NCBI RefSeq assembly: GCF_009914755.1
Contig: NC_060927.1
DNA: 64,000 nt
Strand: one strand, 5' to 3'
Source of the DNA: the human T2T-CHM13v2.0 reference genome, Homo sapiens
Positions 1-64,000 of the stretch are shown one piece after another; the first letter of the stretch is position 1; the number at the start of each line of letters is the position of its first letter. Under the pieces are notes generated by a model that was not told the DNA's origin, searched no databases, and saw only the letters and a list, made by a program, of their open reading frames with translations. Made by a program: the position numbers and the translations under genes.

Positions 1-899
1 TACAACTTGTTGCCACATTAACACCAAGCACAAGATACGGTTCTCATCATTATTTTTCTGTGAGCTCTGTGAGGGAGGTACCAGATGTTTGAGTTCTTTC
101 ACTCACACAACCATTTTATCATGGTCAATAAATACGGGTGTCTCCATTCAATCGCTGGTACCCTCAAATCCAACCTGGATGTACCAGTGCTGTGTGTAGG
201 GTTGGTTTGTGAGTTACTCCCCTCAGCAGCCCCCACACCTTGTTCCTAGCTCTCTACCCGGAGGGCCTGTCATCATCATCTCCTGACACCAAGTGCACTT
301 CCAAGGGTTAGAAGCTCATTTCTAAACTGAGAGTTTTTCTGCCTCAACCCATCAAGGTTCACTGTGAAAAGTGAAACCAGCAGATGGAACAGAAGGAAAG
401 GGTTCATTATTACAGAACATAATTTATTACCCACAGGATTCCTGAGTCATTGCCGCTGGGTGAGGAAAGAGATTCAGAGAATGTTGAGCCTGGAAGGGAG
501 GCAAGCAAGAGGCTCAAGTTTACCAATGGAGAAGCCAGGTACACAGATAACGAGTGATGTGCCCCGAGTCCTACAACAAGTTGATGGCAGAGTGGTTTCT
601 TCCACTGCAGAAGCCTGAGAGATAAATTAGAATACAAAGTAATCTGCATAGGATGAGGGTGTGACAGTGTGGTAAAGGGGAAACTTCCACGTTTTTCTCT
701 GTGCTGTTTGCATCTTGCACAAGGAGACTGCAAGATATTTATGAATTGATGATTAATGTTCAACAAAGATATACCTTTTTAAAAAAAAATACCTGACAAA
801 TAGAATAGCTTTTACTAATAGCATCAGCTCTCTGGACAGATTTCTGGGACTGCTTGTCTGGCTTCTTCTCAAATTCATGCAGCACCCTCCAGCTGCAAA

Positions 900-1140
900 G
901 TACGTGGTTAAGAGAAAGAATAGACTTCAGGATCAGACAGGTTCAAGTTTGAATGTAAACTTGATTTCTTACCAGCTATGTGATTTGGGTGAGTTAATGA
1001 CCTCCTTGTGCCTCTGTTTCCTCAGCAGTGGAGGATGGAGATAATGGTATTACATAGCTCACAGAGTTACCTTAAGACTTAAACAAGGTAAAGCATGATG
1101 GTGCTCAGAACAGTGCCTGGAGCATAGCAGCTGCTCACTT
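900..1140 (+). mobile_element. MIR SINE (degenerate)
   Basis: MIR core-like motifs: cttaccagctatgtgatttgggtgagttaatgacctccttgtgcctctgtttcctc ... agaacagtgcctgg. Confidence 0.7.
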
Positions 1141-1454
1141 TGCCACCTTGGTTTTTCATCACTTTCCTTGAGGATACTGTTATCGCTACCACTACTTCCA
1201 CACTGGTTTCGTGACATGAGACAGAGGCCACTTCTCATTCAGCTGCTTTACTCAGGTTGCTCTTGTTCCCTAGAATGGCCTCCTCTCTTCTTCCAGCCCA
1301 TCAAAAGCCTGAATTTTTTTCTATACTCAACTCAAGATTCACCCTCCAAAATTATCCCTAAATCACTGTCAAAAGTCTCCCTCTCTCCAAATGGTGATTA
1401 TGTGTTGGGAAGGTGGTGGTAATGTTTAAAGGTCTGAGCAAACACAGTGAGACA

Positions 1455-1612
1455 ACACAGCAAAGAGGAAAGAGTCTGAGCTTTGGCATCAAAAGGCTCT
1501 GACTAAAAATTGCTCATCTGCCAAATACCAACTGTGCGACCTGGAACAAATCACTTTAAACTCTCTGAGCCTTCATTTCTTCATCTGTTAAATAAGCCTC
1601 ATAATCCCCCTA
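1455..1612 (+). mobile_element. MIR SINE fragment
   Basis: actgtgcgacctggaacaaatcactttaaactctctgagccttcatttcttcatctgttaaat. Confidence 0.6.
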
Positions 1613-2057
1613 GCTATCTCTTCTGACAGAAACAGTCCAATAGACAACAGCATTAAGGATAAGAGTAAGCAAGAAGGAACAGGAGGGAAAAAGAATCAAG
1701 GGCAGGCAAAAGAACCAGGGGCCGGGGGTGGAGTGTGATGAAGATGGACAAAACCCAATTGAGGGGAACAGTGCAAGGACCTCATGTCTGTCATTAGCAG
1801 AAAAATCAGTCATGATTCCTATGAGCAGAGCCCAGTGGGCCTCATGACAGCAGATTGGTGCAGATAAAGTTTCTATCAGAAAAGCAAGGTAGGTTAGTTT
1901 CGCATTATTTAGGAAAAGACCTGGAAAGGGGAGAAAAAGGCAACAACTTATCCTTCAAAGTGTCAACAGATGGCCTAGCTGGGATGCTCCGTGACAAGGT
2001 GTGTAATGAGTAACTGTTTTTTATTGAATTCAGCTACACAGTGTTCAAGGCATATTT

Positions 2058-2678
2058 TGGTGGCAAGTTTTTGGCTCCCTAGCATATTTTCCCCATCTCT
2101 TATTTTTATAACAAACCCTGCCATGTGCACCATTACCCTCACCCAGAGCTCACAGAGATAGACAGATGACCCAAATCAGCCAATCAGAATATCCCATTTC
2201 CAGGGATCCTACTCAAAATAGTTCACAACTAGCACAGCAAGGGGGCCAAGATTCAGGATGGGCTCCTGCCACAATGTTATACACCTGCTGAATGTCAGCC
2301 CTGCCCACTCCTCTAGGCATAGGATGAGTCTAGTGGTGGACCCAAGACCACATGGGGCCAATCAGATCTTTCTCTGGGCATGAAAAAAAAATGGACCTTG
2401 GAAAGAAGGAAAGCTCTTTACATTAGGAGAGTTAAGATGTAAAACCTGAGATAAGAGAGGAAAATGAAAACAATCAGACAAGCAGGAATGAGAGATAAGC
2501 AGGGAAAAAACTCTGGTGAAGTTGTGTCCTGATTCTCAAGTCCCTGGTCCTACAGTTCTCTCCTTAATTCTATGGTCTGCACCACCATCCTTCCCAGTTG
2601 CCTGAGCCAATCAACTCATTTTTTCTTAAGCTAGTTCAAATTGGGTTTGTCTTGGACAATCAAGGGTTCTGACAAAAA
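2058..2678 (+). mobile_element. Ancient ERVL-type solo LTR (LTR16/MLT-like)
   Basis: Repeated gccaatcaga motifs and an LTR16-like 3' end (tgagccaatcaactcattttttcttaagctagttcaaattgggttt); boundaries approximate. Confidence 0.4.
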
Positions 2679-3914
2679 CTCCTCCACTCACAATGTCAAA
2701 CTTTAGCTGTGCACAAGAAGTGGCCATGTACCAAATTAATTACAGTAGAAAGACAAGGGAGCATTTGAAGGAGAAAAAAAGGAAAGGCCCTGAATCTGAG
2801 GATTCACCCTTGGGAGAAAAACATTTCCACCCACAGCACATTTGGCCACTGGAGATAGTTAATCTTAGAAAAACATCTGCTGACAATTGAGCCTTGAAGG
2901 CTCACAGTGCCTCTCCTTGTCACAGCATCCCTGTCTATACTAAGTACCCCACAGGCCTCAGGAGCTCAGTCAGCTTCAAGTTAATACACACCTTTTCCTG
3001 GGCTGAGATATCACCAGCCCCAGGTTGTTTTGAGCAAGCAAGTTCCACTATGACAAACTATTACTGTTTAAGCATTCACCAGGAATGAAGTCTCTGGGCT
3101 TCACATACAGTAAGCACCCAATGAATGCTTGTGTCATAAAAGAATAACCATGCACCACAACACAAACTTCTCAGCCTCCAACTTGACCAGATACAACAGC
3201 AGCTTCAGTCTATGGTAAATAAACCCAGCTAACACACATGCAGACAAACAGCACTGGTGAATAGTCCAAATCGCTGGTGACAGGAACTCAAATGACCAAA
3301 ACCCATGGCTTTGTCAGATCAATCCACATCTCAGTGACCTGAATCATGAGCAGAGAGTAGAAGTCACCTGAGGTTATAAAAGTCTCTGTAGGTTCTTTAC
3401 AATTAAGAAAAATCCCTGAAGTGCAAATACTCAAAAATGCAGAGCTTAGTAAAGGCCTGTACAAAGAATACCTTCAGTTTATCCCACTTAGAAAAGTACA
3501 TCAAAATGGTTGAATAACCCCAGTCAGACATGACTAGGCTTACAAGTACTTATGGCTTACTATAAGGCTATGCATCAAGTGATGCCAATAAAACAGGAAG
3601 AGGTAGGATGGAGAGCCCATCAGAGGGCAGGATGGTGGGAGCAGAAACAGAATAGGAGGAGGACACCAGCCTCACACTCTTCCAGGTCATAAAGATGACT
3701 GATTAACCTCTACCATGATTCCCTCAACTGGAGAAACTTCTGGCCCACTCCAAATACATAGGATCTACCCGCTCGCCATTTATAAGCAATAATAGTAAGC
3801 ATTCAATAAATTGTATGCGCTGAATAAGCTAGCACTTGGAAAGAGCTTCAACAGTGTTTAGACACTTAATAAGGGCCTTATAACTGTTAGCTATTACCAC
3901 CATCATGATTATCG

Positions 3915-4227
<313 letters not shown>

Positions 4228-4555
4228 ATGATTATTGTTTTTAATCTCCGCAGCACTTATATGAATTAGCTACTATTTGCTATGGTTATTTTATTAATAT
4301 ATTCATTTCCATATTTTATATGGAATTGGATGCTTAGAGAGATAGTGTGAGCTGTACAAAGTTACTCTATAAGCAGAGGAGCTTCAATTCTAAACGAGAC
4401 AACCTGGCTCAAGTGCTCTTAACAATTATGCTCTACTGCCTCACTTCAAATCAAAAAGGAGTTTCAAAAAACCCAAGGAACTGCCTCCTGCCAGTAACTT
4501 TTATATGCTATGACTATGTAAGCATGACCTTCTCACTTCTCCCCGTCCCCTACTC

Positions 4556-4740
4556 CAGTGGTTCTCAAACATTACATACATTAAAATCACTCTGGGGGCT
4601 AAAACACAGATTTCTGGGTCCCATCCTCAGAGTTTCTGATTCAGGAGGCATGGGGTGGAACTTGGGAGTTTCCATTTCTGGCACTTTCCCTAATAATGCT
4701 GGTCCTGCTGGTACAGACACTACACTCTAACAACCCCTGC
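4556..4740. mobile_element. MER5A hAT-Charlie MITE
   Basis: Starts cagtggttctcaaa; internal cagagtttctgattcagga; about 185 bp. Confidence 0.75.
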
Positions 4741-4884
4741 CCCATTCTAGCCCTCAACTCATGATTCTACCAATCATTCAAATGGCCAAGTTCTCCAAGA
4801 AGCATTCTAGAGCTTCTTTGGGTATAACGATATGGTTACAACACATCCGTCTCCTTCCTTTTCACACACTCTAATTTCCTTGAC

Positions 4885-5850
4885 CATTCAAGTCATTCAT
4901 TCCACACATGATTACCAAGCTCCTACTATGTGCCTGCAACAGGCACTGGGGATACAGCCATGAACACTGCAGAATGGATCGCCACCCTGCAGAAGCACAC
5001 AGTAGGTGTTAACCAAATGAACACACAAAATACACTACATTTCAAATTGGTCAAGTGCTATGAAGAAAAATAACTGCTTCTACAACAGAAAACCACAAGG
5101 GAAACTGTAGTGGAGATCCATCGGCTTTCATCTATCCAGTAGCCATTCTTCCCTGTTCCTCCCCGCCGGACTTCCTGAGTCACCCCTCCCTCACACAGAT
5201 AGACATGTTCTCCACACTACCTTGGGAGATTAACCTCAAACACAGGGCTCCACACTCTCCCTAATCCAGGCCTAGCCAGACCAGAAAAGAGAAACCTTAA
5301 TGGTCTCTAGCCATTGCTCCTTTTCCCCCTGCTATGTGGTGGAAGTCAGTCCTCAGGTGGGAAGAATGAGAACAACAGTGAGCCATGGAGTTAAGAGGTG
5401 GGAGGAGCACAGCAGAGCTAAAATGCAGGAGGCATTGCTTTTAGTCCCTAGAGCCAGTCATGCTTGAGGTCAGCTCCATCCCTGGGCTCCCTGTTTCAGG
5501 AGCCAACACATTCCTTTTTCTAATTTTCATTACTTTATTGCAAATAATCATTATGAATACAGAGACCTAATTTATATTTGAGTGTGATGCTTCTTTGAAG
5601 AAGTAATACTTAGGTTAAGACCTAAAGAATGAGTTGGAGTAGCCATAGGGACAGTTGGAGGTTACAGAAAGAGAACACAATGTATGCAAAGGCCCTGCAA
5701 TGGGAAAGAGTTTCCCGCAGGAACTAAAAACAGAAGAGGTGTGGTGGACCAGTGTGGTGGGAGAGGAGGGGAGAGAGGTAGTTGGGGTTGGACCATGCAG
5801 ACTATGTGGATGACTTTGTAAGTCATTTTCAATATATCATTTATAACTAT
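4885..5850 (-). mobile_element. L2 fragment interrupted by an ERVL/MaLR-like LTR (about 5106-5560)
   Basis: L2 3'-end motifs (cattcattcc...ctcctactatgtgcc...ggcactggggatacagc; tgcaaaggccctg); LTR-like insert starting tgtagtgg. Confidence 0.5.
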
Positions 5851-7084
5851 GAATCTTCAGTTTATCTTATGATTTCAGTGAAAATAACTTTATTTAAGTC
5901 AAAATTAATTTTCCTAGACACCTGCTCTAACTCAAAACATAGTTATCCACATACCAAGCCACCCTACTATGTCTCCTTCACCCTTTGTATATACACATCT
6001 CTTGCTGCATTCAGCTAACTCTGGGCCCCAATTCCCCTCATCCTAGATTAGAAAAAAAAGCACACATCCTCTGGTAGCAGATGGCAAGTGACAGAATACT
6101 CAGGGTAGCACTGCTGTTCCAATAACTAAGTTTATGGAAAGCAGCCCCCGTGGGGCCAATTAGAACCAACTCTGACTAATAGCAGCCACATTCTCTGATC
6201 TGCCCTCACCTTTATGCGGCTCTGCTTCACTGCTTCCCTAGGTCTGATGTATGGGGAATTTAAGGGTGATAGAAAATGTGGTTACTGAGAAGTTCAAACA
6301 CCTGCTCTCTTTAAATAAAAGGACATTCAATATTCTTTCCTCCAGCTTTCCAAGGTCCCAAATCCTAAAAACCACACTGTAAATTCTTAGAACCCTGACA
6401 TATCAATTCTTTTAAATGGACCATTTTAGTTAGTAATAAAAGTACCCAGTGGCAGCAGCACTAGAAAGAGATGCCTCTTACAGCCATTACTAGATGTCAG
6501 GCACCAAGAGGAGCCCCTCCATCCTTTGTCTCATAAACCTACAATTTTTTCCAAATTGCGAATACAGAAATTGAAGCTCAAAAAGGTGAATTATTGTAAC
6601 TAAGGGTGGCTAGAAGGTAAAGGTAAGAAATGAGAGTCAAACCCAAATGCCAAAGTGTGTGCCAATAACCACAGTGTTATGTGACCTTCATTATCAAGAA
6701 ACTGTGCTGAGTGATGTACGAAGCAATTTAGATGAAAACGGCAACTAGCCTCCAGGAATATAAACTCCAAGTGAAATAAAACAAGGACATACATACAGAT
6801 AAGTAAAATGTTGAACAAATAAACACACTCTGTGTGGCCAATCTCTCACTGGCTGGTCTAAACTTAGGACTCAAGAGAAGCATCCTTCCCTGGTTGTCAC
6901 AAGAATCCACTGCCCACCCGGACAATCATCCTCCTTCATATGCTAGCAACTAGGTGTGTATGTTCCATTCCTGTGAAATCCTCTGGTGAGCCTTTGATAA
7001 TCCACCTTTCTTATAAATGTCCACAGCCCCAAAAGCCAAGAAGAGAAACCACAAGAGCATGTCTTAGCCATGTCATTTCTCCTA

Positions 7085-7285
7085 AGACTTTCAGCACCAT
7101 TCCTTACTAACCAGGTAATTTGAGAAAAACTATTGCACCTCTCCAGGCCTTAGTTCTCTCATCTATGAAATTACCTTGCTTAGGAGGTTGCTGTGAGGAC
7201 TACATGAAATAATTCATACATAATGTTTGGCATTTAGCATAATGCCTGACACACAGTAAACATTTAATAAATTCCAATTATTATG
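7085..7285 (+). mobile_element. MIR SINE
   Basis: ggttgctgtgaggactacatgaaataat...aatgcctgacacacagtaaacatttaataaa. Confidence 0.65.
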
Positions 7286-7392
7286 GGCCATATCATCAAG
7301 TATGATCTGCTCCAAGAAAATAAGAAGTCTGAAAATCAGAATTTCCAAATAGATACATTAAAAATTATTAACAACACTAAAAGAAACTTCAG

Positions 7393-7700
<308 letters not shown>

Positions 7701-7770
7701 AAACTTCATTTTGTGAGAATTTACGATAGTTTTTTTTTTTTAGATAGAAGTTTCCCTAGAGCATTACAAA

Positions 7771-8566
7771 TGTGACTTGGTCTGTGCTGTTTGTACTCAC
7801 AGCACTTCCAAAACCAAATGTGTCCTTTCTTTCCTTACAGCAACCAATTCTCCAACTCTCCAGACACCAACCAGTTGTCCTGCAGTCCAACTCAATTCTG
7901 ACACTAACTACTCAGAGTTAAACTTCGCAGGTTTAAAGGTTCAGTCCCACAAGACTGCCCTCATTTCAGATGCCAATCATAAGTATTGTGCCCACAATCA
8001 TAAGTGCCAACAGTTTGGTCTGTCTTGGCAACAAAAGAAGAAGAGTTCCTACAACCCACCTTTCTGTTTTGATAATTTGGTAAAATGGCTTACAGAACCC
8101 AGGGCAACACTTGACTTATATTTATTGGTTTATTATAAAGGATACAACTCAGGAAAGCCAGACGGAAAAGGCACATGGGGCAAGAAAGGAGGAGACAGGT
8201 GTGTGGAGCTTCCGTGCCCTCTCCGGATATGCCACCTTCCCAGCACCTCAACATGTTCACCAAATTGGAATTTCTCCAGAGGATTCATAACCTAGGTATG
8301 ACTGATTAAATCATTGCCCGCTGGTGATTAGCTCAATCTCCAGCCCCTCTCTCTTCCCCAGTGGTGGGGCTGAAATTCCCAATCCTCTAATCGTGCCTTC
8401 GTCTTTCTGGTGACCAGCCTCCATTCTGAAGCTGTCTGGGGGCCTCCAGCCACCAGTCATCCCATTGGTAAACAAAAGACACTCCTATCACTCCGGAGAT
8501 TCCAAGGGCTTTAGGACCTGTGTACAAGAAACTGGGGACCAAATACATATTTTTTATTTTATCACA
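7771..8566 (-). mobile_element. MER21-family solo LTR
   Basis: TG...CA termini (tgtga ... atcaca); reverse complement of the MER21-like start; internal caattctgacactaacta and cagtcccacaagactgccc. Confidence 0.8.
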
Positions 8567-9774
8567 TATGGGTTCCCAAAAGTTACCTCACCACAACTTT
8601 GAAAAAAGTCTATGCTTTAAAGGGAGGTACATGTGAATTACAGGGTTTCATAACCCTATGTCTACAAAAGATTTATAGAAGGGATAAGAATATTATCAGA
8701 AAGATCTGCCCATTTCTAGAGAAAGAACACCAGCTAACAGATATTCCTGAACAATTCACCATGCCAGAGAATGACAAAAAGCGAAATTTTCCAGCCTGGA
8801 ACTGACTACAGAGCTGGCCTGTTAATAGCTAGGCACAATCGAGTTTTGAGAGGTGGGAACGCATTTATTACAAGAAAATGAGGAAGAGGACTGTGATGCA
8901 ACCAACTATGTAATCTCAGCCAGGTCACATAACCTTTAGGACTTCAGTTTCCCTGTTAATGAAATGAGATCATTGTACATAAATGATTTTTCAGGCCCAT
9001 TTTGGTTTTTAAATGCAACGACCTTAGAAAGGCTACCATTGCCTGCAGAAGATAATACAGAGAACTTTTCTCAAATAACACCACACTTCAAATAGAAAGC
9101 ATGCTACTAATACATTATTTCAATCTCTAACCTTGTCCCTTGCTGTTACCCAAACAAGTTAACAATTTAATCTGTAAGAAATGAAACTTGAATTGATTAT
9201 TTTGAAGAGCAGGTCACAGAGGTATCTGCTATCCTAATTGCCCCAATGATATGCCCTTTCCTGCTTTGCATGCAAAGAAGGGGACATCCTCTTCAAAAAT
9301 CAGGGGCAGGCAGAACAGCCTTCTGTTAAGAAATCACTGTTCCTTAATAACACATAGCCCTTCATGTTGGAAAAATCACTGCATTTATCTGAGAAGTGTG
9401 TCAACAGCTGCATGTTGAGAAGAATCTTGGCAATGGGAGGTAAATATGTATGCTACATGGGTATCTGGAAAACAAAAATCATCCTACCTTTATGTCACAG
9501 TCATAAAGAATTTTATCACATAAAGAATGTATCAACTCTCAGAGTGAACTCATTACAGATAAATTCATTACATGTTTTATTAAGTCTAGGAAAAAGATGC
9601 ATTTCTTAATTTGTCAAGTGGCAAAGAGTATAGGTGGTATTGAAGAGAATTATTTTAATGGGAATGATCAGAACAAGTAACTGAAACTAGTGAGTGTCTC
9701 ATGTAAATTCCTCCTGGTGCTTCATTGATAAATGTAAATGGAGTCCATCTTAGGTAACCAGACTCAGCATATGC

Positions 9775-10275
9775 ATCAAAGTTCTTATTTGTAAGCAGCA
9801 AAACTGACATTGACTAATTTTATCAAAAGCAACCATACTGGGGCAGGAGAGTGTCAGACCCAATAGGAGCCTGGAAGAGCAGGCTTAGAACCATGCAGCA
9901 ACCAAGGAACTCGAAGAGGCCAAGATGAGGGAAAGACAGCAAGCACGTTGTTGCCAGAACAGTCAAACCAAAATGTCACTGCAGCTGTTCCCCGCGATGA
10001 ATAATATCCAACTGTACTTTGTGTCCTTAAATCACTCAGTCAAGATTCAAAATTCTGAGGAAGAATATGACTGCCAGGGTTCATCACGTCAGTCCCCTGT
10101 GAGCCAAGAGAAGGAGGCTCTGTGCTCTTCAGATTCCATAGAGAGACAAGCACCTGAAAATTTACCCTCCCAGCAATACTACATGAAACAGTGGAGAATG
10201 GTCCCTCAAAGGAAATCAGGGAATTATTCAAAAGGAAGAATTTATGCTTGCTTGCAGCCAAAAGAAAACAAAAAA
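9775..10275 (-). mobile_element. Old MaLR LTR (MLT1-like) fragment
   Basis: gttcttatttgtaagcagcaaaactgac start and gtccctcaaaggaaatcaggg motif; degenerate. Confidence 0.4.
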
Positions 10276-12199
10276 AAATGAAAGAAAGCTATAACCAACA
10301 GAGTTGTATCTGTATTTGTTTGGTTATCATTTAATAAATTATTCAAGGCCATATGGTATTTTTTTTTAAAAGGCAGTCCGGGGTATAGAAGATCTCACTA
10401 TCAAAAATAAAAATTCAATATCTAATACATTCTCAGCACCTTAGATGTCCGTAGCTGTTGTGCGTTAAGAAAGAATGGGATTCCAATGCAGGTGTTATGC
10501 CTGTACTCAAAGCAAAAATGTCCAAGCACCAGGTTGCCAGACAAATCCCCACAGAGTCATTGGGTTACAGTCCTCCTTTTCCTCCCTCATCTGAAGAAGG
10601 ATAAAAAATGCAGGTGAATCCACGGGTCTCACCAGGAGTCCCTAACTTTCAAATTTAAATATGTGCAGCTGCAGTTAACAAAAGCCTCTGGTGTTAAGTA
10701 AAGCAAACATCTGTACCCACTCCTAAGCCAGGTTTTCAATAGTGAATGCAAAACAAATGATCTGGACTTAGGAAGCCTCATCCTCAGATCCCAAAAACAA
10801 ATGGGATGTTTGGCAGCAGCAGACGCTTTACAGATCACTGCTACACCTTCTGTGGGAGCTTGGTCAGCATTTATTCTGAGATCCGCAGATGGCATTATGA
10901 GAGATGTCATTATGGCCTAGCAGGTCAATGTTAGTTGATGTGTTTAAAAATCTATCTATTCCAAACCTTCCTACTTCACTGAACAATGAGGTATATGTTA
11001 TAGCAATAACATTTCTTGTAGGGAGTTTTGACCTACAGTGGGCCATTTTCTTTTTTTATGAGCCGTTTTCATTTTTAATATAAATTTCTCACAGGCTCTT
11101 CTTCCCATTCCATGAGAAAGTAGTCAACTTAGATGCTTTCAGTGAGCAATTACTAAGCTATAAAATAAGTACCAAGCTAATTTGGTGTGTGTGGTTTTTT
11201 AACATAAACAAAAGGCTTCCCTGTTATACTGACAGAACAGACAACCAATTTGAATTGTTTAAAATAAAGTATTCAATTTAGAAAGGCCTTAAAATACCAC
11301 ACTGCAGTTTCAAAATGTCTGAGTCATGAAAGACTGTTTGGGCACAGATGAGCAGATGTGAAATGCTATTACAGAAGTTTCTTAAGGGAGTCCCTGAACC
11401 TATGTGAGTTAGGTAAGGACATGAGTTTAAAACGAAGTCAATACTAAATAAGCTTCAGAAAAAAGGGTATGTGGTTAAAAGCAGAGTACTGCTCTTCCCT
11501 TCCTCAAAGTAACAGCACCAGGGTTTGCACCGATGCACCAATAAATATTCATTTGTACCCAGAGATGCTCCAACATTGACCAGATTCCCCCAGGGACTAG
11601 GTCACACTTACCTAATTAGCAATTAACTCTTATTGTTCATTAGTGTCCCATATGTACTGAAGCAATGACCTCCTGGCCTGAAAGAATTATGGCCATTTTT
11701 CTAAAGGCGCCTAAACTGGGAACTTGGATAATTTTTCAAAAGATGCACAATGCTAACAATTGTACGGGTGTTTAATTTATCCATAGTTACAGATAGTCAA
11801 AAGAACTGGGATCTGGTCCTGACTCTTGTTTCTACAAGTTGCTTAACCTTTCTGACCCTCTGTTTCCTCACTTTTAAAGTCAGAGGTTGAATAATTATAT
11901 AATTTTTATAATTAAATATTTATATTTTATAGAAATAAATTCGCATGCAAGAAAAGGAACTGATTTATCAAAAGTCAAAGGGAATATGAATTGTTACAGG
12001 TCTTTCAACTTCTAAGCACAAGCAGCAATTGGAAACTTTACCTTCAGGTATTAAATGTTTTCTTTCATGTTTCTGCTTTTGTTTTATCCTCCCTCAGACT
12101 TTATAATGCTAACTCCCTATGTAGATGCTGGATGGTATCTTTTCGTTTCTCCTGCTCATTCACGTATCCATTCAACTAACATGTATATGACTGTTTATG

Positions 12200-13160
12200 T
12201 GTATTCATATATATACAGAACTCACAGCCTAGTAGGATCATTTGTGCAAGCAAGAATTACTGTACAGCATGATATATGCTCCAAAAGAAGAAGTAAAAAT
12301 TTCCCTGCAAACACCTATTAGTGGTTCCTATTCCAGACTTTAGTGTTAAGGAAGTATTTGGGGAGAAGGGAATATCTCAGCCAACTTCAGATGCAGAAGA
12401 TGAGAATGGGCTACCAGTTAAAGAGGGATGGGGGAACTATTCCAGGCCAAAAAAAGAAAAAAGCCTACATGACATTCCAGAAGCAAAAGAGAGCATGGCA
12501 TCGTCAAGGAAAATAAATTCGTTTAGCAAGAAGTGGGCTAACAAGGTCTGAAGATGCATTATCAAGGGCATTTGTATGTAGATGTGTGTGTGTATCCACA
12601 TATCCATATATGTATAATACATATCAGAGGTTTAACAGGAACGTAACATTGACTGAATTTGTATTTTAAAAAGATCACTCCGGCTGCAGTTGGGTGAATA
12701 AATTTGAAGACAGTAACACCAGAGGCAGAGAAACCAGGCAGGAAACAGCTGCAGTAACCTAGCTGAGAAACAACAGTGGGCTGGACAAGAGCAACAGCAG
12801 TAGAGACAAAGGAAAGTGGATGGAAATATCTAAAATGTAGCAGAAAGCATCAACAGAACTTTATGACTGGCTGGATAAAGGGGGATAAGGGAGAGGAAGG
12901 AGTCAAGATTAACACCTTATTTTCTTGCCTGAGCAATTATCTGAGGGTGGTGCCATCCATTGTCATGTGGCAGATTAACAAGTTCTAGGGGTAAGGATAA
13001 ATACAGTTTTGAATTTCATAAATTTGAGGCACCTGTTCAGGAGAATAATACTAGGCTAGACCAGAGATACAGATTTGGGAGTCACCAGCATATCAAAGGC
13101 AAAATCAAGTAGGGAGAAAGTACTAAGAAGAAAATACAGCATAGAAGAAAGCCCTTAGGA
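12200..13160 (-). mobile_element. L2 LINE fragment
   Basis: L2 motifs: ttttaaaaagatcactccggctgcag, gagaggaaggagtcaagat, gatacagatttgggagtcaccagcata. Confidence 0.65.
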
Positions 13161-13614
13161 TAACCAATTAGTAAATGACTAAATTAACCATTATACAACT
13201 CTAAATTACGCAAGTGCTAAAAATTATAATTAGGAAAAATGCTTTACGATATTCTGTTGCATTTAAGAGATATATCATAAAACCAAATGTATTACCTCTA
13301 TGTACTTACAAGGGAACATCCTAGGCCCTTCTCTGGACATTCTTAGAGAACCTCATGCCCTCATATTTCTTATGGCAGTGGAAGGTTGGGACAAGGAGTC
13401 AGGAAAACTATCTGCTGATATTTTTTATGCATAAGCATCTAAAATCATTAGATGCAAGTACCATCTCCCTCCCCTTCTTTTCATTCAACGCTGCCCTGAA
13501 TCACTGCTTCCCTCCCCACCTGCCATGCTACTCGTCTCTGAGGTGGTTTCCATGGCAGTGATGAAGCATTAAAGAGGAAATACAAGCACATGTCTATACC
13601 AATGTGTACAATAA

Positions 13615-13846
13615 TTTTTTTGAGACAGGGTCTGGCTCTGTCATACAGGTTGGAGTTCAGCGATAGGATTTTGGCTCACCATAACCTCTACCTACCTGTC
13701 TCAAGCCATTCCCCTACCTTAGCCCCCCAGATAGCTGGGATAACCAGGCATGCATCACCACATCTTGCTAATTTTTTGTATAGATGGGGTTTTGCCATGT
13801 TGCCCAGGCTGGTCTTGAACTTCTGGGCTAAAGTGATCCTTCCAAC
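13615..13846 (-). mobile_element. AluJ-like, 5'-truncated
   Basis: ttttgagacagggtct...gttgcccaggctggtcttgaacttctgggctaaagtgatcctt. Confidence 0.85.
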
Positions 13847-14132
13847 TAGATAGTAAAAATTCAGTTTAAAAGCTACAAAGGAAACTAATAGAAAAACCAC
13901 ATATCTAACAGAAATTGGCAAGGGATAATAAATGTGAGCTAACTTTCTCATATTCATATTGATAAGTTGTAAATTTCCCAAAGCTAAGAAATCAAGGACA
14001 AGAGATATAAGCACCTTACAACTACCAAAGGAACTAAAAAGAAAAATGAGAAATGGTCAAAGATAAATGCTTTTTCTAATGACTGGGCCATTAGGAAAAG
14101 GGGGAAAATACATTTTTAAAAAAATAGACTTT

Positions 14133-14262
14133 AGCCAGGCTCGCAGGCACCTGCCTATAGTCCCAGCTACTCAGGAGGCCGAAGCAGGAGGATCACTTGA
14201 ACCCAGAAGTTCAAGTTCAGCATGGGCAACATAGTGAGACCCCCATCTCTAAATAAATAAAT
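14133..14262 (+). mobile_element. FLAM-type Alu monomer inserted in the tail of an old L1M
   Basis: Single monomer ending catagtgagacccccatctct plus a (TAAA)n tail; flanked by the degenerate TSD aaatagacttta / aaacaaacttta. Confidence 0.8.
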
Positions 14263-15448
14263 AAACAAACAAACTTTATTCTCTAGAGCAGTTTTAGGTT
14301 CACAGCAAAATTGTGCAGAAAGTACAGAGTTCTCATATATCCCTTGTCACCTATCAACATCCTGTGCTAGAGCAGTATGTTTGTAACAATCAATGAACCA
14401 ACATTGATACACCATTATCACCTAAAGTCCATCATTTACATTAAGGTTCACCCTTAGTGTTGTACATTCTATGGGTTTTGACAAACGTATAATGACAAAC
14501 CATTATATCATACAGAATGGTTTAAGCGTTCCAAAAACTCCGTGTTCCACCTATTCATCCCTGTTACCCCACTGACCCCTGTCAGTCACTGATCTTTTAC
14601 TGTCTTCATACTTTTCCCTTTTCCAGAATGTCATATAATAGAAATTATACTGTATATACCCTTTTTAAATTGGCTTCTTTCACTTAGAAATATGAGTTTA
14701 AGTTTCCTCCATGTCTTTTCATAACTGGGTAGCTTATTTCCTTATACAGCTAAATAATATCACATCATAGGGATATATCATAGTTTATTTATTCATTCAC
14801 CCAGTGAAGAACATCTTTGGTGGAGTGCATGGTAAGAGTAAATCTAGTTTTACAAGAAGCTGCCAAACTGTTTTGCACAGTGGCTGTACCATTTTGCATT
14901 TCTACCAGCAGTGAATGAGTTCCTGTTGCTCCATGTACTCACCAGCATTTGATGTTGTCAGTGTTTTGGATTTTTACAATCCTAATCAATGTGTACTGGT
15001 ATCTCATTTTTTTAAATTTGCAATTCCATAATGACATATGATGTTGTACATATTTTCTTATGCTTATTTGTCACTTGTATACCTTCTTTGATTATGTGTG
15101 TGTGTTCAGATCTTTTGCCCATTTTTTAATTGGGTTGTTCATTTTCTTATTCCTGAGTTTTAAAAGTTTTTAAATATTTTAGATAATAGTCCTTTATCAT
15201 ACATGTCTTTTGCAAATATTTTTCTCCCAGTCTGTCACTTATCATTCTCTTGACAGTGTCTTTTGCAGAGCAGAAATATTAAATTTTAATGCAGTACAAC
15301 TTATCAATTGTTCCTTTCATGAATTGTGCCTTTTGTGTTGCATCTAGAAAGATCTAAGAAGTCATTGCCAAGCCCAAGATCATCTAAATTTTCAGTCATA
15401 TTTTAGGATTTTTATAATTTTGCATTTTACACATAGATCTATAGCCCA
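14263..15448 (-). mobile_element. Old L1M (L1MC/MD-like) 3' region, continuing briefly at about 18065-18110
   Basis: agagcagttttaggttcacagcaaaattg 3' end and ORF2 3' homology (tggctgtaccattttgcattt). Confidence 0.8.
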
Positions 15449-18064
15449 TTTTTTAAATACTTTAAGTGCTGGGATACATGTACAGAAAGTGCATGTTTGT
15501 TACATAGGTATACATGTGCCATGGTGATTTGCTGCACCCATCAACTCATCATCTACATTAGGTATTGGTCCTAATGCTATCCCTCCCCTAGCCCCACAAC
15601 CCCCAACAGGCCCCAGTGTGTAATGTTCCCCTCCCTGTGTCCATGTGTTCTCATTGTTCAACTCCCACTTATGAGTGAGAACATGTGGTGTTTGGTTTTC
15701 TGTTCCTGTGTTAGTTTGCTGAGAATGGTGGTTTCCAGCTTCATCCATGTCCCTGCAAAGGACAGAAACTCATCCTTTTTATGGCTGCATAGTATTCCAT
15801 GGTGCATATGTGCCATATTTTCTTTATCCAGTCTATCATTGATGGGCATTTGGGTGGGTTCCAAGTCTTTGCTTTTGTGAACAGTGCTGCAATAAACATA
15901 CGTGTGCATGTGTCTTTATAGAATGATTTATATTCCTTTGGGTATATACCCAGTAACGGGATTGCTGGGTCAAATGTTATTTCTGGTTCTAGATCCTTGA
16001 GGAATTGCCATACTGTTTTCCACAGTGGTTGAACTAATTTACACTCCCACCAACAGTGTAAAAGCATTCCTATTTCTCCAAATCCTCTCCAGCATCTGTT
16101 GTTTCCTGACTTTTCAATGATCATCATTCTAACTGGCATGAGATGGTATCTCATTGTGGTTTTAATTTGCATTTCTCTAACGACCAGTGACGATGAGTTT
16201 TTCATATGTCTGTTGGCTGCATAAATGCCTTCTTTTGAGAAGTGTCTGTTCATATCCTTCACCTACTTTTTGATGGGGTTGTTTCTTTTTTTCTCATAAA
16301 TTTGTTTAAGTCATTTGTAGATTCTGGATATTAGCCCTTTGTCAGATGGATAGATTGCAAAAATTTTCTCCCATTCTGTAGGTTGCCTGTTCACTCTGAT
16401 GGTAGTTTCTTTTGCTGTGCAGAAGCTCTTTAGTTTAATAAGATCCCATTTGTCTATTTTGGCTTTTGTTGCCGTTGCTTTTGGTGTTTTAGTCATGAAG
16501 TATTTGCCCATGCCTATGTCCTGAATGGTATTGCCCAGGTTTTCTTCCAGGGCTTTTATGGTTTTAGGTCTTACACTTAAGCCTTTAATCCATCTTGGGT
16601 TAATTTTTCTATAAGGTGTAAGGAAGGGATCCAGTTTCAGCTTTCTGCATATGGCTAGCCAGCTTTCCCAACACCATTTATTAAATAGGGAATCCTTTCC
16701 CTATTGCTTGTTTTTGCCAGGTTTGTCAAAGATCAGATGGTTGTAGATGTGTCGCATTATTTCTGAGGGCTCTGTTCTGTTCCATTGGTCTATATATCTG
16801 TTTTGGTACCCGTACCATGCTATTTTGGTTACTGTAGCCTTTTAATATAGTTTGAAGCCAGGTAGTGTGATGCCTCCAGCTTTGTTCTTTTTGCTTAAGA
16901 TTGTCTTGGCTATATGGGTTCTTTTTTGGTTCCATGTGAAATTTAAAGTAGATTTTCTAAATCTGTAAAGAAAGTCAATGGTGGCTTGACGGGGATAGCA
17001 TTGAATCTATAGATTACTTTGGGCAGTATGGCCATTTTCATGATATTGATTACTCCTATCCATAAGCATGGAATGTTTTCCCATTTGTTTGTGTTCTCTC
17101 TTATTTTCTTGAGCAGTGGTTTGCAGTTCTCCTCGAGGAGGTCCTTCACATCCCTTGTAAGTTGGATTCCTAGATATTCTATTCTCCTTGTAGCAATTGT
17201 GAATGGGAGTTCACTCATGATTTGGCTCTCTGTCTGTTATTGGTGTATAGGAATGCTTGTGATTTTTGCACATTGATTTTGTATCCTGAGACTTTGCTGA
17301 AGTTGCTTATTAGCTTAAGGAGATTTTGGGCTGAGATGATGGGGTTTTGTAAATATACAATCATATCATCTGCAAACAGAGACAATTGGACTTCCTCTTT
17401 TCCTAATTGAATACCCTTTATTTCTTTCTCTTGCCTGATTGCCCTGGCCAGAACTTCCAATTCTATGTTGAATAGGAGTGGTGAGAGAGGGCATCCTTGT
17501 CTTATGCTGGTTTTCAAAAGGAATGCTTCCAGTTTTTGCCCATTCAGTATGATATTGGCTGTGGGTTTGTCATAAATAGCTAGTATTTTGAGACGCATTC
17601 CATCCATACCTAGTTTATTGAGAGTTTTTAGCATGAAGAGGTGTTGAATTTTGTTGAAGGCCCTTTCTCCATCTATTGAAATAATCATGTGGTTTTTGTC
17701 ATTAGTTCTGTTTATGTGATGGATTATGTTTATTGATTTGTATATGTTGAACCAGCCTTGTATCCCAGGGATGAAGCTGACTTGATGGTGGAGGATAAAC
17801 TTTTTGATGTGCTGCTGGATTTGGTTTGCCAGTATTTAATTGAGGATTTTTGCATTGATGTTCATCAGGGATATTGTCCTGAAATATTCTTTTTTTTGTT
17901 GTGTCTCTGCCAGGTTTTGGTATCAGGATGAAGCTAGCCTCATAAAATAAGTTAGGGAGGATTCCCTCTTTTTCTATTGTTTGGAATAGTTTCAGAAGGA
18001 AACTCCTCTTTGTACCTCTGGTAGAATTCAGGTGTGAATCCATCTGGTCCTGGGCGTTTCTTGG
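15449..18064 (-). mobile_element. 5'-truncated L1PA7/8-like LINE-1 (ORF2 RT to 3'UTR) nested in L1M
   Basis: ORF2 fragments in the ORF track ([27 protein letters not shown]); 3'UTR; degenerate TSD tatagcc at 15440-15446 and 18067-18073. Confidence 0.93.
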
Positions 18065-19029
18065 ATTATAGCCTATATTTTAGTTAAAGTTTGTGATGGT
18101 AATAAAGAGCTTTTAATTTTCATTTTGAAACCTTTGGTACTATTTTATTTTGTTTTCAATTGCATGCTTTGCTTTTAGAAGATGATTTTTTAAAATTACC
18201 CATAAACTTGATAATTCAAATTCTAAGCAATTATCCTAAGAAAATAACCAGAGGCTTAGACAAAGATATTCATCCAACACTATTTATGATAGTGAGATAT
18301 TATAAGCAACCCAAGTATCAAAAATTACAAGAAAAATTAAAGTATATTATACCCATTTCATAAAATGTTATAAAGCTCTTTTAAGTATTGTTTTTAAATA
18401 TTTTTTACTTTCCTGGAAGAAATTATACCAAATGTCATCATTAAAATATAGAATGTAGGTTATATTTTATTTTTATATGTTTTTATATAATATGTATTCA
18501 TTTTATAATCAGAAAAAAATTAAGATTTTTTTCCTACGGAACTGAAGTGTCAAGTGACCCTTTATAAAGACCTTTATAAAGACTTAAATGACAAATGACA
18601 TATTTTTCAGGACACTAGGCCAAACCAAAGATACGATATCCTTTCCTAATATTATGAAGTAGATTTTGGCACCCAAAGCACATTTATATGTGTAGAAAGC
18701 ACATTTATATCAGTAGAAAGTAATTAGTAGTGGTTGGTTTATTAGAGATAGAATTTAGATAATTAGAGAGAAGATTTGGGGGTTAGGAACTACAAGGTAA
18801 GGATAAATGACAGAATTATAGTCAGGAACCTGAAAAGGCTCTCCAAATATATCTGTGTAATAGAACATTTCCACAGAGTGCAAAGGATCTTCAACTTCTA
18901 AAACCCTGTGATATAAATGATTAATACATCCAGACTATCTGATGCTTCTCATGTATCTTCAGTTCAGGATAAGGGGCTACCAAATAAAACTTTTCTTACC
19001 CTTCATACCCAAATAATATGTATGCTTAG

Positions 19030-19250
19030 GTAAGAACCTTGGTATTTGTGGGATAGGTCCTGGATTGAAGTCTGAAGGCCCAAGTTTAAGTCCCAGCTCA
19101 ACTGGTTATTTATGGCATGACTTGGCTAAGTCATGTAACCAATATGGAAGTTATCTCATCTGTTCATAATACCAGCTGTGTCTCTTAACACAGAGTTATC
19201 ATGAGAACCAAATGAGATCATATATATGAGAGCTAAGAAGTGCTAAACAA
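19030..19250 (+). mobile_element. MIR SINE
   Basis: gtttaagtcccagctcaact...gacttggctaagtcatgtaacc...gttatcatgagaaccaaatgagatcatatat. Confidence 0.65.
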
Positions 19251-19317
19251 TGTATTTTATAATAAAATTTTCTTTCTATCAACAATTATTTGTTTGGCCT
19301 CCATAGCCACTTAAAAA

Positions 19318-19698
19318 TGAAGCAGCAGCGTTGTCTGGGGTAAATACCCAAGGTTCGTTGTCTCACACCAAGGGAATTGAGGAAACAGATACCACGAGAA
19401 GTGGGTTTAGGAGCAGCAGTTTAATAGGCAAAAGAAAGAGGCAGGAGAACAGCAACCAAATGGGACTTCCGGCCCACAGTGGAGTGCATCAGATTTTATA
19501 GACAGGCTTGAGGAGGCAGTGTCTGATTTACATAGGGCCTAGAGATTGGTTGGACCAGTTGTGACATTTACATAACACACAGGGAAGTTGACTACGTCAC
19601 CCTAATCTTCTTACTATGCAAATGGGCTTTCCACTTGGCTGGCACCATGTAGTCCGTTCCCTACTGCACACGTGCTTGGAAAGGAAAAGGGAAGATAG
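19318..19698 (-). mobile_element. ERV1/MER4-group LTR (MER51A-like), U3 end deleted
   Basis: Begins tgaagcagcagcgttgtctggggtaaatacc (reverse complement of the LTR 3' end); poly(A) signal region gtttaataggcaaaag; homology stops at gggaagat. Confidence 0.75.
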
Positions 19699-19700
19699 CT

Positions 19701-19731
19701 GGCTCGTTGGTCTAGGGGTATGATCCTTGCC
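19701..19731 (+). pseudogene. tRNA-Pro 5'-half fragment (nt 1-31)
   Basis: ggctcgttggtctaggggtatgatccttgcc versus cytoplasmic tRNA-Pro GGCTCGTTGGTCTAGGGGTATGATTCTCGCT: first 24 nt identical, 28/31 overall. Confidence 0.9.
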
Positions 19732-24056
<4,325 letters not shown>

Positions 24057-24057
24057 G

Positions 24058-24362
<305 letters not shown>

Positions 24363-27300
24363 TTTTTCTCTGTTTCTTGATGTCTTTTAGTTGAAGATAC
24401 TTCACTAACCACCAAGAGAAGTGGTTGAGTTAGCAGCTCTAACCAAGTTCCCTTCAAATCTTGACCTTTCTATGTTTCCCTATGACATGAGAATAAGGGC
24501 AAATACAACAGTAACCTGAGGAAATTCAGCGCTAATTCTATAAGTCATGGACCCAGTTTTAATTATATATTTCCTTAACACATAATTTGGTTTTGGGTAT
24601 GTTTAGCCAGTTTTTTTCAGGGCTCATGAGTGCCTAGAAACTACGCAGCTTTAAGTATATATCCTGTACAACTGGTTTCAAGGCATATGCATGAGGTGAC
24701 TTCATGTTTTCAGTATTAATTTCTACCCTGTCACTTAAATAGATTCTCTGGAAATATTAAAACACTATGGCAATACAAGGCAAAGGAGGCATATTTTTTC
24801 ACTGCCCCATTGCCCAGATGGTGAAACAGTGTGTCAGCAACAGAAGCAAAACCAGAGTCAAGGCCAAGTAATTAATTCACTATGCAACTTCCATTGCAAA
24901 AATATAGTAGTATTTTGGAACATGTGTTCTATAATATCCATTCTTGGCCCAGTCTACTCTGAGCTAAATGTTCCTGATATTTCCAAGAACAGCAAAAACC
25001 ATTAATTCAATTCAACTCTGTGCTACAGTCAAATCAACAGGCCCCATATTACCAATAAACATTTCTATGTAAAGCTATTAAATTCAATATTAAGTTCTGA
25101 AATTAGAATTCAGGATTTTGTAAAGTGGCAATGTTCACTATTCTCTGCATGAATCATTCAGGAAATCTGATTATAACCTACTACAGTAGATTAGTACTAC
25201 AAAGAAGGGAAAGAGGGGGTAAGAAGCCCAGCTGGAGATTTGTAGTGCTAGCGGGGGAAGAAGACTGGCTTAGATTTATTGGAGACTAATTAAGACATGA
25301 GTTAGAGCAAGCAGCTGACATCTAGACTAAAACTGGAGGCACAAATTTCAATATAGACAGAGGGAGTCAGTTGAGAACCCAAGGAAGAATAGCAGTCCAC
25401 TAGGCATAGAAGAATACAAGCAGAAAAATGTAATGATCCAGACAAGTCCTTACAAAGCCCACTGATCCAGCAACCAAGATTTCGATGAAGTACAAAAAGT
25501 GCTTGAAAACAAAATGTCTCAGTTCCAGTCTAAAATTGAAAACTCACAACATATATGATCTTAGGAGATAGTCCCTTGATCTCTCTGAGTCTCAATCCCC
25601 TCATACAAAATGGGAATTGTTTTCAAACTACTTTGCAAAGGCATGGGGAAAATTACCTATTTCATCAGAAAATATTTTGTAAAATGCAAATTGACACAAA
25701 TGTTTAGTGATGGTGATGGCATTATCATGGCTTTTGATATTACTAGTATTAATTTAATGGGATAATATTTTAAAGATTAACTGATATATTTTTGTCCTGG
25801 GTAAGTCTCATTGCCCAGTGATGCTCTAGCCATTGAGGCTGAAGTGTCCACTGCTGAAGAGCAAAATCAGCCTGAAAACAAAGGAGTCATTGCTCAACCT
25901 CAACATTCAGAATAGACTGTTTTAAGTCATAAAAAGCATGCCAGTCATGAAAGGAACTTGTTTTAACTACAAGAACCACACACTTAAGGAGGGGGAGAAA
26001 AGGTTTTCTGAATTCCAGAAGCTTTGCTGTATATTAAAAACCAGTACCTCATTAATTCAAGACATCACTTTTTTGTTTTCCTGTAAGCAGTAGAGAAGAA
26101 AAGATACAAGACACAAGGCAAAAGCAATTTCCCACTAAAAAGAACGGCCCTCAAAACCATTCCTAGTCTGGATTAATGAGTGGCAAGATAAAAAGAGAAG
26201 CTTTAGACATAATTGAGGGCTTCTGCCACATCCCCCCTTGCATCACCACATACCTGAGATTTCATTTCTGGAATGGGAGAATTGATATAAGAAACATCCC
26301 ACCCCTCAGCTACACTTTAGAATCCAAAAGCAAAAGGGACTTTTTTCCTGCTTCCACCTGGAATCCCAGGGAAATGCAATCATTCAGTGTATAATCTAGC
26401 AACATGGGGTGGCTATTGAAGAAAAAGAGAACTATAGACAGAAGGAAACAAGTATAGGAAAAGAAAGTGTTGATGAGAGCAACATGTTCCTAGAGCCTGC
26501 ATGTGGTATGGAGGAAAACCGGACATTCCCACCTACCCACACTGTGGCCTGCAGACTTGCTGAGAGGATCAGCTGACTCAAAGAGCCCTGACATGGGATC
26601 AAGAACACAAACAGACCACCAGTGGCCGTGGCAGTTCATGTGCATGTGCATCTGCATGATCTTTCGTCCCCTTCTCCTTCACTTCTCACTGAGTGGCCTT
26701 GCTGGTGTGCCTGGAGCCACTTGGCCCATGAGGCACATGGGGTCACCTGCTCCTAACTCAGAAGGTATCTTCTTAATGCATTGGCTTCAAAATCAGTAGA
26801 GAAAATAAGTTCTGTGTTCTCTAGCAGAGTGGGTATAATTTGGCATTCAGCAAATCAAATATCAAAGGAATTTTAGTCTGCTATGAACTATGCATTCTAC
26901 TGAGTGCCAAAACCAAATATAATATACAGACAGTCTTATTTTATTCTGCTTCACTTTATTGTGTTTCACAGATATTTCATTGTTTACAAATTGAAAGTTT
27001 ATAGCAACTCTGAGTCTAAGTCTATTGGCCTCATTTTCTCCAACAGCATATGCTCACTTCATGTCTCTGTGTCACGTTTTGGTAATTCTCGCAATATTTC
27101 AAATTTTTATTATTATTTTATCTGTCATGGTGGTCTATAATCAGTAATCTTTGATGTTACTATTGTAACTGTTTGGGGGCACCACAAATCACGTCCATAT
27201 AAGATGGCAAACTTAATAAATGTTTGTGTTCTGACTGCTCTACCAACTGGTCATTCCCTTCTTTACCCTCTCCTCCAGGCCTCCCAATTCCCTGAGACAC

Positions 27301-27563
27301 AGCAATATTGAAATTATGCCACCTAATAACCCTAAAATGGCCTCTAAGTTTTTAAGTAAAAACACGTCTCTCACTTTAAATCAAGAGAGTTAGAAATTAT
27401 GAATCTTAGTGAAAAAGGCACATTGAAAGTCAACAAAGGCTGAAAGCTAGGCCTCTTGTACCAGTTACCTAAGTTGTGAATGCAAAGGAAAACTTCTCCG
27501 AGGAAATTAAAAGTGCTCCTCCAGTCAACACACAAATGATAAGAATGCAAAAGAGTCTCATTG

Positions 27564-27838
27564 GGCCAGGGGCAGTGGCTCATGCCTCTAATCCCAGCAC
27601 TTGGGGGAGGCCGAGGCAGGTAGATCACTTGAGGCCAGGAGTTTGAGACCAGCCTGGCCAACATAGTAAAATGCTGTCTCTACTAAAAATACAAAAATTA
27701 GCCAGGCATAGTGGCACACACCTGTAATCCCAACTACTCAGGACATGAGGCACAAGAATCGCTTGAACACAGGAGGCAGAGGTTAGTGGAAGCCAAGATT
27801 GTGCCATTGCCCTCCAGCCAACAGATCAAGACAAGAAA
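27564..27838 (+). mobile_element. AluS-like element inside Tigger1
   Basis: ggccaggggcagtggctcatgcc...; the 3' end runs into a purine tract. Confidence 0.9.
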
Positions 27839-28026
27839 CGGAGGGGGAAGGGGGAGGGAGTGAAGGGAGAGAAAAGAAAGGAAAGAAAGAAAGGGAGAGG
27901 GTGAGGGAGAGGGAAAGGAAAAGGGAAAGAGGGGGAAAGGGGGAGGGAAGGGAAGAGGGAAGGAGGGAAGGAGGGAGAGAAGAAGGGAGGGAGGGAAGGA
28001 AGGGAAGGGAAAGAAAGGAAAGAAAG
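27839..28026 (+). repeat. GA-rich (polypurine) low-complexity tract
   Basis: About 190 bp almost entirely G/A. Confidence 0.9.
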
Positions 28027-30004
28027 TAATCTAGCAGACGTTGGCTCATGAGGTTTGAGAAAAGCCATTTCCTGAACATGAAAGTGCAAGGTGAAGAAGC
28101 AAGAGCGGATGGAGAAGCTGCAGCAAGCTATCCAGAAGATATAGCCAAGATAATTCATAAAGGTAGCGACACTAAACAACAGATTTTCAATGTAGATGAA
28201 ACAGCCTTATACTGGAAGTAGAGGCCATCTAGTATTTTCATAGCTAGAGAGGAAAAGTCAATGCCTGGGTTCAACACTTCAAAGAATAGGCAGACTCTCT
28301 TGTTAGAGGCTAACACAACCGGTGACTTAAAGTTGGAGCCAGTGCTCATTGACCATTCTGAAAATCTTAGGGCCCTTAAGAATTATGCTAATTCTAATCT
28401 GCTTAAATGGAATAACAAAGCCGAGATGCAATCATGTCTGTTTACAGCATGATTTACTGGATATTTAAGCCCACTGTTGAGACTTGCTAATCAGAAAAAA
28501 AGATTACTTTCAAAATAGTACTGCTCATTGATAATGTACCTGTTTACCCACGGGTTCAAATGGAGCTTATAAACAAGGAGATGAATGTTGTTTTCACACC
28601 TCCTAACGATATTCATTCTGCATTCCATAGATCAAGGAGTAATCTTGACTTTCAAGTCCTTTTATTTAAGAAATAAATTTCATAAGGCTATAGCTGCCAT
28701 AGATAATGATTCCTCTGATGGTCCTGGGCAAAGCAAATTGAAAGCCTTCTGGAAAGGATTCACCATTCTAGATACCATTAAGAACATTCATGATGCATGG
28801 AAGTCAAAATATCAGCACTAATAGGAGTTTGGAAAAAGCTGATTCCAAACTTCGTGGATGATTTTGTGAAGTCCAAGACTTCAGTGGAGGAAGTAACTGC
28901 CTATGTGGTAGAAATAGCAAATGAACTAGAATTAGAAGTGGAGCCTGAATTGCTGCAATCTCATTATAAAACTTTCACTGATGAGGAGTTGCTTCTTATG
29001 GATGAGTGAAGAAAGTGATTTCTTGAGATGGAATCTACTCCTGGTGAAGATGCTGTCAACATTGTTGAAATGACAACAAAGGATTTGTAATATTACATCA
29101 ATTTAGTCAATAAAGCAGCAGCAGGGTTTGAGAGGATTGACTCAAATTTTGAAAGAAGTTCTGTGTGTAAAATGCACATCATCACATGCTTTACAGAGAA
29201 ATCTTTTCTGAAAGAGAAAGTCCATTGATGTGGCAAGCTTCATTGTTGTCTTAAGAAATTACCACAGCCACCCCAACTTTCAGTGACCTCCATCCTGGTG
29301 AATATTCAGACAGTCAATCCTTTGAAGGTTTGAAGCTAGGCTTCTCTCTAGCTTTGAAAATGCCAGATAGCATCTTCTTCTATTATAAGGCTGTTTTACC
29401 TACATTGAAAATCTGTTGTTTAGTGTAACCACCTTCATCAGTCAGGGACCATCAATATCAAGGCAAGACCCTACAATGGCAAAAAGATAACTCACTGAAG
29501 GCTCAGTTAATTATTAGAATTTTTTTTAGCAATGAAGTATTTTAGTAAGCTATCTACATTTTTAGAGATAATGCTATTTCACACTTAACAGACCTACAGT
29601 AGTGTAAACATAAATTCTATATGCACGGGAAAACCAAATTTTCATGTGACTCACTTTATGACAATATTCAATTTGTTGTGCTGGTCTGAAACCAAACCTG
29701 CAATATCTGCAAGGTATGCCTGTAGATAGTGGTAGTTTCCATCTTAATTTCCTCATGGTCCTCACCCCACTGACCTAAGTAAATAAAGAAATGAGTAACA
29801 CTGTACAAATCAGCAATGGTTTCTGAGAACAATTCTAATCTACAAAATATACTGTAGCTACAAATGATGACAGAATTAATGGTTGCCCCATGTCCTCTTC
29901 TCCATGAGCTACATAAGTGTCATTTCTAGGACAACCAAATCTTCTGAAAAGTCAACAAGAAAGTAGCAAATAGTTCTGAGGGACATTTTGGATTCGCTCC
30001 AAAT

Positions 30005-30042
30005 ACACACATGCGCACACACACACACACACACACACACAC
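30005..30042 (+). repeat. (CA)n microsatellite, imperfect
   Basis: acacacatgcgcacacacac... Confidence 0.9.
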
Positions 30043-30913
30043 CCCCCACTGGCTGTTTAAAACATTTGTACAACTTGCCTACATTGTCTATTATCCCAAA
30101 ATATAAAAATAAAATAATCTCTAAATAGATTCACCGTTTGAGACTGCTGAACTTTCAAATATTGAAAAATCAAACCCTGAGTGGCAAAAGTAGGGAATGA
30201 AGGCAACCAAGCTCATTACCAGCCTGCCTTTTTGCCATTTTTACACGTACAATGAACTTAAAGGTCTCAGAGAGAGAACAAAAAACTAGGAAAGTTGAAA
30301 GTTACAAGCTCAAGCAGTTTCCATCAAACCACTTTCTTCCCAATGTGCTACATGCACCGGGCCAACCCCTTTAATGAAGGGGAAAATCCATTCTTTCACC
30401 AAGTACAGTGAAAAATAGTAGCAAAGCAAAGAACTTTACCTCCAAGAAAAAAAAAACTGCAAATGGTCTGACTCAGTGAATATTCAGGCAGTCAATAGAT
30501 AATCTAAATTTGCACCTGTTTTTAATATTTAAACACAAAAATGCACCCTAAAACAAATGTGATCCTGGTGTATTCGTATCTAAAATATTAAGTTCTCCAC
30601 TAACTCATTACTCTCATCAAACCAGCATTGGAACATTTGACTTAGATCATCTAGCTTTCAATGCAGTTTATCACCAATTACACTTTATTATGTGTTTTTC
30701 CATAAGAGTTTTAAATTTTTTAAAAATCTAGCTATATGTTATATGTACAACATGTAGTGTAATGAAAGAAAAAAGGCACTGTGAAAAGGCTTTTGGGTTA
30801 TGACACAAGCTCAGTTTGGTTCACTTTCCATCTCTTGTATTCCTCTCAAGAAGGGATCATAATTTGAGGATGAACCTTGCTTTTTTCTCTCCATTGGAAA
30901 AAAAATGGAAATA

Positions 30914-31820
30914 GGGGGAGGAGCCAAGATGGCCGAATAGGAACAGCTCCGGTCTACAGCTCCCAGCGTGAGTGACGCAGAAGACGGGTGATTTCTGCAT
31001 TTCCATCTGAGGTACCGGGTTCATCTCACTAGGGAGTGCCAGACAGTGGGCGCAGGCCAGTGGGTGCGTGCACCGTGCAGGAGCGGAAGCAGGGCGAGGC
31101 AGTGCCTCACCTGGGAAGCACAAGGGGTCAGGGAGTTCCCTTTCCGAGTAAAAGAAAGGGGTGACGGACGCACCTGGAAAATCGGGTCACTCCCACCCGA
31201 ATATTGCGCTTTTCAGACCGGCTTAAAAAACGGCGCACCATGAGACTATATCCCACACCTGGCTCAGAGGGTCCTACGCCCAAGGAATCTCGCTGATTGC
31301 TAGCACAGCAGTCTGTGATCAAACTGCAAGGCGGCAGCGAGGCTGGGGGAGGGGCGCCCGCCATTGGCCAGGCTTGATTAGGTAAACAAAGCAGCCAGGA
31401 AGCTCGAACTGGGTGGAACCCACCACAGCCCAAGGAGGCCTGCCTGCCTCTGTAGGCTCCACCTCTGGGGGGCAGGGCACAGACAAACAAAAAGACAGCA
31501 GTAACCTCTGCAGACTTAAATGTCCCTGTCTGACAGCTTTGAAGAGAGCAGTGGTTCTCCCAGCACGCAGCTGGAGATCTGAGAACTGGCAGACTGCCTC
31601 CTCAAGTGGGTCCCTGACCCCTGACCCCCGAGCAGCCTAACTGGGAGGCACCCCCCAGCAAGGGCACACTGACACCACACACGGCAGGGTATTCCAACAG
31701 ACCTGCAGCTGAGGGTCCTGTCTGTTAGAAGGAAAACTAACAAACAGAAAGGACATCCACACCGAAAACCCATCTGTACATCACCATCATCAAAGACCAA
31801 AAGCAAAAAAAACCACAAAG
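30914..31820 (+). promoter_or_regulatory. L1 5'UTR with sense and antisense promoter (CpG-rich, YY1 site)
   Basis: YY1 motif caagatggccg near the start; many CpGs retained. Confidence 0.85.
31128..31364 (-). CDS. L1 ORF0 (antisense), intact, 78 aa
   Basis: MAGAPPPASLPPCSLITDCCASNQRD...RCVRHPFL followed by LLGKGTP*. Confidence 0.75.
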   Translation of the reverse strand: MAGAPPPASLPPCSLITDCCASNQRDSLGVGPSEPGVGYSLMVRRFLSRSEKRNIRVGVTRFSRCVRHPFLLLGKGTP

Positions 31821-32839
31821 ATGGGGAAAAAACAGAACAGAAAAACTGGAAACTCTAAAAAGCAGAGCGCCTCTCCTCCTCCAAAGGAACACAGTTCCTC
31901 AACAGCAACGGAACAAAGCTGGATGGAGAATGACTTTGACGAGCTGAGAGAAGAAGGCTTCAGACGATCAAATTACTCTGAGCTATGGGAGGACATTCAA
32001 ACCAAAGGCAAAGAAGTTGAAAACTTTGAAAAAAAATTTAGAAGAATGTATAACTAGAATAACCAATACAGAGAAGTGCTTAAAGGAGCTGATGGAGCTG
32101 AAAACCAAGGCTCGAGAACTACGTGAAGAATGCAGAAGCCTCAGGAGCCGATGCCATCAACTGGAAGAAAGGGTATCAGCAATGGAAGATGAAATGAATG
32201 AAATGAAGTGAGAAGGGAAGTTTAGAGAAAAAAGAATAAAAAGAAATGAGCAAAGCCTCCAAGAAATATGGGACTATGTGAAAAGACCAAATCTACGTCT
32301 GATTGGTGTACCTGAAAGTGATTAGGGAGAATGGAACCAAGTTGGAAAACACTCTGCAGGAAATTATCCAGGAGAACTTCCCCAATCTAGCAAGGCAGGC
32401 CAACGTTCAGATTCAGGAAATACAGAGAACGCCACAAAGATACTCCTCGAGAAGAGCAACTCCAAGACACATAATTGTCAGATTCACCAAAGTTGAAATG
32501 AAGGAAAAAATATTAAGGGCAGCCAGAGAGAAAGGTCGGGTTACCCTCAAAGGGAAGCCCATCAGACTTACAGCGGATCTCTTGGCAGAAACCCTACAAG
32601 CCAGAAGAGAGTGGGGGCCAGTATTCAACATTCTTAAAGAAAACAATTTTCAACCCAGAATTTCATATCCAGCCAAACTAAGCTTCATAAGTGAAGGAGA
32701 AATAAAATCCTTTACAGACAAGCAAATGCTGAGAGATTTTGTCACCACCAGGCCTGCCCTAAAAGAGCTCCTGAAGGAAGCACTAAACATGGAAAGGAAC
32801 AATCGGTACCAGCCGCTGCAAAATCATGCCAAAATGTAA
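31821..32839 (+). pseudogene. L1 ORF1p, disrupted (frameshifts near 32030 and 32322; TGA at 32209)
   Basis: MGKKQNRK...; split across the ORFs at 31821, 32017 and 32303; ends LQNHAKM*. Confidence 0.93.
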
Positions 32840-32875
32840 AGACCATCGAGACTAGGAAGAAACTGCATCAACTAA

Positions 32876-36721
<3,846 letters not shown>

Positions 36722-38223
36722 ACAATGAGATCACATGGACCCAGGAAGGGGGATATCACACTCTGGGGACTGTGGTGGGGTGGGGGGAGGGTGGAGGGAT
36801 AGCATTGGGAGATATACCTAATGCTAGATGACGAGTTAGTGGGTGCAGCGCACCAGCATGGCACATGTATACATATGTAAGTAACCTGCACAATGTGCAC
36901 ATGTACCCTAAAACTTAAAGTATAATAAAAATAAATAAATAAATAAATAAAAATGGAAATAAACAGTTTCTTTTCATTGTTCCTGTACTTTCATGGCTAT
37001 TGCAATTTTAGCTTACATTAATATTACCTGATTTGACCTACATGTTACGTAAGGCAAAAGGACAGCATTTAGGGAATCTGCAGTTATATAAGATCATATG
37101 ATCATTCAACATAGTATGAAAATCTCAAATGTGAATTATTTACATATTTCTGTCTTTTTGACAAAATATTTGGATTCGATGTGGGATATAAGGCTTTTGG
37201 GGATTGTAGTTTGGTTTTTATTTTTATTTTATTTGTTTTTTCTATCAATACATCTCAGTACCTTGCCTTTTGGGTTACAAACAGCTTGGAACAATCTAAG
37301 AAGGGAATTACATGTCTCAAAATACCAAGCAATGAATAATTCTGTATTCAACTCTCTTTGCCTAGAGCTCAGTAGTGAAAGCACAAAGCCTAATGGCAAA
37401 AGGCAATTTTTAAAATAAATATATTACATTTTTTCAGATTACAAAAGTATCATTTGCACCAAGGATAGGTAGAACATATATTTCCAAAGGGAAGGCTATT
37501 AAAACAACCCATAATTTACTACTTAGAAACTATTACCATTTGTTTAAATTTTTTTTTAACCAACGGAGATAATATTGACTTCCTCAACTAACTGGAATGC
37601 TCAGAGGAGAAGTTATAGTTGTCGTGAGTTAGAAAGTCCTCTCAAATATCATAACATATGTGTTGACTCTGAAACCAGAAAAAGGATAAAAAAAAAAAAA
37701 GAGTAATGATCTAGTTCAATAATTCAGGAATAATGAATTAGTGAAATCTAGAATCTCATTTATGACTCAGGAACTTCTAATACTTCTAGATCATCAGGGT
37801 GAAAATCAATTTTTATGCCAGGGCTGAAGTCATAAAGGGAATAGAAGAGGGCCTGAATATGCAAATGCTCGCACAGGGACTGATATAAAATATATTGGCA
37901 ATATTTAAAAGCAGGTACAAATATCCGTTCTATAAAAGACAACCAACAGGTACTAGTAGTCAGTTCTGGCTAATTGATACCAGGCAATAAAACAGCCTAG
38001 TGTTCTATATTCTCCTACTTGTTGTTGCTGTTGTTTCTTAAAGAGAAACCAAAAATCTGTGTCTTTATGTGAAATTTCTACATTTTAAAATTTTCAAATA
38101 AACAGAAATGTTTAAAATATGTAAGCCAATCTACATGACTTTGAGCCTAATTTGGCCTGTTGGTTACCAGTTTCCAGCCCTGATTATCAGAGATTGGGAT
38201 AAACCTGGGCATAACGTAGATCA

Positions 38224-38415
<192 letters not shown>

Positions 38416-38450
38416 TTTAATATTGACAGAGACTTAGGAGTTCAGTAACC

Positions 38451-38725
38451 AGTAGGCAGATTAATGCCACACCCAACCCTCCATATGTGCGTGTCCTAAT
38501 CCCCAGATGGAAGAAGGGGCCACTAGCCAAGGAATGCAGCCACCTCTAGAAGCTAGAAAAGGCAAGGTAACGAATTCTCCTGCAGACCTCCCAGGAAGCC
38601 CTGGTGATACCTTGATTTTAGCCCAGTGAGAACTCTGTTGGTCTTCTGATCAATAGAACCATAAAAGTTTTTGTCACTAAGCCAGTAGATGTGTGATAAG
38701 TTGTTACACCAACAATAACTAATAC
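38451..38725 (+). mobile_element. MLT1 (C/D-like) MaLR LTR
   Basis: gccaaggaatgcagccacctctagaagctagaaaaggcaagg...accttgattttagcccagtgaga. Confidence 0.75.
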
Positions 38726-40149
38726 TCACCCTAGTTTGACACTGTACAGATTGGAAAACTGAGGTCCACAGAGTATAAAGACAAAGCAAGGAAACAAACA
38801 CATCTCAAGAGTCCCCATCCAGTGATCTTCCCACTGTATGAGCCTGCCTTGATTGACCTTGTGTTTGCTTTATGTAATTTTTTCATAAGGGCAGAATAAA
38901 TAACATGCAGAGAGAGAAGGGGAGAGAAACATTCAGTTTAACTGGGACTTACTTGAACAGTAACATTTGGTTTAGGATAGAGAGGACAAGTAAGTAAAAG
39001 GAAGAAGAAGATACATTCAGTTCAAAAACACAAAGCTCCTCCAATATATGAAATCGGTCTACCTTGTTACTTTTACTTAAATGTCTGCCTTTGATGCTTT
39101 GCTGTCTAACTGGGAACTGAATTTGCTGTCTAGTTTGGAATTTGCAGAAATTAAAACAGCCTGGGCATGGGTTGCTTGTCCTGCCGTCTCTGGAGGATTT
39201 ATAAGGATCTGTTATCCCAGGGATTATGCACATTTTCTGTTGGCTTAGGTGTCAACCATCTGCAGTGTAACTGGAGCTGTGATATGCCTGCCGAGATCAT
39301 GATTACAATCACAGCTCAATGGTCGCAGCAATGCCAGAGTCAGGAGCGTGAAGGACATCAGATCTCAAGCCTGCTTGAAAAATCTATCCATGTTCACTTC
39401 TGCTTCCCCTTCCGGTGTTCAGTAGAAGACCAGCATCAGTGCCACGTACAGATTTCTCCCAAAGGCCCCACAACTAGTGCCTGCGCTGCTGGCACCTGAG
39501 TACTGATGTACGGAGTCAGGTGGCAGGACCACAGCAAGCATTCCATTCTACTTCTACAAGCAACCTACAAGTTATCCTTTCAGGGGCTACCCTTGATGTG
39601 CATTTTAGCCAGATTTCACTAAGAAATAAATATTCTGAATGAGAATAAAGGGAAGGAAACCAAACGTATAACAAGGTCTGGCCCTCTTCTTTTCAAAATG
39701 GCCAAAACTGACCACATCTCTGATATTCTCTGTGCACTCAGAGCTGCTATAAGCCAAAATATGTCTATGCCCGGCCTCAACCCAAGCAAAGAGCTAAAGG
39801 GTAGTGTAACTGCCCCTCCTTGTCATAAAAACAGACCTGGAGGGTACCTGAAAGTGCCCTTTCCTTGGGCCAGGTAGGAGGAAGCACATTGCTCAGCACA
39901 ACCTCCGAAGTGTGATGGAGAGAGCTGGGCCTAACATAACAAAGCAATCCTAGCCACACTGCAAGGCTTATTATAAATTCCATCTTCAACATTATGACTT
40001 CCCAATTCACTTCTGCTCCCAGAAACTGCCTCTTTCCTCTGAGTGCAAACCCTAACACCTCTAATATTTCTCTATGTGCCAAAGTGGTCAAAGCAACAAC
40101 AACAAAAAAGACAATTATTGATAGACAAAACCAAAAAATCCATGACTAA

Positions 40150-40600
40150 GGTGCCAAATTCTGGCATGGCTGGTGCACAAGCAAGATCATCAGAATGTGA
40201 TCCCTCTCTGGCTCCTGGCTCCGCTTTCCCCCATGTGGCTCCATTCTTACCCAAGACATAGCACAATGGCTACCAGCAGCTTTAGGCTTTACATTCTATT
40301 TTCTCAGCAGCCCCAGCAGAAAGGCATGCCTCTTTCCCAAAAGTTCCAACAAAAGTCACAGAAGTGAATCTCTGGCTCCCAAAAGCCTGGCTGACCACAT
40401 GCCCTAAACCAATCACCATAGCCAGGGTGATGCAACTGTCCATGAGGCCATGAGAGGATCCTCCTAGATGTGTCAATAGGCGAGGTCCACCCCAACCACA
40501 TGGTCCAAGAGTAGTTTGTTTGTCTAAGGAAAATCAAAGTGCTACGTAAAGAAGAAAAGGAAATTAATGCTGGGCTGGCAGAAACAACCAAAGCACAACT
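40150..40600 (-). mobile_element. Old MLT1 (J/K-like) LTR fragment
   Basis: acaatggctaccagcagc, ccacatgccctaaaccaatcac, ggaaaatcaaagtgct motifs. Confidence 0.5.
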
Positions 40601-41885
40601 ATGCCCTAACCTAGGGCCAGAATGATGGCACTAGCTCTATGAGAGGGGGCAATTCATGTGTGTTTTCTCCTCTGTTTCCAAACTTTCTGTAATGTTATTA
40701 TATTGTCTTTATTTTTTAAATGGGGGTGTAGGGCATGGGGTAAAGAAAAAGAAAAGCAATGCTTAGTTCTAAATAAATGGAGATATGATCATGTAAAGGT
40801 CAAGGGTTTCCTGCAGAATAAGAAAATCTCCAATCTGTAATATTAGGTTATCCTTTTTAATGCCTCTCCATGTGTATAATCTCATGTGGTCAGTTTTAAA
40901 AGTCACTCCTTCTGAAGATGACCTAATAAGACAAATGGCATCATGAACTGCCTTCCAAATGATTTCTGCTTCATGAAATTGTCTCGTTCTAAATCCACGA
41001 GCATGATTCCAAAACAATTCAAGGTAAAGGTGTGTGATGTTTTCAAAAAATCCAAGAAAAAGATATTTTAACTGGTTCTAAATGCTATGAGGAAACATCT
41101 AGTACTATAAAGATTCCTTAGCCTAGCAGATCCAAGACCCTCCTTGATCCAGCCCCAATCTGTCTCTCTAGTTTTGTCTCCTAGTATACCGAACCAAGAA
41201 TGCCACACTCATCAACACTGGTCCATTTCTATTCCAGCAACCCACCAAGCATTCTCATGATTCCTGTCTTCTTTCACCCAGTTCACTGGGAAATGCCCTC
41301 AGACTATTCTTTGCCTATAAAATCCTTCTCATCTTTAAAGGCCCAATTCAAACACCACATTTTCTAGGAAATATTCCCTTGCCCCCTTATTAAGTTCTCT
41401 TAATACTGAAGGCATATTATGAATACTCCTCTCTGACCCTTATTCCATTCTGCCTTAAATTATAGTAGTCTTGTGCTCCAAGTGGGCAAGGCCATTTCTA
41501 CATATTTATAATCTCTTTCCTACCCTGACGATTGCAATTGAGTTGCTTATTTTATTTTATTTATTGTTTCATTGAGTGACAGAGGGCCCAAAGATAAGAA
41601 GATAGACTTGTTCCTCTATAAACTAGACAGGAAAATACATATTAATAGCAAATCTTTACTATTACGCACATAACATTTTCTGAAGAAGTTTATCATTTTA
41701 TTTCCTTCTCCTAGTGACAAAAGAGAAGAGGAAAATGGTTATGATCCCTACTAAGTAAGAAAAGAAGGTCTAAGAATGAAACTGAGCTCTCCTCGCTATA
41801 ATCTGACTTCAGCAATCATCTGAAATTGGGAGTAGAGTTAAAAATAAAGCTCCCACCCAAAGGCAGCCAGGATACAACCCAGTTA

Positions 41886-41898
41886 CGCTGAGTCAGCA
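41886..41898. promoter_or_regulatory. Near-palindromic Maf recognition element (MARE)/AP-1 motif
   Basis: cgctgagtcagca, 12/13 match to TGCTGA(G/C)TCAGCA; motif only, function unproven. Confidence 0.3.
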
Positions 41899-42498
41899 TC
41901 TTTCTAGAGACACTTCCCAGGCAGTTAGATATAGCCGTGCACAGTCCTCTGGGCCAGAGCCTGGAGCTAATGAGGGAATCTGGGAAGGAGCAGTGAGACT
42001 TTTAACAAAAGAGCCCCACAAGCCATCGCGTTCATATTATGCCTCTTCAAAATGTCCCAGTTCCTTTCTCACCGTCAAGTATCACCACACTGACAAACAG
42101 GGGAGGTTGGAGTGATGAACATTTCATGAGCCATGGGATGTTTCTGTAATTCTCAGCATCAGAACACTTTTTTTTTATACACGACAAACAGCAGGGAAAG
42201 GCACACATTTTATTTTTCCATAGATATGACTTGTAAACGTCTAACTCACCTGCCCTTTCAGTACTTTTAAAGTGCTTTTCTTCTGAGAGAAATAACACCC
42301 ATTTAGGTTTTCCATCAAGTCTGGGTGATAAAATGGGTACTTTCACATCAGAAAGTGGACTCATTGTAAATGTGAGATATGTCAGGGGAGGATAGCCTGG
42401 ACTCTCTCAGGCTATAAAAGTGACATTTAACTACCTAATATCAGACATTGTTAACAGCAGCAATTGCTAACAAGTCTGACCCCAACTCTCATCAGTTA

Positions 42499-42903
<405 letters not shown>

Positions 42904-43204
42904 CTATTTCTGCTCATGTTTTCTAAGAATCTCAATGTTGAGTATCTTAAAGATAATGTAGCCAAACCTTTAGCTTAGAGATCACAAACTTGTAGTCCAC
43001 ATTTTTTGCTCCTTTAAAATTCCTATAGTTATTTACAACAGTAATTTCAAGTGTGATTTGTCCATTTTTTTGGCAACAATGATCATGATTTTTCATATAT
43101 AAATAACACTTTATAGCTTACAAAACACTTTTTCACACATTATTATTTAAATTCTCAGTGTCTCTGCTAATTGTTCCAAGCTTACCTAGCTACCCCTCAA
43201 ACTA

Positions 43205-46115
<2,911 letters not shown>

Positions 46116-46838
46116 TAAAACCCCGCAATTTGCTTTTACATAGTAAAATAAAATGTTTTTCTTTTTTTTTTTTTTTTTTCAGATCAATGTTTAATGATAG
46201 GTTTACACAGTTGTGTGATAGCTTCTGTTGGCACAGGAAACACTACTACATACTCAGAAACATACTTCTATTACTTCCCATGATCACAATAGCAACCAGG
46301 TTTAATATTACTTCCCCTGTTTACATACACAGAAACTCAGATTAAAAAAAAAATCTATCCAGTGCTAAGTAGCCAATAAATGGCAAAGACTGAACTTGAA
46401 CCCGTATCTAATTAACTTTAAATCATGTGCATTTTCTACTCAACCACTCTCCACTTAGCTACTTAATGCATTCTTCTAGTTAATTTTAGCATCACAGGAC
46501 AGAAAAAAAATACCTTTAAAAAAGACATTTAGAGTGAATGTGTGTGTGTGTGCGTGTGTGTATATATACATATATATATGCTTTCACTTAAGTTGCAAAT
46601 CATAGCATGCTCCATTAGTATAAGGAAACTGTTCATAGGTCTAAAATATGGTCTTAAACATATTTTTAAGTGTTAATTTTTAAAGTAACTTTTTAACCAT
46701 ACAGAAAGGGAAGTGAACATACCTCTGGAAACACCACCCAGATCAGTGATGATCCTTGCCTCATACTGCTGTACAGCAAAAATAATCACTGCCATAGATG
46801 TGTTTTGGCTGTCTTTTGATCTTTATACACACAGAATC

Positions 46839-46985
46839 ATTTTTTTATTATACTTTAAGTTTTAGGGTACATGTGCACAATGTGCAGGTTAGTTACATAT
46901 GTATACATGTGCCATGTTGCTGTGCTGCACCCATTAACTCGTCATTTAACATGTTAATGCTATCCCTCCCCACTCCCCCCATCCC
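46839..46985 (-). mobile_element. Very short L1PA (PA4/5-like) 3' end
   Basis: ttttattatactttaagttttagggtacatgtgcac...cccattaactcgtcattt. Confidence 0.9.
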
Positions 46986-48044
46986 AAAGAATGAAAGAAT
47001 TACAGGATTGTATCTCAGAAATGTTTGCGCTTCATAATTCACTATTAGCAACACAAACTTACCAAAGGCCTATAATAGCATTCCAATTTTTTAAACCTTA
47101 AATTCAGAAATACAATTTTAATCCAGAGCTAGTCATGAATCATAATTAAAGCGTGTTTAGCAGATACATGCAAATATCAAACAATCTTAACCAAAGTGCC
47201 ATATTCCAAATTACTTGGTATTTGCAGAAGATAAGGCAGCACTACAGGACAGAGGAGAGTTAACAAAGACCAGAAGCGGGGGAAAGAAAGAATGAATGGG
47301 TGAGTTGTTATCCTGATAATCAAAAATTCACATTTCCCAAAACCCAACAGTCCAAAGGCAAGACAGGCCAATTCCTTAAGTGGAATAATATTGGAAGCCA
47401 TGAAGCTCACAATGGCACTTCCATTCAACTACTAATGCACAAAATTCTACCAGAAATGCATCCCTCTGAGGATCTGGCCCTATTAAATTCTCATCCTTCT
47501 CTGGACAGACTAGAAAATGTAGGGTATACAATACAAGCTGCTCTTAGCTACCTGCACTCTGTGTAAGGACAGTCTACAAGAGGGAACTTTTTGAAGGTGA
47601 AGAGCTGATGATGAAGTAATGATACCATGTATTAAGTGACTTATGTCCTAAGCTTTTTACAGCTACCATCTCATTTAGTCCCCACAGAAGTACTACAAAT
47701 AAGGTATTTTTAATCACATTTTATGTATAAGAAAGCCAAGGCCCAGAAGAGGTAGGTCATTTACCCACGGTTCAGGAGGAACAAACGAAGAAACTGGGGT
47801 CAGAGCCGGACTATCAGGGAAACTAAATTGATGATACACTGATGCTGAGTCAATGACCTTGGGCTCCTTATAAAGGAGCCTCAGTATTGAAATAATTAAG
47901 CACTGAAGTAAGCACTGAAGTAATACTGACTATAGGTGATAAAGTGGTCCCAGGTCTCCATCTGCAAGAAAACAAACAGGGAGATCAAGAGAGGGAAAGT
48001 CTCTTCCTTCTTCTCTCTTCCTTTCCCTTCCCTTATTTTCACTT

Positions 48045-48058
48045 CTCTTCTCTCTTTG

Positions 48059-48089
<31 letters not shown>

Positions 48090-48115
48090 ACACACATACA
48101 CGCACACACACACCA
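48045..48115 (+). repeat. (CT)n(CA)n compound microsatellite
   Basis: ctctctctctttctctctctctctctctcacacacatacacgcacacacac. Confidence 0.85.
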
Positions 48116-49128
48116 CCCACTTAAATTCAAAGGATACAGGTAAATAGAAAGCTTAAATCATTTAATAAGCAATGAATTTATAATTACAACTCCTAATTCT
48201 TAAGGATTCTGCCATAACAAGGGTATATATTTACAGAGACAAAAGGAATTGAGTGTAAGGGGAACTTCAATTTATGGGAAGAAGAAGGTCGTCAAAAAAT
48301 AGCATTAAACTTTGCCTCAGATTTCAACAAAGGATACCAGCATGTGGGGTGCTCCCTAAGTATAACTGGTATTAAAAATTAATCAGGTCTGGAATGGGAT
48401 ATTTCCTGGCTTTGCCAAGCAAAAAAGTTAGGTAATTTAATATTGATATTAACAAAGATGAAGGGAATGGTTATTTGGTTTTCACTTTGTTAGGAACTTC
48501 CCTAAAGGGCTTGGTATTCTTAAATAGCATTTCACCCAGGAGAAGAGTTTTAGAGACCACAAAGTGAAACCAAATCATGTAAAACGGAAACTGGTCAATT
48601 AGCTCTGACTGCAGTATGCTATTTGTGAAGGCAACAAAGAGAAAACACTTAAGTCTGAATACTTACATGTCTCACAAACGTTTGTTAATGGTAGTATTAG
48701 AAATAACTGAAATGCAAAGGATAAAAACTAAGTCCTAGAATACATCAAACTCAAAGTCACTGAAAGTGCTATAGTCAGTCTGATCGATTGTGCTAATACC
48801 CGCCACCAATCACATTTCATCAGGATCTCAACAGTGATTTTCTTTATGAGGAAAAGTTTTTAACTCCTGAAAAACTAGAAATAACCAAAGTCCTAAAATA
48901 CAAGAAAAGGAGCAAGGTATAATAAAAAGGCATTTGACCAAATTTCAGACTTGTTTCTCCTTGGTGTTCTTGGGCCAACCACTCCATGTCTTATGCACCA
49001 TATATTTTTACCTACCAAATAAGGAGGTCAAGCCAGATAAACTCTGGAGTCTAACATTCTCTGATTTCATGAGGTATCCTTGACTGAATGTTTAAAAATC
49101 TACTCTATTCAAATGTTTTATACTATCT

Positions 49129-49462
<334 letters not shown>

Positions 49463-49859
49463 CTATTCCATCAATTTAAACATTAATTAAAAACTAAAAT
49501 CATAGCTTGTGCTCAGAAGTGTCCCTAAAAAGGAGTTCCTCGGAATTCTGCTTCTCTTAGAGCACGCAAATGAAGACTATTCCTACATAGCCTCTGGTTG
49601 ATGTAAGATAAGCCAAGAAAAAATATTTTTTCTTAAGAACAAAGTGCTGGGAATCTCTGTCATAATTAAATTCTTCTTTATCTCACTACATGACTGCCCT
49701 CTCTTGGTAGATACTGAGATAACAGAAGCTGATTTCCTGACCCGGACTGGAATTTGGCTTCAGGTTTCAAGAAAATATTCTTGATTCTTGCCAGTAGGGA
49801 AATCTACTTAATAAGGCAAGTGTAAATGTAATCTGTAATATTTAAAAGATAGCGATTTG

Positions 49860-50290
49860 TTGTTTTCAAGGTTGGTTTCCTGAGAGATGAACAATACTGT
49901 GCAGGAAACATTAGGAAAAGCTCGGGATCAACCCTTTCTCTGGCGGACTGGAGGAAAACGCAGAGGCTGGGCTGTAATGTGGTTCCAACAAGGGCTTTAA
50001 TCGACCCGACAGAGAATTCTGAAACTGGCTGGACCTTCGGAATTGTTCTGAGTTGGGACAAGAAGACTAGGCCTTCACATCCTCACATCAACCAGCCGTT
50101 GGATACAGGCTGTCCATGGCCCTGGACAAGGAGCTATGACCCTGAGCAAGGTGACTCTTCCTCTAAGAACAGTTTCTGACGGGGGCTGACACAAGGAAAC
50201 TATCAGGTAGCAGCAGACCTGGAAGCGGGAGGAGCAGACCTTTCAGACCTGAGGGAGAACCTGGGTGTGGCATCACAGTGTCTGCTACAT
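49860..50290 (-). mobile_element. LTR33-like ERVL LTR
   Basis: gggatcaacc, ggctgggctgtaatgtggttccaacaagggc, gaattgttctgagttgggacaag motifs. Confidence 0.5.
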
Positions 50291-50389
50291 AATTATTCTA
50301 TACTGCCGTTAATAACTGTTTCTTAAAAAACACAGTGGCAAACAGTGTAACTAATCTTGCAATGATTACAAAAATCAAAGGTAATAAAT

Positions 50390-51340
<951 letters not shown>

Positions 51341-51352
51341 AGAAAGAAGGAA

Positions 51353-51630
51353 GGGAGGGAGGATACGGGAGGGAGGATACGGGAGGGAGGATACGGGAGG
51401 GAGGATACGGGAGGGAGGATACGGGAGGGAGGATACGGGAGGGAGGATACGGGAGGGGAGGATACGGGAGGGGAGGGCATGGGAGGGGAGGGCATGGGAG
51501 GGGAGGGCATGGGAGGGGAGGGCATGGGAAGGGAGGGCATGGGAGGGGAGGGCATGGGAAGGGAGGGCATGGGAGGGGAGGGCATGGGAAGGGAGGGCAT
51601 GGGAGGGGAGGGCATGGGAAGGCAGGGCAG
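51353..51630 (+). repeat. G-rich 14/15-bp minisatellite (VNTR)
   Basis: 7x GGGAGGGAGGATAC, 1x GGGAGGGGAGGATAC, 10x GGGA(G/A)GGGAGGGCAT. Confidence 0.97.
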
Positions 51631-52599
51631 GTCATGATGTTCCTGGTGGCCGACTCTGATCAGTGTTGTTTCTTTTTTTTAATCTAAACATAGGATATGG
51701 GGTTAAAATAATAGCCTAGTCTGCATCTGTCAGAATACGTCATATCAGCAGGTCCCTGGACCTCAATGTTTAGCATCTAAATTCACTTTGGGGAAAACTC
51801 AATATAAACAGGGCCCATAAACAGTATGATAGTTACCTCCCTAAAGCAGCTGGTAGGAGACTGCCCAGTCATACTAAAAACAAACAAACAAACAAACCAC
51901 TCTAAGATATACACTTTCAATGTATGTCTAAAATCTCCATCTTCATCAGTCTGACAAAACTATTCTTCCTCCCTTCTACACATATACCTAGGCTTAATAA
52001 TAATACCATGTTTGACCAACTTCCCTTTTCAAGATTGCCCTTGATGTTCACTTTTACCCAATTTCACCAAGAAACTAAATTTGTAGGGGGCAAAGGGAGA
52101 AGTGAGGATGGGGAGGGAAAAGACCTAGGTATCTAAGCTCTACTGAAAGCATACTATATTCGGCACTGTACTTGTTATATATTATGTCACTTAGTCTAAC
52201 TACAATTCTGTGGAGGGACATTATTCTTATTTAATGAATAAGAAAGCAGAGGCTAAGAGGATTAAGCCATTCATCTGAAATCAGCCAGGATGGTAATAAG
52301 ATAAACATAGGTAAGACTATATAAACAAGATAATACAAAAATATCAGACTACTTTGCAATTGTCTTTTTGGAGTTAGGCAGCCAGACTCTGCCCCTATGA
52401 ATAGGGATAGGTTTTCCCCTGAAAAAACTGAATATCCCACTGTAAAACATCCTGGGAAGAAGTTTTTCCTGCAGCTGAAAATGAATCTCTGGAAATAAAA
52501 AGCTTCTCTCTGGTCACCCTGCTTAGGAGACGAAAATTCATAAAAATCTAGACTGACAGAAAAAACTAGACCAGGTAATAGGAAGCTGGTCTGGAATCA

Positions 52600-53550
52600 C
52601 AGGTTGAATTCTGCAGAAGCAGCTGTCAAGACAGTGTTTAGGGTCAAAATATTTATTACGGAATAACACCAATGAAAGGAGGGTCAAGGAAGCAGAACTG
52701 GACAAAGGAAAAAGTCCAAATGTCATACAGGCCTGATGAAGCCCTGATCACACCAGAGGGCATCTCCAGAGCAAGCATTACCCATCAGAAGTGTTCTGTG
52801 ATGCATCTCCGTGTCTCCCAAACCTAGGAACAGACCCTAGGGTTGGTCTGGGTTTTTGAGCAGTTGAAAATTAGCCTCCAGACTGTACATTCTTTTCTTT
52901 ATAGTCTGCCCTTGGTTGCGCTATGAGAAATTAGAAAAAGACCTGATCGTGGTAGAATAATAGAAGCAAGAAATGAAGTAGTTAGAACGACTTCAGCTCT
53001 AAACACAGTTTTAGTTTGTTGAAATAATATGTATTGTCTCATATACAATATGAGATGTTCACAGGCAGAGAAATTGCAGAGTTGGCATGATTGGGGCACC
53101 ACTTCCCTCTGTGATATGGGTTCTCTCCTCTGTGTTGGCTTCATCCTTAGGATGGCAGTAAAATGGACTACTTCCAGATATAACATTCAACAGGGCAATG
53201 TCAAGAGGCAGAAGAGGGATGGTCTCTTCTGGTGCATTCTTCATAAGACCAAGAAAACCTTTCCCAGAACTCCCCACCTCCATCCCAGCAGACCTTCCCT
53301 CACATCTTATTTGTCAGAACAAGACACATGTCACTCCTAAACCAATCACTGGTGATCCCTTTGGAATAGTCAACACCAGCTTAGTCTATTCAGGACCTAT
53401 CTGCTGTAACTGGGGATGAGGCCAACTTCTCCCAAAGTACTTAGCTCTGGGGAGAAGAGATGGATGTTTGGACAAAATCAGAATTCTCTCAGGAAGAAGA
53501 CAAAAGCAAAAAGTTAGTTGAGTAGGTAATCTACAATGTTCTCTACATAA
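52600..53550 (-). mobile_element. Old ERVL/MaLR LTR fragments (LTR33-like, then MLT1K/L-like)
   Basis: ggaagcagaactggacaaagg; gttggcttcatccttagg, cctttcccagaactcccc, actcctaaaccaatcactgg. Confidence 0.5.
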
Positions 53551-54821
53551 GGACACTATTGCTGAAGTCAGTAAATGTCACTTAGCCAAGCAACTATGGT
53601 ACAAGCGTCAGAACTAGCAGAAGCACGAGCTTTAGAACAGTAGCAGAAAATAATCATATTGGCCTGTTTCTGCTCACATACTAGAATCCTAAGAAAACCT
53701 GGATCATTAAAAAATATTTTTTTAACTCCTAGAAGGCTAATTTCCCAAATCAGTTTCATTTCTCTGTAGTTCTGGTTAACCTATCCATAAGAAATAAAAT
53801 ACTCAAGCCCTGATCTGTGTGGTTCCAAGTTCATGAGTTCAAGCACAAGACATTAATTTTTCTCAGATTCCATCTTCCCTGGGGAAATTTATTGTCCAGA
53901 AATCCACCCCCATGGCCCAGCATCATTCTCTGATAAGAGATTTGAAGGGATATTTTACAGGGGACAACAGGCATGATTAACTGCTGTGGGAATGGACAGA
54001 TAATAATATTTATTGCATTTCCTAAAACTGAGGCTATAAGGCAGCACATTATGAATATGCATGTTGATTTAAATGAAGAAATAGCCTAAAAAGACATAAT
54101 ATGTTTAACTGATTTCTCAAAATGCTTTATTATATTCAAAATATAACTATCTTTTACTATGACAAAGTACAAGTTTTGAGCGTAATTAAAAATCAGCAGA
54201 ATATTCCAATACTCTGTTGTAGAAGTAGCCTTGTTTCCATTAAAAGAAGAAATTATTTCTTTGAAAATCATTTGTACCACCAGCTCCACCACTCATTGGA
54301 TGGTGGTCTTAAGTTCTTGGGGTCTCCTCATTCCTTCCTTTATAAAATGCACATGATTTATCAGTTCCTTCTCAACCCCACAATTTATTATTGCAAGATA
54401 TAATTGATTCCAGGAATCAGTCATATTGTGCCATATCATAAATTTTCTATGGTTCTTGGGAACAACAAGCTACGGTATTTCTTTTTGTTTTCCTGTTTTC
54501 CAAATATGGCTTCATAGGCTTTATGCCTGTAATGTATGTCTTTCTTTAGTGGCTTTTTATTTTCTAGGTAAATTCCCATACTGTGCATTTTATTATTAGT
54601 CATTTAAACCATAATTTTGTAAAATACAGCAATGTTTAAAAACCTTGACAAAATAAGTATATAGATCTGGACACAATAATCTCCCACTGTCTTAAATAAG
54701 TTCACACTTTCAGCCTTCAGGATGTTCTGAGGGAAGATGGGGATGGTGGAAAGGAAAGAAAGATGAGGTAAAATATCAAACACATCATTTTAGATCTGGA
54801 AGACTTTGGAGATAATCTAAT

Positions 54822-54988
54822 CCAGTGGTTCCCAAACCTTGTTAGGCAGTCTGTTATACGCGGAACCTGCTTAATAAACTATCCTCCTCACTCCCAATCC
54901 CCCAATCCCTAAACAAACTGAACGTCTGTATTTTTATCAAGTTCATCAGGTATTCTGAAGCACAGGCAGGTCTAGGAACCATTGATAT
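54822..54988. mobile_element. MER5-type hAT MITE within a MIR-like sequence
   Basis: ccagtggttcccaaac ... tctaggaaccattg inverted termini. Confidence 0.6.
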
Positions 54989-55719
54989 AGTCTAATCACA
55001 TTATTTAACAAAGGAGAAAAATAAAATTCAAATAAAGAATGAAGACAAAATGAAAATACCCAGGTCTCCTTTCCCAAAAGCCTGGTGTTCTTTCCATTAC
55101 CTTATCAACATAAATTATAATTACATATAAATAATATGTCTAACATTAAATTAAAAACCACTTACAACTATTTGGATCAAAGGAGAAAGATTACCCAGGA
55201 CAGTACAAGAAAATGAGGGTCAACTAGAGGAAAACTTAACATCACATAGAGAGATCCAGACCTAATAAGAAGAACAGAGGGAACTGGAGGAAAAGAAGCA
55301 GGAGACAGGAAAGACAGGGATGCTATGCAAATTAGTGAGGGAAAATAGACACAGTAGGACCTTGAATTAAACTCAAAATGAAAAACGTTTATAATCTTTA
55401 CATCTAGGAGGCTCAGAAGAACTGGCATAAATGAGAATGACTTTATATGTTCCATTTCTGGATTACACTTTCTCAATCAGCATAATAATCTGTGGATGGA
55501 CAGATTGCAACAGACCACTATCAGCAGTGTTAGAGTACCTCCATTAAATAATAGGCCAATAACGAGGTCACCACAGCCTAGGAAGAGCTTCCTCTGGGGT
55601 CTCCCATTTCCACAAGTACCTTTAAACAGGGCCCATCCAAAGTTTTAAGGTATTGACGTGGTAATCTAATCATCACTATCATTATCATCAAATTATCATC
55701 ATCAATTAAAAAAATGTAT

Positions 55720-56718
55720 GCAGTTAAAGTACAGCAGTTATCAAAGGAAAAAATTATGTAGAGAATGTTTGAACTACAAAATGAATTTCTTTTTTCGCTA
55801 CAACACAAGAGAAGAGTTTGGTCCCAAGTATTTAAACATGTTAATTGAACACCCAGATTTGTTTGGCTGATATTTTTGGCAAGTTTATTTTCTTAATATT
55901 TCAATAGAACAAAAGGACTGCAACATCTTTTTGGATGGCATATGAGATCAAAGGACAAAAGCAAATTTTAAAACCTTGGAAAAATATTATGGCATGTTCT
56001 ATAATTTATCAATAATTATCAGTGAAGTAGGTAATAATCTTGATATATTGTACCAACTACCTTATTAATTTGATGAAACTTCTGAATTTTGTTTTCCATT
56101 AAAGGAGATCAAATCATAGGACATGCATTAATCTCAAACCTATTACCTTTAATGAAAGGTCATTTAAATTTGGCTATAATTTTAAAGGAGAAATTGTTAG
56201 AATTAACTACTGATAAAAAATTGAAGATGAATTTTGAAAATACAGGATGACTTGCTTAATTCTGAGCAAAATTTTAAGAAGAACATCCTAAGCTTGCTAA
56301 ACTTTTCTAAAAATCTCTTCATATATAACAATCAAATACGTCTATGAGACTGGTTTCTCTACTAGGAGTGTTATTAAAACAGACAACAGAAACCGTTTAG
56401 ACATACGTTATCTCCCTCAAGTGGCATTGTCATCAGTCGAACCAAGATTAGATAAATTAACAAGCAAAAAGCAAGCTTATTTGTCACATCGATGGCAGTG
56501 AGTCTTGATATACATGGTATTCTTTCAAAATGGGTTATAGGTATATAATAAAAGAAACCCCGGGTTCACTTTTAACATTGTATTTATTTATAATGGTGGA
56601 ACAATAAAAACTTCTAAAAATAATAAAAATTCCCCATAGTAGCTATTCTCAAATTTTTTCATGCCTTTTACATCAGACAAATGATTGAGGATACCAGAGT
56701 ACCCTTTAAGAACCACTG
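55720..56718 (+). mobile_element. hAT-Charlie (Buster-like) transposon fossil, transposase 3' part and right TIR
   Basis: 56337-56489 translates YVYETGFSTRSVIKTDNRNRLDIRYLPQVALSSVEPRLDKLTSKKQAYLSH (hAT C-terminal dimerisation-like); ends ttaagaaccactg. Confidence 0.8.
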
Positions 56719-57819
56719 CTCTGTGTTTATCATCTAGGCTTTGTAGTTTGTATGCATTTCTAATTTTATTTTTATGATAATTTGTGTTTACTGTATTTTA
56801 CAAAAGTATTGGTCTACAAAGGATTGGAAAATTTTTTTTAAACAAAACAAAACTTGACACTTTTGCCACATGTAGTTTGAGAAGAATTGCTCTAATGCAA
56901 CCCTGCATGACTAAGTTAGACATTTCTAGTCTAACACCAGCCACTTCATTTGACAGATTATTAGTATTACACTGAAGTACTATATGAAAGTCATGGTAAC
57001 CTAAAATAGTTCATTAAAAGTCAGATATGTGAAGAAAATCATGTAAATACCTTTAACCTTTTATTGTCAATTTATAATCTCACAATGTAGAAACAAAACA
57101 ATCAAGGGCCTCTAAGAAGTCATATATGGGTTTTTACTAGCTAAAAGAATGAAAACAGCCTGCATGCCCATCAACAATTAAATACATTATGACACACAAT
57201 CATACAACAAAATAGTATAAAGCCATGAAGAATGAGGTAGCTTAGTGTGTGCTGATTCACAACTCTCTCCAAGATATACTGGAAAGTAGAGAAGCAAGTT
57301 ACAAATAGTAGGCGCTATGATCCAACTTATATGAGAACCAATCTGAGGAGATGCCATTGAGCTGGGAATGCATTCTCTGTGGGAGGTGAAGGTTCATCAC
57401 AGCAGAGCTGGAAGCAATAAATGCAAAAAAAAAATAAAGCCATGTTGTGTTTATACTCTGACAAGAGACTCATAATACGAACCAAGTTACATATGCCACC
57501 TCAGCAGGCTGGAAGATAATTTTTTAAATGGAACCACTTTTTCCCAGTTCCTGGCTTTATTTAGGGAACCCATTTCCTAAAATTATCAACTTTAGGATGC
57601 ATAAAAATTAGTGTACCAGATGGCATACACACCAAAAAACTGCATGTACTATATCTTATGAGACACTTTTTAAAGATTTTTAAATTTAATTTTGGCTATA
57701 TAGTCAAGCTAACTTTAAAGAATCCTTAAAGCTGTATTCTTTAAAGGATGTGACTCAACTTTAGTAAAAACATATACATAAGAGATGACACTAGCCATCT
57801 GTAAGAAGACAACAATTCC

Positions 57820-58010
57820 AGTTTTGAAAACCACTAAGACAGTAGATTTTAAGTGTTCTTACCACACACAAAAAAGATGTTATGTGAGGTTGTACAGATG
57901 TTAATTAGTTCTCTTAAGCCATTCCACAATGTATACATATCTTAAAGCATCATGTTGTACATAATATATAGAATTTTTGTCAATTAAAAATTAAAATGTT
58001 TTAAAAAATT
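57820..58010 (+). mobile_element. L1MA-like 3' end
   Basis: agtagattttaagtgttcttaccacac...ccattccacaatgtatacatat. Confidence 0.7.
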
Positions 58011-58350
58011 CCAAGAGGCATTTTATAAATGCACTACAAATGTAACCAAAGATGTAATCAAGAACACCCCGGGGTCCTAAAAAGCTTTAGCCTACTCCAT
58101 TTAACTTAGGTTTGCTTGGTGCATACTGTATGTTGTGGACCACTGGGAATTCAAAGATGAAAAGTGCAATGGCTCTCTTCAAGTAGCTCACGGTCTAGAG
58201 GTACTGAACTTGAAGTACCTTGACTTAAAATTTTTTTTATAAAGCCAGATAATCTAATAGAGGAAAAACAAAACACAGAGGCAGGAACCCCTTATGTGAG
58301 AGGAAGGCTTTATAGAGAAGGTAGCTTTGAGATGAAAATTTAAAAGGTTT

Positions 58351-58581
58351 GCGTATCAGTTTCCTGGGGCTGTCCTAACAACACGCCACAAACTGAGAAG
58401 TTTAAACAACAGAAATTTACCGTCTAACTATTCTGGAGGTTAGAAGTCCAACATCAAGGTGCGTGCTGGGCTCTGTTCCCTCTGAGGGTGGCTAGAGAAG
58501 AGCCTGTTCCAGGCCTCCCTCCTAGTGTCTGGTAGTTCCTTGGATTATGGCAGTATAACTCCAATCTTCAAATGGCATTCA

Positions 58582-58626
<45 letters not shown>

Positions 58627-58826
58627 CTGTGTCCAAACTTCTTTTTTTGATAAGGGCACAGTCATGTTGGATTAGGGCCCATCCTAATAATTTCATCTTA
58701 ACCTGATCACCTGCAAAGACCCTATTTCCAAATAAGGTCACATTCACAAGTACTAGGAGTTAGGACTTCAACATCTTTGAGTGGGGTAACAGTGGGGGTC
58801 GGGGGGCCACAAATCAATCCATAACA
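58351..58826 (-). mobile_element. MLT1 (B/C-like) MaLR LTR containing (GT)21 at 58584-58625
   Basis: aaacaacagaaattta...ttctggaggttagaagtccaacatcaaggtg...cctatttccaaataaggtcacattc. Confidence 0.85.
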
Positions 58827-61461
58827 GCTTGTCAAATGGAAAAGCAGGGACTGGGACTTCTGGGCGAGGAGAAAACCATATACAATGAAACTGCACAGAT
58901 AAGAAGAGCATGGTGAAGAGTATAACATGCCCTTTGACGGAGCTCCTCTGTGCAGCTGATACAAGCCACAGAAAGACCACTCTACTTGCACTGTGAAGAA
59001 GAGATGTACAGGAGCTATATTACAGACAAGGAGACTCTTTGTGATGTTATTATAGCTTTGATTCAGGGAAGGGATGGTGGAGAGGGTTGATTTCACTGTG
59101 AGAGAGAGAGAAAAAGCCAGAGAAAAGGAAAGAGTAACTGAGATATATTGATCATCCACATTGGCTACTAGCTGTAAGTTACCTCATTTAGTCCTCATAA
59201 CAATCCTATGCCATAGATATTGATAATTCCATTTTTACAGGTAAAGTAACTGAGATTCTCAAGTTTAATCCAAGGCCACACACTTAATAAGTAGCAGAAC
59301 CAGCGCTCTGAGACTTGCCTGACCAAAAAAGCCAAAAAATCTCAGAGAGATGTTTACAGTTCAGGGATGAGAGAAAATAATTAGAAGAAGTAACAATTAG
59401 AAAGGTTTAGAATAATTTACATATTAAACAAACTTTTGGGGGAAAAAACAGGGGGAAAGGAAAATAAATATATGTATTTACATGAAACAATTGGAAGAGT
59501 TTACAATAAACCAATAAAAGTTATTACCTGGAGGGTAGAGTGGAAGGAGTACAGAAAGAAGAAGAAAAGTGGGAACAGGAGTGGAAATGAGACTCCTTAA
59601 CACATATTTTTATATTCTTTTGAGTTTTTAATCCATGTGAACATACTTCCTCTTCAAAAAAACAACAAAAAAGATTTCAGAAAGAAAGACAAATTCAGTA
59701 AAATAGCAAAGACAAGCCAGAATGAAGAAGATTGTATAGGTATTTAGAAGCTGGCTTAAGTCTTTTGGTAAAAACTTACAACCTTAATTTTATTTAACAT
59801 GACTGATTTGTCATTATCGTGATACATTTAATGTTGTCTAGAGCAAAGAGAAAACATCTTTAAAGACTCTGTGTGGGTTGAAAAGACAGTTAAATCCAGT
59901 AACAATGTAGGAAAAATTAGAATCAGTAATCCCTATTATCATTTTGTTAAACCTCTAATCTCCATGAAACATAAAATCAATGTACTTATCCAGCTGCAGA
60001 AAGAAATCACATTCAGATGAATACAAGGGAAAAAGCTTTATTGCAGTTTTACCAGAAGAAATACCTGGTTGCTAATAAAATACAGTACTAAGAATTTTGA
60101 ATTTTGCCTTTTAAAGGGAAGAAATATACAGAGGGAAAGGATGTGGAGTTAATACACTGCTCTTCTTAATTTCTACAATAATTAGTTAGAATAAAAATCA
60201 ATTCACACATACCTTCTACAATTTCTGTACTCCCTAATTCTTGCCTTATCAGAGCAAAGAAGTAACTACTTGGTACTGCGAGTGGGGAAAAATCCTTATG
60301 GTAACATGAATGGCTGTTAGACCACAGTTATTACAATTTCAACCCTTTTACACTAAATGGCACTTTCAGTGAAAATAACGATACCAGCGCAAGAGTGGAA
60401 AGTGGGAGAACTGTTGCTCAGTCAATTCTTATTTAGAGAAAGATTTTAAAAGAAAATCTTATTTTGAAACTTAAAAGTCATAAAACACTCTCTTAAAAGA
60501 AGGTATCTTGTTTTTGTCCTGCGTCAATCACATGTTCCTTTCTCCCATGACTGCCTTTGGAGACTTAATATCTCCAAACATACTACCAAACAAGAACTCC
60601 AAAAATGTCTTCATTGATTGACTACTCTGCTCAGTGAAAAATTATTTTTTTATTGGAAATGGCTGTCAGAGCTATTTTTATTGCTCTCCTAAAGGCTCAA
60701 TCTGTAATCATGTACTACACTTCTCTACTCTGAGAACAAAATGAATTAGATGACTGCCTCTCTTTTTCAGACTGCATATTATGCCATTTTAGGAGCTCAG
60801 ACTGTGGACCTGAATGGAATTGATGACCTGCATTTGGTGCCTCTCCCTTGAGGATCTTTAGACTCTTAGAGATAGAGAAATAGCTAAGGAGAGAAGGCTT
60901 GCAAACCTGCTACAAGTTTGTTCCTTTTCGTTCCAATCTCTTGAAGAAAACCACCCCCACTTTCAACTTCTAGAGGCAACAATGAAGCACAGAAAACCTT
61001 GTGAAAAGGAATTTTCAAATGCCCATTTGTATTAAAAGAAACAAGTATCATTTCATCCTTTTATTGTTGTTAAAAAAGAACTATACGTTCAACTAGAACT
61101 ATTTGGCAGTCTGTGGGATAAACTTAGGGGTCCTTAATGTTAGCCTGTCTCCAAATATTAATACGTTCTCCAACCCATGTGAAATTTCATTAAATTTCAT
61201 TAAGTATTTGCCTTTTCTTGGTTAAAGCTTTGACTCCAGGAACCCTTTGTTAAAATTCAAATAAGAGCAAAAGATTAACAAATTACAATAACCTAAGTAA
61301 CGAATACCTTTGGAGGGATCAGTGCATGCCTTATTTTCCCACATGGTAACAGAGAAAATGGCCAACAGTATATATAGGCTTTAATAAAGGAAAAAAGCAT
61401 AATAGAAGTCTAAGTATTTGCCACTACCTTAAGAGGATGGTGTTATTCACCAGAAAGGGAT

Positions 61462-61822
61462 TGACTTAGTCCATTCAAGCTGCTATAATAGAATACTGTA
61501 GACTGGGTAGCTTATAAAGAACAGAAATTAATTTTTCACAGTTCTGGAGGCTGGGGAGTACACCATCAAGGTGCCAGCATATTTGGCGTCTGGTAAGGGA
61601 TCACTTTCAAAAAGACAGTGCCTTTTTGCTGTGTCTTCACATGGTAGAAGAGGTATGGGATCTCTCAGGGGCCTCTTTCTTAAGGGCCCTAGTCCCATTC
61701 ACGAGAGATCTGCTCTCATCACCTAATCATCTTCCAAATGTCTCACTCCCCATTATCATCACCTTGGGGGTTAGGATTTCAACATATGAATTTTGGGAGG
61801 ATACAAACATTCAGACCATAGC
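61462..61822 (-). mobile_element. MLT1A-like MaLR LTR
   Basis: cttagtccattcaagctgctataa...gttaggatttcaacatatgaattttgggaggatacaaacattcagaccatagca. Confidence 0.85.
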
Positions 61823-61886
61823 AAGAACCCTAGAGAAAATATCAAGGAGGAGCTAAGAACGCGAAGTGCTAACAAAGAAGGTGGGA

Positions 61887-62190
61887 GGCCAGGAGCAGAG
61901 GCTTATGCTTAGAACGCTAGCACTTTGGGAGCTGAGGCAGGCAGATAGCTTGAGCCCAGGAATACAAGACCAGCCTAGGCAACATGGCAAAATCCCATTT
62001 CTACAAAAAAAAAAATTAGTCATGCATGGTGGCACGTGCCAGTAGTGCCAGCTACCCGGGGGGCTGAGGTGGGAGGATTTCCTGAGCCCTGGGAGGTTGA
62101 GGCTGCAGTGAGCTGTGATCAAGCAACTGCACTCCAGCCTGGATGACAAAATGAGACTCTGTCCCAAAAAAAAAATAAGTAAATAAAAAA
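61887..62190 (+). mobile_element. AluJ-like element followed by (GGA)n at 62196-62235
   Basis: ggccaggagcagaggc...gaggttgaggctgcagtgagctgtgatc... Confidence 0.9.
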
Positions 62191-64000
62191 TGAAAGGAGG
62201 AGGAGGAGGAGGAGGAGAAGGAGGAGGAGGAGGAGAGAAAGTACAAAAGAAGGGGCTTGCCTTGCTTTTCCATTCTGCTACAGGTGACCCTGGCATCAAG
62301 TCTGCATTTCCCACATGTGATTGATCCACTTTAAAAACTATCTTTGATATATATTTTACTCCAGTGTGATATTTTCTTGCCACCAAAAATGTCTTTAAGC
62401 TGGCTCTTCCTAGGCAGTCACACTAGCGTCAACAATTACTTCAAATCAGGAAAGGCAAAAAAACTCCTGAAAAAAAAAATAGTACCATAGATTCCAACCC
62501 AAAATATAAAGAAGCATGGGGGGTAATTTGTTATTTGGGATTATCTGTGGTGCTTGTAAATGAGAAAAGCTAAGATAAAGGGATTATTTAATACATTATT
62601 TTTCCTGTAAACTGAATATCTTAGTAATCAAATGTTACTTCCAATACAAAGATTTAGCTGTTAACTTTGATATGAACTTACTTTATGGAAGATTTGCTAA
62701 GCTTTCACCCCCATTTATAATAAAGTCTCTAATAACCGCTGATCATCTTCGTCTCACAAGTAAGATGAGGCTTTCTTCTGTTTCTCAGTAGAAACTATCA
62801 CATTCCTAGAATTCCATGAGTGCTGTTCTCCTGTCTCTAAGCCACCGAATAAGGCAGCTGCATTATCTCTTTCATAATTCTTGGGTACAATTATAATTAT
62901 AATAGGCATAACTATAGCCAAATCACTATTCTCCATAAAATAACTTATGCTTAAAGTAGTTTGACTTAATAGTATCTCCTCTTTCGAAATTACTAATAGC
63001 AAGGGCTGTATATAATACTTGCATTACTCCTAGGACTATGCTTAGAATGAGTATCTTTACAAAGCACTTTTCTGAAGAGTCTACTCAAAATAATAAAGTG
63101 GCTAAAGCTAAATACCAAAATATTAATGATGGTAATGGTCATAAAAAGCTACAGGTGATTTTTCTTTTTTTGTGACTCTCTAGAGTTTATGAATTTTCAC
63201 AATGAGAATGTATGATTCTTATAAGGAAAAAATGTATATGGTTATTCCTAAACTTTGACAATGAAATTTCCCAAACAAGATTAATCTCTCTACATGAATA
63301 CAACTTGTATGTAATATTAACAATTCTTCTCTAGCACTTAGTACTTTCTTCCATATATTCTATTTCCTTGTATAGGTATGTAATAGATTACAAGCTCTCT
63401 GAGGATGCATTTTGGGCCTTACACATATTTGTCACCTCATACAGTACCTCATAATGCCTCATATTTGCTAAGTGATCAGTACTGTATGAGGGATGAATGA
63501 TACTTTCAATAACAAAGGTTAAAGTTGATATATTCATCCAAATGCACACAACTGCCAAAATGTTGAAATACTTCCATACTAATGGATAAACACTATAATA
63601 GCAATGCAATAAGCAAAAAAAGTTAACTAAAAGTATAAATTATAATTTAAATTCATTAATTCAAGCTAATAGTCGGAGCATGTTGTCAAATAAATCCTAA
63701 CTAGGTCCCCCACCAAGCAAGAAATTAGAAATACTTGCAGAAATATCCACCTGTTTGGCCCAGAGCAAAGTATGCAGTAAGAATGTATTGCACATTCTTT
63801 ACAAGACTCCTTAAGAGTATCACTCATTTGTTATATGCTTAAATTATATAGTTACCTCTATTTTCAAATTGTTTAGTTTTTTCTCTGGTTTTTATTGTCA
63901 GTGCACTACAATTCTTGTGTAAGTAATAAGTATGTAGCTTTTTAACATTTATAAATGGAAAAATTTATAATAAAATATTAAAAACAAATTATCAGAATAA

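What the first reader, a model, noticed from the sequence alone, without database searches (positions are those of the whole stretch)
19690..19760. tRNA-Pro 5' half fused in register to the first-strand end of a tailless, 3'-truncated L1
Seen: 19701-19731 reproduces tRNA-Pro from its exact mature 5' G to the anticodon-loop edge (28/31). It runs directly into the antisense strand of an L1 that then continues to an intact L1 5' end at about 24056. The L1 has no poly-A and no TSD, and the LTR on the left has lost its U3 end. The native L1 antisense at this spot (visible in the neighbouring copy at 17217-17232) is atgatt-tg-gct-ctctg, and the tRNA ends atgatt-ctc-gct, so the tRNA 3' end is complementary to L1 RNA exactly where the L1 sequence starts. 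Known: angiogenin-type cleavage makes 5' tRNA halves; copia-type LTR elements prime with a tRNA 5' half; L1 normally primes on its poly-A by TPRT; tailless tRNA retropseudogenes and endonuclease-independent L1 insertions exist. Inference: either (A) a tRNA-derived fragment primed L1 reverse transcription internally and the primer was fixed in the genome, or (B) a broken L1 DNA end primed on tRNA-Pro and the cDNA patched a deletion.
Basis: partly seen in the sequence, partly recalled or inferred. Interest (0 to 1): 0.85.

Follow-up and report, generated by a model that had tools for sequence, protein, structure and literature searches.

The report
tRNA-Pro half joined to tailless L1
The first 31 bases of a proline tRNA sit exactly where a truncated, tail-less L1 element is stitched to a broken retroviral LTR; this may be a fossil of a tRNA fragment priming L1 copying, but a two-step origin is not excluded.

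Summary
Window 19701-19724 is the first 24 nt of tRNA-Pro, exact. This 24-mer occurs 21 times in the genome, almost all in real tRNA-Pro genes; the reversed control gives 0. The next 7 nt match 4/7, so 28/31.

- **Left flank:** an old ERV1-type LTR on the minus strand, 19307-19700, lacking about 240 bp of its U3 side. The missing part is nowhere in the window.
- **Right flank:** an antisense L1, 19732-24055, running from L1 position about 4220 to about 9 nt short of its 5' end. It has no poly-A, no TSD and no endonuclease site.
- **Further right:** an Alu tail abuts the L1 5' end, with no significant TSD.

The piece is absent from 11 other LTR copies and 12 other L1 copies.

The anatomy fits an endonuclease-independent L1 insertion or break repair with deletion. 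The tRNA lies in the orientation of a first-strand primer. That differs from the published tRNA-half/L1 chimeras, where the tRNA sits at the L1 5' side with TSDs.

My odds:
- tRNA fragment as primer: about 0.4
- older tailless tRNA retropseudogene later cut by a deletion: about 0.3
- broken L1 DNA end copying the tRNA: about 0.15

Outgroup primates would decide; none was available here.

The parts
19307..19700 (-). Solo ERV1-type LTR (family about 640 bp), U5-R and part of U3. It is truncated on the U3 side at about 19697-19701. The last bases, AGCT, probably still belong to the LTR.
   Evidence: 44 genome matches at 73-84% identity. In the alignment with 11 copies, all of them continue past the break as ...GGAGCCGCCATGTTGGAC.... 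Homology within the family spans about 640 bp, and the missing part is absent from the window. There is a weak mir-4428-like Rfam match, and miR-4428 is listed as LTR/ERV1-derived (PMC10136691).
19701..19724 (+). tRNA-Pro nucleotides 1-24 in sense orientation, exact, starting at the mature 5' G. The G at 19701 could also be the last LTR base.
19725..19731 (+). Ambiguous 7 nt, CCTTGCC. The best reading is tRNA-Pro nt 25-31 (anticodon-stem 5' strand and the first loop base) with three transitions. The crossover into L1 lies within the last 3 nt (GCT in both tRNA and L1).
   Evidence: The tRNA reading needs 3 transitions, one at a CpG. The L1 reading needs 1 indel plus 3 substitutions.
19732..24055 (-). 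L1 of L1PA7/8-like age, covering positions about 10 to about 4220: 5'UTR, ORF1 and part of ORF2. It is 3'-truncated by about 1.8 kb and has no poly-A and no TSD.
   Evidence: Colinear with the window's full-length L1. 39 genome copies match the 5'UTR at 83-88% identity, end to end. Private divergence is 6.3%, and the 5' end is about 8-10 nt short. No tail and no TSD.
24056..24362 (-). Full-length Alu. Its A-tail (24056-24082, seen as a T-rich run) abuts the L1 5' end, in the same orientation as the L1. It may or may not belong to the same event.
   Evidence: The best candidate TSD is 11/13, and 430 of 2000 tail shuffles reach that score.

Best explanation
This is a one-step, endonuclease-independent, L1-mediated repair of a chromosome break that deleted the U3 part of an old LTR and whatever lay beyond it.

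An L1 RNA was reverse-transcribed from an internal site (position about 4220) almost to its 5' end. The primer was not a nicked T-rich target but a 5' fragment of tRNA-Pro (nt 1 to about 31). Its 3' part paired weakly with the L1 RNA: GCU with AGC at the end, and AUGAUU with AAUCAU a few bases back.

The RNA-primed cDNA was captured at the break. Second-strand synthesis copied the cDNA and ran on through the RNA primer to its first base. That end was joined to the broken LTR, which fixed the primer in DNA. The Alu at the far end may have been added by a template jump from the L1 RNA to an Alu RNA tail.

Shown: the anatomy, the orientation, the junction sequences, the LTR loss and the relative ages. 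Inferred: that the tRNA piece entered as RNA, that it served as primer, and that all joints formed in one event.
For: - **Orientation.** On the + strand the order is LTR, then sense tRNA nt 1-31, then antisense L1 running from 4220 towards position 1. This is the order primer, then first-strand cDNA.
- **NCLI features.** The L1 shows 3' truncation, no poly-A, no TSD, no T-rich nick site at the junction, and loss of target DNA. These are the four sequence criteria of non-classical L1 insertions. In that study 15 of 21 carried extra non-L1 nucleotides and 18 of 21 carried target deletions (PMC1920257, sections and passages read). One of the 21 had an Alu without TSD at the L1 5' flank, as here.
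- **RNA-like 5' end.** The tRNA piece starts at the mature 5' end, within 1 nt. That is expected for run-off on an RNA, not for a random break in a gene.
- **Spacing.** The spacer between ATGAT and GC is 4 nt as in the tRNA, not 3 nt as in L1. The partner kept was therefore the tRNA side, as for a primer.
- **ATGATT match.** The L1 sequence just beyond the junction carries ATGATT (9 of 12 copies). AATCAT occurs only 3 times in the 6-kb L1 stand-in.
- **Rarity of a resident copy.** Dispersed tRNA-Pro 5' fragments are rare: about 7 sites in the genome at <=3 mismatches, outside the gene clusters. A pre-existing copy at this very spot is therefore a priori unlikely.
- **Age.** The tRNA piece (3/31 changed) and the L1 (6.3% private divergence) are compatible in age. 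The LTR is older, at 73-84% identity to its relatives.
- **Biochemistry.** ORF2p uses short RNA primers, primers down to 5 nt, non-templated addition and template jumping (PMC10830420, passages read).
Against: - No outgroup genome could be consulted, so a single event is not shown.
- The predicted tRNA:L1 duplex is ordinary: 546-1918 of 5993 windows of the L1 are as good or better. The terminal pairing is only 3 bp.
- Three mismatches fall in the last 7 nt after 24 exact matches. This is an unexplained cluster.
- From my own knowledge, not from a call: angiogenin-type 5' halves end in a 2',3'-cyclic phosphate and cannot be extended without end healing. Copying a modified tRNA through the D-arm is inefficient.
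- No genomic case of a fixed RNA primer of L1 is known to me.
- No second example turned up. Of the 46 dispersed tRNA-Gly-TCC-like fragments examined, 0 have antisense L1 abutting their 3' end. The tRNA-Lys fragments were not examined.
- All known 5'-complete, 3'-truncated tRNA copies are explained by DNA-primed copying of the tRNA, not by the tRNA acting as primer (PMC5322556; Law and Burns).
Confidence: 0.4

Rival explanations
1. Two steps. A tailless tRNA-Pro retropseudogene (nt 1 to about 35-38, with TSD) first inserted by ordinary L1-driven internal priming into the purine-rich stretch of the LTR. Later, a microhomology-mediated deletion (GCT, helped by ATGATT nearby) fused it to a resident, conventionally inserted L1. 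That deletion removed the tRNA's last bases, the second TSD, the LTR U3 part, the DNA in between, and the L1 3' end with its tail.
For: - Tailless tRNA fragments starting at nt 1 are a common, known class. Of the 46 dispersed tRNA-Gly-TCC-like copies, 43 end at nt 33-41. Two tRNA-Pro copies on chr14 end at 35 and 38, with A-rich TSDs. See also PMC5322556 (Results read).
- The LTR just upstream of the tRNA is GGAAAGGAAAAGGGAAGAT, a plausible L1 endonuclease target.
- The fragment here ends earlier (nt 31 or before) than all 51 comparison fragments, as expected if it was cut back by a later deletion.
- Imperfect homology (ATGATT..GCT) between the two partners suits microhomology joining and leaves either spacer.
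- Alu/L1 chimeras with a sense Alu at the L1 5' end are known: 113 loci (Law and Burns, section read).
Against: - It needs two rare things at one spot. Only about 7 dispersed tRNA-Pro 5' fragments exist genome-wide, and the deletion must begin inside one of them and end inside an antisense L1. My rough estimate, an inference, is well under one such chance configuration per genome.
- No trace of a TSD or of the LTR remainder survives to support it.
Confidence: 0.3
2. A resident L1 was broken. The 3' end of its sense strand (ending ...GAGAGC) paired with tRNA-Pro at GCU and was extended by a reverse transcriptase (ORF2p or a repair polymerase) to the tRNA 5' end. This 31-nt cDNA patch was then joined to the broken LTR. 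In effect it is a tailless tRNA retro-insertion with a large target deletion.
For: - This is the established way that 5'-complete, 3'-truncated tRNA copies arise: a DNA 3'-OH primes inside the tRNA and copies to nt 1. The tailless retropseudogenes (PMC5322556) and the tRNA-half/L1 chimeras are explained this way.
- The chr4 tRNA-Pro 1-38/L1 chimera with a 9-bp TSD, found here, is one such case (Law and Burns tRNA sheet).
- Run-off explains the exact tRNA 5' end.
- The LTR loss fits insertion-associated deletion.
Against: - If the ATGATT/AATCAT pairing had been used, the product would carry the L1-type 3-nt spacer. The locus carries the tRNA-type 4-nt spacer.
- If only GCT was used, the ATGATT match just beyond the junction is a coincidence of the order of 1 in 100 to 1 in 1000 (my estimate; AATCAT occurs 3 times in 6 kb).
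- There is no endonuclease-type site at the priming end.
- The Alu abutting the L1 5' end needs a separate explanation.
Confidence: 0.15
3. A non-classical L1 insertion primed by DNA. A pre-existing tRNA-Pro pseudogene next to the LTR was broken at about nt 31, and its DNA 3' end annealed to the L1 RNA and primed the cDNA.
For: It gives the same junction geometry as the primer model. It is also the standard model for 3'-truncated, tailless L1 insertions (PMC1920257).
Against: It requires a chromosome break to fall inside one of the very few tRNA-Pro pseudogene fragments. That is the least likely coincidence of all the readings.
Confidence: 0.05

Closest known systems
Non-classical (endonuclease-independent) L1 insertions at double-strand breaks (Sen et al. 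2007, PMC1920257, read; Morrish et al. 2002, recalled)
   Same: A 3'-truncated L1 with no poly-A, no TSD and no endonuclease site. Target DNA is lost. Extra non-L1 nucleotides sit at the L1 3' end. There is an Alu without TSD at the L1 5' flank, as in 1 of their 21 loci.
   Different: Here the extra nucleotides are a recognisable small RNA in sense orientation relative to the cDNA strand, which an RT extending the genomic end cannot produce. The L1 is nearly full-length at its 5' end, whereas 18 of their 21 were heavily 5'-truncated. The pre-insertion state has not been verified.
tRNA-half/LINE-1 chimeric insertions (Law and Burns, bioRxiv 2025 / Cell Genomics 2026, PMC13174262; passages, section 23 and the tRNA sheet read)
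   Same: A tRNA 5' half (their typical range is 1-37) fused to an L1 in opposite orientation.
   Different: In their 22 listed loci the tRNA lies at the 5' side of a tailed L1, with tRNA nt 1 against the L1. All 8 loci they checked had TSDs of 9-19 bp, and the authors explain the structure by twin priming with the tRNA as template. Here the tRNA lies at the 3'-truncated end, nt 31 is against the L1, nt 1 is against the flank, and there is no TSD and no tail. tRNA-Pro is not in their sheet, nor did a prefix search of their tables find the locus (my hg38 coordinate conversion is approximate).
Tailless tRNA retropseudogenes (Schmitz et al. 2004, known only from citations; Noll et al. 2015, PMC5322556, Results read)
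   Same: A 5'-complete, 3'-truncated tRNA copy with no A-tail. The flanking DNA resembles the last tRNA bases.
   Different: Those end in the anticodon loop, carry TSDs and sit at TT/WAAAA targets. This one ends at nt 31 or before, has no TSD and has no A-rich target.
tRNA priming of retroviruses and LTR retrotransposons (the copia tRNA-Met 5' fragment, recalled; HTLV-1 and tRNA-Pro, PMC11251516, search listing only)
   Same: A tRNA or tRNA fragment serves as the primer of reverse transcription. In retroviruses, plus-strand synthesis copies part of the primer.
   Different: Those elements have a dedicated primer-binding site of about 18 nt, and the primer copy is removed during the cycle. L1 has no such site, and the pairing here is 3 + 6 nt.
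L1- and Alu-insertion-mediated deletions (Gilbert et al. 2002, seen only in a reference list; Han 2005 and Callinan 2005, recalled)
   Same: A retro-insertion without TSD replaces a stretch of target DNA.
   Different: Those keep the A-tail and an endonuclease-type 3' junction.

Membership tests
Non-classical L1 insertion (NCLI; Sen 2007 criteria) | L1 truncated at its 3' end by more than 20 nt | tested here: met
   The L1 stops at about position 4220 of about 6010.
Non-classical L1 insertion (NCLI; Sen 2007 criteria) | No poly-A tail | tested here: met
   No A or T run of 5 or more in 19690-19800.
Non-classical L1 insertion (NCLI; Sen 2007 criteria) | No target-site duplication | tested here: met
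   The left flank and the flank right of the L1 share no word of 4 or more. The only shared word with the flank right of the Alu is a non-adjacent 7-mer.
Non-classical L1 insertion (NCLI; Sen 2007 criteria) | Junction diverges from the L1 endonuclease site TTTT/AA | tested here: met
   The + strand at the junction reads GAAGATAGCT/GGCTCG.
Non-classical L1 insertion (NCLI; Sen 2007 criteria) | The pre-insertion (empty) site in outgroup primates shows insertion rather than later deletion | not testable with these tools
   No primate genome other than the window's own assembly is held.
tRNA-half/L1 chimera (Law and Burns) | tRNA 5' half, antisense to the L1 | tested here: met
   tRNA nt 1-31 on the + strand and the L1 on the - strand.
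tRNA-half/L1 chimera (Law and Burns) | tRNA lies at the 5' side of the L1 | tested here: not met
   The tRNA abuts the 3'-truncated end of the L1, and nt 31 (not nt 1) faces the L1.
tRNA-half/L1 chimera (Law and Burns) | TSDs, a poly-A tail and an endonuclease motif flank the composite | tested here: not met
Tailless tRNA retropseudogene | Starts at tRNA nt 1 and is 3'-truncated, without an A-tail | tested here: met
Tailless tRNA retropseudogene | Ends in a single-stranded loop, with TSDs and a TT/WAAAA target | tested here: not met
   It ends at nt 31 or before, at the stem/loop edge. It is followed by CTCTGTTTG, which is L1, and there is no TSD. The comparison copies end at 33-41 (43 of 46 for Gly; 35 and 38 for Pro) and the two tRNA-Pro copies carry A-rich TSDs.
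Twin-primed (5'-inverted) L1 | The inverted 5' segment is followed by a sense 3' segment with a tail and TSDs | tested here: not met
   Beyond the L1 5' end lies an antisense Alu, not sense L1.
Functional tRNA-Pro gene | Complete cloverleaf | tested here: not met
   ARAGORN finds 0 genes in 18000-26000. Rfam gives no tRNA match at E <= 10. No 3' half is present in the window.

The most novel reading that the evidence does not exclude
The locus is a genomic fossil of RNA-primed L1 reverse transcription. A tRNA-Pro 5' fragment annealed inside the L1 RNA and was extended by ORF2p. The RNA-DNA chimera was captured at a chromosome break, and the primer itself was copied into DNA. This would be the first in-genome evidence that L1 cDNAs primed by small RNAs, so far seen only in vitro and in the cytosol, can reach the germline. 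It would also mean that tRNA fragments can act as primers for a non-LTR element.
Probability: 0.4. Interest if true: 0.8.

Novelty: new variant of a known kind. Interest (0 to 1): 0.55.

Why it matters
L1 is thought to prime on nicked or broken DNA. Priming of ORF2p by short RNAs has been shown biochemically and proposed as the source of cytosolic cDNA (PMC10830420). Whether such products ever integrate is unknown.

A tRNA half fixed at the primer position of a tailless L1 would make that question testable with a single alignment to other primates. It would also give a search pattern: the sense 5' end of a small RNA at the 3'-truncated end of an antisense L1. Current chimera catalogues look only at the L1 5' side and so do not cover this pattern.

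If outgroups instead show a two-step origin, the locus is an ordinary deletion junction.

Tried and rejected
- **Primer-binding site of the provirus.** Rejected. The piece is the sense 5' part of the tRNA (D-arm included), not the complement of its 3' end, and it lies at the U3 side of a minus-strand LTR.
- **Part of the LTR or L1 consensus.** Rejected. The piece is absent from 11 LTR copies and 12 L1 copies.
- **Plain L1 insertion into the LTR.** Rejected. The LTR remainder is nowhere in the window.
- **One rearranged element with the neighbouring L1 (15448-18062).** Rejected. The neighbour has its own 15-bp TSD, 13/15. The 1.24 kb between the two L1s is single-copy.
- **Twin-priming inversion.** Rejected.
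- **The junction is the best tRNA-pairing site in L1.** Not supported.
- **Alu TSD.** Not significant: 430 of 2000 shuffles reach the same score.
- **Search for a second example.** Of the 46 dispersed tRNA-Gly-TCC-like fragments, 0 have antisense L1 at their 3' end. Two of the 46 have L1 nearby in other arrangements. L1 was detected only by BLAST to two L1PA-type references, so older L1 families could be missed.
- **Law and Burns tables.** They contain no tRNA-Pro entry and nothing under the coordinate prefixes 4239-4244 on chr3. My conversion from T2T to hg38 is approximate, and three of their supplementary PDFs could not be read.

Full report
**What is there**

On the + strand the sequence reads ...GGAAAGGAAAAGGGAAGATAGCT | GGCTCGTTGGTCTAGGGGTATGAT CCTTGCC | CTCTGTTTGCCTGTTCTTGGTGTATAGG....

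The 24 bases from 19701 are identical to the start of tRNA-Pro. In the 3.1-Gb assembly this 24-mer occurs 21 times exactly and 30 times with up to 3 mismatches. The reversed control occurs 0 times. ARAGORN finds a tRNA-Pro gene at the hit in 16 of 18 loci scanned; the two without are on chr4 and chrX.

Every tRNA-Pro gene printed continues ...ATGATTCTCGCTTAGG. The window's next seven bases, CCTTGCC, therefore match 4 of 7. The three differences are transitions, one at a CpG.

There is no tRNA gene here, and no 3' half of tRNA-Pro anywhere in the 64 kb.

**Left flank**

Window 19307-19700 belongs to a repeat with 44 scored genome matches at 73-84% identity. Read on the minus strand it has a CCAAT box, TATAAA and ATTAAA in LTR order.

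A weak mir-4428-like Rfam match lies at 19635-19705 (22.5 bits against a gathering score of 90). miR-4428 is tabulated as LTR/ERV1-derived (PMC10136691, one passage read). I did not determine the family name.

Eleven other copies aligned with flanks all continue past the window's break as ...GGGAAGATGGAGCCGCCATGTTGGACATGCCTAG.... Their mutual homology spans about 640 bp. The window copy therefore lacks about 240-250 bp on its U3 side, and that part is found nowhere else in the window.

The bases AGCT before the tRNA align to the LTR's AGC(C/T)G after a 2-nt gap. The LTR thus probably runs right up to the tRNA's first G, with at most 1 nt of overlap and no clear filler.

**Right flank**

From 19732 the sequence is antisense L1, colinear with the full-length L1 at window 30924-36932 (86% over 3.5 kb, then 72% in the 5'UTR). 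The junction corresponds to about position 4220 of about 6010. About 1.8 kb of the L1 3' end and the tail are missing.

The 5'UTR matches 39 other genomic copies at 83-88% identity from end to end. Compared with 11 of them, the window's L1 stops about 8-10 nt short of the family's 5' end. Its private divergence is 6.3%, within the 4.7-6.9% range of its relatives. That is typical of a middle-aged L1PA subfamily. The subfamily name and the age in years are my own recollection of published scales, not from any call.

There is no A or T run at the L1's 3' side and no TSD.

A full-length Alu in the same orientation as the L1 follows directly. Its tail abuts the L1 5' end. Its best candidate TSD (11/13 in T-rich sequence) is reached by 430 of 2000 shuffles.

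The neighbouring L1 at 15448-18062 is a separate, conventional insertion with a 15-bp TSD, 13/15. The 1.24 kb between the two L1s is single-copy.

**The junction**

Native L1 at this place reads ...CATGATTTGGCTCTCTG. ATGATTTGGCT is present in 8 of 12 copies and ATGATT in 9 of 12. tRNA-Pro reads ...TATGATTCTCGCTTAGG. The two share ATGATT and GCT, separated by 2 nt in L1 and 3 nt in the tRNA. Counted from ATGAT to GC, the spacer is 3 nt in L1 and 4 nt in the tRNA.

The window has the 4-nt tRNA spacing. Deriving 19725-19731 from the tRNA needs three transitions. Deriving it from L1 needs an indel and three substitutions, in an L1 that is otherwise well conserved just downstream.

I therefore read the tRNA as running to nt 30-31, with the crossover in GCT. 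The L1's own ATGATT lies in the part that was not kept. This pattern means the tRNA-side nucleic acid was the retained partner of an annealed pair.

The pairing is not strong. Between 546 and 1918 of 5993 windows of an L1 stand-in give an equal or better predicted duplex with the same tRNA segment. AATCAT itself occurs only 3 times in that L1.

The cluster of three changes in seven bases after 24 exact matches remains unexplained.

**Mechanism**

Sense tRNA followed by antisense L1 on one strand cannot be made by a reverse transcriptase extending the LTR's 3' end, because that would give antisense tRNA. Four routes remain:

- (A) The tRNA fragment was the primer of the L1 cDNA and was later copied into DNA.
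- (B) The sense strand of a resident, broken L1 primed on the tRNA and copied it to nt 1.
- (C) A DNA copy of the tRNA was already there and primed the L1 cDNA.
- (D) A DNA copy of the tRNA was already there and was later fused to a resident L1 by deletion.

B is the established way such tRNA fragments arise. However, it predicts the L1-type spacer if the ATGATT pairing was used, and it leaves that match as a coincidence if it was not.

C and D need a tRNA-Pro pseudogene at this spot. Outside the gene clusters I found only about 7 sites with the tRNA-Pro 5' part at <=3 mismatches. Tailless tRNA halves as a class are common, however: 43 of 46 dispersed tRNA-Gly-TCC-like copies end at nt 33-41. 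The purine-rich LTR stretch would also be a fair target.

A fits the orientation, the spacer and the ATGATT match. It also fits the four sequence criteria of non-classical L1 insertions (PMC1920257), including extra nucleotides at the L1 3' end and an Alu without TSD at the 5' flank. ORF2p's use of short RNA primers, non-templated addition and template jumping is documented (PMC10830420).

My odds are A 0.4, D 0.3, B 0.15, C 0.05, with the rest for something else. They rest partly on rough frequency estimates of my own, not on a test.

**Comparison with what is known**

Law and Burns (bioRxiv 2025 / Cell Genomics 2026) list 22 tRNA/L1 chimeras. Most are tRNA nt 1 to about 37, antisense to the L1, at the L1's 5' side. 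All 8 loci they checked had TSDs, and the authors explain the structure by twin priming. The present locus has the mirror geometry and no TSD, and it is not in their tables.

In passing I found a tRNA-Pro example of their kind on chr4. It shows that tRNA-Pro does take part in L1-driven reactions.

The present locus is best filed as a new variant, within two known kinds: non-classical L1 insertions, and tRNA-half/L1 chimeras. Membership of the former lacks its fifth criterion, the outgroup empty site.

**Limits**

- No outgroup genome was available.
- No repeat library was available, so the LTR and L1 subfamily names are not established.
- The search for further examples covered one tRNA family only (46 fragments).
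- Some supplementary PDFs of the Cell Genomics paper could not be read.

Noticed in passing
L014:1356-1560 (T2T chr4:19,040,033): tRNA-Pro nt 1-38 lies antisense to, and at the 5' end of, a roughly 130-bp 5'-truncated L1 3' end. There is a poly-T run, a 7-nt linker and a 9-bp TSD, GTAGTTCTT. This is a tRNA-half/L1 chimera of the published twin-priming kind. It is not in the tRNA sheet of Law and Burns.
   Followed up: partly
L103 (T2T chr8:115,984,637-115,984,937): A tRNA-Gly-TCC-like fragment, nt 1-36, has antisense L1 (positions 5608 to 5520) ending 13 nt from tRNA nt 1. It is probably another chimera of the published geometry.
   Followed up: no
L066-L111 (46 dispersed sites): Of the 46 dispersed tRNA-Gly-TCC-like copies, 43 are 5' halves ending at nt 33-41, and 28 of them end at nt 38. 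This is the known tailless retropseudogene class. tRNA-Pro has far fewer such copies.
   Followed up: partly
window 24056-24362: A full-length Alu in the same orientation as the L1 has its A-tail directly against the L1 5' end. It has no significant TSD. It could be a co-captured Alu, an Alu/L1 chimera or a later insertion.
   Followed up: partly
window 15448-18062: A separate 5'-truncated L1 on the minus strand, with a very short tail. It is flanked by a 15-bp TSD, TATAGCC(C/T)AT(T/A)TTTT, and was inserted into an older L1 fragment.
   Followed up: yes
L047 and L048 (T2T chr2:77.67 Mb and 87.12 Mb): A full-length tRNA-Pro retropseudogene with TSD AAGTTCTTGTGA is present twice with identical flanks. 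It therefore lies within a segmental duplication.
   Followed up: no
window 19635-19705: A weak match to the mir-4428 precursor model (22.5 bits, E 0.38, far below the gathering score) lies inside the LTR. It probably reflects the miRNA's origin from the same ERV1 LTR family.
   Followed up: partly
window 19725-19731: Three substitutions fall within seven bases at the tRNA/L1 crossover, after 24 exact matches. This is more than the locus's 6% divergence predicts.
   Followed up: partly
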